Assembly: GCA_016215405.1 (NCBI GenBank)
Contig: JACRJQ010000002.1
Location: forward strand, 1-57,596
Direction of reading: 5' to 3'
Source of the DNA: Candidatus Tayloriibacteriota bacterium
Lineage (GTDB): Bacteria > Patescibacteriota > Minisyncoccia > Phycocordibacterales > UBA6065
Length of the DNA stretch: 57,596 bases
Both the position numbers and the translations under genes were made by a program. This document shows, piece by piece, positions 1 to 57,596 of the stretch; position 1 is the first letter of the stretch; each line of letters starts with the position of its first letter. The notes below the pieces were generated by a model. That model did not search any database. It saw nothing but the letters and a program-made list of their open reading frames with translations, and was not told where the DNA came from.

Positions 1-1
1 C

Positions 2-3000
2 GAGTTAGGCAACATGTCCTTCGAATCCGACGCAGGAGTGCTCGCCTGGACCGATCTTCCTGTGACCTCCGCTTCTGCCCAGGGCGTAAAGCAGAGCTAT
101 ACGGCCCAGCTCAACGGCAACTCCATGCTCACCGTATACGGCGAGTCAGACGGCGTAGGGGGAGTGCAGAACCTCGGCGTGGGCATCGGCTCTACGACTC
201 CGTGGGGATATCTGTCGGTGAATCCGAATAATATCGGGTCTGGACGCCCGCTGTTCGCTGTGGGCTCGTCTACGGCGACGCAGCTTGTAGTGTCGACTGC
301 AGGTAACGTTGGTATCGGAACCACTGATCCACGAAACATCGGCCTTCTCATAGACAAACCTCAGAACTCGTTCGTCACGACGGACAGCAGCGCGAACGCG
401 TGGAACTACAAGGCGCAGCTTTTTATAAAGTCTGGTACGAGCGGCGGGAACGGCCTCGGGCTCTTCGTCGACAACACCGCTAACGCCCGTACCGCATACA
501 TCCAGGCGGGCCACGCAGACTATGCGCTCGCCTCGGCCGTCTCGGATTCCGAGCTCGCGCTCCAGCCGTTCGGAGGAAACGTCGGCGTGGGAACGTCGAG
601 CCCTGCTCAAAAGCTCACTGTGGCGGGCGGAGGCTCGAACTTCATAGCTCTCGACCCTGCGGGAGGAAACGACGCGACCATCAGGCTCAACAGGGGCAAC
701 TCGAGCAACTATTATGGAACGCAATTCAGCCAGACGAACGCATGGACGACGACATGGCAGCTCGGTTACTTCGGGGGCTCGCCTAACGCCGCAGACCTGA
801 CCGTCTACGATTCAGGAACTCCTCGAGTAACCTTCGCTACGGGCGGCAACGTGGGTATCGGCACGACTACTCCGCAGGTGCCTCTGAGCGTCGCAGGCGA
901 GATACGCACGTCAGGAACTTCGCCTCTTCTGAGCTTCTATGACATGACGGTCGGCGGCACTTCGAGGAATTGGGCGATATACGGTAGCGACATCGCGGAA
1001 GGAGACCTCAATTTTAAGGTAAGCACTGCGGCCGGTGGAAACCCAACTTCCGGAACTTCTGTTATGTACTTTAACGGATCTGGCAACGTCGGCATCGGCA
1101 CGACGTCTCCATCCGCGAAGCTCGCGATCGCAGGCCAGACCTACTCCAATACCCTCAAGCAGGAGGGCGGATTCACGAGCCATCGAGGACAGGCAGTGGG
1201 TCTCCAGCTCCTCGGTCTTCAGGGCGGCTGGAATTCAGGTATCGGATTCGGCTCTACCAACGCGAACCCTGCCGGTGGATTCGTATTCGACAACGCGACG
1301 GGCGATCTCACATACTACTCGACGACCTCGACGAGCAACTTCCTCTCAGGCGACGCCGATCTCGTTATAAAGGCGTCGGGCAACGTAGGAATCGGGACCA
1401 CGAACCCTGGCAACAAGCTCACCGTCCTCGATTCTGCGACGAACAGCGGATTCTATGTCGCGCCGGCGTGCGACTCTACGAGCAAAGTCTGTCTCGGAAA
1501 CGGGACAGGGAACCGCGTAATCGTCCTCGACAAGACAGGAGGCAACGAGGTCATCCAGCTCTGGACGAATAACAACGAAAGGATGCGCATCGGATCTGAG
1601 GGTAATGTCGGCATCGGTACGTCGTCTGCGTATCCGTATCTTCTTTCCGTCGGCGGCACGTCGTCTGCGAACGGCGGTCTCATATTCACGAATTCCGGCA
1701 CCGAGAATACTCCGTCTGGTATCGTCGTAGACCAGGGCTCGAACGCTCGTGTCGGTCTTATAAAGATAGGAGGGCTCGAAGGAATGCTCACTCATACCGC
1801 GGCTGTGCCGTTCAGGATCGGTAGGACATCGGCGACGAGCGTCGCTTCGACTACGAGCGGCAACTTCACCACCGAGCTCCTTATCAGCACGACGGGTAAC
1901 GTCGGAATCGGCACGACGTCGCCGACGGCGAAATTCGAGGTGAACGGGAACACGTATGTGAACGGAAGCGTCGGTATCGGGACAGCGGCCCCTATCTCGG
2001 CTTTGCACATCGCGACGAACGCTCCTATCGTCCGTCTCGAAGACACGGTGACGACGATAAAGAGCAACATACAGTCGTCAGGAGGAATCCTCTCTCTTAA
2101 CGCGGATACCGGAAACGGCGCCGCGGGATCGAGAGCTATAACTCTTAACCTCTTCGGCACGGAATACGCCCGACTCAATAACTCTGGAAACTTCGGCATC
2201 GGAACTTCGTCGCCGTACGCGCGCCTCTCTGTCGCCGGTCCTGTGGTCGCCGACAGCTTTAACGCGACAAATACCGCCGCGACGTCCACCTTTGCCGGAG
2301 GATTGAGCGTAGGTAATGGGGCGCTCTCGTACGACTGGTCGTCGGGGGTCACGAGCATAGACAATCTCGAGCTCGGCTCCTTCATGTTCGATACGAACGC
2401 GGGAATGGTCTCGTGGGCAGATATGCCGGTGACCGCGACTGCCGCCGCGGGCGTTGTGCAGAGCTATACCGCTCAGCTCGACGGAAACCCGCTCCTCACC
2501 GTCTACGCGGAATCTGACGGGGCAGGGGGTATAAGGAATCCGCGCGTAGGGGTCGGATCGACCACGCCTTGGGCGCAGCTCTCCGTGAATCCGAACAATG
2601 CAGGCGGCCCTGCGTTCGCGATCGGGTCGTCGACAAAGACCGATTTCGTCGTGACGAACGGCGGTAGCGTGGGCGTGGGAACCACCTCACCTTACGCGAG
2701 GCTCTCTGTCGTGTCGAACGCGGCCAATACGGCTTCGGCGGCGGCGGCCGTGGTGGATACCTCGGTGCTGTGGGATAACGATGGCGCGCGCCTCCTCTCT
2801 CTCCGGTCGAACGGCGTCGAGAGGCTCGGCGTCGCAAGGAGCGGGACGGTGAGGATCGGCAGGAGCTCTGGCTCGTGGAGCACGGACGACGACGTCGAGT
2901 CCCTCATATCGGTCCGCGACACCTCTCAGGGCGATGCCGCTGTGAACGGCTTCGCATTCCTCACTTCAGCCGCTTCGAACTGGACGGGCTCGAACTACGG

Positions 3001-6000
3001 CTTCTTCAAGTCGCAAGGAGGCTGGACGGGCTGGACCACGACCCAGGAGACCGGCAACGCGGGAGCGACCACGTCGGCGGAGATATACACGGATCCATCC
3101 GATGCATACATAAACTTGGCTGTGAACGGCACTACGCGGACCCAATTCAATCCGACGGTAGCCGACGGGGCATCTGCTGTCGCGAATCTCCTCGATACAT
3201 CGACGAACCTAGCGAACGCATCGGCCAAGCTCCTCGCCGTCCGAAACGCTGGATCGGAAAAGCTCACCGTTCTCGCGAACGGAAACGTCGGAATCAATGC
3301 GACCGCTCCTGCAGCGCCTCTCGATGTTCAGGCCAACCTCACCGGGGGGACGGGCCTCATCGTTAGGAGGAACGCGGGACAGTATATCTCCGTAGACGAG
3401 TCGGATGGTTCATCGCACAGGATAACAGCCGTTTCGAGCACTGGTGCCGAGAAGCCTCTCACTATAAACAACAGCGTCACCGGCACGGGCGCCACGTCAA
3501 ATACATACACGGCTTTCCTTATCGATGACGTCGAGAGGATGAGGGTCGACTATACCGGAAAGGTCGGTATCGGAACTACAACTCCGGTCGATGCTCTTAC
3601 TATTCAGACGAATGACTCACACGAACAGCTCTTATTGTCCTCGACCCCAGGATCAGGATATTCGTCGAGGATGCGATTTATAAGCAATGCCGGCTATGCT
3701 TATAACAATTACATCGGCGCAGACACTCTTGGTTCGGGAAATGTTGGCCTCATATTTCAGACAGGTAACGGCTCTACGAACACGCGCATGGTGATCGATG
3801 TGAACGGTAACGTAGGAATTGGTTCCACCACTCCTTGGGCCCGACTCGGTATCAAAGGGTCAGACGCTTCTGCGAACACCCGCTCCTTCGCCGTATCGAA
3901 TTCGAGCGATACGAGCCTCTGGGAGATAAGGAACGATGGAAAGCTGCTCTCTCAGGGAAATTCCGGCAGGCTCTACTTCGACCTGAGCGGTACCGCTGGT
4001 ACGACGACATCGTCGCTTATAACCGTTAACGGACAATCGAACGCGACGACTCAGACCGTTCTCACCCTCGCCGATGCGGCAGGGAGGTCTCTCATTGCGA
4101 ACTTCAATAGTGACGGTAGCGGACAGAGAAATCTCTCGTTCAACGATGGAACGAACGGCGTGTTCAAGATTGCCGCTATCACCGGACATCCGGCAGGGAA
4201 CATGATCGACTACGTGACCGTCAATCCGACGATCAATCCTTCTTCGGGTAGCGGCTCCGGCTCCGCCCTTTTGGTAAGTCCGACGATCAATCAGACAGGA
4301 GGCGCTAACGGCACCGTATACGGTCTTCGTGTCAACCCAACGCTTACTTCCGCTGCGGATTTTCGCGCTGTCCAGATCGACAACAACGCTCAGTACGCGA
4401 TCTACCAGAGCGGTGCGAGCGCAAGGAACTACTTCGCGGGAAATGTCGGTATCGGAACCACTTCACCTGCTCAGAGCCTCCATATCGATTCAGGCTCCGC
4501 ATCGGTACTTCCGATAATGAGACTTTCGGGCGGAGGACAGGCGACGGCAAATCTCGGCAGGGCAAGTAACTTCTTTGCGGCAAATGCTGCAGATCTCGCG
4601 CTTTTGGCCCCGTCAGGACAAAAACTCTTCTTCGGTATAGGGTCAAGCGCTTCCGCGGTAATCGATTCATCTGGAAATTTCGGAATCGGCACAACCTCGC
4701 CGTCGCAACTGCTCTCTGTCGCTGGAAACATCTACTCTACCGGCTTCGCGAGGATCGCTGGCAGCAACGGCCTCTCTATCGGTAACGACACAGGCTTTAA
4801 CAGAGTACAAATATCTACGACCGGGTTTACCAGGCTTGGTGTTTTGAACTCAAGCAACGCCTATCTTCCTATTTCGGCCCAAGCGCTTAGCATCGGAAGC
4901 AATTACGGTGATTCTGCGCCGCCATCGAACGGTGCGATAATAGAAGGCAATGTTGGAATCGGCACGACGAGTCCTATAAGCAGGCTCCAGCTCGGTTCCA
5001 ACTGGACGGCGAATCCGGGAGGTACCAATACGGTGTATCTTTCAAACTCAGGTTTCGCGAATAGCAATATCGCTCCGGAGGCGATAATCACCACGTCGAG
5101 CTCTAACACGACTCCAGGCGCGTCGATCGGTCTCGCTCTCCATAATACCGACACCACCGCAGGAGGTTATTCGCCACTCTTCGTGTTTAGCAAGAGGGAA
5201 AGCGGAGGAACTGCATACAACTCCTCAATCGCGGCTATAGGCGCAAGGACCGTGACAGGTAGCGGTTCGGGCACTGACTGGATCGATGGTGATCTTATGT
5301 TCTATACCGCCCCGACGGCAGGCAGCGGTCTCCTCGAGAGGATGAGGATTGACCAAGCAGGAAATATCGGCATCGGTACGACCACTGCGACGAGCAAGCT
5401 CTATGTCACTGGAACGTCCGGTCTCACGCTCGATGCCGGTGGAGGCTCGGGTGCGGCGCAGTTAAGGTTCATATCGTATAACTCGAACGTGGCGACTACT
5501 GACACTCTCTCGACGAGCTTTACCGGTGGTCTCAAGCACACCACCGCATCGGGTCTCACCATCGGACCGAGCGGAGTGAATCCTGCTAACAACAACAGTA
5601 TGCTTGCGGTTGAAGGAAGCGCTGCTATCGGAGCAAACTATGCCGGGGCGACGACCTTTAGCCCGCCGACGAACGGTCTTCTTGTGGAGGGAAACGTCGG
5701 CATCGGAACGACTTCACCGTATCAAAAGCTTTCGGTTGTTGGTAATGTTGTCGCTGAGAGCTTTATAGCGACATCGACGACCGCAACCTCGACTATCGCT
5801 GGATTCCTTGACGTTAACGGCACAGGCTCGAACGCTACCTCGACATTCGCTTCTAACCTTTGGGTAAAGGGGACTCTTCGAACTGGTACGGGGTCGCTCT
5901 ATCTCAACGACACTTCGATAACGGCAGGAAACAGCGGATTCCAGCTCAACACGACCGGAAACTCCTATGTAAATAACGTCTCTGGAAATTTCGGGATAGG

Positions 6001-9000
6001 CACCAATAACCCTTCGACCGCGAAACTTCAGGTCGTGGGCAATGTCCAGAATTCCTATTCGTATACAGGCGGATCGAGCGCTATGGCGAACTCGGTAGAT
6101 CTCAGCTATATCGCCAACTCATCCGGCGGAGGATTGGGCGCCGGTCTCGGCGCTAACGTTAGCCTCTCTGGTACCGGCGGACCGCAGGTTCTCGGATCTG
6201 TCTACGGAAAGCTCAATCTGAGCGGTAGCCCGTCGGTCACCTATCTCGGCGCGGGCGTGTTCAATACCGGCATGTCGTCGGGTAGCGTTGGCAGCACGGC
6301 TGGAGTCCTCGGTATGGTCGAGCACTACGGAGGCACTGCGACGAACGCTTCGGCCGGTGAGTTCAAATTCCTCAGTGGCACCGGCGTGACGAACGGATAT
6401 GGCGTCAACATAGGCACCATCGGCGGCACGAACAAGTGGTCTCTCTACTCATCGGACGCGTCTGCTCCATCGTATTTCGCCGGTAACGTTGGCATCGGCA
6501 CGACGACCCCTGCCGCAAAGCTCGACGTTGCCGGCGCAATGAGGGGGCTTCAGACCGGCGCCTTCCTTGGGTATTGGTACGACGATACGGGAGCCAGCGG
6601 CACCTTCAACGGTCGTCACATCCACACCGAGCTCATAACGAATCCTAATTGGTCATCAAAGAGTGTGCAGGGCCAGTCGGACAATATAACCCTCAGGCTC
6701 GTCGGTTATATCAAGCCGGCCTATACCGAGACCTATACCTTCTACTCGACCTCGGATGACGGACAGAGGCTCTATGTCAACGGTCAGCAGCTCATAAACA
6801 ACTGGGCTTCTCAGGGTTCGACTGAAAAGAGCGCAACTATCGCGCTTACCGCAGGCAGGTGGTATCCGATCGTCGCCGAGCATTATCAGGGAACGGGTGG
6901 CGAGAGCTATAAGCTCGAATGGCAGTCGACTTCCCAAGCGCGCGAGGTTCTCGGCAACACTCCATCTACGATCGCATACTCGAACATCGATCCGATGCAG
7001 GCGCTCAGGGGACCGTTCCCTTCGGACGTCGTCACGGCTGGAAACTTCGTCGAGAAGTCTGTCACTCTCAACGCGACGACGACGGGCTGGCACAGGATCA
7101 TCTCGGCTAATCCTGGCGGTATATCGCAGTTTAGCGCCGGTACCATCAGGTACTATGCACTCAACCAATATGACGGCCAATACGTCGAAGGAGAATTCCA
7201 ATTCTCGGGCGCGGGTTACGGAGGAGCTTCGACCATATTCGCTACGAGAGGTTCTACGTACACGGCTGGACAGACCCCGGTCATATCTCAGGTGCGCGTA
7301 AGCAACAACAACGGCGACTCGGTGTATGTCGACGTGTACGTGAGCACGGTAGGCAGCCCTCAACCGATCATCTTCCTCGGTTACGGCCCGAAGATGCCTA
7401 ACTTCGTAACGCCGGTCTCGGGCGCTGTCGCAGGGCCTGGGGGCTTGAAGACGATCACCATGGGCGCAGGCGCTCATATTACGGATCTCAACTTTGAAGG
7501 CGAAGCCGCGAATGGATCCACGTATGGTCAGATGAATTTCGTAAATAACTACGCAAGCTCCGGACAGGCGTCAGCCCAGATCCGCGCCGTCGCGCTCGCC
7601 ACGGCGGGTTCCGGCTACGCTCCGGCGGGACTTACGTTCTATACCGGGTATAACAACGGTCCGACCGAGAGGATGAGGATCGACGACAACGGAAGGATCG
7701 GCATCGGGACGACAAGCCCTCAGAAAGTTCTCCATGTATTTGACAGCACCCAGGCCGTAGGCAACCCTACGATCAGGCTGGAGGGCCGTCAGGGAGGGTA
7801 TGGAGCGGGTATCGAGGCGGGCAGCGCTCTTACGACGAGCGGCGCGTATCTCTCGATGGGCAAGGCCGTATGGGACGGAGAGAACTCCTGGAACTCTACC
7901 GCGTCTACTCAAGATTCGTATTTCACCGTCCACACCACTTTGGATGGGACTTTGGCTGAGAAGTTCAGGATCACATCGAGCGGAAACGTCGGTATCAGCC
8001 AAAACTCGCCTGCATCCGGAGCGAACTCGGTATTCCTTCATGTTGGAGACGGAACGACTTCTCTTAACAAGGACGCGTACGTGAGGCTTCAGTCTGGAAA
8101 CGGCTCTGGAGGCGCGCGATCGTGGGATATGCACGTATCGGGAGGCGGCGCGTACTGGGAGGTGAAGGATACAGGAGGAAACGCAGGTATTCGAGCGAAT
8201 TACGCGAGCTCGATAGGGATCCAGTTCTATGGATACGGCGCGGGAACGCTGGTCACCGACGCGTCAGGAAATATAACGGCTTCTTCCGATGAGAGGCTCA
8301 AGGATATTCAAGGCGGCTATGCGCGAGGCCTCGCAGATATCATGAACATAGAGCCTATACTCTATAAGTGGAATGCGACTTCGACGTTCGATTCTCTGAA
8401 TACGTACGCGGGATTCTCTGCTCAGAACGTCCAAGCATCGATACCTGAGGCGGTCGCAACGGGGACGAACGGCTATCTCGGTCTCCAAGACAGGCCGATC
8501 ATCGCCTCGCTCGTAAACGCGGTCAAGAATATAAACCAGGTCATGAACGTCACCGAGGCTACCACGACGGCTCCTTCGTTCAAGATCGACGCATCCGGCA
8601 ATATCGGCATCGGCACTACGACGCCGGACTATAGGCTCCATGTCATCGGCGATGTGGCAGCCACCTCGTTCGTGAACATCTCTACGAGGGAGGCAAAGAA
8701 GGATATTGAATACCTCGGTAAGGAGGACAAGGCGTCGGTCCTCGATAGAATAAAGACCATCGGCGTAGCGCAGTATCATTACAATATCGAGGACTCCTCT
8801 GCTCCGCTTCGTCTCGGACTTATCGCCGAGGAGGCGCCGGTAGAAGTGCTCGCCGTGGGAGGAAAGGGCGTCGATATATATAAGCTATCCACGTTTATCC
8901 TCGCCGGAGTGCAGGAGCTCGGAGACAAGTTCGATTCGTTCGAGCTTACGCTGGGAGACCTCGCTTCGACGACCATGGCGCTCGCTTCGACGACGAACGC

Positions 9001-9718
9001 TCTCGATCAGAGGCTCGCCGCGGCGGAGGCGGCTCTCGCACAGGTCCTCGCCGAGAGAGCTTCGACGACGGCATCGACTTCGTCCTCGACCATAGCGATA
9101 ACTTGGTCGTCCGATATCGGCGCTCAGATACTCTCCCTCATCGAGAGCGCAGGCCTGCGATTCGCCAACGGCATCGCATATATAAGGGAGCTGGTCGCAG
9201 AAAAGCTGACCGCGAATGTCGCGTATATAAAAGACGCAGTCATAGAGTCCGCGACGGTGGATGCTCTCACCGTGGGATCGGCGGACAAGAGGCATGGCAT
9301 AACCCTCTATGACGAATATACCGGTTTGCCGTACTGCCTCAAGATAAACAACGGTATGACGCTCACGTCTCCGGGCGCGTGCTCGACGGTGCAGGGAAGC
9401 AGCGCGAATGGCGGCACGACCGAGAATCAGACAGAGATACCTACGGGCGCTCCTGAGGATCCGAACGCCACGACTACGGAGCAGACCTTGCCTGGAGAGA
9501 CCGCGACGTCCACTCCTCCTGTAGCGACCGAGGGCGAGACCGCCACATCAACGCCGTCAGAGCCTGCACCAGAAGCGCCGATCGGTACCGAGCCTGTAAC
9601 TGAGCCTGTACAGGAGGAGCCTTCGTCTGAGCCATCCGTGTCTACAGAGACTCCTTCCGTCGCGTCCGAGTCCACCCCTCAATCTGAGCCTGTTTCCGAG
9701 CCTGTAGCTACGCCTTAA
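2..9718 (+). CDS. Giant fibre-like surface protein (5'-truncated by window) with ~25 G(N/S/K/R)(V/F/I)GIGTTxP repeats, a PA14 domain, two peptidase S74-like chaperone domains and an acidic Pro/Thr/Glu tail
   Basis: 3234-aa ORF whose frame is open back to the window start. PA14-like motif YTFYSTSDDGQRLYVNG (~6730-6790); S74-like SSDERLK...GFSAQNV (~8280) and STREAKKDI...GLIAEE (~8680). Confidence 0.85.
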   Translation, partial: ELGNMSFESDAGVLAWTDLPVTSASAQGVKQSYTAQLNGNSMLTVYGESDGVGGVQNLGVGIGSTTPWGYLSVNPNNIGSGRPLFAVGSSTATQLVVSTAGNVGIGTTDPRNIGLLIDKPQNSFVTTDSSANAWNYKAQLFIKSGTSGGNGLGLFVDNTANARTAYIQAGHADYALASAVSDSELALQPFGGNVGVGTSSPAQKLTVAGGGSNFIALDPAGGNDATIRLNRGNSSNYYGTQFSQTNAWTTTWQLGYFGGSPNAADLTVYDSGTPRVTFATGGNVGIGTTTPQVPLSVAGEIRTSGTSPLLSFYDMTVGGTSRNWAIYGSDIAEGDLNFKVSTAAGGNPTSGTSVMYFNGSGNVGIGTTSPSAKLAIAGQTYSNTLKQEGGFTSHRGQAVGLQLLGLQGGWNSGIGFGSTNANPAGGFVFDNATGDLTYYSTTSTSNFLSGDADLVIKASGNVGIGTTNPGNKLTVLDSATNSGFYVAPACDSTSKVCLGNGTGNRVIVLDKTGGNEVIQLWTNNNERMRIGSEGNVGIGTSSAYPYLLSVGGTSSANGGLIFTNSGTENTPSGIVVDQGSNARVGLIKIGGLEGMLTHTAAVPFRIGRTSATSVASTTSGNFTTELLISTTGNVGIGTTSPTAKFEVNGNTYVNGSVGIGTAAPISALHIATNAPIVRLEDTVTTIKSNIQSSGGILSLNADTGNGAAGSRAITLNLFGTEYARLNNSGNFGIGTSSPYARLSVAGPVVADSFNATNTAATSTFAGGLSVGNGALSYDWSSGVTSIDNLELGSFMFDTNAGMVSWADMPVTATAAAGVVQSYTAQLDGNPLLTVYAESDGAGGIRNPRVGVGSTTPWAQLSVNPNNAGGPAFAIGSSTKTDFVVTNGGSVGVGTTSPYARLSVVSNAANTASAAAAVVDTSVLWDNDGARLLSLRSNGVERLGVARSGTVRIGRSSGSWSTDDDVESLISVRDTSQGDAAVNGFAFLTSAASNWTGSNYGFFKSQGGWTGWTTTQETGNAGATTSAEIYTDPSDAYINLAVNGTTRTQFNPTVADGASAVANLLDTSTNLANASAKLLAVRNAGSEKLTVLANGNVGINATAPAAPLDVQANLTGGTGLIVRRNAGQYISVDESDGSSHRITAVSSTGAEKPLTINNSVTGTGATSNTYTAFLIDDVERMRVDYTGKVGIGTTTPVDALTIQTNDSHEQLLLSSTPGSGYSSRMRFISNAGYAYNNYIGADTLGSGNVGLIFQTGNGSTNTRMVIDVNGNVGIGSTTPWARLGIKGSDASANTRSFAVSNSSDTSLWEIRNDGKLLSQGNSGRLYFDLSGTAGTTTSSLITVNGQSNATTQTVLTLADAAGRSLIANFNSDGSGQRNLSFNDGTNGVFKIAAITGHPAGNMIDYVTVNPTINPSSGSGSGSALLVSPTINQTGGANGTVYGLRVNPTLTSAADFRAVQIDNNAQYAIYQSGASARNYFAGNVGIGTTSPAQSLHIDSGSASVLPIMRLSGGGQATANLGRASNFFAANAADLALLAPSGQKLFFGIGSSASAVIDSSGNFGIGTTSPSQLLSVAGNIYSTGFARIAGSNGLSIGNDTGFNRVQISTTGFTRLGVLNSSNAYLPISAQALSIGSNYGDSAPPSNGAIIEGNVGIGTTSPISRLQLGSNWTANPGGTNTVYLSNSGFANSNIAPEAIITTSSSNTTPGASIGLALHNTDTTAGGYSPLFVFSKRESGGTAYNSSIAAIGARTVTGSGSGTDWIDGDLMFYTAPTAGSGLLERMRIDQAGNIGIGTTTATSKLYVTGTSGLTLDAGGGSGAAQLRFISYNSNVATTDTLSTSFTGGLKHTTASGLTIGPSGVNPANNNSMLAVEGSAAIGANYAGATTFSPPTNGLLVEGNVGIGTTSPYQKLSVVGNVVAESFIATSTTATSTIAGFLDVNGTGSNATSTFASNLWVKGTLRTGTGSLYLNDTSITAGNSGFQLNTTGNSYVNNVSGNFGIGTNNPSTAKLQVVGNVQNSYSYTGGSSAMANSVDLSYIANSSGGGLGAGLGANVSLSGTGGPQVLGSVYGKLNLSGSPSVTYLGAGVFNTGMSSGSVGSTAGVLGMVEHYGGTATNASAGEFKFLSGTGVTNGYGVNIGTIGGTNKWSLYSSDASAPSYFAGNVGIGTTTPAAKLDVAGAMRGLQTGAFLGYWYDDTGASGTFNGRHIHTELITNPNWSSKSVQGQSDNITLRLVGYIKPAYTETYTFYSTSDDGQRLYVNGQQLINNWASQGSTEKSATIALTAGRWYPIVAEHYQGTGGESYKLEWQSTSQAREVLGNTPSTIAYSNIDPMQALRGPFPSDVVTAGNFVEKSVTLNATTTGWHRIISANPGGISQFSAGTIRYYALNQYDGQYVEGEFQFSGAGYGGASTIFATRGSTYTAGQTPVISQVRVSNNNGDSVYVDVYVSTVGSPQPIIFLGYGPKMPNFVTPVSGAVAGPGGLKTITMGAGAHITDLNFEGEAANGSTYGQMNFVNNYASSGQASAQIRAVALATAGSGYAPAGLTFYTGYNNGPTERMRIDDNGRIGIGTTSPQKVLHVFDSTQAVGNPTIRLEGRQGGYGAGIEAGSALTTSGAYLSMGKAVWDGENSWNSTASTQDSYFTVHTTLDGTLAEKFRITSSGNVGISQNSPASGANSVFLHVGDGTTSLNKDAYVRLQSGNGSGGARSWDMHVSGGGAYWEVKDTGGNAGIRANYASSIGIQFYGYGAGTLVTDASGNITASSDERLKDIQGGYARGLADIMNIEPILYKWNATSTFDSLNTYAGFSAQNVQASIPEAVATGTNGYLGLQDRPIIASLVNAVKNINQVMNVTEATTTAPSFKIDASGNIGIGTTTPDYRLHVIGDVAATSFVNISTREAKKDIEYLGKEDKASVLDRIKTIGVAQYHYNIEDSSAPLRLGLIAEEAPVEVLAVGGKGVDIYKLSTFILAGVQELGDKFDSFELTLGDLASTTMALASTTNALDQRLAAAEAALAQVLAERASTTASTSSSTIAITWSSDIGAQILSLIESAGLRFANGIAYIRELVAEKLTANVAYIKDAVIESATVDALTVGSADKRHGITLYDEYTGLPYCLKINNGMTLTSPGACSTVQGSSANGGTTENQTEIPTGAPEDPNATTTEQTLPGETATSTPPVATEGETATSTPSEPAPEAPIGTEPVTEPVQEEPSSEPSVSTETPSVASESTPQSEPVSEPVATP

Positions 9719-9720
9719 TT

Positions 9721-11778
9721 ATGAGAACGCTCGCATCGATATTCTGTGTCGCTCTTTTGGCCGGAGCCTTTCCTATGCCGTCCCACGCCGCGACCATACT
9801 CAAACCACCCTCGAACCTAGACCTTGCCGGGTGGTGGACATTCGACGAGGGAACATCGACGACAGCCGGAGATTTTTCGGGACGCGGCAACACAGGAACC
9901 CTCGTCAACTTCGCATCGCCTGCGACGGCGTCTTCTGGGTGGTCGGAGCTCGGCAAGAGGGGCAGGGCGCTCTCGTTCGATGGGATCAATGATTACTTCA
10001 ACATCAATCAGCCGCCGGTGCAGACGAGCCCGAATCTCTTTACGATATCCGGCTGGATCAATCCCGGGAACCAGTATGCTAGATTCATAACCCCGCAGGC
10101 GAACGGAATAGATAACTGGGTGGGATACGACGCCGCCAACCAACGGCTCGAATTCTTCATCACAGAGATCGCTGACGTGAACAACAGAGGGCGCTACTCG
10201 GCCATGGGCTCGGTTCCGCTCAATAGATGGACTCACTTCGCTGTCTCTATAAACGACAAGTCGATCAAGATCTATATAAACGGAAGCCTAGATTCTTCGT
10301 ATACAGAGAGCATAAACGTAGGGGGATGGTCTGGCACATGGGTCATCGGTCAGAGAGGGAACAGCGCTGAGTGGTATCTCGGCAAGCTCGACGATCTCCG
10401 CGTCTACGCGGCAGAGCTCTCCCTCGCGCAGATATCGACTATCTATAAATCGACCGAGATCGTCCGCAACCTCCCGAACAACCTCGGGCTTGTAGGCTAC
10501 TGGCCTATGAACGAAGGGACATCGACCTTCGTCGGCGATTTCTCCGGTAGAGGGGCGCACGCGACCTTCTCCGGCGCGCCCCTATGGTCTGCGGGGAAAA
10601 GAGGCGGCGCTCTCGATTTCGACGGCACGGACGACTATCTCGTCACCCCTTTGTCTCGCAGCGACTATTCGTCGATCACAGTCGCTGCGTGGTTCAAATA
10701 CGAGGGCAGCGTATCGGATAGCTATCGGGCGATAGTAGCCGGACAGAGCGCGAATTTCTTTATAGGCAAGAATACAGGCAACGGCAACATAGGAGTCCAA
10801 GACGGCGCATATAACAGCGCCGTAGCAGTCGGTACGAACGCGTGGGATGGGAATTGGCACCACATCGCATACGCTTTTTCTGGTGGCACGGGAACGGTCT
10901 ATCTCGATGGCGCAAACGTCGGAAGCGGAGCGTTTGCGGGCGGCACGGGCGCCATATGGATAGGGCAGGAGAACGAAGGCGGTGGATATGATTTCAACGG
11001 AAAGATCGACGACGTGCGAGTCTATGGCAGAGCGCTCTCTGCCGAAGAGATAAAGGCTCTCTATGGTTCGAACGAGACCCTCGTGAACGCGCCTCAGGAT
11101 AAAAAGCTTACGGACGGGCTCGTCGGATACTGGACGTTCAACGGAAAGGACCTCGCCGGCACGGTCGCATCAGACGTGAGCGGGAGAGGGAATAGCGGAA
11201 CGCTTACGAACGGGCCCGTGCCTTCTATCGGAAAGGTCGGCCAGTCTCTGCAGTTCGATGGATCGAACGATTATGTCCAAGTGCCCTATTCGGCGGCTCT
11301 CGCCCCTACGAGCGCCGTCTCGTTCGGAACTTGGTTCAAGACGACCAATAAGACCCTTTCCCAAAAGATACTGTCGAAGACCGAATCGGGGGGATATGCG
11401 ATCGTCATAAACGAGGCAGTGGGCAGCTGCAATGGGACGTCTTTAGTGGGATTCGTGGGAGTCCTTGCTCCCGGAATGACGTATTTCGGAGCGTGCTATG
11501 ATCGCTCGAACATAACGGATAACCAATGGCATCACGTGATGACCACGTATGACGGAGAGACGGTCCTTCTCTACCTCGATGGCGCGCAGGTCGCCTCGAA
11601 CGCGACGCCGAGCGGCCCTATCACCTATAGCACGAACAACACGCTCTGTATCGGCACCGAGCCGTCAGCCACATGCGGGGTCACTCAATTCTTCTCTGGG
11701 AACATAGACGAGGCGAGGGTCTATAACAGAGCGCTCTCTGCGGCGGAGGTGAAGCAGCTCTACCTCATGGGCAAATAG
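9721..11778 (+). CDS. Secreted protein with three tandem LamG/concanavalin-A-like domains
   Basis: Signal peptide ending SHA; three L(A/V)G(W/Y)W ... G(K/N)(L/I)D(D/E)xRVY...LS units. Confidence 0.85.
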   Translation: MRTLASIFCVALLAGAFPMPSHAATILKPPSNLDLAGWWTFDEGTSTTAGDFSGRGNTGTLVNFASPATASSGWSELGKRGRALSFDGINDYFNINQPPVQTSPNLFTISGWINPGNQYARFITPQANGIDNWVGYDAANQRLEFFITEIADVNNRGRYSAMGSVPLNRWTHFAVSINDKSIKIYINGSLDSSYTESINVGGWSGTWVIGQRGNSAEWYLGKLDDLRVYAAELSLAQISTIYKSTEIVRNLPNNLGLVGYWPMNEGTSTFVGDFSGRGAHATFSGAPLWSAGKRGGALDFDGTDDYLVTPLSRSDYSSITVAAWFKYEGSVSDSYRAIVAGQSANFFIGKNTGNGNIGVQDGAYNSAVAVGTNAWDGNWHHIAYAFSGGTGTVYLDGANVGSGAFAGGTGAIWIGQENEGGGYDFNGKIDDVRVYGRALSAEEIKALYGSNETLVNAPQDKKLTDGLVGYWTFNGKDLAGTVASDVSGRGNSGTLTNGPVPSIGKVGQSLQFDGSNDYVQVPYSAALAPTSAVSFGTWFKTTNKTLSQKILSKTESGGYAIVINEAVGSCNGTSLVGFVGVLAPGMTYFGACYDRSNITDNQWHHVMTTYDGETVLLYLDGAQVASNATPSGPITYSTNNTLCIGTEPSATCGVTQFFSGNIDEARVYNRALSAAEVKQLYLMGK

Positions 11779-11812
11779 AGGGTGGTATAATAAGGACATA
11801 AATCTTAAAACC

Positions 11813-12853
11813 ATGTTCCAAAAGAAAAAGATCCGCGTAGCGATTAACGGGTTCGGGCGCATCGGCCGCGCTTTCCTTAAGGTCGCGCGGGAAAGGGAAG
11901 AGATAGAGGTCGTCGCCGTGAACGATCTCGGAGACATAAAGAACATGGCGTACCTTCTCAAGTACGATACCGTCTACAGGGCATCGCCTTTCGCCGTCGA
12001 AGCGATCGAAGGGAGCGACCCATATCTCCTCATAGAGGATCAAAAGGTACTCTTCCTCTCGCAGAGGGATCCCCTTCAGCTCCCATGGAAGAAGCTCAAC
12101 ATTGACGTTGTCGTCGAATCGACAGGCCTCTTCGCCGCATTCGAAAAGGCGAAAGTGCACCTCGACGCGGGCGCGAGGAGGGTGGTTATTTCCGCCCCTT
12201 CGAAGGGCGATGGCACGGTCCCAGGCGAGACGGTCCTCATGGGCCTTAACGAGGAAAAGCTCAAGAACTGCCCGATAACTTCTAACGCATCCTGCACGAC
12301 GAACGCGGGCTCGCCCCTTCTCGCTATCCTCGATGAAGCTATCGGCATAGAAAAGGCGGTTCTCAACACCGTGCACGGATATACGGCGAGCCAGGGAATA
12401 GTCGACGGTCCGAACAAGAAAGATTTCCGAGAGGGGAGAGCTGCCGCGATGAATATCGTCCCTTCAACGACTGGCGCTGCGATAGCGACGACCAAGGCTC
12501 TCCCACAGCTCAAAGATAAATTCGACGGCATCTCTATCCGAGTTCCTGTAGTCGCGGGCTCGGTCGTGGATATCACCTTTATCGCGAAAAGGCCGACTAC
12601 GGTCGAAGAGGTCAATATCGCGCTCAAGAAGGCGTCCGGCACGCCTCGGTGGAAGGATATCTTCGCTGTCACCGAAGAGGAGCTCGTCTCGTCCGATATC
12701 CTCGGCTCTAAATACGCTTCGATCGCAGACCTCAAATTCACCCGTGTGGTAGGGGGAAACCTCGTAAAGGTCCTCGGTTGGTACGACAACGAAATGGGGT
12801 ATACCTACACGCTCGTAAACCACGTGATAAAGGCGGGGCAGCTAGGGCTATAA
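11813..12853 (+). CDS. gap: Type I glyceraldehyde-3-phosphate dehydrogenase
   Basis: INGFGRIGR, NASCTTN, WYDNE motifs. Confidence 0.97.
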   Translation: MFQKKKIRVAINGFGRIGRAFLKVAREREEIEVVAVNDLGDIKNMAYLLKYDTVYRASPFAVEAIEGSDPYLLIEDQKVLFLSQRDPLQLPWKKLNIDVVVESTGLFAAFEKAKVHLDAGARRVVISAPSKGDGTVPGETVLMGLNEEKLKNCPITSNASCTTNAGSPLLAILDEAIGIEKAVLNTVHGYTASQGIVDGPNKKDFREGRAAAMNIVPSTTGAAIATTKALPQLKDKFDGISIRVPVVAGSVVDITFIAKRPTTVEEVNIALKKASGTPRWKDIFAVTEEELVSSDILGSKYASIADLKFTRVVGGNLVKVLGWYDNEMGYTYTLVNHVIKAGQLGL

Positions 12854-12860
12854 TCAATCT

Positions 12861-13316
12861 ATGAAAATCTTCATCGCATCTGATCATGCCGGATTCGACC
12901 TCAAAGGGACGCTCGCCGAGCGCCTGGCTGTGGCAGGACACGAGGTCATAGACCTGGGGCCGAAGACATTCGTGCCTGAAGACGACTATCCGGACTATAT
13001 CTCCCTCGTGGCCAAAGAGATCTCGCGCGAGCCTTCTCTCGCCAGAGGTATCGTCATAGGAGGATCGGGACAGGGCGAGGCGATGTGCGCGAATAAGTTC
13101 TACGGAGTGCGCGCGGCGGTCTACTACGGCGGGAATACCGACATCGTGAGGCTCTCACGAGAGCACAACGACGCGAATGTCCTCTCGCTCGGCGCGAGGT
13201 TCATGTCCTCGAACGACGCTATCAATGCCGTGACGTTGTGGCTCAAGACGCCTTTCTCCGGAGACGAGAGGCATAAGAGGCGCCTCCAGAAGCTCTATAA
13301 CATCGCTCACCTCTAA
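12861..13316 (+). CDS. rpiB: Ribose-5-phosphate isomerase B
   Basis: IASDHAG, DDYPD, GGSGQGE, REHNDAN. Confidence 0.95.
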   Translation: MKIFIASDHAGFDLKGTLAERLAVAGHEVIDLGPKTFVPEDDYPDYISLVAKEISREPSLARGIVIGGSGQGEAMCANKFYGVRAAVYYGGNTDIVRLSREHNDANVLSLGARFMSSNDAINAVTLWLKTPFSGDERHKRRLQKLYNIAHL

Positions 13317-14027
13317 ATGGCCGAGATAATCCCAGCGATACTTCCGAAATCCTACGACGAGCTCGTCGAGAAGATCGGCCTTGCCGCCGGCTACGCTCCG
13401 GTCATTCAGATAGACGTCTGCGACGGAGGATACGTGCCGAACCGCACATGGCCTTACCTCAAAGGAACAGCGCCCGAGAGCGATCAGATATTCTCCGCGA
13501 TCGTGAGCCAGGAATCGGCCTTTCCTCACTGGGAAGAGACGGATTTCGAATTCGATCTCATGGTCCGCGGGGCGTTCGAGAAGATCCCGGACTTCATCTC
13601 TGCCGGAGCGTCACGCATCATCGTCCACAAGGGAAGCGTGAGCGACGCGGAGCTTTCGAGCATCCTCAAGGACTACGGCAAGGAGTCCGAGGAGCTCGGT
13701 CCCTTCGGCGTCGCTTTGGGCATCGCTCTCATGCCGGGTGATTCCCCAGAGGCTATAAAGGATATCGTCTCGAGGGTCCATTTCGTCCAGGTCATGGGGA
13801 TAGAGAAAATCGGCTATCAAGGCCAAGCCATGAGCCAGAGGGCTGTAGAGCTCGTCAGGGCTCTCAAGGCGACGTATCCAGGCCTACCGGTGTCGGTCGA
13901 CGGGGGAGTCAATCAGGAGACAGCCCCGCTCCTTATAGAGGCGGGCGCGGACAGGCTCGTTGTGGGTAGTGCACTCTTCGGAGCCGACGATTTTATTGGT
14001 ACACTAGAGGAGTTCAAAGCCCTCTAA
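13317..14027 (+). CDS. rpe: Ribulose-phosphate 3-epimerase
   Basis: IIPAIL, QIDVCDG, VQVMG, SVDGGV, VVGSA. Confidence 0.9.
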   Translation: MAEIIPAILPKSYDELVEKIGLAAGYAPVIQIDVCDGGYVPNRTWPYLKGTAPESDQIFSAIVSQESAFPHWEETDFEFDLMVRGAFEKIPDFISAGASRIIVHKGSVSDAELSSILKDYGKESEELGPFGVALGIALMPGDSPEAIKDIVSRVHFVQVMGIEKIGYQGQAMSQRAVELVRALKATYPGLPVSVDGGVNQETAPLLIEAGADRLVVGSALFGADDFIGTLEEFKAL

Positions 14028-14028
14028 C

Positions 14029-14895
14029 ATGCCTCTTACAGCGCAAAAAGTAAAAGACCTCGAGCTTAAGGCGAACGCCATCCGCGAATCGATCATCGAG
14101 ATGCTCGTCGCGGCCGGTTCGGGCCACACCGCGGGACCCCTCGGCATGGCCGATATATTTACGGCGCTTTTCTTTAATACCCTTCGGCACGACCCGAAAA
14201 AGTCGGAATGGCCTCACCGCGACCGCGTGGTGCTCTCGAACGGCCACATAGCGCCCGTCCTCTACGCCACCATGGCTCACGCCGGATATCTTCCTGTCGA
14301 GGAGCTGAAGTCGCTCCGCAAGTTCGGCTCTCGTTTGCAGGGCCATCCTCACCGTGAGTTTTTGCCAGCCCTCGAGACTTCATCCGGGCCTCTCGGGTCC
14401 GGCCTTTCTCAGGCTGTCGGAATGGCGCTCGCGGACAGGATCGATAACGGCAAATCGACTGAAAAGAGGATCTATTGCCTCATGTCCGACGGAGAGCACA
14501 ACGAGGGAAATACGTGGGAGGCTATCCTTCTCGCGGGCAAGGAGAAGCTCAATAATCTCGTCGCGGTGATCGATCGGAACAATATCCAGATAGACGGATA
14601 CACCGAGGACGTGATGCCCCTCGAGCCTTTCGCGAACAAGTACATCACGTTCAACTGGCACGTGATAGAGATCGACGGCCACGATATGGCCGAGATCGTC
14701 GACGCGTTCGATAGGGCGAAGGCGGTGTTCGAAAAGCCGACGGTCATCATCGCCCATACGATTCCAGGCAAGGGCGTCAAAGACTTCGAGAGGAAATACG
14801 AATGGCACGGCAAGCCGCCGAAAAAGGAGGAGGCAGAAGCCGCTCTCAAGGAGCTTAGGACCCTCGAGGGGAGGATAAGGAGCGAACATGAATAG
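14029..14895 (+). CDS. Transketolase N-terminal (TPP-binding) subunit
   Basis: GSGHTAG, LSNGH, LQGHP, SDGEHNEG, WHGK. Confidence 0.95.
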   Translation: MPLTAQKVKDLELKANAIRESIIEMLVAAGSGHTAGPLGMADIFTALFFNTLRHDPKKSEWPHRDRVVLSNGHIAPVLYATMAHAGYLPVEELKSLRKFGSRLQGHPHREFLPALETSSGPLGSGLSQAVGMALADRIDNGKSTEKRIYCLMSDGEHNEGNTWEAILLAGKEKLNNLVAVIDRNNIQIDGYTEDVMPLEPFANKYITFNWHVIEIDGHDMAEIVDAFDRAKAVFEKPTVIIAHTIPGKGVKDFERKYEWHGKPPKKEEAEAALKELRTLEGRIRSEHE

Positions 14896-15148
14896 CATGG
14901 ATACGCCAAAGAAGAATATAGCGATAGAGATATTCGGCTGGTACGGGGCGATAGGGCTTCTCTCGGCCTACGCGCTCTCGAGCTTCGGGGTGTTCTCGCC
15001 TGAGGGCGTTTGGTATCAGATCCTCAATGTGACGGCCGCCTTGGGCATAGTCTTTGTCTCTTTTTACAAGAAAGCGTATCAGCCCGGGACGCTCAACATC
15101 GTCTGGGCCGCGATCGGGCTCGTCGCGCTAGCTAAAGCACTTCTATGA
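14888..15148 (+). CDS. Small three-helix membrane protein (CBU_0592-like)
   Basis: 86 aa hydrophobic; GWYGA..L.AY, YQILN, LNIVW pattern; overlaps both neighbours. Confidence 0.75.
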   Translation: MNSMDTPKKNIAIEIFGWYGAIGLLSAYALSSFGVFSPEGVWYQILNVTAALGIVFVSFYKKAYQPGTLNIVWAAIGLVALAKALL

Positions 15149-16143
15149 TATCTCCCTCACAAAAGCTCAATCCCAAGATATTCGATAAGGACGTCGAGCA
15201 GGTCCCGGTGCGAAAGGGCTTTGGCGACGGACTTCTCCTCGCTGGCGAGAGGGATGGGAGGGTCGTCGGTCTCTGCGCGGACCTCACCGAGTCGACCCAG
15301 ATGCATCTTTTCAAGGAGCGTTTCCCGAATCGCTTCATCGAGATCGGAGTCGCGGAGCAGAATCTCGTTACCGTAGCGTCGGGCATGGCGGCGATGGGGA
15401 AGGTGCCGTTCTGTTCGTCTTACGCGATGTTCAGTCCTGGCCGCTGTTGGGAGCAGATCCGTACTACGATCGCGTACAACGATCGTCCTGTCATCGTCGT
15501 GGGCTCCCATGCCGGGGTCTCTGTGGGACCTGACGGAGGAACTCATCAGGCCATAGAGGACATCGCTCTCATGCGGGTCATACCGAACATGACGGTAGTA
15601 TCCCCGTGCGATTGCATCGAGGCGAAAAAAGCCACTCTCGCTCTGGCGGAGCTCGGCAAGCCCGCCTATATACGCCTTATACGCGATAAAACGCCCGTTA
15701 TAACGACGGAAGAGTCGCCTTTCGAGCTCGGTAAGTCTCAGGTGCTCTTCTCGCCTATAGCAGGGAAGCCCGACGCTGCCATCATCGCGACCGGCGCTCT
15801 CGTACACAACGCCCTGGTCGCCGCCAAAGAATTGGAAAAGGAAAAGATCGGAGTGACGGTGGTCAATCTCTCGACGATAAAGCCTCTCGACGAATCGGGC
15901 GTCGTTCGCGCCGCAAAGGAGTCGGGGGCAGTGGTGACTGTAGAGGAACACCAGAGGGCGGGCGGCATGGGGTCTGCCGTTGCCGAGCTTCTCGCCCGAA
16001 AGAACCCCGTACCTATGGAATTCCTCGGGGTCGACGATAGGTTCGGGCAGTCGGGTACTCCTGCGGAGCTCGTCGCGCACTACGGCATGGGCGTAAGCGA
16101 CATAAAAGAGGCGGTGAAGAGGGTCATACAGAGAAAAAGATGA
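15145..16143 (+). CDS. Transketolase C-terminal subunit
   Basis: GVAEQN, GPDGGTHQ, TIKPLD, VEEH, FGQSG. Confidence 0.95.
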   Translation: MISPSQKLNPKIFDKDVEQVPVRKGFGDGLLLAGERDGRVVGLCADLTESTQMHLFKERFPNRFIEIGVAEQNLVTVASGMAAMGKVPFCSSYAMFSPGRCWEQIRTTIAYNDRPVIVVGSHAGVSVGPDGGTHQAIEDIALMRVIPNMTVVSPCDCIEAKKATLALAELGKPAYIRLIRDKTPVITTEESPFELGKSQVLFSPIAGKPDAAIIATGALVHNALVAAKELEKEKIGVTVVNLSTIKPLDESGVVRAAKESGAVVTVEEHQRAGGMGSAVAELLARKNPVPMEFLGVDDRFGQSGTPAELVAHYGMGVSDIKEAVKRVIQRKR

Positions 16144-17726
16144 TATCGACGCTCGCCAATAACCTCCCTCTGCTTACGACCGTGATGGCCTACGCGTTCT
16201 TCTTTTTAGTGACCGCGCTCTTCGGCCTGTGGGTATATCTGAAGAGCTCGAGGAAGACCTCGCATGTGATGTTCCTCCTCATGTGCCTCTCCGTCGGCGT
16301 CTATCAGATAATCCATGTGATGGGGGTAACCGTCATCGATTCCTCGGCCTCCACGGACATCCTTCGCACGAGCTATTTCGGCCTCTTCTTCGTGGTCTTC
16401 GGCATCCATTGGATAGCGGCCACCGTCGATCGGGAGAGAGAGCATCGGATGACCGTCATCGTCGCATATGTCGCGGGCGCCGCGCTGGCCGCGTTCTACG
16501 CCCTTTTTCCCGGAGCGTTCCTTGCCGACTCTACGCCCAAGCTCTACTTTCCGAACTATTACTCTGCGGGACCGTATCTCTGGCTCTTGCCCGTCTTCTT
16601 TACCTTAGGCTTTCTCGCCATAATGAGGATGCTTCTGCATTCCTATAGGGTCGCAGAGGTCGCCCACAGGAATAGGATCGCCTACTACATCGCCGCCATG
16701 GTAGTGAGCTATCCGTTAGGCTCCTTGGGCTTCTTTCTCGCGTACGGTATCGAATTCGATCCGATTTGGTCGGCTCTCTGGGGTTTCTTCATCGCCCCTT
16801 TGGCATACGGGATCCTTCGATACGACATCATGGATATAAAGGCGGCTGCGAGGAAGGCCTTGGCCTATACCGCCTTCGTCGCGGGTACCGGGCTTTTCAT
16901 ATTAGGAACCAACGTGGGGGAGAGATTCCTCGCTCATGCCTATCCTGCTATCCCTGGGTGGGCGGTGCCTCTCGGCTCCTCTCTGGCTATCGTGCTCTTC
17001 GCCGGCTTCGTCTGGGAGAGGATGCGGGATATAGAGAGCCTCAAGTACGAGTTCATCAACGTCGTGACTCACAAATTCAGAACGCCCCTTACGCGCATCA
17101 AATGGGCTTCGGAGATCATAAAGAGGCACGCGCAAAAGGACGAGGACCAGAAGATGGCCGTCTCCGAGATAGAGAACGCGAACGAGCACCTCGTCGTGCT
17201 CACCGACATGCTCATCAACCTGCGCCGCGCGAGCGAATCGGCCTTTCAATACGAGTTCGAGTCCCTCGATGTCTGCTCGGTGGTGAGCCAGGCGGTAAAG
17301 AACATGAAAAGGCACATGGACGACAAGAAAATGCATTTCTCGCTCTCTTGCCCCGAGACACCTGCGCTCGCGAGCATCGATAAGCGCAGGATGCTGTTCG
17401 CGCTCCAGATAATCGTGGAGAACGCCATAGCGTATACTCCAGCAGGAGGCGCTATCTCGATAGGGGTCTCGAACGACAGCGCCTCTGCCTACGTCGCGAT
17501 AAAAGATACCGGTATCGGGATAGCCAAAGAGGATATGCCTCGGCTCTTTAGCAAGTTCTGGAGGAGCAAGGAGGCAAAAGCGATCGATACGGAAGGGATG
17601 GGCATCGGGCTTTTCATGGCGAAATCGATAATCGAGAGGCACAACGGGGAAGTCAGCGCGGAGTCTGAAGGGCTCGGAAAGGGAGCAGCGTTCACGGTAA
17701 AGCTCCCTCTCGCTTCGAGGGAATAG
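16140..17726 (+). CDS. Multi-TM sensor histidine kinase (7TM-type N-terminus, HisKA, HATPase)
   Basis: THKFRTPL H-box, ENAIAY N-box, DTGIGI and GMGIGL G-boxes; many TM helices. Confidence 0.92.
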   Translation: MISTLANNLPLLTTVMAYAFFFLVTALFGLWVYLKSSRKTSHVMFLLMCLSVGVYQIIHVMGVTVIDSSASTDILRTSYFGLFFVVFGIHWIAATVDREREHRMTVIVAYVAGAALAAFYALFPGAFLADSTPKLYFPNYYSAGPYLWLLPVFFTLGFLAIMRMLLHSYRVAEVAHRNRIAYYIAAMVVSYPLGSLGFFLAYGIEFDPIWSALWGFFIAPLAYGILRYDIMDIKAAARKALAYTAFVAGTGLFILGTNVGERFLAHAYPAIPGWAVPLGSSLAIVLFAGFVWERMRDIESLKYEFINVVTHKFRTPLTRIKWASEIIKRHAQKDEDQKMAVSEIENANEHLVVLTDMLINLRRASESAFQYEFESLDVCSVVSQAVKNMKRHMDDKKMHFSLSCPETPALASIDKRRMLFALQIIVENAIAYTPAGGAISIGVSNDSASAYVAIKDTGIGIAKEDMPRLFSKFWRSKEAKAIDTEGMGIGLFMAKSIIERHNGEVSAESEGLGKGAAFTVKLPLASRE

Positions 17727-17746
17727 CTTTATATAAAAAAGCGGAT

Positions 17747-17773
17747 AAGGCCGCGCCGTAAGGCGCGGCTTTT
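17747..17773. terminator. Hairpin terminator between convergent kinase and recR
   Basis: AAGGCCGCGCC-GTAA-GGCGCGGCTTTT. Confidence 0.7.
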
Positions 17774-18404
17774 ACATCATCGTCTCCTGTCTGCGTCCGA
17801 GGAGGGCGTTCTTTATCGTCTCAGCGTCCGAATATTCGAGCTCAGTGCCCGTAGAGAGCCCGCGTCCGAGAATCGAAACTTTGAGCTTGTAAGCCCTTAC
17901 GAGAGGGGATATGAATTGCTCGACATATTCGCGGGTGTTCTCGCCTTCGCTATTGAGGGAGAGAGCGAGGATTATCTCTTTGAGCCCCTTTTTCGCGCGC
18001 GCTTCGATCGCAAGGACTAGCTCCTTCGCGCGGATCTTCGTCTCAGGCTCCTTTTCTACCAGAGAGAGCGTGTTGCCGAGGACGAAATAGTAGCCTCTGT
18101 AGACGCGGCTCTTCTCGACGGCGTCGAGGTCGACGTCCTTTGCCACGATCATAAGCGATTCTTGGTCGCGGTTCGGGTCTTTGCAGGTCGAGCAGGCATG
18201 AGCGGCGAGGCCCTTGCTGTCGAAGTAGCGATAGCAGGACGAGCATATGGTCACTCGCGACGCGAGTTCGGAGACCTCTTTCGCGAGAGCCTCGCGAAAA
18301 GCGTCGGACGTTCCCAAGAGGAAGTAGACGAATCGCTTCGCCTGGCGCGGGCCGATGCCAGGAAACTGTTTGAATAGGTCGTGGAGGCGGTTGAGGTGGT
18401 CCAT
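17772..18404 (-). CDS. recR: Recombination mediator RecR
   Basis: FPGIGPRQA HhH, CxxC..CxxC, Toprim EGENT, ELEYSD; start moved to the ATG of MDHL. Confidence 0.93.
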   Translation of the reverse strand: MDHLNRLHDLFKQFPGIGPRQAKRFVYFLLGTSDAFREALAKEVSELASRVTICSSCYRYFDSKGLAAHACSTCKDPNRDQESLMIVAKDVDLDAVEKSRVYRGYYFVLGNTLSLVEKEPETKIRAKELVLAIEARAKKGLKEIILALSLNSEGENTREYVEQFISPLVRAYKLKVSILGRGLSTGTELEYSDAETIKNALLGRRQETMM

Positions 18405-18451
18405 GCCTTCCAATAATAGCAAATTTAGAGAAGCCTACGAAGAGCGTGCGG

Positions 18452-19828
18452 CTAGAACGAGGTCGCCGTAGGCTGGAAGTCGCCGAAATCGGCTTTTGAG
18501 ACTTCGAGGAACGAGGTCTTGTTTCCATCGAAGACGAGCTGGATCTCTCCGGTCGGGCCGTTTCGGTGCTTCTCTATCATGATGGTCGTCTCGCGGCTCC
18601 TCGCCTGGTCGCCGGATTCGTCTTTTTCGCGGTGGATGAACATGACGACGTCCGCGTCCTGTTCGATCGAACCGGAATCTCGAAGGTCGGAGAGGCGAGG
18701 CTTTCCTCCGCGCGACTCAACTGCGCGGTTGAGCTGGGAGAGGGCGAGAACGGGCACGTCGAGGTCTCGGGCGAGGTTCTTGAGGCCTCTCGATATCTCG
18801 GTGACCTGTTGCACGACGCTGTCCGAATTTATCGATTGGACAGGAGTCATGAGCTGGAGATAGTCGACGACGATAAGACCCAGCCCCTTTTCTGCCTTGA
18901 GGCGTCTCGCGATTGCGCGCATCTTGAGGATATTGTTTCCCGGCTGGTCGTCTATGAAGATAGGGGCCTTTGAGAGCACCTCCATGGCGTCTCGCAGGTG
19001 TACCGAGAGGTCTTCGAGATTGAGATTTCGGCCGGTGCGCAGCTTCCACGCGTCGATCTTGGACTGGGCCGCGAGCATCCTCTGTACGAGCTGCTGCGAG
19101 CTCATTTCCAAGGAGAATATGGCGGTAGGGACCTTGTGCGTAACCGCGGCGTTGCGCGCGATATCGAGGGCGAGGGAAGTCTTACCGACGGAAGGGCGGG
19201 CGGCGAGGATGATGAGATCGGATTTCTGGAGCCCCGAGAGCTTTTCGTCGAGAGCCTTGAATCCGGTCGGAACGCCTCGAAGCTCGTCTTTCGACGAGTG
19301 GAGCTTCTCGATCTGGTTCCAGGCCTCGGTGAGGGTATCCTTGAGCTCGACGAATTTGTGGGTTCCGACCGAGTTTGTGACGTCGAAGAGGCGCTTTTCG
19401 GCGGTGTCGATTATCTCCTCGAGCTCGCCGTTCTCCTGGAATCCCGTGTGGGTGATGTGCTCGCCGGCCTCGATGAGCTTCCTCATCATGCTCTTCTTTT
19501 GGACGATAGAGGCGTAGTGGCGGACGTTCGAAGCGGAGGGCACGAGCTGCACGAGCTCCGAGAGGTATGACGCCCCGCCCGCTCTCTCGAGCAAGCTCTC
19601 GTTCTTGAGCTTGTTCGAAAGGGAAAGGAGGTCGATCGGCTCGCCTTTGTTCATGAGGTCGACGGACGTCCTCCAGATGAGTCGGTGCTTCTCGGAATAG
19701 AAATCGTCCTCGCGGATGATGTCGGTTATCTCGTGGATCGCCTCCGGCCTGAGCATGATCGAGCCGAGGAGGGCCTGCTCTGCTTCAAGAGACTGCGGAG
19801 GGATGCGGATGTGGTCGCCTTTTGCCAT
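18452..19828 (-). CDS. dnaB: Replicative DNA helicase
   Basis: AARPSVGKT, FSLEM, VDYLQL, LSDLRDSGSIEQDAD. Confidence 0.98.
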   Translation of the reverse strand: MAKGDHIRIPPQSLEAEQALLGSIMLRPEAIHEITDIIREDDFYSEKHRLIWRTSVDLMNKGEPIDLLSLSNKLKNESLLERAGGASYLSELVQLVPSASNVRHYASIVQKKSMMRKLIEAGEHITHTGFQENGELEEIIDTAEKRLFDVTNSVGTHKFVELKDTLTEAWNQIEKLHSSKDELRGVPTGFKALDEKLSGLQKSDLIILAARPSVGKTSLALDIARNAAVTHKVPTAIFSLEMSSQQLVQRMLAAQSKIDAWKLRTGRNLNLEDLSVHLRDAMEVLSKAPIFIDDQPGNNILKMRAIARRLKAEKGLGLIVVDYLQLMTPVQSINSDSVVQQVTEISRGLKNLARDLDVPVLALSQLNRAVESRGGKPRLSDLRDSGSIEQDADVVMFIHREKDESGDQARSRETTIMIEKHRNGPTGEIQLVFDGNKTSFLEVSKADFGDFQPTATSF

Positions 19829-19951
19829 AGAGACATTCTAGCACTACGGGGCGAGGATAAAGAAAATCTAAAAACGTTCATAAGCTGTGTGCAATTTGGG
19901 GACATCTCCTTTGCCCGATCCATTTTTCTTACTTCTAAGCTCAGACCCCTT

Positions 19952-20208
19952 TTTCTTTTAGCCGGTCCGCATTTTCTTCGCTGCGGGGCGCAAGCGTCCC
20001 TCGGAGGCTACTCCTCGGGCATCTCCTTACAGGAGCAGTACACCTTTTGGACGGAGTACCGTCTCAAAAGGTTTTACGGAACGGGTCCCATCCCGTTCCT
20101 CACCTCGCTCAGAAAATGAGGACTCGGTGGAGGGGTTAAGAGAAGAAGGAGAAAGGCCCCGGTTCGCGAAGCGAACCGGGGCCTTTCTTACCTACTCCGT
20201 CCATTTCC
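19952..20208. repeat. Composite dispersed structured repeat (module A with nested module B)
   Basis: Flanks match 36586-36716 in direct orientation; core 20027-20106 matches 47680-47761 in reverse complement. Confidence 0.85.
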
Positions 20209-20303
20209 TTTGGCGGGATTAGCGGAGCGCGACGGCGCGAGCTGAAAGGAATCCGCTTCGGGCGGATTACCTGTACCCGACAAAGGAAAGGACTAAATAA
20301 AAT

Positions 20304-21704
20304 CTATCTTTTCATTATTCTTTGCCCGTCGGAGGTGTCCTTGACGTCATAGCCGAGCTTCGCTATCTCGTTCCTAAGCTCGTCTGAACGGCTCCAATTC
20401 TTGTTCCTTCGAGCAACCTCTCTCTCTTGGGCGAGGGCTGATACGGCCTCGGGGACCTTCTCTTCTTCTACGGGCGCTTCGTCCGCCTTCGCAAGGCCGA
20501 GGAGCGAATCGATCTTAAGTATGGTCGCTTTCTTGTCGGCAGGAGAGAGTTTGTCGTCTCTGAGGATCTCCCATATCGTGGCGAGAGCTTTCGGCGTGTC
20601 GAGGTCGTCGGCGAGGCCAGAGAGCGCCTTGTCCCAGTACGCTGCGTCTACCTTTCCGCCGGAAGGGAGCTTGCAGACAGCGCCGTTAAGCCTCCTGTAG
20701 GCGTTTCTGGCCGCCTCGAGCGCCTCCCAGGTGAAAGAGAGCGGCGTTGAATAGCGGGCACCGAGGAGGAAGTAGCGATAATCCATAGGGGAGAAGCTTT
20801 TCTCCTTGAGGACATCGAGAGTGAGGAAGTTGCCCTCGGATTTCGCCATCTTCGCTCCGGCGATGTTCATAAAGGCCACATGCATCCAATATCTGACGAA
20901 CTGCTTTCCGGTGGCGCCTTCAGACTGGGCTATCTCGTTTTGGTGGTGGACGGGGATATGGTCGATGCCTCCCGTGTGGATATCGAACGTCTCGCCGAGG
21001 TACCTCATAGACATGGCCGAGCATTCGATGTGCCAGCCGGGAAAGCCCTTTCCCCAAGGAGATTCCCATTCCATATCGCGCTTTTCTCCCGCGGGGGAGA
21101 ATTTCCAAAGGGCGAAATCGGTAGGGTTCCTCTTCTCTTCGTTCACGCCTATACGCTCTCCCTCTCGGATGCCCGAAAGGTCGATGTGGCCGAGCTTGCC
21201 GTAATCAGGGAATTTCGATGTGTCGAAATATATGCCGTCGGATGTGCGATAGGTAAGGCTTTTCTTTTCGAGCAAGCGCACGATCGCTATCTGCTCCTTT
21301 ATGAAATCGGTCGCTCTCGGGAATATCGTTCCTTCGGTGTCGACGTTGAGGTCAGATAGATTCTCGAAGAACGCCTCCGTATAGAATTTTGCTATGTCCC
21401 AGGCCGATTTCTGCTCGCGCTTCTTCGCCTTCTCCATCTTGTCCTCTCCGGAATCGGCGTCGCTTACGAGGTGTCCTACGTCTGTTATGTTTATGACCTG
21501 CGCCACCTTGTAGCCCGCCGCCTTCATGAGCCTTTTGAGGCTGTCGGCAAAGACGTATGCGCGAAGGTTCCCTATGTGCGGATAGTTGTAGACCGTCGGC
21601 CCGCAGTGGTACATGCCGACTTTAGGGCGGCCGAAAAGGCTCTTCTTGAGGGGGACGAACTCCTCTTTCTTTCCGGTAAGGGTGTTGTGCAGGTAGATCT
21701 TCAT
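20304..21704 (-). CDS. cysS: Cysteine--tRNA ligase
   Basis: CGPTVY..HIGN, PGWHIECSAM, KMAKS. Confidence 0.97.
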   Translation of the reverse strand: MKIYLHNTLTGKKEEFVPLKKSLFGRPKVGMYHCGPTVYNYPHIGNLRAYVFADSLKRLMKAAGYKVAQVINITDVGHLVSDADSGEDKMEKAKKREQKSAWDIAKFYTEAFFENLSDLNVDTEGTIFPRATDFIKEQIAIVRLLEKKSLTYRTSDGIYFDTSKFPDYGKLGHIDLSGIREGERIGVNEEKRNPTDFALWKFSPAGEKRDMEWESPWGKGFPGWHIECSAMSMRYLGETFDIHTGGIDHIPVHHQNEIAQSEGATGKQFVRYWMHVAFMNIAGAKMAKSEGNFLTLDVLKEKSFSPMDYRYFLLGARYSTPLSFTWEALEAARNAYRRLNGAVCKLPSGGKVDAAYWDKALSGLADDLDTPKALATIWEILRDDKLSPADKKATILKIDSLLGLAKADEAPVEEEKVPEAVSALAQEREVARRNKNWSRSDELRNEIAKLGYDVKDTSDGQRIMKR

Positions 21705-21708
21705 AGGG

Positions 21709-22623
21709 CTAGAACCACTTCTTCCTCTTAAAGGCCGCCGTCATGAGGCCCGTGGCGATGACGACGATCGCCACCACTATCCAAAAGTCGTTCGGTCGGC
21801 CGAGGATAGGGCGAGAGATTGCGTCGAGCTGGAGGAGGGCGATGAATATGGCAACGAGAGAGGTTATAAAGGTGATGACCGTAAGGGTCTGCACTATCTT
21901 GTTCTGTTTGGTCTCCAGGAGCGAGTTGTTCGTCTCTCGCATCTCGGAGAGGGTCTCAGAGAGGCCGATGACCGTCTTGTTGACCTTGAGGTGCTCGTTC
22001 TGCATCGCGCTGATGTAGCGGCCGTAATCTTTTCCGAAGAAAGGTTCCGAGGCTGCAGCGTAAGACTTGAGCACCTCCTCGTGGAGCGATGTTGCGTGCT
22101 TGAAGGAGAGGAGCTCCCTCGAAGCGTCGGATATCTCAAAGACCATCTCTCGCTCCTTGCCGCGGAAGATCTTTTTCTCGATGTCGTCGAGGCTGTCTCG
22201 CACCGACTCGAGCTCGTCGTGGAGCGAATGGTAGATCTCGCGGATCATGTAATAGAACATATAGCCCGCGTGCTTGCCCACGAGGTCGTTCCTCTTGAGG
22301 ATCGAGTTCACTTCGAACATCTTCGCGAACTTATGGAGAGCGTCTACCGTGTCGTATCTCGCGGTGACGATGAACTTCTTACCGATTATGAAATCGACCT
22401 CCTGGGTATTCTCCTTGTGCGAGTGCTTCCAGGCGGGGAAGTGGAGGATGAGATAGATGAAGTCGTCGTATGTGTCCACCTTTGACCGCGTGGTGGGCAG
22501 GAGAAGCTCCTCGGCGGCGAGGGGGTGTATCGCGTACTTTCCCATTATCTCGCGCACCTCGTCCGGCGTCGGATTCTCGAGGTCTACCCAGGTGACGTCC
22601 TTGTAGGCGTACGTATGGATCAT
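21709..22623 (-). CDS. CorA-family divalent cation transporter
   Basis: WVDLENPT, IHPL..EEL, two C-terminal TM helices; GMN motif not canonical. Confidence 0.8.
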   Translation of the reverse strand: MIHTYAYKDVTWVDLENPTPDEVREIMGKYAIHPLAAEELLLPTTRSKVDTYDDFIYLILHFPAWKHSHKENTQEVDFIIGKKFIVTARYDTVDALHKFAKMFEVNSILKRNDLVGKHAGYMFYYMIREIYHSLHDELESVRDSLDDIEKKIFRGKEREMVFEISDASRELLSFKHATSLHEEVLKSYAAASEPFFGKDYGRYISAMQNEHLKVNKTVIGLSETLSEMRETNNSLLETKQNKIVQTLTVITFITSLVAIFIALLQLDAISRPILGRPNDFWIVVAIVVIATGLMTAAFKRKKWF

Positions 22624-22695
22624 ATGAATCTATGATAGCACGCGGAAGCGTACTCAATATTGTGAATATGCGCCGCCTCTGAGATAATAATCGCC

Positions 22696-23904
22696 ATGAT
22701 CCCGTCACAACGCGCAACTCTCGCTTCGGTCGCGCTCGCCATCGCGGCGATCGCTTTCGTCATGGGCTTTAGGACGGGGAATTCCGCGGTCGGATCGCCG
22801 GATTTCGCTGTCCCTTCCGTCTACAACAAGGAGGATGGCATGCCAGACGGCGTCGACTTCTCTCCGTTCTGGAAGGCGTGGGGGGTGATCGAAGACAAGT
22901 ATGCGGGCACGACGACGACAGCTGAGGACAAGCTCTGGGGAGCGATAGAGGGCCTCGCGAGCTCTCTCGGCGACCCCTACACGGTATTCTTTCCGCCTGT
23001 CGAGTCCAAGGTGTTCGCTTCCGAGATCGCCGGCAACTTCGAAGGCGTCGGAATGGAGGTCGGCGTGAAAGACGGTCGCCTCGTCGTCGTATCTCCGATA
23101 AAGGACGCTCCTGCGGAGAGGGCGGGCGTAAAGGCGGGCGATTTCATCCTCAAGATCGGCGACAAGCCGTCTAGCGACATGCCCACCGACAAGGCCGTAC
23201 AGCTTATCCGCGGCAAGGCGGGCACCAAGGTCACCCTCACGCTCGACCGCGAAGGCGCCGACAAGCCTATCGAGATAACCATCACTAGGGCGAAGATCGA
23301 CCTGCCGACGGTGAAGACGGAGCTTAAAGGGGACGTCTTCGTGATCGCGCTTTACAGCTTTAACGCTAACTCGGCGCAGCTTTTCAGGGGAGCCTTGAAA
23401 GATTTCATCGATTCAGGATCTCATAAGCTCATCATAGACCTGCGCGGAAACCCGGGAGGGTATCTCGAAGCTTCGATAGACATGGCGAGTTGGTTTCTGC
23501 CGTCGGGCGCCGTAGTGGTGCGCGAAGAGTTCGGACAGGAGCATGACGAGAGGCTCTATAGGAGCAAGGGGTACGATATCTTTGGAGACGCCTTGAAGCT
23601 CGTTCTTCTCGTCGACGGCGGATCGGCCTCGGCTTCCGAGATCCTCGCTGGGGCCCTCAAGGAGAACGGCAAAGCGACGCTCGTCGGCGCAAAGACTTTC
23701 GGAAAGGGTTCGGTCCAGGAACTCGTCACGATCACTCCCGAAACGTCCCTCAAGGTCACCATCGCGAAGTGGCTTACCCCAGATGGCAATTCGATCTCGA
23801 ATAACGGCATTACGCCGGATTATGAGGTAGAGATAGCCGAAGAGGACGTAAAGGCGAAAAGAGACCCCCAGATGGAGAAGGCGCTCGAGCTTCTCGCTAA
23901 ATAA
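22696..23904 (+). CDS. Carboxy-terminal processing protease (S41, PDZ)
   Basis: DPYT, DLRGNPGG, SASASEI, TFGKGSVQ. Confidence 0.95.
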   Translation: MIPSQRATLASVALAIAAIAFVMGFRTGNSAVGSPDFAVPSVYNKEDGMPDGVDFSPFWKAWGVIEDKYAGTTTTAEDKLWGAIEGLASSLGDPYTVFFPPVESKVFASEIAGNFEGVGMEVGVKDGRLVVVSPIKDAPAERAGVKAGDFILKIGDKPSSDMPTDKAVQLIRGKAGTKVTLTLDREGADKPIEITITRAKIDLPTVKTELKGDVFVIALYSFNANSAQLFRGALKDFIDSGSHKLIIDLRGNPGGYLEASIDMASWFLPSGAVVVREEFGQEHDERLYRSKGYDIFGDALKLVLLVDGGSASASEILAGALKENGKATLVGAKTFGKGSVQELVTITPETSLKVTIAKWLTPDGNSISNNGITPDYEVEIAEEDVKAKRDPQMEKALELLAK

Positions 23905-23985
23905 AGCGATCCGGCTCGACGAAATGACAGAATCTCCTTAATCTGATAATGTATCCCCACAACTAACAGCGCTGATAACAACGAT

Positions 23986-24429
23986 ATGAAGATAGTAATG
24001 CTTAAGGACGTCAAGGGAGTAGGTAAGAAGCACGACATAAAGACCGTCGCCGACGGGTTCGCGCTCAATAGCCTCATCCCGCAGGGCATCGCTGAGGTCG
24101 CGACTGCAAAGTCGCTTGCCCGCGTAGAGGCACTTAAAAAGGAGGAAGAGGCTCAGAAGAAGATAATGGAAGACCTCCTTTCCAAGAATCTCAAGTCCAT
24201 CCACGACGCTGTCGTCGAGGTATCCGCCGGCGCGAACGAGAAAGGCCACCTTTTCGCAGGCCTCCACGCGGCCGAGATCGCGCCTCTCGTAAAGGAGAAG
24301 ACCCGTATCGATGTCCTCCCTGAATTCATACACCTCGAGAAGCCTATAAAGGAGGTAGGCGAGCACAAGATCGACGTTAAGGTGCATGGCAAGTCCGCGA
24401 CGTTCACACTCAAGGTGACGGCGAAGTAA
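23986..24429 (+). CDS. rplI: 50S ribosomal protein L9
   Basis: MKIVMLKDVKGVGK..V.DGFALN.LIP; PIKEVGEH. Confidence 0.95.
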   Translation: MKIVMLKDVKGVGKKHDIKTVADGFALNSLIPQGIAEVATAKSLARVEALKKEEEAQKKIMEDLLSKNLKSIHDAVVEVSAGANEKGHLFAGLHAAEIAPLVKEKTRIDVLPEFIHLEKPIKEVGEHKIDVKVHGKSATFTLKVTAK

Positions 24430-24444
24430 GGAAGCGAACGACAG

Positions 24445-24482
24445 AAGAGGCCCGGCGCAAAGCGCCGGGCCTCTTGCTTTTT
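24445..24482 (+). terminator. Intrinsic terminator after rplI
   Basis: 14-bp stem AAGAGGCCCGGCGC/GCGCCGGGCCTCTT followed by a T-run. Confidence 0.85.
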
Positions 24483-24542
24483 GCCCCTGTATAGCTAGTC
24501 TTTCCTATAGGAATACCAAACCCCAACCACAGGAGAGACCCC

Positions 24543-25595
24543 TTGAACACCGAAAAGAAAAAGCGCCTGCTTTCCAAAGTGGCGTATGCGAGAGGATCAC
24601 TCTCGCATCTAAGGACGAATGCGTCTCCCCGGCGCGACCCAATCGACGGAGACATCCTTCAGGTCCTCGACCCGTTCGCAGAGGACGAGGGCCGCATCCT
24701 CTGCTCGAAGGCGTTCCGGCGCCTGGCGCAGAAGACGCAAGTGACCTCGTTTCCGACGAACACCTATATCCGCAATCGCCTCGTGCATACCGCCGAGGTC
24801 AAGCGGACGGCCGAGATGATCACCGACATTCTGGGCCTTAACACCCGCCTCGCCGGTGCGATCGCCTGGAATCACGATATCGGCCATGTGCCGTTCGGCC
24901 ACCAAGGCGAGTTCTTTATGAAGGACCGCTTCGGGAAGACCTTCACCCATGAGGTGATGGGAGTCGTCGTGGCGCAGCACATCGAGCGCAAGGGCAAGGG
25001 GACGAACCTCACCTTTGCTACGCTCGACGGCGGCATGCGCCATTCCGGAGATATGGCGACGAAGTCGATGACTGCGGAAGCCTGGGCGGTCCGATATGCG
25101 GACAAGATCGCCTTCCTCTTCGCGGATTACAACGACTTCGAGCGCATGGGCTGGCCGTTTAGGCCAGAGCTCAAGCGCCTCGTCGACTCGTTCGGCGCGG
25201 ACCAGCGAGAGCGGGTCTTTACCGCCGTCGCAGAGCTCGTCGCCGAATCCAAGGAGAAGGGCAGGGTGAGCTTCTCGGAATCGCCCGCAGCCCGCGACTT
25301 CGACCGGATACGGACTCTCATGTATGAGATCTATCCGCGCTTGACTCAACAGGATCCGAGGCGCATCCTTGTGCCGGTGTGCGATTTCCTCGACCGGCTC
25401 GCTATCGCTCCGACCGACCTCATGTTCGCGCTCATGACGGACAGAGATATGGTCTATCTGTCCGAGGTGCCGATGCTCAACATCGACCATCTCAAGCAGA
25501 CGTCAGTCTACGAGCTCCTTCCCATCATCACGAAGAAGAAGGTCGACATCTACGCCCCAGACCTCGATTGGGGCAACGTCGCGACCCGGGCCTAA
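24543..25595 (+). CDS. dNTP triphosphohydrolase (dGTPase-like HD protein)
   Basis: AFRRLAQKTQV, RNRLVHTAEV, HDIGHVPFGHQGE, ADKIA. Confidence 0.88.
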   Translation: MNTEKKKRLLSKVAYARGSLSHLRTNASPRRDPIDGDILQVLDPFAEDEGRILCSKAFRRLAQKTQVTSFPTNTYIRNRLVHTAEVKRTAEMITDILGLNTRLAGAIAWNHDIGHVPFGHQGEFFMKDRFGKTFTHEVMGVVVAQHIERKGKGTNLTFATLDGGMRHSGDMATKSMTAEAWAVRYADKIAFLFADYNDFERMGWPFRPELKRLVDSFGADQRERVFTAVAELVAESKEKGRVSFSESPAARDFDRIRTLMYEIYPRLTQQDPRRILVPVCDFLDRLAIAPTDLMFALMTDRDMVYLSEVPMLNIDHLKQTSVYELLPIITKKKVDIYAPDLDWGNVATRA

Positions 25596-25656
25596 CCGCC
25601 TGGGTCGTTTTTTTAATACGCGCCAAAGAAAAAGCCCGGTCTAGCCGGGCGATCTC

Positions 25657-25929
25657 TTATTCTACGTTCACTATGTTCTTCACCTTGGTCTTGCCGTTGA
25701 AGCCTTTTTTTCGCTTCGTAGAGAATTTGACGGTGCCTTCCGTGGTGGCGTAGATCGTATAGTCCTTGCCGATGTCTGTGTTCTTGCCCGGAAGCGTATT
25801 GAGGCCTTCCTGGCGGACGATTATAGAGCCTGACTGGGCCTTCTCGCCGGCATAGAGCTTTATACCCAGGTATCGCGGGTTAGAGTCTCGTCCGTTCTTT
25901 ACAGTACCGCCTGACTTTTTTGTTGCCAT
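25657..25929 (-). CDS. rpmA: 50S ribosomal protein L27
   Basis: MATKKSGGTVKNGRDS..LGIK..IIVRQ. Confidence 0.97.
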   Translation of the reverse strand: MATKKSGGTVKNGRDSNPRYLGIKLYAGEKAQSGSIIVRQEGLNTLPGKNTDIGKDYTIYATTEGTVKFSTKRKKGFNGKTKVKNIVNVE

Positions 25930-25979
25930 ATCGTTTCTTTATAAATATTTTATCTCCCGCGGGCTATGCTTTGGGGTAT

Positions 25980-26399
25980 ATGTTTAGGCTTCGAAGTATA
26001 GACCACATACGGCTAAAAATCAAGGCCATCGGGGATTTTATCGATAAAAGGGATGTCTATGCCTGCTGCATCGTTATTTTCGTGGGGGTTTCAAGCTTTT
26101 TTCTCGGCAGGCTCGACGGGATCGATTCGGCAAGGCCGCCCGTCACTATAGAAGGCCTTTCCGAACCGTCCATCCCTGTTTCTGCGGCGAAGGAGCCGGC
26201 GTTGCAGGCTAGAAGCCAGGCCGCGGCGGTGGGTCTGGGGGCAGGGAAGTACGTCGGATCGATATCGGGCGCGAAATATCACCTGCCGGCGTGTCCCGGG
26301 GCTCAGAGAATAGCTGAAGCCAACAAGGTGTGGTTCTCGACCCGAGAAGAGGCCGAAGCGGCTGGTTACGCCCCAGCAGCTAACTGCAAGGGAATATAG
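25980..26399 (+). CDS. Membrane-anchored protein with C-terminal Ada-type metal-binding domain
   Basis: TM helix; KYHLPAC..EEAEAAGYAPAANC. Confidence 0.8.
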   Translation: MFRLRSIDHIRLKIKAIGDFIDKRDVYACCIVIFVGVSSFFLGRLDGIDSARPPVTIEGLSEPSIPVSAAKEPALQARSQAAAVGLGAGKYVGSISGAKYHLPACPGAQRIAEANKVWFSTREEAEAAGYAPAANCKGI

Positions 26400-26416
26400 C
26401 TGCTATACTGTGCGGC

Positions 26417-26689
26417 ATGAAGCGCTTTTTCCGCATCCTCACTCTCTCCTTCGGCATTCTTTTCCTCATCATAGGGGTCATAGGCATATTCCTGCCCGTC
26501 TTGCAGGGCTTCCTTTTCATGGCTATCGGGGTCTACTTGATCTCGATCTCTTCCCATAGGTTTAAAAGCTGGCTCGACAGGAAGCTCGGCCGCTACCCGA
26601 GATGTAAGGCCCGCTATGACCGATACAGGGCGAAAATAGACCGTCTTTGGATGCCCAAAAACGAGTCTCAGAAACACGGAGGGGCCTAA
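26417..26689 (+). CDS. Small membrane protein (PGPGW-like)
   Basis: GVIGIFLPVLQG hairpin followed by a basic tail. Confidence 0.7.
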   Translation: MKRFFRILTLSFGILFLIIGVIGIFLPVLQGFLFMAIGVYLISISSHRFKSWLDRKLGRYPRCKARYDRYRAKIDRLWMPKNESQKHGGA

Positions 26690-26799
26690 ATTCGTCCTAT
26701 AAGGCGAAGGTTCAATGGCGCCTTTCACGACACGTTTATAAGCATGGCTCTATAGAGCCGTATAATCTATTGACAGAGGCCTCGATAGCTTGTGATGTA

Positions 26800-26828
26800 T
26801 TGACAAACGGTTCGTGAGGTGCTATAAT
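26800..26828 (+). promoter_or_regulatory. Consensus sigma70 promoter
   Basis: TTGACA-17 nt-TATAAT. Confidence 0.85.
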
Positions 26829-26933
26829 GGATGCACATCAGAGTTGATCCTCTGGTGATTTGCTTTTAAGGGCCTGCTCTCAAAGACGGAAGTTGATAGG
26901 GCAGAAACTTAAAGGCTTTGAACCTTACCATCT

Positions 26934-27401
26934 ATGATTGAGCTTACGACGAGTCTCGTTATGCTCGCATCGGCGTTTCTCCCGGCGGTCGATATGACCA
27001 AAGCGGGAAAGACCGACGCGATTTCCACTTCTGCGACTTCCACCGTAGCCCAAGCTATCCCAGGCGATCAATTTCTTCCTATAGTCTCGGTCGAGGCGTA
27101 CGTCCGCGAATACTTCAAGGACGCACCGATACTCGCCGAGATCGCGCGATGCGAATCCACCTTCAGGCAGTTCGACTCGAAAGGCAACGTCATTCGAGGC
27201 AAAGTGAACTCCGGAGACATCGGCATCATGCAGATTAACAAGTACTATCACGAAGAGAGCGCCGAGAAGCTCGGATACGACATCTACTCTATCGACGGAA
27301 ACCTCGGTTTCGCCAAGTGGCTGTACGGCAAATACGGAGACGCCCCTTGGGTGCATTCTTCTAAGTGCTGGAGCAAGTATAAGGAGATAGCGAAGATATA
27401 A
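26934..27401 (+). CDS. Secreted lytic transglycosylase/lysozyme-like protein
   Basis: IARCES (catalytic Glu), GIMQIN, GNL, PW...CW. Confidence 0.8.
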   Translation: MIELTTSLVMLASAFLPAVDMTKAGKTDAISTSATSTVAQAIPGDQFLPIVSVEAYVREYFKDAPILAEIARCESTFRQFDSKGNVIRGKVNSGDIGIMQINKYYHEESAEKLGYDIYSIDGNLGFAKWLYGKYGDAPWVHSSKCWSKYKEIAKI

Positions 27402-27405
27402 ATGA

Positions 27406-27435
27406 GAGAAAGCCGCCCGCAGGGGCGGCTTTCTC
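27406..27435 (+). terminator. Intrinsic terminator
   Basis: GAGAAAGCCGCCC-GCAG-GGGCGGCTTTCTC. Confidence 0.75.
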
Positions 27436-27529
27436 GTCATAGGCGTTGACAGGACGTCGCGCGGTGGTAGTTTGACCTCTGGGGACACTTCTTTCCAGAC
27501 AGAGAACATCAACAACCAAGGAGGATAGC

Positions 27530-28129
27530 ATGAGCGCTACGGAACCTAAAACAGGCCCGACGTCGGCCGCCTTTATACCAGCTAACCCTCGCGATATGGC
27601 CCAGGCCGTGCGCGAGTATCTCCTATCCGGAGAAGCACGACCGGAAGACCAGGAACACATGGAGAGCCGTCTGAGAGGCGTCATCGTCGACTGGATCTCG
27701 ACCGGCAACGTCGAGGCGCTCGGCGAGCTCCACGAGGCCGTCTCTGAAGACGCCCGCGAGAGAGCGCTGGGGGTCGCGGATCGGAGGGGATTGTCGCAAG
27801 CAGAGCTCTTCTGCCTGCGCGGATCGGCCCTCATCGCCTTCGCGGGGTCGGTCGCCGCGACCGGAGACAAGGTGGGGATGCTCAACCTCAAGATGGCCCC
27901 TCACCGCAAGGCCATCATGGCCCTTTCCGATTCGCATCGCCCGTGGACGCCATTCGACTTCAGTTGCGCGGTCTCGCTTTCGTTAGAGCGCACGGACGCA
28001 CTCATCAAGGACCTCGAGGAGAATGGCTATATCTTCGAGTCGGATACGACGGGCGAGAGCGCCTATTCGCTCACGCCGCATGGTTGGCGGATGGCCCTGT
28101 ATTTGAAAAAAATGGGCTTCTGCCGTTGA
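27530..28129 (+). CDS. Hypothetical protein with probable C-terminal winged-helix domain
   Basis: AGGAGG SD; LIKDLEENGYI...YSLTPHG pattern. Confidence 0.6.
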   Translation: MSATEPKTGPTSAAFIPANPRDMAQAVREYLLSGEARPEDQEHMESRLRGVIVDWISTGNVEALGELHEAVSEDARERALGVADRRGLSQAELFCLRGSALIAFAGSVAATGDKVGMLNLKMAPHRKAIMALSDSHRPWTPFDFSCAVSLSLERTDALIKDLEENGYIFESDTTGESAYSLTPHGWRMALYLKKMGFCR

Positions 28130-28218
28130 TCCGCTCGTTTCGATCTTTTCCGCCGCCGGGCACCCGGCGGCTTTGTTTTGGGGATAGGCAAGGATCTTTC
28201 CGCGATATACTGCACGCT

Positions 28219-29073
28219 ATGAATCTCGGCGTCGCCGCAGCTATCGCGAGCATGGTCTCTTGGGGGATAGGCGATTTTCTCATCCAGAGGTCCGCTCGAA
28301 GCTTGGGCGACTGGAAGACGCTTTTCTATATCGGGCTTATCGGCAATGCGGGGCTACTCCCGTTCTGCTATAAGGGGCTCTCTTCGCTCGGCGCCGGGGA
28401 TCTCCTCGTGCTCGTCGCTATCGGCGCGTTCTCGGCTTTCGCCGCTGTCATAGATTTCGAGGCCTTGAAAAAGGGCAAGCTCGCTATCGTCGAGCCGATA
28501 TTTTGCCTCGAGATACCTGTCGCGGCGCTTCTCGCGTTCTTCATGCTCGGCGAGAGGATCTCGTTTCTGCAAATGGCTCTAGTAGCAGGACTCGTAGTCT
28601 CTCTCGTGCTCGTGTCGCTGTCGAAGCTCGAATTCGTGCACAGGAAGATGCTGCTCGAGCGGGGAGTGAGGCTTACCGTCTTGGCGGCGATAAGCATGGG
28701 AGTTCTCAACTTCGCGTTCGGAGTAGGGGCCCGAGAGGTCTCACCCATACTGGCGACGTTCGTGATCCACTCGATAGCGGCGATCGTGTCTCTCTTCGTC
28801 CTTGTGGCCAGAAGGCAGTTTTGGCCGGGACGCATCTTGTCCGAGGCGAGACAGGCATTCCCTATGGCGATCGCCGATACGGTCGCTTGGGCCTCGTTCG
28901 CATACGCCCTTACGAAGACCCCGATAGCGATAGCCACCGCGTTTTCGGAGAGCTATATCGTAATAGCCGTGCTCCTGGGCATATTCGTGAATAGGGAAAG
29001 GCTCAAGAGATACCAGTATGTAGGGATCTTCGGCTCGATCGTCTGCGGGATATTCCTGGCGACGACTCTCTAG
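28219..29073 (+). CDS. DMT/EamA-family transporter
   Basis: ~10 TM in two repeats, LGER and NRERL motifs; start placed at the ATG 7 nt after TATACT. Confidence 0.88.
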   Translation: MNLGVAAAIASMVSWGIGDFLIQRSARSLGDWKTLFYIGLIGNAGLLPFCYKGLSSLGAGDLLVLVAIGAFSAFAAVIDFEALKKGKLAIVEPIFCLEIPVAALLAFFMLGERISFLQMALVAGLVVSLVLVSLSKLEFVHRKMLLERGVRLTVLAAISMGVLNFAFGVGAREVSPILATFVIHSIAAIVSLFVLVARRQFWPGRILSEARQAFPMAIADTVAWASFAYALTKTPIAIATAFSESYIVIAVLLGIFVNRERLKRYQYVGIFGSIVCGIFLATTL

Positions 29074-29128
29074 CCGCGCGAAATAAAAGCCTGGGTCCCA
29101 GAGGGATTCCCAGGCTCGAAAGCCCCCG

Positions 29129-29737
29129 CTATTTTATGCATATGGCCCGAAAGTAGTGCCACTGCTTCGTGTAGCCGTCGAAGAATGGCGAGGTCGGGCT
29201 ATGTTCGGTCACCTCGGAGATCCCGAACCCTGCAAGGAGCCTCTGGAGCTCCTCCAGGCTTACCGTGTGGAAGCCGCTGTGCATCCGATACGGCTCGTCC
29301 TTGGGGCCTAGGAACGTCGCCGAGAAGACTCCGCCGTAGCAGAGCTTTCTCCGTATCCTTTCGATTATGTCGCGAAAGTTTGGGTCGTAGGGAAGGGCGA
29401 AGTTGGAATTCACCCAGTCGATAGGTTCGGTCCCGAAGTCGTATTCGCTGAGGCTTTGCCGATGGAATCTAAAGCCTCTAGGCGACGCCCTCATCAGCTC
29501 TCCGGCGTAGGCCTCGGACTTCGCGGAAAGGTCCACGGAGTCGATTTTTTCGAATCGCATGGCCGACATAAGCCGGGCATCGTTTTGTTTTCCGCTGCCG
29601 AGGTCGACGGCCCTTTTCCAGCGAGTGACGCGGGGCAGGGCAAGCCTAGCGAGGGTAGAGGGGTGATCGAGGATAGCATCGTAATACGGACCCCAATCGA
29701 CCTCTGCGGTGGCGAGATTGGAATGTGCAGTATTCAT
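29129..29737 (-). CDS. Class I SAM-dependent methyltransferase
   Basis: AVDLGSG, SVDLS, NFALPY, GGVF. Confidence 0.8.
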   Translation of the reverse strand: MNTAHSNLATAEVDWGPYYDAILDHPSTLARLALPRVTRWKRAVDLGSGKQNDARLMSAMRFEKIDSVDLSAKSEAYAGELMRASPRGFRFHRQSLSEYDFGTEPIDWVNSNFALPYDPNFRDIIERIRRKLCYGGVFSATFLGPKDEPYRMHSGFHTVSLEELQRLLAGFGISEVTEHSPTSPFFDGYTKQWHYFRAICIK

Positions 29738-30216
29738 GGTAGCTCGAAGACAAGGCTCTCATATCCTCAGAAAAAATGGAAGCGATAGGAGCGTTAGGGT
29801 TGGGCTATGGAAGAGAATGTAGCGGACGAGAGTTTTAGATGGGGCTTTAAGCATAGGGAAGGATTATATATGTATGTCGCACAATATATCTTTCCGGTAA
29901 TATAGCCTATAATAGGCCATAGGATATATAGGCTCTGGTCGTTCCTGCCGCTTCAGCCCTTTTGGATCCTCATGGTACCTAAATGCGACTCCTTAGATCT
30001 CGTCGTAACGATTCTGATCATGAAGTGTATCCCGCTTCTCTATCTCTAGACGTGCCTCTTGCAAGGCCCTTCGATGCGCCTAAGCGCCTTTGTCGCGCAC
30101 CATGAAGCCTTTATCGTTATCCTCTATGGTTCCGTCATTTGCGAATAATAGTCGATAAAACGGCTTACTGTGGCCGTTTTATCGATTGAATGACAATATG
30201 CGGCCTTGTTGAGCCA

Positions 30217-31017
30217 TTATCGGGCGCTCAGTGCCTTCGTAGGGGCGCCGGAGGCATAGAGAGCCTCCACTTCGGATGCCACGAGAGCTTTAGTGAACAC
30301 CTGTAGGTCATCAAGCTTGCCCTGGAGCGAATACGCGCCTCCGAGAGTCTGTCCGAACCTGATCGACGAGTCGTTTATCGTAAGGGCCGTGGTGTCGGCG
30401 CTGTCGGTGTCGAGCTTGCCGTCAACATAGACCTTTCTCCTTACGTTGTCGTAGGTCATGACGAAGTGATGCCATTGGTTTATGGTCGAGTTCGAGAGCG
30501 TGAAATTTCCTTGGATCTCGACGTTCTCTATCGAGGTTGCTATCCTCGACGAGCCGGCGAAGAAGAATATCTGGACGTCCCAGTTGTCGGTGCCGCTATA
30601 GAGGATGTCGTAGCTCGAGTTCACGCGCTCCGGCTTGAACCAGAACGCGATGGTAAACGGAGACCCGCTTACGAGGGGCTGATTGAATTGAAGGTAGTCG
30701 TTTATGCCATCGAAAGAGACAGAATATCCGGAGCCGGAGGGTGTATCCGACGACCATGCGATGCCGTTTCCGAGCGTGGCGTTCCTGTCGAATCCCGATG
30801 AGTCCTTCGCCGTCGTGCCGGCGCCTTCGGTAAAGTCCCAAACTCCCGTAGCGAGCTCCCCTGCCACTCGAAAGACTTGAGCCGAGAAGGACCGTATCGA
30901 GGCGATCCTCGCTTTCTCGCGAGCGCTGTTAAGGGACGCTAGAACGACGCTCGAGAGGAGCGAGATGATAGATATGACGACGAGAAGCTCTATGAGGGTA
31001 AAGGCTCTGTTTTTCAC
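30217..31017 (-). CDS. Type IV pilin-like protein fused to a LamG domain
   Basis: AFTLIELLVVISII prepilin motif; WHHFVMTYD..GKLDDL LamG. Confidence 0.9.
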   Translation of the reverse strand: MKNRAFTLIELLVVISIISLLSSVVLASLNSAREKARIASIRSFSAQVFRVAGELATGVWDFTEGAGTTAKDSSGFDRNATLGNGIAWSSDTPSGSGYSVSFDGINDYLQFNQPLVSGSPFTIAFWFKPERVNSSYDILYSGTDNWDVQIFFFAGSSRIATSIENVEIQGNFTLSNSTINQWHHFVMTYDNVRRKVYVDGKLDTDSADTTALTINDSSIRFGQTLGGAYSLQGKLDDLQVFTKALVASEVEALYASGAPTKALSAR

Positions 31018-31134
31018 AGGATCTATTGTATCAGGCGCCTTGCGGGGCTTTCTAGAGAGTAAGAAACGAGCGGGCGCTTTATAAACGAACCATCGCCCTA
31101 GCGATGGTTCGTTTGCCTCTCATCTGAGAGCCAT

Positions 31135-31452
31135 TTATTGGTCTAGGGGCCTGTATGGCTCCGAACCGATGTTGAGTATCCTGTTTCCGATATTCTCGAG
31201 CTCGGTGGGCGCGCCGGCGTTTATACGGCCGAGGTTGTTCGTGAATGCCTGCCAGAGGAGGCCGATGAAGATGTTGTTCCAGAAATAATTGACCGGGTTC
31301 TTGAGATAGTTATCCCAGACGTATGTGACGCCTCCCCAAGCGTATCCCAGATTGTTCTGAGTGACAGGAGCCTCGATGATCGCTCTGAGGTCATAGCCGA
31401 AAAAGCTCAAGACTATGATCACTATGAGCGCAAGGACGATATATTTGATCAT
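31135..31452 (-). CDS. Small membrane protein
   Basis: N-terminal TM; ATG 6 nt after TATACT. Confidence 0.7.
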   Translation of the reverse strand: MIKYIVLALIVIIVLSFFGYDLRAIIEAPVTQNNLGYAWGGVTYVWDNYLKNPVNYFWNNIFIGLLWQAFTNNLGRINAGAPTELENIGNRILNIGSEPYRPLDQ

Positions 31453-31557
31453 GGATTCAGTATAGCAAAAACGCGTCAAAATGCTTTTCGCTTATGCACA
31501 GAAATCGAAGGCCCGCCTGTTGCGAAGGCGGGCCTGGAAATAGCCTCGGTCGCCGTT

Positions 31558-31815
31558 TTAGCGGTAGCCGAGCCTGCGAAGAGAGATCTGGCCGTCGATC
31601 ATGTCGACGAAGGGTCCCAAGACGGGCTCCTTCTCCACCATGGTGCGGAGCTTTTTGAGCTGGCGAAGGGGTAGAACCTTGATCACCAGGTTGAAGAGCT
31701 CCATGAGGGCCTGACTCTTTTCGTCTTCGGGGAGCGTGGGGAGCTCCGCGAAGCCTTTTTTGACGTATCGTTTGAGTTGGGTGTCGAGCGGTATAACGGT
31801 ATTGTTTTTTTTCAT
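31558..31815 (-). CDS. Hypothetical protein
   Basis: 85-aa ORF followed by a hairpin (~31510-31535). Confidence 0.55.
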   Translation of the reverse strand: MKKNNTVIPLDTQLKRYVKKGFAELPTLPEDEKSQALMELFNLVIKVLPLRQLKKLRTMVEKEPVLGPFVDMIDGQISLRRLGYR

Positions 31816-31961
31816 GTTGGGCCTAGTCCTGCTTTCGGGCAGCGTAACGATCGAACGCGTCCTGAAAGCGGGGCTACCAGCCTCATGAAAATCCCCTGCC
31901 TCCGGATATAAAGCTTGCTCCTTCCTCGCGAGAAAGTCAATGAGGGAAGGCGTCTCCCCTC

Positions 31962-33275
31962 TTACGGCTTTGGAAGGTATGCCATCGGGTCGAGATACGC
32001 TGTCGGAGGCGCCGCGACCGTCTTTATGCCCGCGCAGCGCGAGGAGCCGAGCGTCGATGAGTCTACGATACGGATGCCTTCCGTAGCGTAGAGTCCCATA
32101 TGAAGATGAGGGCCCGTGGCGTATCCTGTGTCGCCGCTATAGCCGATCACGTCGCCTGTGACCACTGTGTCGCCGGGCTTTACCGATACGACCGAGAGGT
32201 GGCCATAGATAGTCGATAGGCCGTTACCGTGCTTTATGAGGACGAATTTACCGTATTGGCAGCCGCTCTTGTGCTTCACGGCCTCCGTGTCCGTAACCGT
32301 ACCGGAAAGGGCCGTTCGCACCTGGGTGCCGACGGAGGCTCTCAAGTCGATGCCGTTATGCGTTCCCGAGGTGTAGAGTCTCTTCGAGGCGCTCGTCTTG
32401 CCGAAATATTGCGTTATAGACACCGACGAAAGAGGCCAAGAGAGGAGGCCTGGACGGGCGTCCGGCACGGCGGACGGGTCGATCGTTATCTTGAGTTTCG
32501 ATTCGTAGTCGAATAGCTCCTTCTCGTACTGCTCTCGGAGCTTTATCTTATCGTTGAGGATCGCCTTGTAGCTCGCCTCCTTGTTCTGGGTGTCTTTAAG
32601 GAGCTGGTCCTTTTGAGCCTTGCTCTGCTCGACGACCTTCGTCTGGTCTGAAAGCGTCTTTCTGTAGGCTTCGAGCTTCGCCTTCTCCCCTATCGCTTGG
32701 TCGAGCTTCGCGCCCAAAAACTCCCTCTCGTCTTTGAGGTCTTCGAGCCCGATCTTCATCTGGCCGTTTATCGTGCGCAAGGAGTTCACGTAGTCCCAGG
32801 TATCGGAGATGCTCTTGCTCTTGAGAAGTTCCTCTATCGCTGACTGGTCCTCCGCTTGGCTCATGTTGCGTATGGTCTCTGACATGGCCATCGAAGTAGA
32901 GGCGAGCCTCTTCTCTGCGGCGTCTATGTCGATCTCGAGCTCTTCTAGGGTGAGCGCGGTCTTGCTTATCTGCGTAGAGGTGAGCTTGAGATTCGTCTCG
33001 AGCTTCTTTTGGGTGAGCTCGAGCTGCTTGAGCGCTGTCTTGAGCGTTTGCGCCTCCTTCGACGTCGCGTTAAGGAGGGTCGAATACTGGTCTATCTGCT
33101 TTTGCAGGTCCTCTATCTTCTTGTTGTTCTCGGTTATAAGCGATCGAAGCTCGTTCGCGGATTGGGCAGAGGCGGTTTCGCGAGAGAGGAGCGCCCCGCA
33201 AAGGACGACCGCGACGATCGCCGAAACGTATATCGCTTTCGAAAGGTCGGTCATTCTTATTTTATGCTGTTTCAA
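31962..33275 (-). CDS. Coiled-coil M23 peptidase (EnvC/CwlO-like architecture)
   Basis: Long coiled coil, HNGID, YGHL, GPHLH. Confidence 0.9.
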   Translation of the reverse strand: MKQHKIRMTDLSKAIYVSAIVAVVLCGALLSRETASAQSANELRSLITENNKKIEDLQKQIDQYSTLLNATSKEAQTLKTALKQLELTQKKLETNLKLTSTQISKTALTLEELEIDIDAAEKRLASTSMAMSETIRNMSQAEDQSAIEELLKSKSISDTWDYVNSLRTINGQMKIGLEDLKDEREFLGAKLDQAIGEKAKLEAYRKTLSDQTKVVEQSKAQKDQLLKDTQNKEASYKAILNDKIKLREQYEKELFDYESKLKITIDPSAVPDARPGLLSWPLSSVSITQYFGKTSASKRLYTSGTHNGIDLRASVGTQVRTALSGTVTDTEAVKHKSGCQYGKFVLIKHGNGLSTIYGHLSVVSVKPGDTVVTGDVIGYSGDTGYATGPHLHMGLYATEGIRIVDSSTLGSSRCAGIKTVAAPPTAYLDPMAYLPKP

Positions 33276-34680
33276 CCGGCTTCGCGGCGAGGGAGCACTT
33301 CGTAAGCGCTGCCTCCAGGCGCTTTACAGTCTCAGCTTTTCCTAATATTTCAGCGAGAGTGAACGGATTCGGGGACTTATCCTTTCCAGAGAGCGCGAAA
33401 CGGAAAGGCCACAGGACTTGTCCGCGCCCCTCGGCTTCCGCGTACGGCCATACTAGCGCCTTTACTGATGCCTCGTTCCATTTCGCGTCAGAGAGCCCTT
33501 TGAGGGCGGTGCGTATGAATCCGAGGTGCTTTTCGGCTCCAGAGAGGTCGCTATCGGTCTTCCATTTGAGGGATATCGCGTCATAGACGGGATCTCCGAA
33601 GAAATAATCGAGATCGAGGGATTCGACCATCGTCTTTATATCGTTGTAGGTCTCGATCCTATCGAGAAGGACGGGCGCGAGCCTTTCTATCTTCTCTTCG
33701 CTCACGTCCCATTTGAGATCCTTCGCCCTGTCGGTCGATCCGACGATCTCACGGGCCTTCTTGGCGAACTCTTGCCGAGGAAGGCGCTTGAGGTGCTCCT
33801 TGTTCACCCACCGAAGCTTCTCTTCGTTGAAGATGCCCCCGCCTTTCTGCACCTTCGAGAGGTCGAATGCCTTTATAAGCCCGGCGAGGTCGAATATCTC
33901 CTCGGTCGTCCCGGGATTCCAACCCAAGAGGCACATATAGTTAAGGAGCGCGCTCGGGATATATCCCTGATCGCGATAATGCGTCATCGGCTTCGCTCCG
34001 TGCCTCTTGGAGAGCTTCGAGCGGTCGTGGGCGAGGACGAGCGGCAGATGGGCGTAGATCGGCTCTGGCGCGTTGAGCGCCTCTTGGATAAGTATCTGTC
34101 GCGGTGTGTTCGAGATGTGGTCTTCGCCTCGGATCACATGGGTGACTCCCATAAGGTAGTCGTCGAGGACCACTACGAAATGGAATATAGGCTCGGTCAC
34201 GCTCTTCGCTATCACGAAATCGCCCAGCTCCGTCGTATCGAACTCGATATCGCCTCGTATGAGGTCGTGGAATCGGACCTTCTTGTTCGGATTCCTAAAG
34301 CGGATGACCTCCGTGCGCCTCTCTCCTTCCCCTCCCTCTTTGGCCTCTTCCTTCGAGACATACGCCTTGTCCTCGGCGATGAGCCTTTCGAGGTGCTCTC
34401 GATAGATATCCGTCCTATCAGACTGGCGGTGTATCTCGTCGTACGGGATGCCTAGCCACTGGAGGCTCTCTACTATGTTCTCCTCATATTCTTTTTTCGA
34501 TCTCGCTCGGTCCGTATCCTCTATGCGCAATATGAATTTGCCTTCGTGCTGCTTCGCGTAGATATAGGAGAACACTGCCGTCCTATAGCTTCCTGCGTGA
34601 AAATAGCCCGTAGGAGACGGCGCGAAGCGCGTCACCACCTTTGGCTTGCTCTTAAATAACGCTTTTATGGCCCGTATCAT
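33262..34680 (-). CDS. gltX: Glutamate--tRNA ligase
   Basis: RFAPSPTG, LRIEDTD, VIRGEDH, KLSKR. Confidence 0.96.
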   Translation of the reverse strand: MIRAIKALFKSKPKVVTRFAPSPTGYFHAGSYRTAVFSYIYAKQHEGKFILRIEDTDRARSKKEYEENIVESLQWLGIPYDEIHRQSDRTDIYREHLERLIAEDKAYVSKEEAKEGGEGERRTEVIRFRNPNKKVRFHDLIRGDIEFDTTELGDFVIAKSVTEPIFHFVVVLDDYLMGVTHVIRGEDHISNTPRQILIQEALNAPEPIYAHLPLVLAHDRSKLSKRHGAKPMTHYRDQGYIPSALLNYMCLLGWNPGTTEEIFDLAGLIKAFDLSKVQKGGGIFNEEKLRWVNKEHLKRLPRQEFAKKAREIVGSTDRAKDLKWDVSEEKIERLAPVLLDRIETYNDIKTMVESLDLDYFFGDPVYDAISLKWKTDSDLSGAEKHLGFIRTALKGLSDAKWNEASVKALVWPYAEAEGRGQVLWPFRFALSGKDKSPNPFTLAEILGKAETVKRLEAALTKCSLAAKPVETA

Positions 34681-34860
34681 AGCTCACAGTATACCGCTTT
34701 TAAGGCTCCCTCATCCTTGACTTTCTCCCTGCGCGGGTGTCTAATCTGACGTTGAAGCCGCACCGCATATCCAGTCTCGGGCATCCGCCTGAGGCGTGCA
34801 AACGGCAACCTTCCCGAAAGGGACGGTCGCGATATCAAGGAATCGCGCGTTCATCGTATT

Positions 34861-35325
34861 ATGAACTTCGATACCACGACCCCGTTCGGGGCAAGCTACG
34901 CCAACAGAGCGATCTACCGTCAGATGCAGGAGGATTTCGCCCTCAGTCCAGACGTCCTTTCGACCTTTATCGAGGAGAGCGCGATCCGTCACCGCGAAGA
35001 CCCGCTTACCCATGCGGCAAAGCTCCGCGCGCAGACAGCGGTGCTCTTCTCGGAGCGCCTCTATCAGGCGACGACGATCCTGCGGGGCTGGGAGACCGTC
35101 AAACCCTTCATCGAGAGCCCAGACTACGGCCTTAGCCGGTTCTTCGGACTCGACGTCATGGAGCTCGTGGAAGAGTTTCGTCGTAAATACCGCGGAGCGT
35201 CGGGAGCGGGAGACCCCGCTGACGCCGCAGGCTATATGCGCGAGGCCATCAAAGCCGTCGTCGAAGGATCGTTCGACGAGGCGATCGAGATCATCAAGGA
35301 GAAGATCCCTCCCCCAGCCGCGTGA
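34861..35325 (+). CDS. Hypothetical protein
   Basis: 154-aa ORF divergent from gltX, followed by a hairpin and T-run. Confidence 0.55.
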   Translation: MNFDTTTPFGASYANRAIYRQMQEDFALSPDVLSTFIEESAIRHREDPLTHAAKLRAQTAVLFSERLYQATTILRGWETVKPFIESPDYGLSRFFGLDVMELVEEFRRKYRGASGAGDPADAAGYMREAIKAVVEGSFDEAIEIIKEKIPPPAA

Positions 35326-35380
35326 TGCTCCTTTCCCTCTATCTGCGACAGCGCCCTCCTCCGAGGCGCTGTTTTATTTT

Positions 35381-36508
35381 TTATTGAGCGTGAGTGAGCG
35401 CGATCTTCAATATCTCGCGGGCGATCTTGTCCGCCGCGTCTTTGTGCGCGAACGCCTCGGCGCCCTTTCTCATGGCGTCCGCTATGCCGGGCTTCTCCAT
35501 GATCCTCTCTATCTCCGCCGAGAGCACGTGAGGCGTCAGGTTGACCTCCTCTATGACCGAGCATGCGCCTGAAGCGGCGTACGCGAACGCGTTCGAGGTC
35601 TGGTCGTGGCTTATCTCCTCAGGTATCGGGATGACGATCGACGGGATGCGCCAGAGAGCGATCTCGAATATGGTAGATCCGGCGCGCGATATGACGAGAG
35701 ACGCCGCTCCCGCCGCCATGCGCAAGGAGAACGAGTTCAGATAGGCGAACGGCTTGTACCTATCCCTGTGAAGGCTCTCGTTGAGGATGACCGCCGCGGT
35801 ATTCGCCATCTCCTCTAGATTGTCTTTGCCCGTCTGATGGATGACGCAGTACCTCTTCACGAGCTCCGGCAGCACGTCGATCAAGGCCTCGTTTATCCTC
35901 TTTGATCCCTGCGAGCCTCCGAGGATAAGGATGACGGGAACGGCTTCCTCAATCTTGAAAAATTCTCTCGTCCCCTCTTTTATCGGCTCCATGACCTCTT
36001 TTCGCACAGGGTTTCCCGTGAACGCGACCTTGCCTTTAGGAAAATATTCCGCCGCCTGCGGATACGATACGGCGATCCTTTTTGCGAACTTCGACGCCCA
36101 CAGGTTCACTCGCCCTGGGTGGGAATCCGATTCGTGGATGACGACCGGGATGCCGAGGAGCCTCGCCGCGAGAAGGACCGGGAACGAGACATAGCCGCCT
36201 TTGCCGAACACGACGTCAGGGTAGATGCGCCAAACCGTAAAAAGCGCTTTGATGACGCCTATTAGGGTCTTTATCGCGTCGGTAGCGTTGAGAAGAGAGA
36301 AATATCGGCGGACTTTTCCCGCATGGGACTTCTCGAAGATGATCCCGTTCTCGAAGAGCGCCCTTTCGTCGTATTTCGATGGCGCCATGTAATAGAGGCC
36401 CGGGTCGAGGAGCTTGTCCTCTTTGGCGATCTTTCGTATCGATTCCGCGATGGCGACGATGGGATAGAAGTGCCCTCCGGTCCCGCCTCCAGTGAGAAGG
36501 ATTTTCAT
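35381..36508 (-). CDS. murG: MurG glycosyltransferase
   Basis: GGGTGGH, GKGGYVS, TGNPVR, GGSQGS, SRAG. Confidence 0.96.
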   Translation of the reverse strand: MKILLTGGGTGGHFYPIVAIAESIRKIAKEDKLLDPGLYYMAPSKYDERALFENGIIFEKSHAGKVRRYFSLLNATDAIKTLIGVIKALFTVWRIYPDVVFGKGGYVSFPVLLAARLLGIPVVIHESDSHPGRVNLWASKFAKRIAVSYPQAAEYFPKGKVAFTGNPVRKEVMEPIKEGTREFFKIEEAVPVILILGGSQGSKRINEALIDVLPELVKRYCVIHQTGKDNLEEMANTAAVILNESLHRDRYKPFAYLNSFSLRMAAGAASLVISRAGSTIFEIALWRIPSIVIPIPEEISHDQTSNAFAYAASGACSVIEEVNLTPHVLSAEIERIMEKPGIADAMRKGAEAFAHKDAADKIAREILKIALTHAQ

Positions 36509-36585
36509 GATTAAAAGATTATATCATGGCTATTTTTTCTTTTGAGGGCTATTTTATATGGATACGTTCCCGCCCGCATTGCCCG

Positions 36586-36716
36586 TTTCTTTTTAGCCCA
36601 TCCGCATTTTCTTCGCTGCGAAACTTATCTTCGAGGGCTCGGCGGGGCATTGAAGAGAAGAAGGCCCTGGTTCGCTCCGCGAACCAGGGCCTTTCTTACC
36701 TACTCCGTCCATTTCC
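36586..36716. repeat. Dispersed structured repeat, module A
   Basis: Shares TCCGCATTTTCTTCGCTGCG and GGCCTTTCTTACCTACTCCGTCCATTTCC with 19952-20208. Confidence 0.85.
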
Positions 36717-36745
36717 CTTGTTGAGGTTAACGGTGGCCTTAAGAC

Positions 36746-38539
36746 TTAATCATGCAACCCGATCTGAAGCTCGTAGAGCCGCCTGTATTCGCCGTCTTTA
36801 AGCTCGAGGAGCTCGCCATGCGTCCCCGATTCGACGATCCTGCCCTCTTTAAAGACGAGGATCTTGTTCGCCTTGCGGACGGTCGATAGCCTGTGGGCGA
36901 TTATGAACGTCGTACGGCCCTCCATAAGCCCTTCGAGGGATTCGGTGATTATCTTCTCGGATCCCGCATCAAGAGCCGACGTCGGCTCGTCGAGTATGAG
37001 TATCCGAGGCTTCCGGAGGATGGCGCGAGCGATAGCGACGCGCTGCTTTTGGCCGACCGAGAGTTTTACGCCCCTCTCGCCCACGAGCTGCTCCCACTTG
37101 TCGGGGAATCTCTCTATGAAATCGAGGGCGTGAGCCTTTTTCGCCGCGACATCGAGCTCGGTCTCGGTCGCCTCGAAATTGCCGTATCTTACGTTGTTCT
37201 TTATGTTGTCGTTGAAGAGGACGACCTCCTGAGGGACCACCGCTATCTGCGATCGGAGGTCCTTCAGGTTGAGCCTCTTTATATCCCGCCCGTCTATGCT
37301 CACGACGCCCTTCGTCGGAAAGTGGTAGCCCGATACGAGGTCTATGAGGGTCGACTTCCCCACGCCCGACTCGCCAACCAAAGCGACGATCTCCCCCGGC
37401 TTCACTGAGAAGGTTATGTCTTTGAGTATCGGCTTGGATTCGTCGTAATGGAACGATACGTCGTCAAACGAGATCGCGCCTTCAAGCTCTATCGGCTCTG
37501 ACCCCTTCGGCGCGTAGTCCTCCGTAGGAGTCTGGAAGATCTTTTCGGTCTCCTGGACGTTCACTATCCCGCTGTGTATGGTCTGCCAGTTCTGGGCGAT
37601 GGTCACGAACGGGCCGAAGAGCATGGCCGCATAGGTGTTAAAGGCGAGGAGCTCGCCGATCGTCATCGATCCCCCTCGGATATAGTAGATCGATATGACG
37701 AAGATCGCGAGCTGGGTCGCGAGTATGGTAAAGCGCTGATAGAGGGTAAGGTTGCTCCACACCTTGGTGAGCTTCATCCAGAACGGCAGGGCGCTCCTCA
37801 TCTGGGTCATGAGCCTGTGCTGCTCGTGCACTTCCGCGGTCGCCTGCTTTATCGCCGCCGTATTCGCGATCGCGTCGTACGCGTCGCCGAAGCCGCGCCA
37901 TATCCTCTTCCTGTACTCCTTGTGATATCCGGAAAGAGGCCGTACCCCGATGACGAGGGTAAAGAGATATATGGAGAGCCCGAAGACGAGAAGCCCTGCG
38001 AGGACGGGGTTCATGGCGAAGGTGATGACGAGTGCGATCACGATCGAAAGGAGCTGCGGCCCTAGGTTTATGACGATCCTTCCCGCGATCACCTCGAGAG
38101 AGTGCGCGGCTGTATTTATCTTGTCGCCTATCTCGCCTACCTTGTGCTGCTTGTGGAAGGAGAGCGGCAGCTCGAGCAAGAATCCGAATCCCTTTATGAG
38201 GTAATCGACCCAGATCCTATTCGAGAGGAATTCGCTAAGGATGCTTATCCTCCAGTCGAGCAGATATGTGACGAATTGGACGAGGGCCCAGATGGCGAGG
38301 ATCGCCGCGAACAGCGGCACCGCGAATCCAAAGACGTCCGCCGAGGAGAGGTCAGTGATCGAGTCGAAGAACCTTCCAGCTATGTAAGGTATGGCCCCGT
38401 TCCCTACCGCGGAGAACGTTCCCATAAAGATGAGGGCGAGGATCTGCTTCCTGTATTGGCCCAGATACGAAAGGAGCACCTTGAATCCGGTGTAGAGGCC
38501 CTCTCTCGTTATCTTGTCTTCGGCGGTTTCGTTATTCAT
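36746..38539 (-). CDS. ABC exporter, fused TMD-NBD (MsbA/MdlB-like)
   Basis: GESGVGKST, LSVGQKQR, ILDEPT; N-terminal TM domain. Confidence 0.93.
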   Translation of the reverse strand: MNNETAEDKITREGLYTGFKVLLSYLGQYRKQILALIFMGTFSAVGNGAIPYIAGRFFDSITDLSSADVFGFAVPLFAAILAIWALVQFVTYLLDWRISILSEFLSNRIWVDYLIKGFGFLLELPLSFHKQHKVGEIGDKINTAAHSLEVIAGRIVINLGPQLLSIVIALVITFAMNPVLAGLLVFGLSIYLFTLVIGVRPLSGYHKEYRKRIWRGFGDAYDAIANTAAIKQATAEVHEQHRLMTQMRSALPFWMKLTKVWSNLTLYQRFTILATQLAIFVISIYYIRGGSMTIGELLAFNTYAAMLFGPFVTIAQNWQTIHSGIVNVQETEKIFQTPTEDYAPKGSEPIELEGAISFDDVSFHYDESKPILKDITFSVKPGEIVALVGESGVGKSTLIDLVSGYHFPTKGVVSIDGRDIKRLNLKDLRSQIAVVPQEVVLFNDNIKNNVRYGNFEATETELDVAAKKAHALDFIERFPDKWEQLVGERGVKLSVGQKQRVAIARAILRKPRILILDEPTSALDAGSEKIITESLEGLMEGRTTFIIAHRLSTVRKANKILVFKEGRIVESGTHGELLELKDGEYRRLYELQIGLHD

Positions 38540-38554
38540 GGATCGATAAGGATA

Positions 38555-39664
38555 TCACATCGCCCTGCCTATCCTAGCCTTCCTGGATATGTTAAGGAGC
38601 ATGCCTGAGACCGCGAGGACGAAGAAAAGCGCGGTGCCGCCCTGCGATACGAACAGAAGAGGTATGCCCGAGAGGGGCAGCACTCCGAGCATGGCGCTTA
38701 TGTTCACGAACGATTGCGCGATGACGAAGGTCGTTATGCCCACGGCGAGAAGCCCGCTATACGCGTTCTCGGCAGCTCCTGCTATCCGCAGCGACCGCAT
38801 GGCGAAGAAGACATAGAGCGCGATAAGGGCAACGCTCCCAAAGAATCCGAATTCCTCGGCCGCGACCGCGAATATCGAATCGCCCACCGGCTCGGGGAGG
38901 TAGTTGAATTTCTGTATGGACTGGCCGAAGCCGCGGCCCGCAAGCCCGCCCGATCCTACCGCTATGAGCGACTGCTGTATCTGGTAGCCCGCGCCCTGGC
39001 TCGATGCGGAAGGGTCGAGGAAAGTCTGTATGCGCGACATCACGTAAGGCCGTGTGAACGCGAGAGCCGCGAGGCACAAGGCGCCTACGACCGCCAGGAT
39101 GGCAACGTGCTTCCACTTCCCTCCTGCAGAGACGTACATGGCGAGGAGAGACGCTCCGATTATAGCGAGCGTGTCAGTATCCGGCTGCGCGAGGAGGAGG
39201 ACCGAGACGATGACGAGCATCGCGACGAGAGGGAGAAACCCCATCTTCCATTCCGAGGCGCGCTCTCTTGCGTACGCGAGCCATGAGGCGAAATAGATGA
39301 CCGAGGCGATCTTGAGAACCTCAGAGACCTGCAGAGAGAACGAGCCGATAAGGAGCCATCGCGTCGCCCCTCCGTGAGAGAGCCCTAAACCGGGTATGAA
39401 CACCAGGACGTTAAGGACGATAGCTCCGATGAATATCCAAAAGGAGAACTTGCGCCAAAGGGCCACGTCGAGGCGCGAAAAGGCGTAAAGCGCGATGAGG
39501 CCGGGGATGAGTCCGAGATATATCTGCTTCCAGACAATAGAGCTCATATAGCCCGAGTCCCTTTCAAGGAGCCCTAAGGACGCCGAGAGGAATATCAGGA
39601 AACCGGCCCCGACGAGGAGGAGTATCGATATGAGGAGCTGTATATCCATTCGATTCTGCTTCAT
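38555..39664 (-). CDS. ftsW: SEDS glycosyltransferase, likely FtsW
   Basis: GATRW, SEVLK, QPD, YLPE..DSIF, PLLFVSQGG; close to murG. Confidence 0.85.
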   Translation of the reverse strand: MKQNRMDIQLLISILLLVGAGFLIFLSASLGLLERDSGYMSSIVWKQIYLGLIPGLIALYAFSRLDVALWRKFSFWIFIGAIVLNVLVFIPGLGLSHGGATRWLLIGSFSLQVSEVLKIASVIYFASWLAYARERASEWKMGFLPLVAMLVIVSVLLLAQPDTDTLAIIGASLLAMYVSAGGKWKHVAILAVVGALCLAALAFTRPYVMSRIQTFLDPSASSQGAGYQIQQSLIAVGSGGLAGRGFGQSIQKFNYLPEPVGDSIFAVAAEEFGFFGSVALIALYVFFAMRSLRIAGAAENAYSGLLAVGITTFVIAQSFVNISAMLGVLPLSGIPLLFVSQGGTALFFVLAVSGMLLNISRKARIGRAM

Positions 39665-39687
39665 GGCCTACATGATATCACGCAAAC

Positions 39688-40004
39688 AAAAAGGCCCCGG
39701 AGAATGTAATCTCGACGGGGCCCTATAGTTTGGTGGCTGACGCGAAGACCTTCCTTCGTTTCTTTGGCGTCAATCGGCGCTGTCCTGCATCGGAAGGATG
39801 CGGGAGGGCCTTACGGTCGCGGACTGAGTGCGACCGAACCAAGGGTGACTAAGAGCTTGTAACGTGCGCTCGGCCGGGGCTCTTCGGACGCTTGTCCGAG
39901 AGGCAGCGAGCTGCGACGACTCTTGAACCTGTCATGGTAATCCGCTCTGGTCGATCGAAGGGCAAACGACGGCCCTGTGCCAGCAAGCGGAACTTCAATG
40001 ACCT
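39688..40004 (-). ncRNA. Candidate ~315-nt structured non-coding RNA (unassigned)
   Basis: TTGACA-16-TATAAT promoter, at least five hairpins, U-tailed terminator, no convincing ORF. Confidence 0.55.
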
Positions 40005-40010
40005 ACCCTT

Positions 40011-40038
40011 ATTATAGCAGCTATATTTAAATTGTCAA
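40011..40038 (-). promoter_or_regulatory. sigma70 promoter of the ncRNA candidate
   Basis: TTGACA (40038-40033) and TATAAT (40016-40011) on the minus strand. Confidence 0.75.
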
Positions 40039-40143
40039 CCTCTCCCGCGCTCAGAACTATCCCTTCCGTACAACGGCTAAACGAGGCCTTTTTCAGTAAA
40101 TGTTATGATTGCCTCATGGAAAAGAAATTTAAAAAGCTTCTCG

Positions 40144-40974
40144 TTAGAGCTGTTTTGGCGGATCAATTCGTCCGAGCAAAGCGCGTAACTGGTCGGGCTG
40201 AGGTACATTCTTCCGATTATAGCGGTACACGAACTCGTCGACATAAGACTGGAGGTGCTTCTTCGAAACGGAGTGGTGGGTCCCGTGCAAAGAACGCTTA
40301 AGCTGACCCCAAAAGTTCTCGATTGTATTGGTGTACACATCACCGAGCACATATTGCTTCTGTGAGTGGTTAATCGTCTGCTTCTTGTACCCCCTGACGA
40401 CGTTATATATCGCCGCGTCGTCAGTCACGAGAATTGAACCTTTTCTTATGTACTTCTGGAGAAACGGAATGATCTCGTACTCGTCTCTCCGGCTGATCAC
40501 CTTTCCTCTGAGCTGACCTCCGCGTTGCACCACTCCGACTATGGGAGCTTTGTCCTTGAAATACGAACCCGACCTCCTCGGCCGGCGGCCTCCGATATAG
40601 GCCTCGTCTGCCTCGACTACTCCAGAGAGTTTGATGTCACCTTCCTTCATGAGCCCCCTGATTGCCTTAGCCATCCTCCAAGCAGTCTTGTAGGTGACTC
40701 CGAGCTGTCTCTCTAGCTCTTTTGCAGCAACGCCGTTCTTAGATTGGGAGAAGAGATAGATGGCGTAGAACCACTTCATTAGAGAAGTGCTCGATCTCTC
40801 GAATATCGTGCCTTTGAGCGGGTAAATGTGTCGCCTATCTTGAGTAGTATAGGCTTTCCGTCCTTTTATCCTTCTGAGCTCCTGATTTGGAAACCGTATC
40901 CTTACTATGTATTCCAGACATGAATCCTCGTTAGGGAATTCCTTCTGGAAATCCTCGAAGGAATACTTTTTCAA
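40144..40974 (-). CDS. IS1595-family DDE transposase
   Basis: VEADEAYIG, LVTDD, TNTIENFW, YVDEFVYRYN; HTH ELERQLGVTYKTAW. Confidence 0.93.
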   Translation of the reverse strand: MKKYSFEDFQKEFPNEDSCLEYIVRIRFPNQELRRIKGRKAYTTQDRRHIYPLKGTIFERSSTSLMKWFYAIYLFSQSKNGVAAKELERQLGVTYKTAWRMAKAIRGLMKEGDIKLSGVVEADEAYIGGRRPRRSGSYFKDKAPIVGVVQRGGQLRGKVISRRDEYEIIPFLQKYIRKGSILVTDDAAIYNVVRGYKKQTINHSQKQYVLGDVYTNTIENFWGQLKRSLHGTHHSVSKKHLQSYVDEFVYRYNRKNVPQPDQLRALLGRIDPPKQL

Positions 40975-41083
40975 GTATATCTAGACTAGCCCATACCCCC
41001 TCAGTGTCAAGCTATAATGGGAGTGGCATCCCTTGAGTAAGGATGCCCTGGAATCCTACTTCCTAAATGCCATATCCACTAAA

Positions 41084-41149
41084 ATGGATATTTTAAACCT
41101 CATCATCGTTCTCTTGATTCTCAGAGAGGTAAGACTCTTGGCGAAATAA
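41084..41149 (+). CDS. 21-aa hydrophobic peptide, type I toxin-like candidate
   Basis: MDILNLIIVLLILREVRLLAK between TATAAT (41013-41018) and a hairpin at 41161-41187. Confidence 0.45.
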   Translation: MDILNLIIVLLILREVRLLAK

Positions 41150-41236
41150 AGCCGATGATCGCAAGACCGCCCACAAGGCGGTTTTGCTATGGTTCGAGGG
41201 TTTTGGTTGATACCTTATTACCGTCCGTAGTTATAG

Positions 41237-41992
41237 TCACGGTACCAACCTATTTATCGCTCGAATGGTTTCGTTGGAAGATTTGAGCCATTTCCTTACG
41301 TCCTCGATGACTATTTGCCTCTGCTGCCCTTGCTTTTTCTTGCCCCACAGCACGATGTCCGCCTCATGAACTATTCTATGCCTGCGACTAAACAGGGCCT
41401 TTAGTTGCACCGTTGCTTGAATCTTGCGACCGGCCTTCGTTCTAAGATTATCTTTTTTACTCTTTAGTTTTCTTTGAGTGGCAATTTTAGGCCATATTTC
41501 CGATGGTTTTTTGCCCATCATCGCAAGCGCAGTATCTATGCTTGAAATACTTTGAAAGGACAATTTATTAAACGCAGCTTGAACGTAATCAACAATTTCC
41601 GACTCGTTTGAACTACAAGCCAAATCAACAAGTCTCTTTTCTTCTTTTTTTAGCTGCTTGTAACCTTTGCCGTTGTAACCAGAACTTGCGGCCGCCTCTT
41701 TTGCTAGATTCCTAACACTCTCTGGTATCACGAAACCCCTTCCCTTGATTTGACCCCTCAAGACGTTGATTACCTTTACTTTAAAATACGCATCGATCGC
41801 AGCGACTTCGAATATCACAGCAGCTCTAAGATCATCAAACTTTTTCTTCTTTGGGCTCCGCTCATTAAGAAAGATGTCTGCTCTTTTGTGGGCCGCGTTG
41901 AATATGTCTAAAGGGGTAGAAGCCATGGATATATTAGTCATACTATGAGCTAGTTTGACTATTTTTTCAATGTCCAGTCTAAAATGCCCCAT
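41237..41992 (-). CDS. HEPN-domain protein (RiboL-PSP-like), IS passenger
   Basis: LRAAVIFEVAAIDAYF helix and RRHRIVHEAD (Rx4H); true start may be the ATG at 41926. Confidence 0.7.
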   Translation of the reverse strand: MGHFRLDIEKIVKLAHSMTNISMASTPLDIFNAAHKRADIFLNERSPKKKKFDDLRAAVIFEVAAIDAYFKVKVINVLRGQIKGRGFVIPESVRNLAKEAAASSGYNGKGYKQLKKEEKRLVDLACSSNESEIVDYVQAAFNKLSFQSISSIDTALAMMGKKPSEIWPKIATQRKLKSKKDNLRTKAGRKIQATVQLKALFSRRHRIVHEADIVLWGKKKQGQQRQIVIEDVRKWLKSSNETIRAINRLVP

Positions 41993-42079
41993 TTCAATTT
42001 AAGGGTACAGAAACAGACTTATTCACAGGCTCAATTAAGCGGTTTTTGTACCGAGGGGATAGTTGCCCCCGCGCTTCCC

Positions 42080-43048
42080 TTATAGGGAGGCATCCAAAGG
42101 AGGCGTGGACGTGGCCGGCGTCGAGAAGAATTCGACCGTAGCGTCGACGAGCTTGTCGAGGTCTTCGAACCTTCCCTCGTACGAGGATCCGAGCACGGCT
42201 ATGATTATCGGTCGGCCGATGCCTGCGTTCCAAGCGACGACGACGTTTCCGCCAGATAGATCAGTGTATCCGGTCTTCGACGCGATGACGTTCGGTATGG
42301 TCGATATCGAGCGGTTGGTGTTCGTCGCGTCATGAGTCGCGTTGTTCGAAGAGATGTTGGTCCTGCCGTACGAAGTCGCCTCGAGGAGGTGCGGATCGGT
42401 CTTGAGGATATATTCGACGAGCTTCGCCATGTCCTTCGCGGAGCCGTAGCCGCCGGAGAGCGTCTTCGACACGTCGAGGCCTGACTGATTGAGGAAGTAG
42501 GTCTCTGTGAGGCCTATCCGCTTCGAGATCTCGTTCATCTTGCGGACGAAAGCCTCCTGGGCGCTGCCGTCCTCGGTCGTGGATGCCCTTCCCGCCTGCG
42601 ATCCGGCGACCGATGCGAGGGCTCTCATGCCGTCGTTCGAAGAGACTACGAGGCTGTAGTCGATGAGCTTGCCGAGCTTCCATTCCTCGTCGACGAGAAG
42701 GCCCGTATCGCCCTCTTCCCTTAGGTCCTCGGAAGTGATCCTTACGAGCATGTATTCCGGAATGAGCTCTTTCGCGGCCAGGGCGGACATGAGCTTCGTA
42801 AGCGACGCCAAAGGCCACTGGAGCTCTGCTTCTTTTTCGAAGAGCGCCTTGCCGGTCGAGACGTCATAGACGTAGGCGGACTTGGCCTCTATCTCCACTT
42901 GAGGGAATCTCCTCTCGGCGGACTCGGACGGCACGGAAGCGCTCTCCGTGCTAGGCGCCGTAGGCTTGACCAGCCACAAAAAGAGCGCGAGGAGTAGCGC
43001 CAAAAGACCGAGCTCTAGCCATGCCGTCGCTTTAGGATTGAGGGACAT
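42080..43048 (-). CDS. D-alanyl-D-alanine carboxypeptidase (S11)
   Basis: ASLTK (SxxK), SSN, KTG motifs. Confidence 0.92.
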   Translation of the reverse strand: MSLNPKATAWLELGLLALLLALFLWLVKPTAPSTESASVPSESAERRFPQVEIEAKSAYVYDVSTGKALFEKEAELQWPLASLTKLMSALAAKELIPEYMLVRITSEDLREEGDTGLLVDEEWKLGKLIDYSLVVSSNDGMRALASVAGSQAGRASTTEDGSAQEAFVRKMNEISKRIGLTETYFLNQSGLDVSKTLSGGYGSAKDMAKLVEYILKTDPHLLEATSYGRTNISSNNATHDATNTNRSISTIPNVIASKTGYTDLSGGNVVVAWNAGIGRPIIIAVLGSSYEGRFEDLDKLVDATVEFFSTPATSTPPLDASL

Positions 43049-43655
43049 CTTTCGTCTCCGCTGTTATCGCATCAGAGATCTCGGCTTGCGCGAGAGGCGC
43101 CGTCTCTTCTTGCTTGCCTTCCTCGTCCGCCGCCCTCGCGAACGCTTCGAGCTCCGCCTTCGTCTTTTCGTATTCAGGGAGGTCTTCTATCTTGGATATG
43201 CCGAGATGCGCGAGGAGGTCGATCGTCGGCTTATAAGAGAATCCTCTGCCGGCTCCCTCTTTCTCGGCGATCCTTTCGATGAGCCCGCGGACGAGGAGGT
43301 TTCGGATGATGAACGATGAATTAACTCCGCGGATGTAGTCGACCTCCGATCGCTTGATCGGGCTCTTGTAGAGGATGATCGTCAAAGTCTCGAGGCCGGC
43401 TTTGCCCAAGTCCCGATACAGCTCGTCCTTCGTTAGCTTCTCGATAAGGGCAGAGACCTCAGGGGCCGTCCTCAGCTCTATCTCCTCTCCGACCCTCATG
43501 ATGCGCAGTCCGCGCGTGCCGAGAGCTGCTTCGAGCGCGGCGATAGCCGCGTCGAGCTCTTCCTTGCCGCATTCGAGCGCGGCTTGGACCTTTTTTATCG
43601 CCATGGGCTCTCCTTTCCAGAAAAGCAGGGCTTCGAGTTTGGCTTCGAGTGTCAT
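43032..43655 (-). CDS. scpB: SMC-Scp complex subunit ScpB
   Basis: LEALLF, LETL.II.Y..PI.R, IRGVNS. Confidence 0.93.
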   Translation of the reverse strand: MTLEAKLEALLFWKGEPMAIKKVQAALECGKEELDAAIAALEAALGTRGLRIMRVGEEIELRTAPEVSALIEKLTKDELYRDLGKAGLETLTIILYKSPIKRSEVDYIRGVNSSFIIRNLLVRGLIERIAEKEGAGRGFSYKPTIDLLAHLGISKIEDLPEYEKTKAELEAFARAADEEGKQEETAPLAQAEISDAITAETKDVPQS

Positions 43656-43714
43656 TGCTTGAGTATACGGTATAGGATGGCTAATTTGAAGGCGCGAGAG
43701 CTACTTTCGCTGGA

Positions 43715-44137
43715 TTAGAACCGGACTTCGAAGTTCTTCCCTTCCTTGAAGTCCGAATACCTGATCCAGGTAGGCTTTACGATGAAATACCGCTGGTCGG
43801 GAAGCTCGTGAAATTTAGCGGCGGAAGGGTTCTTGGCGATAAGAGCCTTTGCCATCTTCTCTGCTTCCTTGCCCGACAACTCCGAAGCGACGCCCTCATA
43901 TTGAACGGTCTTCTTTCCGGTGAAGGACCAGCCTATCGCAAAAGAGACGCGAGGATCCTTTTGTAAATTCGCATGCTTGCGCGATGTGTTTGAGGTTCCG
44001 AATACGATCTCAAGCCCCTTCGTCTCTGCAAAAGCGACCACCGCGCTCTCGGGCGCCCCGTCCTTTCCCACGGTCGATACCACGGCGAGCTTCTCGCCCT
44101 TTAGGAATTCTGCTATCTTCTTTCTTGGGTTTTCCAT
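43715..44137 (-). CDS. Pyridoxamine 5'-phosphate oxidase-like FMN-binding protein
   Basis: VVSTV..DG.P, SRKHANL..DPRVS. Confidence 0.82.
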   Translation of the reverse strand: MENPRKKIAEFLKGEKLAVVSTVGKDGAPESAVVAFAETKGLEIVFGTSNTSRKHANLQKDPRVSFAIGWSFTGKKTVQYEGVASELSGKEAEKMAKALIAKNPSAAKFHELPDQRYFIVKPTWIRYSDFKEGKNFEVRF

Positions 44138-44168
44138 AAGATTCTCTCCTATATATGCTAATCCGAAC

Positions 44169-44888
44169 CTAATACCTCGGCACCCCGACAGACTCCGTCT
44201 CCATCTGTATATCCTCGAAATGCTTTTCCTGAGTGACGTTGATGATACCCTGCTTTACGAGCTCGAGCATGGCGAGGAAAGAGACTATGACGCTCACTTT
44301 TTCAGTCTTATGCGAATTCGTGAACTCGTTGAAGCTCACCTTGAGGCTCGCCGCGACCCGGCTCGTGAGGCTAGAGATCATCTCTTCGAGGGATATCACC
44401 TTGTCTATCACGACTTTGGGGAGGAACTCTTTTTTCGGCAAGTTAGCCAGCACGCGGCCGGCCGCCTCGAAGAGGCTCGCGACCGTCATAGACTCGTCGG
44501 GCGAGAATACGGGATCGAGCCTCCTCTCTCCTCTCGCGAAGAGATATCTTTTACCGAACAGTGGGCGTATGGCGAGCGCGAGCGCCCGCATCCTCTCATA
44601 GACCTTAAGGCGGCGCTCGAGGTCCTCGATAGAAGCCTGCTCTTCGGCGGTGAGATCGAGCGACGGCAGGAGCGATTTGGACTTTATAAGAAGAAGCGTA
44701 GAGGCGACGAGGATGAAATGGGCGCTGTCGGCGACCGGAAACTCGCTCATAGTCCTTATGTATGCGATGTAATCGTCCGCGACCTTGGCCAAAGACACGT
44801 CAGATACGAAAAGCTTCCTCTTTTCGATGAGGTCGAGGAGAAGGTCTAGAGGACCCTCGAATTTCTCTTGCTTGACGGTAAAAGTCAT
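44169..44888 (-). CDS. scpA: Segregation/condensation protein ScpA
   Basis: FEGPLDLLL.LI, KS..LLP, FLAMLELVK. Confidence 0.95.
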   Translation of the reverse strand: MTFTVKQEKFEGPLDLLLDLIEKRKLFVSDVSLAKVADDYIAYIRTMSEFPVADSAHFILVASTLLLIKSKSLLPSLDLTAEEQASIEDLERRLKVYERMRALALAIRPLFGKRYLFARGERRLDPVFSPDESMTVASLFEAAGRVLANLPKKEFLPKVVIDKVISLEEMISSLTSRVAASLKVSFNEFTNSHKTEKVSVIVSFLAMLELVKQGIINVTQEKHFEDIQMETESVGVPRY

Positions 44889-44934
44889 GGGGCTACGGCC
44901 AATTATAGCTAAAATGGATTATAATGTCTCTGTC

Positions 44935-45819
44935 ATGAGAAGCTTTCTCTTCGCGCACAAGTATTCTCTCTCCGCTCTCGCGGCCTTAGGCCTCGGCATC
45001 GCCGCGTACGCGCTCTACCCTTCTCAGGGCTCGGTCATGGACGCGCACTCCGCCCACAAAAAGGCCATCGCGGAGAGGCTTGCAGGCAGAGGCGTTCCCG
45101 AGATGGATCTTGATATATCGTTCGAGCACTCGAAACCCGTCGTCGCTGGAACAGGGACCTCTCTATCATGGCAGATGCGCGACAGAAAGACCGGCGAATC
45201 TGTCGTGAAATTCGAGAAGAACATGGAGAAGCTCCTCCACCTCATCGTCACGAACGATTCGCTCACCTACTTCGATCATATCCACCCGACGTTCGACGGC
45301 GGGTCATTCTCTATCGCCTACACCTTCCCCAAAGACGACGTCTACTGGCTCTACCTCGATTTCCAGCCCGTAGGATCGTCCGAGATCCAGAAGTCGTTCG
45401 TCCTGCCTGTCGGCGAACCTTCGCCCGAAGCAAAACCTTCGGACAGGTCTGTTTCCAAGGCCTTCGGCGCGTATAAAGTAGCCCTGTCGAGTACGTTTAA
45501 GGCGCGCGACATAGACCTCGCCAAATCCCACCTCACCTTTACCGTGACAGACTCGAAGACTGGAAAGCCGGTAAAGGATCTACGCCCGTATCTCGGAGCG
45601 TTCGGACATCTCGTCATGATAAACACCGCTGACCACTCCTATATACACGCGCACCCCCTCGAAGGCGTCGTTACAGACGATAGGTCGGGCCCTAACGTCG
45701 AATTCTATCCGTTTGACCTTCGCACAGGAAAGCTCGCTCCGGGAACCTATCGCCTCTTTGCTCAGTTCAATCCCCCGTCAGGTCTCTTTACGGCTGACTT
45801 CACCGTAGACATACGATGA
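44935..45819 (+). CDS. Membrane-anchored His-rich metal-binding protein
   Basis: LHLIV..FDHIHP and PYLGAFGHLV..IHAHP duplicated domains; start placed 9 nt after TATAAT. Confidence 0.75.
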   Translation: MRSFLFAHKYSLSALAALGLGIAAYALYPSQGSVMDAHSAHKKAIAERLAGRGVPEMDLDISFEHSKPVVAGTGTSLSWQMRDRKTGESVVKFEKNMEKLLHLIVTNDSLTYFDHIHPTFDGGSFSIAYTFPKDDVYWLYLDFQPVGSSEIQKSFVLPVGEPSPEAKPSDRSVSKAFGAYKVALSSTFKARDIDLAKSHLTFTVTDSKTGKPVKDLRPYLGAFGHLVMINTADHSYIHAHPLEGVVTDDRSGPNVEFYPFDLRTGKLAPGTYRLFAQFNPPSGLFTADFTVDIR

Positions 45820-46652
45820 GGACCTTCTTTGCGCTATCGCTTCTTCTCTCCCTCTTCGTCGCCCCTCTCGAAAGCGCCTCGGCGCACGTCTATCTCGAGG
45901 ATGGGCCGATGGAGGTGTTTACCCATATCGAGCCGGACGACGATCCTATCGTAGGAGCGAAAGCCGACTTCTTCTTCATCTTCTCGGATTCGACTGGGAG
46001 ATTCGACTCCTCGAACTGCGATTGCGTAGCGAGGCTCATCTCCGAAGGCGTCACCGTCTTTGAAAAGGAACTCTTCGAGATACCTGATCCTACGACGGAC
46101 TCCTTTCAGTTCACGCTGCCGAGCACGGGGATATATGACCTTGAGATAGTCGGCGCGCCGCTCGAGCCCGGCCTCTTCGAGCCCTTTGAGGTCCACAGGA
46201 TCATCCGTGCGGAAAGAGTGGTGGCAGAGCCCGTGGCAGAAGCAGAATCCTCGGGATTCTCGATGCGCTACGTCCTCTTTGGGCTTGCTGCCGCCGCGAT
46301 AGCGATCCTCTTCGCGTCTGAGAGCGCGCGATCGAGGAAAGGGAGCGCGGGTAAGGCCGTCTCGGGCGCCGTGCTCTTTATCGCGGCACTCTCTATACTG
46401 GCTATCGCTCTGCATGAGGCTCGCGCATTCGAATCCGCGCTAGATCCTCACTGCGCAGATGCGCACGAATGCTGCAGGATACAGGCCGCCGATATCTCCA
46501 CCGCTCTCGACGCGTCCGCCGCGATCACCTGCTTCGTCGAAAGGGGCGAGGACGGCGATGAGACGGGTTTTCTCGTCGATATCGCCCGCTCGATAAAGAA
46601 TAAATCGCCGCCGACGCCCGCCTCCTCTTTTTTAAAAGCGATAGATCTATAG
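45816..46652 (+). CDS. Exported/membrane metal-related protein with His at mature position 1 and a C-terminal His/Cys-KSPP module
   Basis: ASA-H signal cleavage, HIEPDD, two TMs, HCADAHECC ... KSPP. Confidence 0.65.
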   Translation: MRTFFALSLLLSLFVAPLESASAHVYLEDGPMEVFTHIEPDDDPIVGAKADFFFIFSDSTGRFDSSNCDCVARLISEGVTVFEKELFEIPDPTTDSFQFTLPSTGIYDLEIVGAPLEPGLFEPFEVHRIIRAERVVAEPVAEAESSGFSMRYVLFGLAAAAIAILFASESARSRKGSAGKAVSGAVLFIAALSILAIALHEARAFESALDPHCADAHECCRIQAADISTALDASAAITCFVERGEDGDETGFLVDIARSIKNKSPPTPASSFLKAIDL

Positions 46653-46657
46653 AAAAT

Positions 46658-47299
46658 ATGATAAAGAAGATGATCGCGTGGACGGGAATGGCGGCTCTCG
46701 CCTTTGGCCCGCTCCTCGCGTCGGCTCACGTGACCGTAAAGCCGGCACAGGTCGGGCTCGCGGCGTTCCAGACCTTTACCGTAAGCGTCCCTAACGAAAA
46801 AGACGTGCCGACGACCGCCGTAAGGCTCGTCGTCCCCGAAGGCCTCGGACACGTGATGCCTTCAGTAAAGCCGGGCTGGCGGATTGAGGTAAAGAAAGTC
46901 TCCGTTGAAAAAGCGGAAGCTGGCCATGGAGACGAGGATGGCGACGAGCATTCGACCGCGGAGCGCGTAAGCGAGATAGTCTGGAGCGGCGGATCGATAC
47001 CCGCAGGGCAGAGAGACGAATTCACCTTCTCGGCTCAGGCGCCCGAGCGAGAGGCGGATATCGCCTGGAAGGCGTATCAGACATACGCCGGAGGCGTCGT
47101 CGTCGCTTGGGATATGGATCCTAACGCGCCTAAAGTAGAGGGCGAGGCTCATACCCCCTATTCGAAGACCAGGGTTATAAACGACCTGGCGGGATCGAAA
47201 TCGCCCGAAGGGAGCTCTGACACGACGGCGCTTAGCGTCGCCTTGGTCGCTTTGGTCCTCTCTGTCTTCGCGCTCGTAAAGACGAGGAGAGTAGCTTAG
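46658..47299 (+). CDS. YcnI/DUF1775-family copper-binding protein
   Basis: ASA-HVTV, VPNE, KPGW, AYQTY..G.VV.W, C-terminal TM. Confidence 0.88.
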   Translation: MIKKMIAWTGMAALAFGPLLASAHVTVKPAQVGLAAFQTFTVSVPNEKDVPTTAVRLVVPEGLGHVMPSVKPGWRIEVKKVSVEKAEAGHGDEDGDEHSTAERVSEIVWSGGSIPAGQRDEFTFSAQAPEREADIAWKAYQTYAGGVVVAWDMDPNAPKVEGEAHTPYSKTRVINDLAGSKSPEGSSDTTALSVALVALVLSVFALVKTRRVA

Positions 47300-47659
47300 A
47301 TACGTAGATCGAAGGCGGCCGGCCGAGAGGCCGGCTTTCCTTTGCCGCAATAAAAGAACCGCGCCCAGATGGGTGCGGTTATGAAAGTGAATGATGCGTC
47401 GTATGACTGCATCGTGAAGGGTTTCCGTGAGGAGAACCCAGGCGCAAGACTGAAGTCGAGCGCGAAAGATAAAGAACAATTCCTGATGGCGTCGCGAAGA
47501 GCGAATATACATTATAGGAACGCCAATTTGAGGCCGTGTAGTGGCTTGAAACGGACCGAAGCCCGTTTCCCGAATGTATGCTCTGTCGAGGAGCTTTGGG
47601 AGGGAGAGAAACTATCTCCTTCCCTTGATAATACTACCTCAAAACCCCTTTTCTTTCAA

Positions 47660-47770
47660 GTAAAAACACCCCACGTGATGAGGTGAAGGATGGGATGGGA
47701 CCCGTCCTTCAAGACCTTTTGAGACGGTATCCCGTCCAAAAGGTGTACTGCACCTGTAAGGTGTTTTTAC
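47660..47770. repeat. Dispersed structured repeat, module B, closed by an 11-bp inverted repeat
   Basis: GTAAAAACACC...GGTGTTTTTAC; core is the reverse complement of 20027-20106. Confidence 0.85.
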
Positions 47771-47784
47771 GGCCCGATATAAGG

Positions 47785-49182
47785 CTATTTCAGAGGCTTT
47801 TTCACCGATATGCCGAGCTCGAGGAGCTGTTCGGCTGACACGTCGGACGGAGCCTTCATCATGAGGTCCCTGCCCTCTCCTGTTTTTGCGAACGCGATCA
47901 CTTCGCGGATGCTCTGCTCGTTCTCGAGTATGGTCATGAGCCTGTCGAGTCCCCAAGCGATGCCGCCGTGCGGAGGCGTTCCCGATTCGAACGCGCGGAG
48001 CATGTGCCCGTATTCCCTCTCGATCTTCTCCTCGCTGAATCCCATAATCTCGAGGACCTTCCTTAAGGCCTCCGGCCTATGGTTTCGGATAGAGCCGCCT
48101 CCGATCTCGTTTCCGTTGAGCGTGATATCGTATTGCGCCGCGACGATCTTGTCTATGTTCGTCTTCGCCATGAGGTCGCCCATGGACTCTGGCTTCGTAC
48201 CCGAGAACGGGTTGTGGGTGAACGTCCACGCGCCCTCATCCGTCTTTTCGAACATCGGAAAATCTACGATCCAAGCGAATGCGAGGAGGTCTGGGTCGTT
48301 CTTGTCCGTACGGATGTCCGGCTTGTCGGAATTATATTTCTCCATCGCCACCTTGTACGGTATCCGAGGGAAAGGGATCTCTTGGATCTTCTTGTGGGGA
48401 TAGAGCGTCTGCACTATCTCGATGAGGGCCTTTTCGTTGAGGTTCATCACGTCTTCCTCTGTCGCGAAGCTCATTTCGAGGTCCATCTGCGTGAATTCAG
48501 GCTGCCTGTCTCCGCGGGAGTCTTCGTCTCTAAAGCATCGGGCGAACTGGAAGTATCTCTCGAAACCCGCCGCCATGAGGAGCTGCTTGAACTGCTGAGG
48601 CGCCTGCGGCAGCGCGTAGAATTTGCCCTTTTCGAGCCTCGACGGGATTATGAAGTCCCTCGAACCCTCGGCTGTCGCGATGGTGAGGTTAGGCGTCTCG
48701 ATCTCGCAAAAGCCCGCCCGCTCCAGGATCTTCCTCGTGAGGAGCATTACCTTGTTCCTGTTCCTGATGTTCTTTTGCATTCGAGGCCTCCTGAGGTCGA
48801 GATAGCGGTGCGTGAGCCTCGATTCCTCTCCGATCTCGCGACCGTCGCCTCGAACGTCTATCGGAGGCGTCTGCGCCTCGTTGAGGACCGTGATGCTCAA
48901 GATCTCAAGCTCGATCGAGCCGTTCTGCTTGTCCTTTTGGACGTTCTTCTCGGGGCGAGGATTCACCTTGCCGTGCACTTCGACGACCCACTCCGGGCGC
49001 ACCCTCGAAGCCGTCTCCATAGCGGGAGATTTCGGCAGGACGACGCCCTGGACGTAGCCGGTCATATCCCTGAAATCGAGGAAGATGAGCTTGCCCTGGT
49101 CGCGTCGGACGTCGACCCAGGCCTTTATGACGGCTTCGCCGCCCTTCTTCGATTCGAGATCCTTTATGTATGTTCTTTCCAT
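47785..49182 (-). CDS. aspS: Aspartate--tRNA ligase, short form without GAD domain (probably non-discriminating)
   Basis: RYLDLRR, LPQAPQ.FKQLL, CFRDED.R.DRQPEFTQ, PPHGG.A.GLDR; 465 aa. Confidence 0.95.
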   Translation of the reverse strand: MERTYIKDLESKKGGEAVIKAWVDVRRDQGKLIFLDFRDMTGYVQGVVLPKSPAMETASRVRPEWVVEVHGKVNPRPEKNVQKDKQNGSIELEILSITVLNEAQTPPIDVRGDGREIGEESRLTHRYLDLRRPRMQKNIRNRNKVMLLTRKILERAGFCEIETPNLTIATAEGSRDFIIPSRLEKGKFYALPQAPQQFKQLLMAAGFERYFQFARCFRDEDSRGDRQPEFTQMDLEMSFATEEDVMNLNEKALIEIVQTLYPHKKIQEIPFPRIPYKVAMEKYNSDKPDIRTDKNDPDLLAFAWIVDFPMFEKTDEGAWTFTHNPFSGTKPESMGDLMAKTNIDKIVAAQYDITLNGNEIGGGSIRNHRPEALRKVLEIMGFSEEKIEREYGHMLRAFESGTPPHGGIAWGLDRLMTILENEQSIREVIAFAKTGEGRDLMMKAPSDVSAEQLLELGISVKKPLK

Positions 49183-49224
49183 ACGATTTCTATTAGCCTA
49201 ATAATCTTGGGGTCGATCTTTCAT

Positions 49225-49413
49225 AAAAAAGCGCCCCTTCGAATACGACTGTCGTCATATCCGCAGGGGCGATTTCATCGCGGTGCCACCCTGTTTCTTG
49301 TCCGCCTTGGGCGAACTCTTTTTGTTACCGCCATCGGGGCGATTCCGTGGGATTCTACGGCCCTTAAAGGCTTTCCTTCCCTAACCTCGCCGGCGTTACC
49401 CGGGTCATCGGTA
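49225..49413 (-). promoter_or_regulatory. T-box riboswitch (transcriptional) with ultrashort Stem I
   Basis: AGGGTGGCACCGCG T-box (49292-49279), CGCCCCT antiterminator, AGGGGCG-CTTTTTT terminator, directly upstream of aspS. Confidence 0.9.
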
Positions 49414-49435
49414 TGTCTAGATTAACCCGAACGAC

Positions 49436-50065
49436 TCAAATCGACAAGTTTGCTATCCGGTTCCGAACCGCCTTAGCAAGCGCTAGGTGCGCAGCCTCAT
49501 CAAGGTGGTAACCGTCTATCGCGCTCGATGATATGTGGTCGCCTGCATTCAGGAACTCGCATCCCATTTTCTCTGCGACACGCTTGAATAGCCCTGGCAG
49601 ACTCTCGAATTTCTCAGAAGCGCGCTCCATCCGCGGGTCTATCTTGCCGTCAGACGGCGTGATCACTGACGGAGGGCAGATCACCAGGATCTTCGGGGTC
49701 TCTTCCATATCCAACTCGTCGCTTTGAATGAGACCGATCGTCTCTTCGAGGTGCGAGGCTATATCCTCTGAGCTCAGGCTGTAGGTAGATTTGACGTCAT
49801 TCGTCCCGAGCATGACTATGACGAGATCGAGGGGTGCCGCGCTCTCGAGGAGGGCACGGAGGTGAGTAATGCCCGTCCGATGGGGTCTTTTCGGGTCTAG
49901 AGCGACGAACGTTCTGCCGCAGAGGCCCTCGCTTATGACCTCATATCCCTCGCCGAGGAGCTCTTGGAGAGCACCTGGCCAGCGTACGCTCTTGGGATAC
50001 CGCGCGTCGCTTCGCGGCACGTTGCCCCATGTGTTCGAATCTCCGTAGCAGAGGATGGTTTTCAC
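49436..50065 (-). CDS. SGNH/GDSL hydrolase
   Basis: GDSNTWG, MLGTND, DGYH. Confidence 0.92.
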   Translation of the reverse strand: MKTILCYGDSNTWGNVPRSDARYPKSVRWPGALQELLGEGYEVISEGLCGRTFVALDPKRPHRTGITHLRALLESAAPLDLVIVMLGTNDVKSTYSLSSEDIASHLEETIGLIQSDELDMEETPKILVICPPSVITPSDGKIDPRMERASEKFESLPGLFKRVAEKMGCEFLNAGDHISSSAIDGYHLDEAAHLALAKAVRNRIANLSI

Positions 50066-50066
50066 G

Positions 50067-51017
50067 CTAGCTTATCGTCACGCCGACATTTCTCTTCGCC
50101 CTCTCGAGCGTATCGTCCGCACTCTTCCTCGCCTGCTTAGCTCCCCTTTCGAGTATCTTGATGACTTTCTTCGGATTCTTCGCGAACTTCTCGCGGCTCT
50201 CGCGGAAGGGTTTAATGAACGCCATGAGGTCTGCGGCGAGGGCGTCTTTGAGGGCTTTGTACCTGCCTGCGTTCTCGGCGTAGAGCCTGTCGAGGTATTC
50301 CTTGTCTCGCAAGAGCTCGTGGATAGCGCGGACGTTTACGGGCACTCCGGAGCCTGAGTCTGTGACGATGGACATGACGAATTTCTTTATCTCCTCGTCG
50401 GTCGCGAATATAGAGAGCTGGTTGCCGTAGCTTTTCGACATCTTGCGGCCGTCGTTACCAGGGACGGTCTTTACGCTCTCGATGATGAGAGCGTCTGGAA
50501 GCTTGAACGTCTGCCCGAACAAGTTATTGAACTTCTGCGCCGTGTCGCGGGCATACTCGATGTGCTGCTTTTGGTCCTGCCCTACCGGTACGACGTCGGT
50601 GTCATAGAGGAGTATGTCAGCCGCCATGAGCATCGGATAGTTAAATGTGCCCACGTTTATCTCCTTGTCCTTCGCTTCGGCGTCTTTGAACGCGTGCGCG
50701 CGCATGAGGTACGGCATGGTCGTGATCGAATCGAATATCCATGCGAGCTCTGTATGCGCCGAGACGTCGGACTGCTTGAATATGACGGACTTCTTTGGAT
50801 CGAGGCCGAGCGCGAGGTAATCGGTCGCGAGCTCTAGTATCTGCGAGCGCATCTCGGGACCGTTCTGGACGCTATTGAGCGCATGATAGTCGGCGATCAT
50901 GAAATAGCAGTCGTATTGGGACTGATTGGCGACGAATTGACGTATCGCGCCGAAATAGTTGCCTATGTGGAGCTTGCCGGTAGGTTTTACGCCCGAGAGG
51001 AGTATCTTCTTTGACAT
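50067..51017 (-). CDS. trpS: Tryptophan--tRNA ligase
   Basis: PTG.LHIGNY, YPMLMAADIL, VPVG.DQ..H, KMSKS. Confidence 0.96.
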   Translation of the reverse strand: MSKKILLSGVKPTGKLHIGNYFGAIRQFVANQSQYDCYFMIADYHALNSVQNGPEMRSQILELATDYLALGLDPKKSVIFKQSDVSAHTELAWIFDSITTMPYLMRAHAFKDAEAKDKEINVGTFNYPMLMAADILLYDTDVVPVGQDQKQHIEYARDTAQKFNNLFGQTFKLPDALIIESVKTVPGNDGRKMSKSYGNQLSIFATDEEIKKFVMSIVTDSGSGVPVNVRAIHELLRDKEYLDRLYAENAGRYKALKDALAADLMAFIKPFRESREKFAKNPKKVIKILERGAKQARKSADDTLERAKRNVGVTIS

Positions 51018-51059
51018 GGAGAAATGATAGCAAGAATAAGGGTATTTTTGAAGCCGCCG

Positions 51060-51527
51060 CTAACCCATAGCGTCTATCTTGCCGAGGATATCCGCCCTCT
51101 CTACGCGGATCTTTTTTATAGGCTTCACGGCCTTTCGATTCGTGTATTCGAGTCCGCCAGGCTCCCTTTGGTAGAAGCCCTCTTTTGGAAAGATATAGAC
51201 CCATCCATAGGACCTCTCGTCTATCTGCGAGAGCGTGTTAGGGGAAGCCTGAAAGACGAGCCTATAGTCGCCGTCGCGAAATGACCATGACGCGATCCTC
51301 GTGTGGCGCCCGAGGGGGCAATTCCTCTTGCTGAAGACCGCCATAAAGACGGCATAGTCGGCCGCTTTGGCTGCGAATACGGCCGGCGGCCCGTCGTCTA
51401 CGCTCTTTCCGTCTTTGACGTTGTGCGCCTGCCTGGGATCGAGGACGTCGAGGTCCTCTCCCGATCCGTGAAAGACGAACCCGCCGTCTCTTTCTAGCCT
51501 GTAAAGCTCTATGCGCGCGGGAGACAT
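51060..51527 (-). CDS. Hypothetical protein
   Basis: FHGS..L..L.PRQ N-terminus; in a co-oriented run. Confidence 0.65.
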   Translation of the reverse strand: MSPARIELYRLERDGGFVFHGSGEDLDVLDPRQAHNVKDGKSVDDGPPAVFAAKAADYAVFMAVFSKRNCPLGRHTRIASWSFRDGDYRLVFQASPNTLSQIDERSYGWVYIFPKEGFYQREPGGLEYTNRKAVKPIKKIRVERADILGKIDAMG

Positions 51528-51543
51528 GGACTTTACGTAAAGG

Positions 51544-52365
51544 CTAGTCTGCAGGGACAGCTGCTTGCCTTACCTTATTGAACCCTAAGATGCCGCACGT
51601 AAGGAGGAACATGCCGATCGCGAAAAGAAGGTCTCCGAAATCTCCGTTGTACGACGTACCGACCGTCGTCATATATGAGAACACGGAATCCGCGACGAAC
51701 ATGACGGCAAGCCCTGACAAGATGAGGATAACCTCGTACCTATAGACCCCTCCGAGATATCTAAAGGAGAGCCCAGCGACTACAGCTGCGACAGAGAGGC
51801 TCACGGCGTCGCCGAGAGGATACGCGACGTCAAGGATCGCCTTCATTAGGTCGCTCCCCTTCGACACGAGTTCCCCGCCGTGCCCTACGAGGACGACGAC
51901 GTTATAGGTGATGACGAGCACGGCGATCGGCGCGAATATGGCATAGGCACGGCCGTATTCTTCCCGGAGCCCGAACCTGGCTCCCGTCGTGCGGGCGAGG
52001 AGCATGGTTCCGATTGTATAAAAGAGCACGCTCGGAGCATAGAAAAGGTCAGCTATCGAAGGGTACGGCACGTCTACGGCGAGAAAGAAGTTGTAGTAAG
52101 CCCACGTCATCTGCCCGCACCCCCACAGGAAGAGGCCGAGTCCGAAGAAGAAGATAGCTTTTCCGAGGATTGTGGAAAGGCCTCCCCACGTCCTATACCC
52201 TACGACCGCGAGCGAGCCTCCTATGAGAGGGACGAGGCCGTAAGCGAACGCGAAGAGGTTATTGAATATGCCTTCTTTAGACCCCGAGGCGAAAAGAGCG
52301 ATCCATGACACGAGGATAAGGGCGAAAAAAGCGATACAAGCCTTCTGGTAGGAGTTAAGAGACAT
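51544..52365 (-). CDS. Polytopic membrane protein resembling a stand-alone sensor input domain
   Basis: ~8 TM helices, PYPSIADLFY, AYPLGD. Confidence 0.7.
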   Translation of the reverse strand: MSLNSYQKACIAFFALILVSWIALFASGSKEGIFNNLFAFAYGLVPLIGGSLAVVGYRTWGGLSTILGKAIFFFGLGLFLWGCGQMTWAYYNFFLAVDVPYPSIADLFYAPSVLFYTIGTMLLARTTGARFGLREEYGRAYAIFAPIAVLVITYNVVVLVGHGGELVSKGSDLMKAILDVAYPLGDAVSLSVAAVVAGLSFRYLGGVYRYEVILILSGLAVMFVADSVFSYMTTVGTSYNGDFGDLLFAIGMFLLTCGILGFNKVRQAAVPAD

Positions 52366-52388
52366 GTGCTATAAGAGTACGACTCTTG

Positions 52389-52823
52389 CTATAGGGCGTC
52401 AAAGGACAACTTATCGGCTTCTGAGTTGAACCACACCACCGTCCAGTATCTGTCCCTTCCGGCTTTTTCCAACGCCTCTCTGCGATGATTCCCATCGCGA
52501 AGGCTCAGCTCTCCCGAACGATATTCAGCGATCAAAGGCGCGGGCGTCCACCCGCCTTTGATATCCCGGACCATATTTAGGGTCTTTCTCTCCCAGCCGA
52601 GAGGGTCTATGCGATATTCCATGCCGACCTCCGGGCCGGTTATCCTCGGAAGCCTAGAAAACGCTATCTCAAGCGGCCCGCTCCACCACCTGTTCGCCTT
52701 TTTAAGCCCCTCTGACAGGCCCTGGTTCTTCTCTTCCAGCTGAAGAAAGGCCTGTACCCACTCTTCGATCTTGCCCTGGCGGCCAGCTTCTATGGCGTCT
52801 TCTAGGCTGCCTCTAGTGTCCAT
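52389..52823 (-). CDS. ParB/Srx-like N-terminal domain protein
   Basis: PLI...LRDGNHRREAL. Confidence 0.7.
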   Translation of the reverse strand: MDTRGSLEDAIEAGRQGKIEEWVQAFLQLEEKNQGLSEGLKKANRWWSGPLEIAFSRLPRITGPEVGMEYRIDPLGWERKTLNMVRDIKGGWTPAPLIAEYRSGELSLRDGNHRREALEKAGRDRYWTVVWFNSEADKLSFDAL

Positions 52824-52824
52824 G

Positions 52825-54120
52825 CTAAAAATATTTCGCGATATCGCCTACGGAGACCTTCTCTTGCTCCCCCTTCTCGAGATCCTTCACGATGACCTTG
52901 CCCTCCTTCGCCTCGTTCGAACCGTAGATGATGGCGTACCTAATGCCCTTTTCAGACGCATATGAGAGCTGCTTTTTGAGGTCGGCGGTCTCGAAGTAGA
53001 GGGCCGTGTTTACGCCGGAAGCCCGGAGCTCGGAGGCGAGCCTAAGATAGTCGCTTTCGAGCGCCGCGTCGAAGTTCACGATAAGGGCCTTCGCGGTCGA
53101 CCTCTCTTCCTTTATGAGCCCCAGCTCTTCGAGCGCTGAGTAGAGCCTGTCGAGGCCTATGGAGGCGCCTACGGCCGGGACGCCCTTGCTCGAGAACATC
53201 CCCACGAGTCCGTCGTATCGGCCGCCAGAGAGGACCGAACCGTATTGAGGCGCGGCCTGTAGAGTCGTCTCGAATATGATGCCTGTATAGTAATCGAGCC
53301 CGCGCGCGATGGAGAGGTCGATAACAAAACGCGCTTCTGGCTCGAGCTTATATGCAACCTCAACAATAGAGAGAAGCCTTGCGAGGGGCTCCTTCACATT
53401 GAGTTCTTCTCCTATTTTTACGAGCTCATCTTGACCCTTCACAGCATCGATCGACACCTCTGCAAAGGCGAGTAACTTTTGGACAGTATCATATATGATA
53501 CCGTTTTTGGTGAGTTCCTCGGCGACGCCGTCTTTTCCTACTTTGTCTATCTTGTCTATGGCGCGAATCGCCGAGATTTTCTCCCCTTCAGTAAGCCCGA
53601 GGGAATCATAGAAGGCGTTTATCACCTCTCTCGAGTTTATGCGGATTACGAAATCCCGTATGCCGAGCGCCTTGAGCGTCGCTGCGGCGAGGGCGAGCAC
53701 TTCTGCATCGGCCAAAGGCGACGAAGAGCCTACGATATCCGCATCGCACTGGTAGAACTCCCTGTATCTTCCCTTCTGGGTGTTCTCGGCGCGCCATACG
53801 GGCGATATCTGATACCTCTTCCAGGGCTTTTTGATCTCCCCGTTCTGCGCGACCACACGAGCGAGGGGGATAGTGAGGTCGTAGCGCATCGCCACGTCGC
53901 GATCGCCGTTATCCTTGAAGCGGTACATGAGCTTGTCGCCTTCGTCGCCGTACTTCCCCACGAGAGTCTCGGCGTACTCGAGAACAGGCGTCTCGAGCGG
54001 CTCGAAGCCGAAGCGCTCGTACGAGGCCCGTATGCTGTCGATCATCTTCTGCCTCGGGATCTGCTTTTCCGGGAGGAAATCGCGAAATCCTTTAAGCGTT
54101 TTCGGCTCTATCTTTGACAT
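52825..54120 (-). CDS. hisS: Histidine--tRNA ligase
   Basis: KGFRD, RYDLT, GRYREFYQCD, RGLDYYTG, GGRYD. Confidence 0.97.
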   Translation of the reverse strand: MSKIEPKTLKGFRDFLPEKQIPRQKMIDSIRASYERFGFEPLETPVLEYAETLVGKYGDEGDKLMYRFKDNGDRDVAMRYDLTIPLARVVAQNGEIKKPWKRYQISPVWRAENTQKGRYREFYQCDADIVGSSSPLADAEVLALAAATLKALGIRDFVIRINSREVINAFYDSLGLTEGEKISAIRAIDKIDKVGKDGVAEELTKNGIIYDTVQKLLAFAEVSIDAVKGQDELVKIGEELNVKEPLARLLSIVEVAYKLEPEARFVIDLSIARGLDYYTGIIFETTLQAAPQYGSVLSGGRYDGLVGMFSSKGVPAVGASIGLDRLYSALEELGLIKEERSTAKALIVNFDAALESDYLRLASELRASGVNTALYFETADLKKQLSYASEKGIRYAIIYGSNEAKEGKVIVKDLEKGEQEKVSVGDIAKYF

Positions 54121-54217
54121 GGATTCATACTAGCAAAATACCGCTTCTAGCGAAAGAAAACGAAAGCGCGCCTATGTGTTAGGCGCGCTCGAAAGGCGCG
54201 AACAGGTTTGAGGCGAT

Positions 54218-55405
54218 TCAGACCGGTTTGAGGCGAAGAGCCAGAAGCGGGACGATGGCGACTACGACGCCGGACATAATCCAAGCGGTCCCGATCGAGG
54301 CCTGGTTCGCGACGACGCCGCTTAGAAACAGGCCGGAGAGGCACGCGAGGTGCGTGAACGCCGACTGGCACGATATGATCGTCGCCCTCTCCCTGTCCTC
54401 TATGCTGTCGTTGAGGAACGCTTCCTTGAGGGGCACATACGCGCCACGAGGGATCTCGTGGAGGAGGAATATGGCGAGCGAGAGCGCGACATAGTCCTTT
54501 GCGAGGGCCGCGGCCACCATGCCGAGCCCCGATAGGACGCAGCACGATACCAAAGCGACCTTCTCGCTTCCGAACCTCTCCGAGAAGCGCAGCGAATAGT
54601 GCATTCCGAGGAATATGGCGAGAGAGATCCCTGCCCAGATATACCCGAAATGCGCCGTTCTGACGCCTTCGCCGAAGAACGGCTGCCACTGCATGTTGAG
54701 AGCCTGCACGCTAAACGAGATCGACATGCTAATGACCAGCAGGAACCGCAAGGGCGCGCTCCGTCCGCTCATCGCGATGCCCTTTTTCGCCGTGGCGAGC
54801 ATCTCCTTTACCGATTCCAAGACCCGCGCCTTTCTCTTCACGAAGTATTCTTCCTTCATGCTAATGAGCGCGAGGGTCCCTGACGCGATGCCTATGACGC
54901 CGCCGAGAAGCCACGGATACGACAGATCGTACGACCCGACGTAGCTTCCGATGATCGCTCCTGGGATGCTTACGAACTGCCGTACCATCTGCTCCTTGCG
55001 GAAGACGGGCTTCGTGCTGCCTTGAAAGCCGTGATGCCTCAAGGTATCCACGAGCCACGCGTGGTAGGCGCCGTTCGCGAACGTCCTGCCCACTCCGGCG
55101 AGGATCTCCGCGAGGAGGAATCCTGCCATCCCTGTCGCCTGCGAATAGACGATCTCGCCTATCGAGAACAGGAAGCAGGAGATGACGTAGGATCTCTTTC
55201 TGCCGAACGTATCAGCGAAGGCCCCCGTAGGGATCTCGCAGAGGAACATCGTGGCGAAGAACGCCACGTTCACGAGATTCACCTCGAAGAGGTTCAACCC
55301 TCTCGAGATGAGGAAAGCGACATACGTCGCGAGGCTCATGGACACGCCGAAATTGAAGATTCCGGTGAGCCAGAGATACTGCCTGACTATCTGGTCGGTT
55401 TTCAT
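54218..55405 (-). CDS. MFS transporter
   Basis: EIPTGAFADTFGRK motif A; ~12 TM. Confidence 0.92.
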   Translation of the reverse strand: MKTDQIVRQYLWLTGIFNFGVSMSLATYVAFLISRGLNLFEVNLVNVAFFATMFLCEIPTGAFADTFGRKRSYVISCFLFSIGEIVYSQATGMAGFLLAEILAGVGRTFANGAYHAWLVDTLRHHGFQGSTKPVFRKEQMVRQFVSIPGAIIGSYVGSYDLSYPWLLGGVIGIASGTLALISMKEEYFVKRKARVLESVKEMLATAKKGIAMSGRSAPLRFLLVISMSISFSVQALNMQWQPFFGEGVRTAHFGYIWAGISLAIFLGMHYSLRFSERFGSEKVALVSCCVLSGLGMVAAALAKDYVALSLAIFLLHEIPRGAYVPLKEAFLNDSIEDRERATIISCQSAFTHLACLSGLFLSGVVANQASIGTAWIMSGVVVAIVPLLALRLKPV

Positions 55406-55514
55406 GCGCTTAGACTTTCGTTTTGGGTTTTGAAGAGCTATTCCTGCCGAATGAGACGAAAATATCCCGGCTCATCCAGCCGGGATATCTCTAAAAAGAT
55501 AGGTTTAGACGTAT

Positions 55515-55676
55515 CTAACTTTCCTTGCGTTGGAGAGTGTTAAAAGCATCTCGGCTGAATAAGACTGTTTCGCTCTGGGTACGGTCCACGATAAGACCTG
55601 ACTCATACATAGCGAAAAGAGGGCAATATCCCTCGCCCTGGAAGTTCTTATTGAGCTTTGAATGCATTACTTGCAT
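55515..55676 (-). CDS. Candidate 53-aa leader peptide upstream of the MFS gene
   Basis: ATG..TAG ORF after TTGACA (55712-55707), followed by an 11-bp hairpin at 55462-55489. Confidence 0.35.
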   Translation of the reverse strand: MQVMHSKLNKNFQGEGYCPLFAMYESGLIVDRTQSETVLFSRDAFNTLQRKES

Positions 55677-55721
55677 GTATCTATTGATACTTTAGAATCG
55701 ACGGTCTGTCAAATGGTCCGA

Positions 55722-56210
55722 TTATGGCAGTTTTGGCTTCAATTCGAGAGCTCGTTCCATAAGCCTGTCGCCTATTTTGCCCCAGCTGAAATATTTTTAT
55801 AATCTTCGGGCCTTACGAATGCGATCTCATCTATCCCGCCAGCCGAGTCGATCGCGAACTCGCCGATCTTTCTCACCTTACAGACATATCAAAGCTGGAA
55901 AAAGTGACTGCCATCCCTAGTGTCGATGCACTTCTGGTGTCCGATGGGCAAACAAGAGAGAACTTTGGTATTCAACTCCTCGATTATCTCCCTCTTGAGC
56001 GTTTCCTCGTACGTTTCGCCCTTCTCTATCGTGCCACCTATGAATCCCTAGAGGTTCCCGCCACGGCCGATGACGACTTTATCGTCGCAAAACCTCACTT
56101 GCGTGCATTTCGGATATTCCAAATCATTCGAAAGAATCCGCATCGTGGTATTCGAACAGATATTTAATCCCAGACGCGCCGATACATGGCTCTGTGATTA
56201 CGGTCGACAT
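55722..56210 (-). pseudogene. Degraded NUDIX hydrolase
   Basis: Nudix box GGTIEKGETYEETLKREIIEE retained; in-frame TAG and TGA plus two frameshifts. Confidence 0.8.
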
Positions 56211-56225
56211 AACTTTTAGTACACC

Positions 56226-56669
56226 TCAGTTGAAGTGACCCATCCCGATGCTTTTCTGGACCACTTTGGGGAGGTAATTCACGGTTATGTAGTTAAGTAC
56301 GTCCGCGGGATCAATCCATTCGAACATGTCGTGCTCGTCCGCGTTGAGCATAACCTCTGTCTCTTTTGTCTGAGCGAGATACACTATCGTCACGAACTCT
56401 ATATTTTTAGATCGATCGATGTTCGAGGTCTGAAAAAGCGGTTTGAGATCAGATATATCCAGACCGGCTTCTTCCTTTGTCTCCCTTATCGCTGCGGCAA
56501 CAGGCTCCTCGGCTTCTTCTACTGTTCCGCCGGGTATATCCCAATATCCAGGCAGGACATCATTTTGTTTAGATCGCCTCAGGATGAGTATCTTCCCCTC
56601 TCGGCCGTGTATGAGAGCATGGGCGATGAATCTTATTTCCATATATACATGATAATCCATATTGCTCAC
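56226..56669 (-). CDS. NUDIX hydrolase
   Basis: WDIPGGTVE..E....AAIRETKEEAG. Confidence 0.9.
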   Translation of the reverse strand: MSNMDYHVYMEIRFIAHALIHGREGKILILRRSKQNDVLPGYWDIPGGTVEEAEEPVAAAIRETKEEAGLDISDLKPLFQTSNIDRSKNIEFVTIVYLAQTKETEVMLNADEHDMFEWIDPADVLNYITVNYLPKVVQKSIGMGHFN

Positions 56670-56733
56670 AACGCTAATCTCAAAATTATTTCGATATTGA
56701 GCATTGTAGACAAGTCATTAAGGGCGGTATAGT

Positions 56734-57264
56734 ATGAAAAAAAACGACCTTTCTATGAAAAAAACCGCTTTAACTCCTCGGCGTTACGCCGAACTTAGAG
56801 GCATGATTCAGCGTTCCCAGCAAAAGGGGCATAGTTCTGCTCAAGAAGGCTTTCAATCGGGCGCCGAGCAAGATGGACACCATGATGAGGGGTTCCAGCT
56901 CAGCCTGCGGGAGACGGCTGTCCATGACGCGAGAACGCGAGAGTTGCAGTCGATTCTGGACAGCTCAGAAGCAGTTCAGCCGCAAGAGCAGAATCTGCGC
57001 GCAGAATTCGGAGTAGGCCTTGTTCTCAGATATGAGGACGGGTCGCTCGATCGATTCGTCCTCGACGGCTACAGCCTCCCCGACGAGCATCCGGAGGGGT
57101 CATCGAGGCCGCACACCCTTTCGGTCTCAAGCCCTCTGGGCAGAGCTCTCATCGGCTCAAGGCAAGGCGAGAAGCGTGCGTTCCGAATGGGGACGCGGAA
57201 TGTCTCCGTGATGGTCGAAAAGATCGTCGCGCCATCGAAAGTTGACGACATCTCGAACTTTTAA
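56734..57264 (+). CDS. Divergent GreA/GreB-family factor
   Basis: LTP..Y.EL coiled coil; LSVSSPLGRALIG C-terminal motif. Confidence 0.75.
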   Translation: MKKNDLSMKKTALTPRRYAELRGMIQRSQQKGHSSAQEGFQSGAEQDGHHDEGFQLSLRETAVHDARTRELQSILDSSEAVQPQEQNLRAEFGVGLVLRYEDGSLDRFVLDGYSLPDEHPEGSSRPHTLSVSSPLGRALIGSRQGEKRAFRMGTRNVSVMVEKIVAPSKVDDISNF

Positions 57265-57286
57265 GCTCCTGCTCCACTTCTTTTGC

Positions 57287-57315
57287 GCGGACCCAAACCT
57301 GGGTCCGCTTTTCTT
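57287..57315. terminator. Hairpin terminator between convergent genes
   Basis: GCGGACCCA-AACC-TGGGTCCGC-TTTT. Confidence 0.7.
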
Positions 57316-57596
57316 ATTCGATTTTACGCGAATCTGCTTTTGCGGATTGGGCGATCGCCTTTGAAAAGCTTTGCGACCTGTTTATCAGTTCTAGCGCCAG
57401 ATCTCTCTCTCCGTCCGTCATCGCGTCCCTGCGCGCTTCGAAGTAGTCGCGGATCTCTTTACCGAATTCGCCGCCTCGCCTGACCCGTTCGGATACCTCT
57501 TTCGGGAGCGGAGATAGGCCGCTTTTGCCGATAGCCACGTTCCCGTCGTCGCGAGCGAGCGCGGCGATGCATAAAAGATTAAAAGTCCCCTGAACA
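57314..57596 (-). CDS. 3' end of a hypothetical gene truncated by the window
   Basis: Frame appears open to the window edge. Confidence 0.5.
   Translation of the reverse strand, partial: VQGTFNLLCIAALARDDGNVAIGKSGLSPLPKEVSERVRRGGEFGKEIRDYFEARRDAMTDGERDLALELINRSQSFSKAIAQSAKADSRKIE

Follow-up and report, generated by a model that had tools for sequence, protein, structure and literature searches.

Subgroups of the IS1595 family of insertion sequences bear names such as ISNwi1+ and ISPna2+. Members of this family that carry a passenger gene, the transporter IS (tIS), have already been described (Siguier, Gagnevin and Chandler, 2009, Res Microbiol 160:232, as cited in PMC3129680), and the passenger-carrying architecture is not new. 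In the literature searched, no paper names both 'IS1595' and 'Patescibacteria'. For HEPN proteins, the part of a 2013 survey that deals with Ribo L-PSP-HEPN (Anantharaman et al., PMC3710099) places this family among the Abi-related ones, with Rx4-6H conserved and a distant relationship to AbiD/AbiF. Here we analyze a stretch of 57,596 nucleotides (the window) from the 836-kb genome of a groundwater bacterium, in which a single-copy IS1595-family element holds a gene for a predicted HEPN-type protein. The features of the locus are as follows.

40044..40051, no strand: left target-site duplication, CCCGCGCT, read directly from the sequence
40052..42067, minus strand: IS1595-family transporter IS, 2,016 bp, its ends marked by terminal inverted repeats (TIRs) and its flanks by a perfect 8-bp duplication; present once in the genome
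40052..40076, plus strand: left inverted repeat, core 40055-40073, terminal trinucleotide CAG
40144..40974, minus strand: IS1595-family DDE transposase, 276 aa, TTG start (PF12762, NF033547, catalytic residues)
40975..41236, no strand: spacer, 262 nt, which folds better than shuffled sequences on both strands
41237..41992, minus strand: passenger, predicted solo HEPN-type protein, longest ORF 251 aa (PF18735, RRx4H motif, AF2 model)
42043..42067, minus strand: right inverted repeat, core 42046-42064, terminus GGCAACTATCCC, common to related elements
42068..42075, no strand: right target-site duplication, CCCGCGCT, read directly from the sequence

The ends were located by scanning every start and end pair around the transposase. 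Among 2.2 million pairs, a single one combines at least 13/20 TIR matches with at least 7/8 duplication matches; it scores 15/20 and 8/8, and the expected number of pairs this good is 1.3e-4 if uniform base composition is assumed. The inverted-repeat arms are 19 nt long at 89% identity (40055-40073 and 42046-42064), and direct comparison shows agreement at 17 of the 25 outermost positions. The outermost three bases are CAG on the left and GGC on the right, and related elements also have GGC. An earlier note on this DNA, which had described 22-bp imperfect TIRs, was roughly right about the repeats, with the correction that their tips differ; it was right that the flanking 8-bp duplication is perfect and that the ends enclose both the transposase and the passenger ORF (251 codons, minus strand), which are the only two long ORFs inside the element. 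The search that it had proposed, with the TIR pattern across the genome (up to 3 mismatches), matched only the two ends of the element, and a DNA search of the same genome returned the element itself plus one 31-nt match at chance level. Because the pattern search found no third TIR copy between passenger and transposase, the element is one unit. A gene unrelated to transposition and a single transposase thus lie within one pair of ends, formed by TIRs and an 8-bp target-site duplication: 40052-42067 is a single mobile unit, an IS1595-family transporter IS. GC content is 0.422 in the passenger, 0.492 in the transposase and 0.452 in the whole element, against 0.569 and 0.574 in the 2-kb flanks.

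The insertion point lies in the spacer between a D-Ala-D-Ala carboxypeptidase gene and ftsW, where 8 bp of target are duplicated; the right duplication ends 4 nt ahead of the stop codon of the carboxypeptidase gene. These two genes are adjacent at 20 of 22 same-genus loci (19 genomes). The 22 orthologous loci hold no match to the transposase or the passenger, the element is absent from this position in 21 same-genus genomes, and the passenger was found in none of 40 other related genomes. The arrangement that had been named beforehand as evidence against a mobile cassette, the passenger at this locus without TIRs and duplication, was not seen in the 21 same-genus genomes. The suggested search for an empty site came back negative: ten long ftsW-carboxypeptidase spacers from the same genus could not be aligned with the one in the window and gave only short blastn matches (E at least 0.019), and no joint skipping the element occurs in the Logan contigs of sequencing runs X1-X3, which drop rare variants and are uninformative on polymorphism of the insertion. 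One contig of 17,083 nt spans the element. The stretch is present in only one sequencing run, X1, probably the source sample, and no RNA sequencing run is listed as holding it. The element may be recently inserted, as had been claimed earlier; in favor of this are the perfect duplication, the lower GC content and the absence from other species, while neither an empty site nor a polymorphism was found.

The transposase matches PF12762 (E 6.1e-39, 133.9 bits, cut-off 27) and NF033547 (E 1.3e-59, 201.7 bits, cut-off 75), as expected from its earlier assignment to IS1595, and it keeps all of the catalytic residues D123, D185 and E219. Across an alignment of 25 homologues, drawn from the 120 matches listed, both aspartates are invariant and the glutamate is present in at least 90% of the sequences. 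The N-terminal zinc ribbon (PF12760) is common in the IS1595 family and was treated as non-defining. As had been noticed, the transposase lacks the cysteines of this ribbon: a single Cys and no CxxC occur in its N-terminus, and PF12760 gives no match. The ribbon is likewise absent from 16 of the 25 aligned homologues, among them the 11 closest of the matches listed, and ribbon-less transposases occur in elements with perfect duplications (the window element, L074, L084 and L087) or a 7/8 duplication (L053, the closest genomic relative of the window transposase). Because the loss is common to a clade that sits in perfect-duplication elements, it is no defect of this copy; judged from the alignment, the absent cysteines are a trait of the transposase clade and not decay. 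A ribbon-less clade within elements with fresh-looking duplications suggests that transposition in this branch can do without the ribbon.

In a sample of 801 genomes of the phylum, plus 40 close relatives, 29 IS1595 loci were examined, at 23 of which (the window element included) the ends could be resolved; they were left unresolved at L030, L041/L054, L075, L079, L080 and L090, and L029 was excluded because the contig end cuts its transposase. The duplications of the 23 elements are perfect over 8 bp in 22 cases and 7/8 in one, and many share the terminus GGC(A/G)ACTAT(C/A)CC. TIR identity is 15/20 in the window element and 14-20/20 in the other 21 with perfect duplications. A 5,058-bp candidate in L075, with a TIR match of 14/20 and ends unlike those of the family, was rejected as probable chance. 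Since the resolved elements measure 1,686-3,886 bp, all 23 must carry passenger DNA. Their cargo includes type II restriction-modification pairs (L031, L042, L044), NYN (L028), a Panacea-domain, antitoxin-like gene with a neighboring 130-aa gene (L053), P63C (L076, L084, L087), KilA-N, Bro-N and DUF3800, and 10 of the 23 lack Pfam-recognizable cargo. A HEPN relative is carried by none of the other resolved elements. The cargo of these elements is mixed, not defence alone. That 23 of 23 resolvable IS1595 elements carry cargo suggests a role in gene flow for genomes poor in mobile elements.

Within the passenger ORF, M23 (at 41926) is the probable start, giving a protein of 229 aa, because relatives and the stored gene call start at residue 23 and residues 1-20 have a pLDDT of 53-55. 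The motif RRHRIVH, picked out in the earlier note, occupies residues 203-209 of the 251-codon ORF and is conserved in the family: R203, R204, I207, H209 and D212 are nearly invariant among 16 family members, with R203, R204 and H209 each kept by at least 90% of them. The spacing is R204-x4-H209, and also R203-x5-H209, within the Rx4-6H pattern of HEPN proteins. The passenger aligns with PF18735 (RiboL-PSP-HEPN) over profile positions 30-188 of 191, at E 2e-4 and 21.8 bits, under the 28.4-bit cut-off; 14 of the 16 family members match this profile at E ≤ 0.1. Because the passenger falls below the cut-off while 6 of its 12 relatives pass it, with 32.1-53.8 bits, we regard it, on profile scores, as lying on the margin of RiboL-PSP-HEPN, a distant relative and not a member. 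The passenger's own family is small, at 20 clusters (E ≤ 0.001) among 1.84 billion representatives, with no characterized member. NCBIfam gives no match to the passenger, PADLOC-DB 2.0 gives no family at E ≤ 1 for passenger or transposase, and a word-based protein search with the passenger returned only the passenger itself. No relatives were found in viral contigs, plasmids or phages.

Structure prediction was another of the checks proposed beforehand. The AF2 model of the passenger is all-helical (pLDDT 87.4), and its best structural matches are HEPN domains, with HEPN in 6 of the 11 top entry titles. In the VIA comparison, 1ufb_A (Z 10.0, rmsd 2.7, 121 aligned) and 2hsb_A (Z 9.8, rmsd 3.2, 121 aligned) both score below the caution line of ~13 for helical bundles. 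The aligned HEPN core accounts for 121 of 251 residues; ~100 residues of extra helices, at 85-190, are inserted into the four-helix core. Foldseek against the PDB returned nothing at E ≤ 0.001 for the model, and a profile search of PDB sequences gave one weak row only, 2ifa_A at E 0.1. The predicted passenger homodimer reaches an ipSAE of 0.77 against 0.01 for the best control, a score that likeness to already solved HEPN dimers may drive. Of proteins solved as pairs of one chain, 20 of 30 attained this mark, compared with 1 of 23 among those solved as single chains. At least 86% of contacts recur between runs of the dimer prediction, the partner has a pLDDT of at least 80, and the predicted interface includes segments 207-213 (the motif segment) and 53-72. 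The passenger is predicted to be a solo protein of HEPN fold, and its RRx4H is conserved.

At 13 loci of passenger relatives, we found neither an IS1595 transposase nor such ends, and for this reason the passenger in the window element looks like a one-off capture rather than a gene that this IS regularly carries. These neighborhoods hold genes for a methylase with a MutH-like nuclease, RhuM, a PIF1-WYL helicase, MazF, PIN, HsdM, a resolvase and E1/E2/JAB proteins; no neighbor is conserved across the 13, and a ParA-type neighbor occurs only at two more distant relatives (L037, L052). No nucleotidyltransferase family was detected among 29 neighbor ORFs chosen from six of the relatives' loci, and neither MNT nor any other antitoxin family occurs inside the element; we see no HEPN-MNT pair.

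We consider it probable that the locus is a transporter IS insertion with a solo HEPN passenger, captured once, whose RNase activity aids the element or the host. The element inserted, as a 2,016-bp unit, into the spacer between the carboxypeptidase gene and ftsW and duplicated 8 bp; on this explanation, it would have captured the passenger a single time. The passenger would act as a homodimeric, metal-independent RNase, the two Rx4H motifs being predicted to meet at the dimer interface, and the benefit may be an abortive-infection-type defence or a cost imposed on loss of the element. A defence or addiction role is putative. The earlier note had spoken of a defence or addiction cassette, in whose favor are the HEPN-type family and the neighborhoods of the relatives, and against which are the lack of a PADLOC match and of a partner gene. 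With no antitoxin-like partner in the element and no conserved neighbor, a classic toxin-antitoxin reading is left without its second part. A bolder version seems improbable to us: that Patescibacterial IS1595 elements are essentially never empty and are a main shuttle for small conflict genes, that the ribbon-less clade is active, and that the HEPN cargo is a partner-less abortive-infection RNase whose ~100-residue helical insert would be a sensor silencing it until infection. The conflict genes named in that version are restriction-modification pairs, NYN and HEPN RNases, and Panacea-type modules.

Other explanations assign the passenger a different part. It could be the toxin of an addiction module whose antidote, a peptide or RNA, comes from the 262-nt spacer or from antisense, so that the cassette stabilizes the IS and does not serve host defence. 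The top structural matches do include HEPN toxins of toxin-antitoxin pairs (5yep_B, Z 8.9; 8xdj_A, 8.8; 7ae2_A, 7.8); the spacer folds better than shuffled sequences (z of -3.26 and -2.75 for the two strands) and, among ORFs of 25-43 codons, has a hydrophobic one of 38 codons (41033-41149, plus strand) followed by a GC hairpin and a T-run; and the related element in L053 holds the antitoxin-like Panacea-domain gene with its 130-aa neighbor. However, Rfam has no match at E ≤ 1 in 39000-43000, the spacer included, the element holds no antitoxin family, and the 13 loci share no conserved neighbor. We think a module of this kind unlikely. We give a similarly low probability to the passenger being a neutral hitch-hiker, or an RNA-processing or RNA-binding protein outside defence, whose location in an IS has no selective meaning. 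A tiny family with no characterized member, a heterogeneous cargo in related elements, mostly of unknown function and in 10 of 23 beyond Pfam, and the lack of a PADLOC match would all suit such a protein, but the family shows hardly any variation at the motif residues R, R, H and D, and restriction, toxin and mobile genes abound in the neighborhoods of the relatives.

Two further readings concern the element itself. The copy in the window may no longer move, given that its left-end tip matches neither the right end nor related elements. That it is a fossil, inserted as a unit and now immobile through this degenerate tip, is compatible with the favored explanation; we find it possible, if doubtful. 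The CAG terminus, a TIR identity of 15/20 where the other perfect-duplication elements span 14-20/20, and the single copy are in its favor, whereas a perfect duplication and two uninterrupted ORFs count against it. Moreover, three adjacent substitutions after insertion, beside unchanged 8-bp repeats, would be odd, and so the ends may be naturally asymmetric. By contrast, the idea that a plain IS landed next to a passenger gene already resident there, the 8-bp repeat being coincidental, is effectively refuted: the GC gap between passenger and transposase is all that speaks for it, and against it are the chance expectation given above, the lack of a third TIR copy between the genes and the absence of the passenger from 22 of 22 orthologous same-genus loci.

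Compared with the known systems, the passenger shares with the HEPN toxins of HEPN-MNT pairs (5yep, 7ae2, 8xdj) the Rx4H motif and, as predicted, may share the four-helix HEPN core and the dimer; it differs in having no MNT partner, either in the element or beside its relatives at the loci sampled, and ~100 extra residues in the core. With RiboL-PSP-HEPN (PF18735), a family grouped with Abi-type HEPN proteins in the 2013 survey (PMC3710099), it has in common the near-full profile coverage and Rx4-6H, and it departs from that family in its score below the cut-off and in having no L-PSP fusion and no ParB neighbor. The element resembles the IS1595 tIS in its one IS1595-type DDE transposase, short TIRs, 8-bp duplication and a non-transposition passenger inside the ends; it differs in its solo HEPN cargo, the missing zinc-ribbon cysteines and a very small, probably Patescibacterial, host genome. 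Its nearest counterparts are the related Patescibacterial IS1595 elements (L028, L031, L042, L044, L053 and others), with the same terminal motif, 8-bp duplications and one transposase; these carry 0.8-3 kb of cargo of other kinds, and no HEPN relative is among it. The solo HEPN cargo of the window element gives a tiny, uncharacterized family a mobile context and makes the passenger an obvious choice for assays of toxicity or defence.

The element is real and ordinary in kind, and its predicted HEPN cargo is the interesting part. Read directly, the window has two copies of CCCGCGCT, at 40044-40051 and 42068-42075, which both abut a 2,016-bp block that encloses two genes:

40052-42067, IS1595-family insertion sequence
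40144-40974, minus strand, transposase, 276 aa, TTG start
41237-41992, minus strand, passenger, 251 codons, with the motif RRHRIVH

A repeat finder recovered the block ends as inverted repeats (19-nt arms at 40055-40073 and 42046-42064, 89% complementarity). The ends agree at 17 of their first 25 positions and mismatch at the outermost three bases (left CAG, right GGC). When all start/end pairs around the transposase gene were scanned (~2.2 million), only 40052-42067 reached at least 13/20 terminal inverted repeat (TIR) matches with at least 7/8 duplication matches; the chance expectation for 15/20 TIR and 8/8 duplication matches is 1.3 × 10−4 pairs under uniform base composition. These results confirm the TIRs and perfect 8-bp duplication that an earlier note had described around both genes, and establish that one unit moved into this site, leaving the duplication. 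Because its left tip is mismatched, this copy may no longer move. GC content is 0.452 in the block, 0.492 in the transposase and 0.422 in the passenger, against 0.569 and 0.574 in the 2-kb flanks. The spacer of the element also contains a 38-codon ORF (41033-41149, plus strand) with a TTG start and a hydrophobic stretch, and, 3' of it on that strand, a GC hairpin and TTTTG. The ORF may encode a small membrane peptide or have arisen by chance.

The host genome spans 836,153 bp on 8 contigs and is rated 100% complete, and relatives of the window genes are sourced to Patescibacteria, Kaiserbacteria, Parcubacteria and Saccharibacteria. Genome size and source names together suggest that the host belongs to Patescibacteria/CPR. 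Searching this genome with the element returned the element itself and one 31-nt match (E 4 × 10−4). The TIR search that the earlier note had proposed, run here at three mismatches or fewer, found the two element ends and no further copy, ruling out a third, internal end between transposase and passenger. The element is single-copy in its genome.

The insertion lies between two reading frames: a D-Ala-D-Ala carboxypeptidase gene (PF00768, 2.5 × 10−29) ends with its stop codon 4 nt upstream, and ftsW/rodA (PF01098, 8.8 × 10−88) is ~390 nt downstream. The carboxypeptidase gene is present in 22/22 genomes of the genus and adjoins ftsW in 20 of the 22 fetched loci (19 genomes). Neither transposase nor passenger was matched at any of the 22 same-genus carboxypeptidase loci, and the passenger was found in none of 40 other related genomes. 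The same-genus spacers fall into two length classes (313-1,040 nt at ten loci, 7-64 nt at the rest); none aligned to the window spacer, so they provide no exact empty site at the species level. A single public run, which is probably the source sample, contains the stretch, and in its contigs the site is seen only with the element in place. Beside the element, 14 bp outside its left end, lies a perfect sigma-70-type promoter directed towards ftsW (40011-40038, minus strand; TTGACA, 16 nt, TATAAT, with TG; 12/12). The ~340 nt between this promoter and the ftsW start (39665-40004, minus strand) fold far better than shuffled sequences (z −4.07), with a GC hairpin and U-run at the end; Rfam has no match to this region or within the same-genus spacers. 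It may be a small RNA of a new type or a long ftsW leader.

The transposase matches the IS1595/ISXO2-type DDE domain PF12762 at 6.1 × 10−39 and NCBIfam NF033547 at 201.7 bits (cut-off 75). In an alignment with 25 homologues picked from 120 listed, every sequence has D123 and D185, and E219 is conserved in at least 90%. It has no match to the N-terminal zinc ribbon PF12760 and no CxxC, bearing out the earlier remark that the ribbon cysteines are absent. Ribbon absence is not decay of the window copy: the Cys-bearing insertion is also missing from 16 of the 25 homologues, including the 11 closest (51-60% identity); the nine homologues that have the insertion are those with PF12760 or visible CxxC pairs. 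Three other genomes (L074, L084, L087) also have ribbon-less transposases inside elements flanked by perfect 8-bp duplications, and L053 has one inside an element whose duplication is 7/8. Because they sit between such fresh-looking duplications, the ribbon appears dispensable in the ribbon-less clade.

The passenger ORF probably overstates its product. Its relatives and the stored gene call start at residue 23, residues 1-20 are poorly modelled, and a weak promoter-like site lies immediately upstream of M23; translation therefore probably begins at 41926 and yields 229 aa. The family is very small: when 1.84 billion representatives were searched exhaustively with HMMER, 20 proteins reached E ≤ 0.001, passenger counted. 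A 16-row alignment shows conservation of at least 90% at W167, R203, R204, I207, H209 and D212, so that the RRHRIVH singled out from the DNA proves to be part of a family signature, RRxxIxHxxD. The passenger covers positions 30-188 of the 191 in the RiboL-PSP-HEPN profile PF18735 at 21.8 bits, below the cut-off of 28.4; 14 of 16 family members match the profile at E ≤ 0.1, and of 12 relatives scanned one at a time, 6 score above the cut-off (32.1-53.8 bits). We predict that the passenger works like a HEPN RNase and class it as a relative of PF18735; because its score falls below the curated cut-off, we do not claim membership.

An AlphaFold model built from the family alignment is all-helical and of high confidence (mean pLDDT 87.4, pTM 0.82). 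Foldseek returned no PDB match at E ≤ 0.001. The exhaustive VIA search was headed by 1ufb_A (Z 10.0, rmsd 2.7, 121 residues aligned), 2hsb_A (Z 9.8, rmsd 3.2, 121 aligned), 5yep_B (Z 8.9), 8xdj_A (Z 8.8), 1wol_A (Z 8.7) and 3o10_A (Z 8.6); 'HEPN' appears in 6 of the 11 top entry titles, and Csm6, AbiA, LsoA, AbiV and Las1 follow further down. The prediction thus agrees with the HEPN assignment made earlier, though a Z of 10 is below the VIA caution line for helical bundles, so that the fold match alone is consistent rather than conclusive. Taken together, motif, Pfam link and structural matches make a predicted HEPN fold well supported. Because ~121 of 251 residues align, the HEPN core would have roughly 100 extra helical residues. 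The predicted homodimer scored 0.77 against 0.01 for the best control. Among proteins of solved structure, that mark is attained by 20 of 30 that form pairs of one chain and by 1 of 23 that are single chains; for the passenger it may reflect likeness to HEPN dimers already solved. The prediction runs agree on at least 86% of contacts, with partner pLDDT at least 80, and residues 207-213 contribute to the interface, as does the conserved helix 53-72.

Thirteen loci encoding passenger relatives were examined, six from species genomes and seven from metagenomes; at least two pairs (L033/L050 and L035/L051) seem to be one sequence each. An IS1595 transposase is absent from all 13, as are the family's terminal motif and any TIR-plus-duplication pair around the gene; the passenger is not a habitual companion of IS1595. 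At one of these loci (L051), a 310-aa ORF (93-1025, plus strand) with an N-terminus resembling, by eye, an IS30-type transposase lies directly upstream of the relative. The relatives' neighbours are the usual company of defence and toxin genes:

L032: DNA methylase with MutH-like nuclease, RhuM, PIF1-WYL helicase, YgjP
L033: two MazF toxins, PIN protein
L036: HsdM, serine recombinase
L037: E2/E1-JAB genes, ClpP-like protease, ParA-type ATPase

These neighbours vary and none is conserved, so the protein seems to act alone. In solved HEPN RNases, two Rx4H motifs in the dimer form a composite, metal-independent RNase site. By analogy, the passenger would dimerise to bring its two Rx4H motifs into such a site, with RNase activity restrained by its own insert and not by a partner; the benefit would be that phage infection is aborted or that loss of the element is penalised. 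We put defence, for which PADLOC has no model matching the passenger, at about an even chance. Addiction, with an antidote hidden from view, is an unlikely reading, and it is similarly improbable that the passenger has neither role.

Transposase relatives are rare in the lineage: 5 of 41 close genomes have one at E ≤ 0.001, and with the limit at E ≤ 10−40 the count is 7 of 401 genomes for the class and 21 of 401 for the phylum (own genome counted in each). We examined 29 IS1595 loci (ten, two later extended, plus 19), excluding L029, cut by a contig end, and counting L044, found twice, once. For 23 loci the ends could be resolved: seven with perfect 8-bp duplications among the first ten (window included), L053, an extended locus, with 7/8, and 15 with perfect duplications and family-like termini among the later 19. 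One candidate, L075, was rejected as probable chance. Many elements share the terminus GGC(A/G)ACTAT(C/A)CC with the window's right end. Resolved lengths are 1,686-3,886 bp against a transposase gene of ~0.8-0.96 kb, so all 23 contain extra DNA.

Cargo of resolved IS1595 elements from other genomes, identified with Pfam
L031 (802-3774), L042 (27-2963), L044 (1377-3775): complete type II restriction-modification pairs, perfect 8-bp duplications; D12 methylase with PD-(D/E)XK nuclease (twice), EcoRI-like nuclease with N6 methylase
L028: NYN RNase-type domain
L053: Panacea-domain antitoxin-like gene and 130-aa partner
L076, L084, L087: P63C-domain protein, 325-361 aa; transposase ribbon-less in 2/3
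L086: KilA-N with Rok-like winged helix
L088: DUF3800 and proteasome-like protein
L091: Bro-N
L074: LPD3, weak match

Ten of the 23 have no Pfam-recognisable cargo. Because 6 of 23 (window counted) carry conflict-type cargo, we call such cargo common, but not the rule. Two elements contain tRNA genes (L053, 1297-1382, plus strand; L043, 2741-2826, plus strand; Rfam 54.1 and 38.5 bits, cut-off 29), which ARAGORN reads as 87-nt tRNA-Thr with anticodons CGT and TGT; at this length the variable arm would have to be long, which is unusual for Thr, and the two are only loosely similar. The same-genus elements L088 and L089 (3,518 and 2,361 bp) have near-identical termini and duplications TTGTGTAT and CTGTGTAT, which suggests either that a target is preferred or that the cargo of one old insertion has turned over. 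The 1,686-bp element of L045 (locus feature 1-984, minus strand) lies ~450 nt from a 23S rRNA gene start.

Two proteins are thus encoded in the window element: a DDE transposase, apparently intact, and a passenger of HEPN type. Compared with RiboL-PSP-HEPN proteins (PF18735), the passenger has neither an L-PSP fusion nor ParB. Within the library that we searched, no paper mentions IS1595 together with Patescibacteria, and none of those listed by a wider search mentions IS1595. As a family, IS1595 elements move by DDE transposition, duplicate 8 bp of target and may have passenger genes. Among known kinds, the window element comes closest to the IS1595-family transporter IS: the zinc ribbon, common there but not treated as defining, is missing from the window transposase, whereas the testable defining features are found in the window element, and its cargo-carrying IS1595 architecture is of this known kind.

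Follow-up and report, generated by a model that had tools for sequence, protein, structure and literature searches.

A T-box riboswitch of reduced architecture occupies the leader of aspS on the minus strand of the window (the whole stretch of DNA that was analysed, 57,596 nucleotides in length), where it probably acts by transcription attenuation and reads uncharged tRNA-Asn. The leader is 190 nt long and separates the stop codon of a gene for a GDSL-family hydrolase (49436-50065) from the start of a gene for a class II synthetase; Pfam and NCBIfam identified both flanking genes. An earlier note, made from the letters of the window, had proposed a hybrid T-box here, with an ultrashort Stem I presenting an Asn specifier and coupled to a transcription terminator. 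When the sequence was checked, every element that it named was found at its place on the minus strand, with correct coordinates. The features of the leader and of the gene that follows it are collected in Table 1.

Table 1. Features of the aspS leader and the aspS gene, in window positions
Feature	Position	Strand	Description
T-box leader	49225..49415	(-)	
Stem I	49384..49412	(-)	CCGAUGA-C-CCGG-[GUAACG]-CCGG-CGAGG, 29 nt; no distal platform
Stem I parts	49384..49412	(-)	3-bp base helix ACC/GGU; K-turn (5' GAUGAC, 3' CGA); 4-bp helix CCGG/CCGG; 6-nt end loop GUAACG
Predicted specifier AAC (Asn)	49395..49397	(-)	loop positions 3-5; purine G49394 next
Stem II	49349..49381	(-)	lower helix GGGA/UCCC; S-turn-like internal loop AGGAAA vs GUAGAA; variable upper hairpin
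Stem IIA/B pseudoknot	49329..49347	(-)	IIB CGG/CCG crossing IIA CGCC/GGCG
Stem III	49300..49316	(-)	7-bp hairpin in minimum-free-energy fold; palindrome also picked up by consensus scan
T-box sequence and antiterminator	49264..49293	(-)	helix A1 CAGGG/CCCUG; 7-nt bulge UGGCACC (UGGC 49288-49285); helix A2 GCGAU/AUCGC
Intrinsic terminator	49225..49271	(-)	17-bp hairpin 49271-49232, then C, then UUUUUU 49230-49225
aspS	47785..49182	(-)	465 aa; bacterial-type AspRS without GAD insertion domain; only AspRS gene of the genome

Anatomy and expression platform of the aspS leader

The Rfam T-box model RF00230 matches positions 49262-49417 (-) with the entire model covered (E 4.2e-8, 42 bits), and the same leader is recovered when the whole genome is searched (E 2e-8). 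Within this match the T-box sequence, AGGGUGGCACCGCG...CGCCCCU, is aligned to model positions 183-216 with high posterior probability. Together with the covariation among orthologs described below, the match bears out the identification of the leader as a T-box. The score of 42 bits stays below the gathering score of the model, 93, because the distal part of Stem I is missing: 73 Stem I positions are deleted in the alignment, and the long-Stem-I features that the model describes (the specifier internal loop, the AG bulge and the elbow-binding distal loop platform) are absent from the leader. A scan of the entire window at Rfam gathering thresholds returned zero matches, the T-box becoming visible only with E-value thresholds, and standard annotation therefore overlooks it.

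Two details of Stem II speak against this leader as a working switch: its lower helix contains one A-A mismatch, and the first base of the S-turn is C, where most orthologs have A. The Stem IIA/B pseudoknot, which the earlier note had not mentioned, is present and covaries.

The 5' arm of the terminator is also the 3' arm of the antiterminator, so the two structures overlap. Folded alone, the terminator reaches -28.8 kcal/mol (z -6.5; equalled by 0 of 200 shuffles) and the antiterminator -10.7 kcal/mol, and the default state is therefore expected to be termination. By a folding heuristic applied to the first two leader sets, a terminator hairpin and, after it, four or more U are found in 47 of 49 orthologous AspRS leaders; in one of the two that fail (L020) the U run is interrupted. 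These energies and the similar arrangement in the orthologs agree with the earlier claim that a terminator, and not a Shine-Dalgarno sequestrator, is the expression platform. A simple terminator scan missed this hairpin, which has a long stem with a 1x1 internal loop, and the assignment rests on folding.

A different reading would make the leader a translational switch of the kind formed by the short-stem T-boxes of Actinobacteria, with the hairpin and U run merely incidental. All characterised T-boxes with an ultrashort Stem I are indeed described as translational in the accessible part of PMC7583486, and the two IleRS leaders without a U run that are described next could be cited in its favour. 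We nevertheless consider it very unlikely for the aspS leader: the antiterminator shares its 3' arm with a hairpin of considerable stability that is directly followed by six U, the terminator arrangement recurs in nearly all orthologs by the heuristic above, and the start codon is found about 42 nt past the U run, outside any alternative pairing. No Shine-Dalgarno sequence was seen on inspection of the switching region.

Two GC-rich IleRS leaders from our phylum sample (L172 and L177) share the short-stem design, have no U run and carry GAGG near the start codon. Judged by their sequences, they may be translational versions within Patescibacteria.

A promoter scan of the minus strand found no promoter; by eye only, an 8/12 match to a promoter, TTGTCG-17-TAATCT, can be made out at 49447-49419 (-). 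On the opposite strand, a 448-aa open reading frame (48079-49425, +) runs antisense to aspS and spans the leader. We regard it as a side effect of the GC-rich coding strand and not as a gene.

Conservation of the fold and related leaders in Patescibacteria

To 15 orthologous AspRS leaders, aligned with MAFFT without structural input (alignment A1), we applied the structure drawn from the window leader. Bases pair in 87.5% of the cells of this alignment, compared with 35-48% (at most 47.8%) once the 3' partners are shifted, and 16 of the 29 pairs show compensatory changes on both sides. None of 500 shuffles attains the observed values, although the leaders share descent and the counts are not independent. 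Pair counts were taken from the MAFFT alignment, as alignments fitted to the covariance model built from it (R1) lean towards the model.

Covariation is seen in Stem I, Stem II and the pseudoknot. In the 4-bp helix of Stem I, pair 13-26 is CG in 11 rows and GC in 4, and pair 15-24 is GC in 11, UA in 3 and CG in 1. The lower helix of Stem II has changes on both sides in 4 of its 5 pairs (74.7% of cells paired). In the IIA/B pseudoknot, helix 4 changes from GC to AU in 3 rows, and all 4 pairs of helix 5 change on both sides. The antiterminator helices 6 and 7 are paired in 100% and 97.3% of cells, respectively, and all 15 orthologs share an identical T-box core. Stem III is absent from most rows of the alignment.

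At a threshold of E 0.001 or better, R1 matches 42 of the 151 genomes in the order sample and 37 of the 151 in the phylum sample, counts that include leaders of other synthetases. One match without a T-box motif (L134) was left out as a false positive. Matches to RF00230 below its gathering threshold occur in 30 of 61 related genomes, and matches above it in 0 of 61. At least 7 of 49 orthologous leaders measure 114 nt or less; the S-turn string is missing from them, and they are too short to accommodate Stem II and the IIA/B pseudoknot. In a locus search based on AspRS, 8 of 80 loci belong to close relatives; a T-box is present in just one of the eight (L034).

Three aspS leaders are super-minimal (L025, 1548-1649; L026, 1459-1588; L027, 1443-1568). 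They have neither Stem II, IIA/B nor III, and consist of the Stem I hairpin, about 30 nt that look unstructured, and then the antiterminator and terminator.

One might suspect that the window leader is a decaying relic which no longer regulates. Its score lies below the Rfam threshold, certain orthologs no longer have Stem II, IIA/B and III, and close relatives, for instance a Candidatus Taylorbacteria record whose AspRS is 75% identical, have no T-box motif upstream of aspS. Yet all functional parts of the window leader are intact, its helices are maintained by compensatory changes, its T-box core does not vary and its terminator is strong; decay is almost surely the wrong description.

The whole-genome RF00230 search revealed a second T-box core in the same genome, before thrS and outside the window (G000, contig C6:159843-159927, +; locus L002). 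It too is short-stemmed and followed by a terminator, with ACC in the loop CUACCAA and UGGA in the bulge, and a short linker takes the place of Stem II and Stem III. The tRNA-Thr genes of the genome have U73, which matches this UGGA.

In several leaders of relatives (L011 and L014, and also L004, L007, L012 and L018), the T-box has a Stem I that is longer and looks conventional, with UGGC or UGGU in the bulge. The reading frame downstream of L011 resembles anthranilate synthase component I and that downstream of L014 anthranilate phosphoribosyltransferase, as judged by eye from the translations. Stem I thus occurs in both designs within the group.

The regulated enzyme, its two tRNAs and the specifier codon

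The gene downstream of the leader is aspS, as the earlier note had it: its product scores 591.5 bits against NF001750 (cut-off 443) in two stretches, with model positions of about 297 to 425 skipped, and Pfam recognises tRNA-synt_2 and an OB anticodon-binding domain. Its closest named relatives are Candidatus Taylorbacteria records (75% identity), Zambryskiibacteriota, Paceibacterota and the Patescibacteria group, which makes the organism a member of the candidate phyla radiation. In the assembly (836 kb in 8 contigs, rated 100% complete) no asnS scores over the cut-off; the matches to the asnS model are the AspRS itself and, on contig C3, a 510-aa open frame that we take to be LysRS, both far below it. 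The genes gatA and gatB score over their cut-offs, and a gatC-like gene that adjoins gatA falls just under (46.3 bits, cut-off 47.1). The genome thus agrees with the asnS absence and gatCAB presence that the earlier note had proposed to look for. Genes for tRNA-Asn(GUU) and tRNA-Asp(GUC) are both present, and inspection showed that both have G73 and are complementary to the UGGC bulge, again as the earlier note had supposed.

In the transamidation route, an AspRS without an AsnRS partner must charge both tRNA-Asp and tRNA-Asn. Since this genome has tRNA-Asn and GatCAB and no AsnRS, we infer from its gene content that its AspRS must be non-discriminating. The same background extends to the relatives: asnS over the cut-off was found in 0 of 61 related genomes, while a bacterial-type AspRS without GAD scores over the cut-off in 34 of the 61 and an archaeal-type one in 25. 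With AspRS predicted to serve two tRNAs across the group, both GAC and AAC therefore make functional sense as specifiers.

Some gene arrangements stand apart from this general pattern. In one related genome (G017; L021, contig C8:4153-7138), a single AAC leader precedes a tandem of an archaeal-type and then a bacterial GAD-less AspRS. The genome of the window encodes an asnB-type asparagine synthetase (contig C5:9839-11395, +; 468.8 bits, cut-off 267.1), although it has no AsnRS to use free asparagine for translation. Two further genomes encode paralogs (G016, C3:28928-30196; G029, C3:62768-64018) that score 262 and 258 bits with the asnS model against 236 and 244 bits with the archaeal AspRS model, all below the cut-offs, and may be divergent AsnRS-like enzymes.

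We read the loop triplet of 57 AspRS leaders from Patescibacteria (55 preceding an AspRS gene and 2 at contig ends) from covariance-model columns. The alignments place the triplet at one and the same loop position in all 57 leaders, in line with the ultrashort Stem I carrying its specifier in the end loop that had been proposed, and the triplet is GAC in 35 leaders, AAC in 22 and anything else in none. Two loci with GAC or AAC loops (L123 and L141) have no AspRS reading frame directly downstream and were excluded from the 57. An automatic hairpin finder was tried for the loop codon and dropped, having picked the wrong hairpin in about 11 of the 57 leaders.

Leaders of the same architecture that precede other synthetases carry the corresponding codon in the loop: AUC in 11 of 11 IleRS leaders, GUC in 8 of 8 ValRS leaders and ACC in all 7 readable ThrRS leaders, that of the thrS gene mentioned above included. 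The loop codon hence tracks the amino acid, as the earlier note had suggested checking, and this supports the assignment of the specifier. Among the AspRS leaders the codon is literally not conserved, a finding which the earlier note had said would count against its reading. The variation is, however, confined to codons of the two tRNA substrates of the enzyme, and therefore supports the specifier role, while Asn sensing becomes a property of the species and not of the family.

The distribution of the two codons follows neither enzyme type nor phylogeny in any obvious way. AAC is found in 16 of 38 leaders of bacterial GAD-less enzymes and in 5 of 17 leaders of archaeal-type enzymes, and no correlation of AAC or GAC with enzyme type was found in this comparison. 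On a tree of 33 bacterial-type AspRS sequences, from which L008 was left out for its shortened reading frame, at least 9 changes between GAC and AAC are needed; with shuffled labels the number averages 10.0, and it is 9 or lower in 93 of 300 shuffles. On a tree of 13 archaeal-type sequences (L136 left out), 4 changes account for the AAC rows. The specifier of AspRS leaders thus appears to switch often between GAC and AAC, almost without phylogenetic inertia at this sampling.

Changes nearly as frequent as in shuffled labels, seen on the bacterial-type tree and echoed by the 4 changes among 13 archaeal-type rows, could also mean that the first codon position is only loosely read. The loop would then work as R-A-C, both tRNA-Asp and tRNA-Asn would bind, and the pooled charging of the two would be sensed; tRNA-Asn would pair with a GAC loop by way of a first-position G-U, and the binding of tRNA-Asp to an AAC loop would be weak. 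The shared G73, which fits UGGC in either tRNA, is compatible with this, and T-boxes of dual specificity are reported in Clostridium acetobutylicum in the accessible part of PMC4574755, which cites Saad et al. On the other hand, AAC against the anticodon GUC creates a first-position A-C mismatch, and the first position is only G or A in 57 of 57 leaders, each perfect for one of the tRNAs, a pattern that strict reading with frequent re-specification predicts equally. We judge relaxed reading to be unlikely.

The specifier might instead be sought at the base of Stem I, where a GAC triplet (49406-49404) forms part of GAUGAC, 7 nt upstream of the loop; the leader would then sense tRNA-Asp, as in most relatives. 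In the Rfam alignment, however, these bases fall on the conserved UGA of the K-turn, and so belong to the K-turn and not to a loop. Their third base varies (C, A or U, column 12 of A1) whatever the loop codon, and when Asp, Ile, Val and Thr leaders are compared, it is the end loop that covaries with the identity of the enzyme. A specifier within GAUGAC is therefore exceedingly unlikely, and we retain the AAC of the end loop as the probable specifier.

The anatomy as observed, conserved and covarying among orthologs, suggests how the leader would work, and so do the fit of codon and discriminator to the tRNAs and the gene content. The nascent RNA would fold the K-turn-based Stem I and present AAC in the 6-nt end loop, and Stem II and the IIA/B pseudoknot would pack against Stem I as in the solved complexes of actinobacterial ileS T-boxes (PMC7583486), jointly holding the anticodon arm of tRNA-Asn (GUU). 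If this tRNA is uncharged, its G73-CCA end would pair with UGGC and stabilise the weak antiterminator, and RNA polymerase would read through into aspS. If it is charged, with Asp or Asn, the stronger terminator would form and transcription would end at the U run. Since tRNA-Asn charged with either amino acid could not lock the antiterminator, the switch would monitor the output of AspRS and not amidation, and since AspRS would charge both tRNAs, either of them could report that output. The species of the window would accordingly be one that reads tRNA-Asn, most of its relatives being predicted to read tRNA-Asp. Either the two tRNAs are nearly equivalent as reporters and the codon drifts between them, or in some lineages the poorer substrate is the more sensitive reporter.

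Taken further, these observations raise the possibility, which we put forward tentatively and would not yet favour, that Patescibacteria have their own phylum-wide class of T-box. Its members would stop transcription and capture tRNA without an elbow-binding platform, some of them with barely more than a Stem I hairpin and an antiterminator, and the specifier of the AspRS leaders would have been rewritten repeatedly by single G/A transitions between the codons of both substrates. If this is true, the AspRS leaders form a natural series of re-specified riboswitches, and either tRNA is an equally good reporter of a non-discriminating synthetase.

Comparison with known T-box systems

The leader shares with canonical transcriptional T-boxes (RF00230; for example Bacillus subtilis tyrS and glyQS) the T-box sequence, the alternative between antiterminator and terminator, the K-turn, a specifier that corresponds to the regulated synthetase and a bulge that matches the discriminator. 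In contrast to them, it has no specifier internal loop, AG bulge or distal loop platform. As far as the accessible part of PMC7583486 states, transcriptional T-boxes generally require a long Stem I with an elbow-binding platform, function is compromised when the platform is disabled, and a long Stem I is needed for fast tRNA capture during transcription, a short one going with slower translational control. A short Stem I coupled to a terminator fits this kinetic reasoning uneasily. Conserved and covarying short-stem T-boxes on terminators are a direct counter-example to the long-Stem-I rule, and one that is open to in vitro testing.

T-boxes with an ultrashort Stem I upstream of ileS in Actinobacteria were reportedly described by Sherwood, Grundy and Henkin in 2015. 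The window leader resembles these T-boxes (Mycobacterium and Nocardia; TBDB "class II"), to the extent that the accessible parts of the sources describe them, in its K-turn, its short helix, its specifier in the end loop and the purine after the codon; it likewise has no elbow-binding distal platform, retains the S-turn of Stem II and the IIA/B pseudoknot, and has the same UGGN bulge. In this ultrashort class, the Stem II S-turn and the IIA/B pseudoknot are said to compensate for the missing platform (PMC7583486, accessible part). The output differs: as described in the same partial sources, the actinobacterial leaders free or hide a Shine-Dalgarno sequence and so act on translation, whereas the window leader has an intrinsic terminator instead. 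The setting differs as well, the actinobacterial class preceding ileS, and the window leader, in Patescibacteria, preceding aspS and probably reading Asn, with relatives in its phylum before ileS, valS, thrS and aspS. The class II model of TBDB, according to the accessible part of PMC7778990, was searched only in Actinobacteria and among class I matches with a truncated Stem I. Because standard annotation overlooks leaders of this kind, regulation in the candidate phyla radiation is under-called.

An Asn-specifier T-box that controls tRNA-dependent asparagine formation in C. acetobutylicum has reportedly been described by Saad et al. (J Biol Chem in 2012 and PNAS in 2013). That leader is likewise said to use an AAC specifier to govern a non-discriminating AspRS. 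It is said to have a long conventional Stem I and to head an operon that includes gatCAB and asnB, and the same genome reportedly encodes an AsnRS as well. By comparison, Stem I of the window leader is ultrashort, only aspS follows it, gatCA and gatB are located elsewhere and there is no AsnRS.

The earlier note did not recognise its combination of features as described. For control of the tRNA-dependent Asn pathway through an Asn specifier this does not stand, given the C. acetobutylicum precedent. It does stand for the ultrashort Stem I coupled to a terminator, for which no paper was found among the searchable literature; a search for full-text literature on T-boxes in Patescibacteria, the candidate phyla radiation or Parcubacteria likewise found none.

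The alternation of GAC and AAC provides matched natural pairs for the question of how a T-box changes its tRNA, and these pairs also bear on which substrate best monitors a non-discriminating AspRS. The smallest relatives could define a minimal tRNA-sensing RNA and be useful for engineering tRNA-responsive switches. What is new here is the quantified alternation between GAC and AAC and how labile it is on the enzyme trees, together with the Ile, Val and Thr members whose loop codon tracks the amino acid, and the gene-content background against which these leaders are found.
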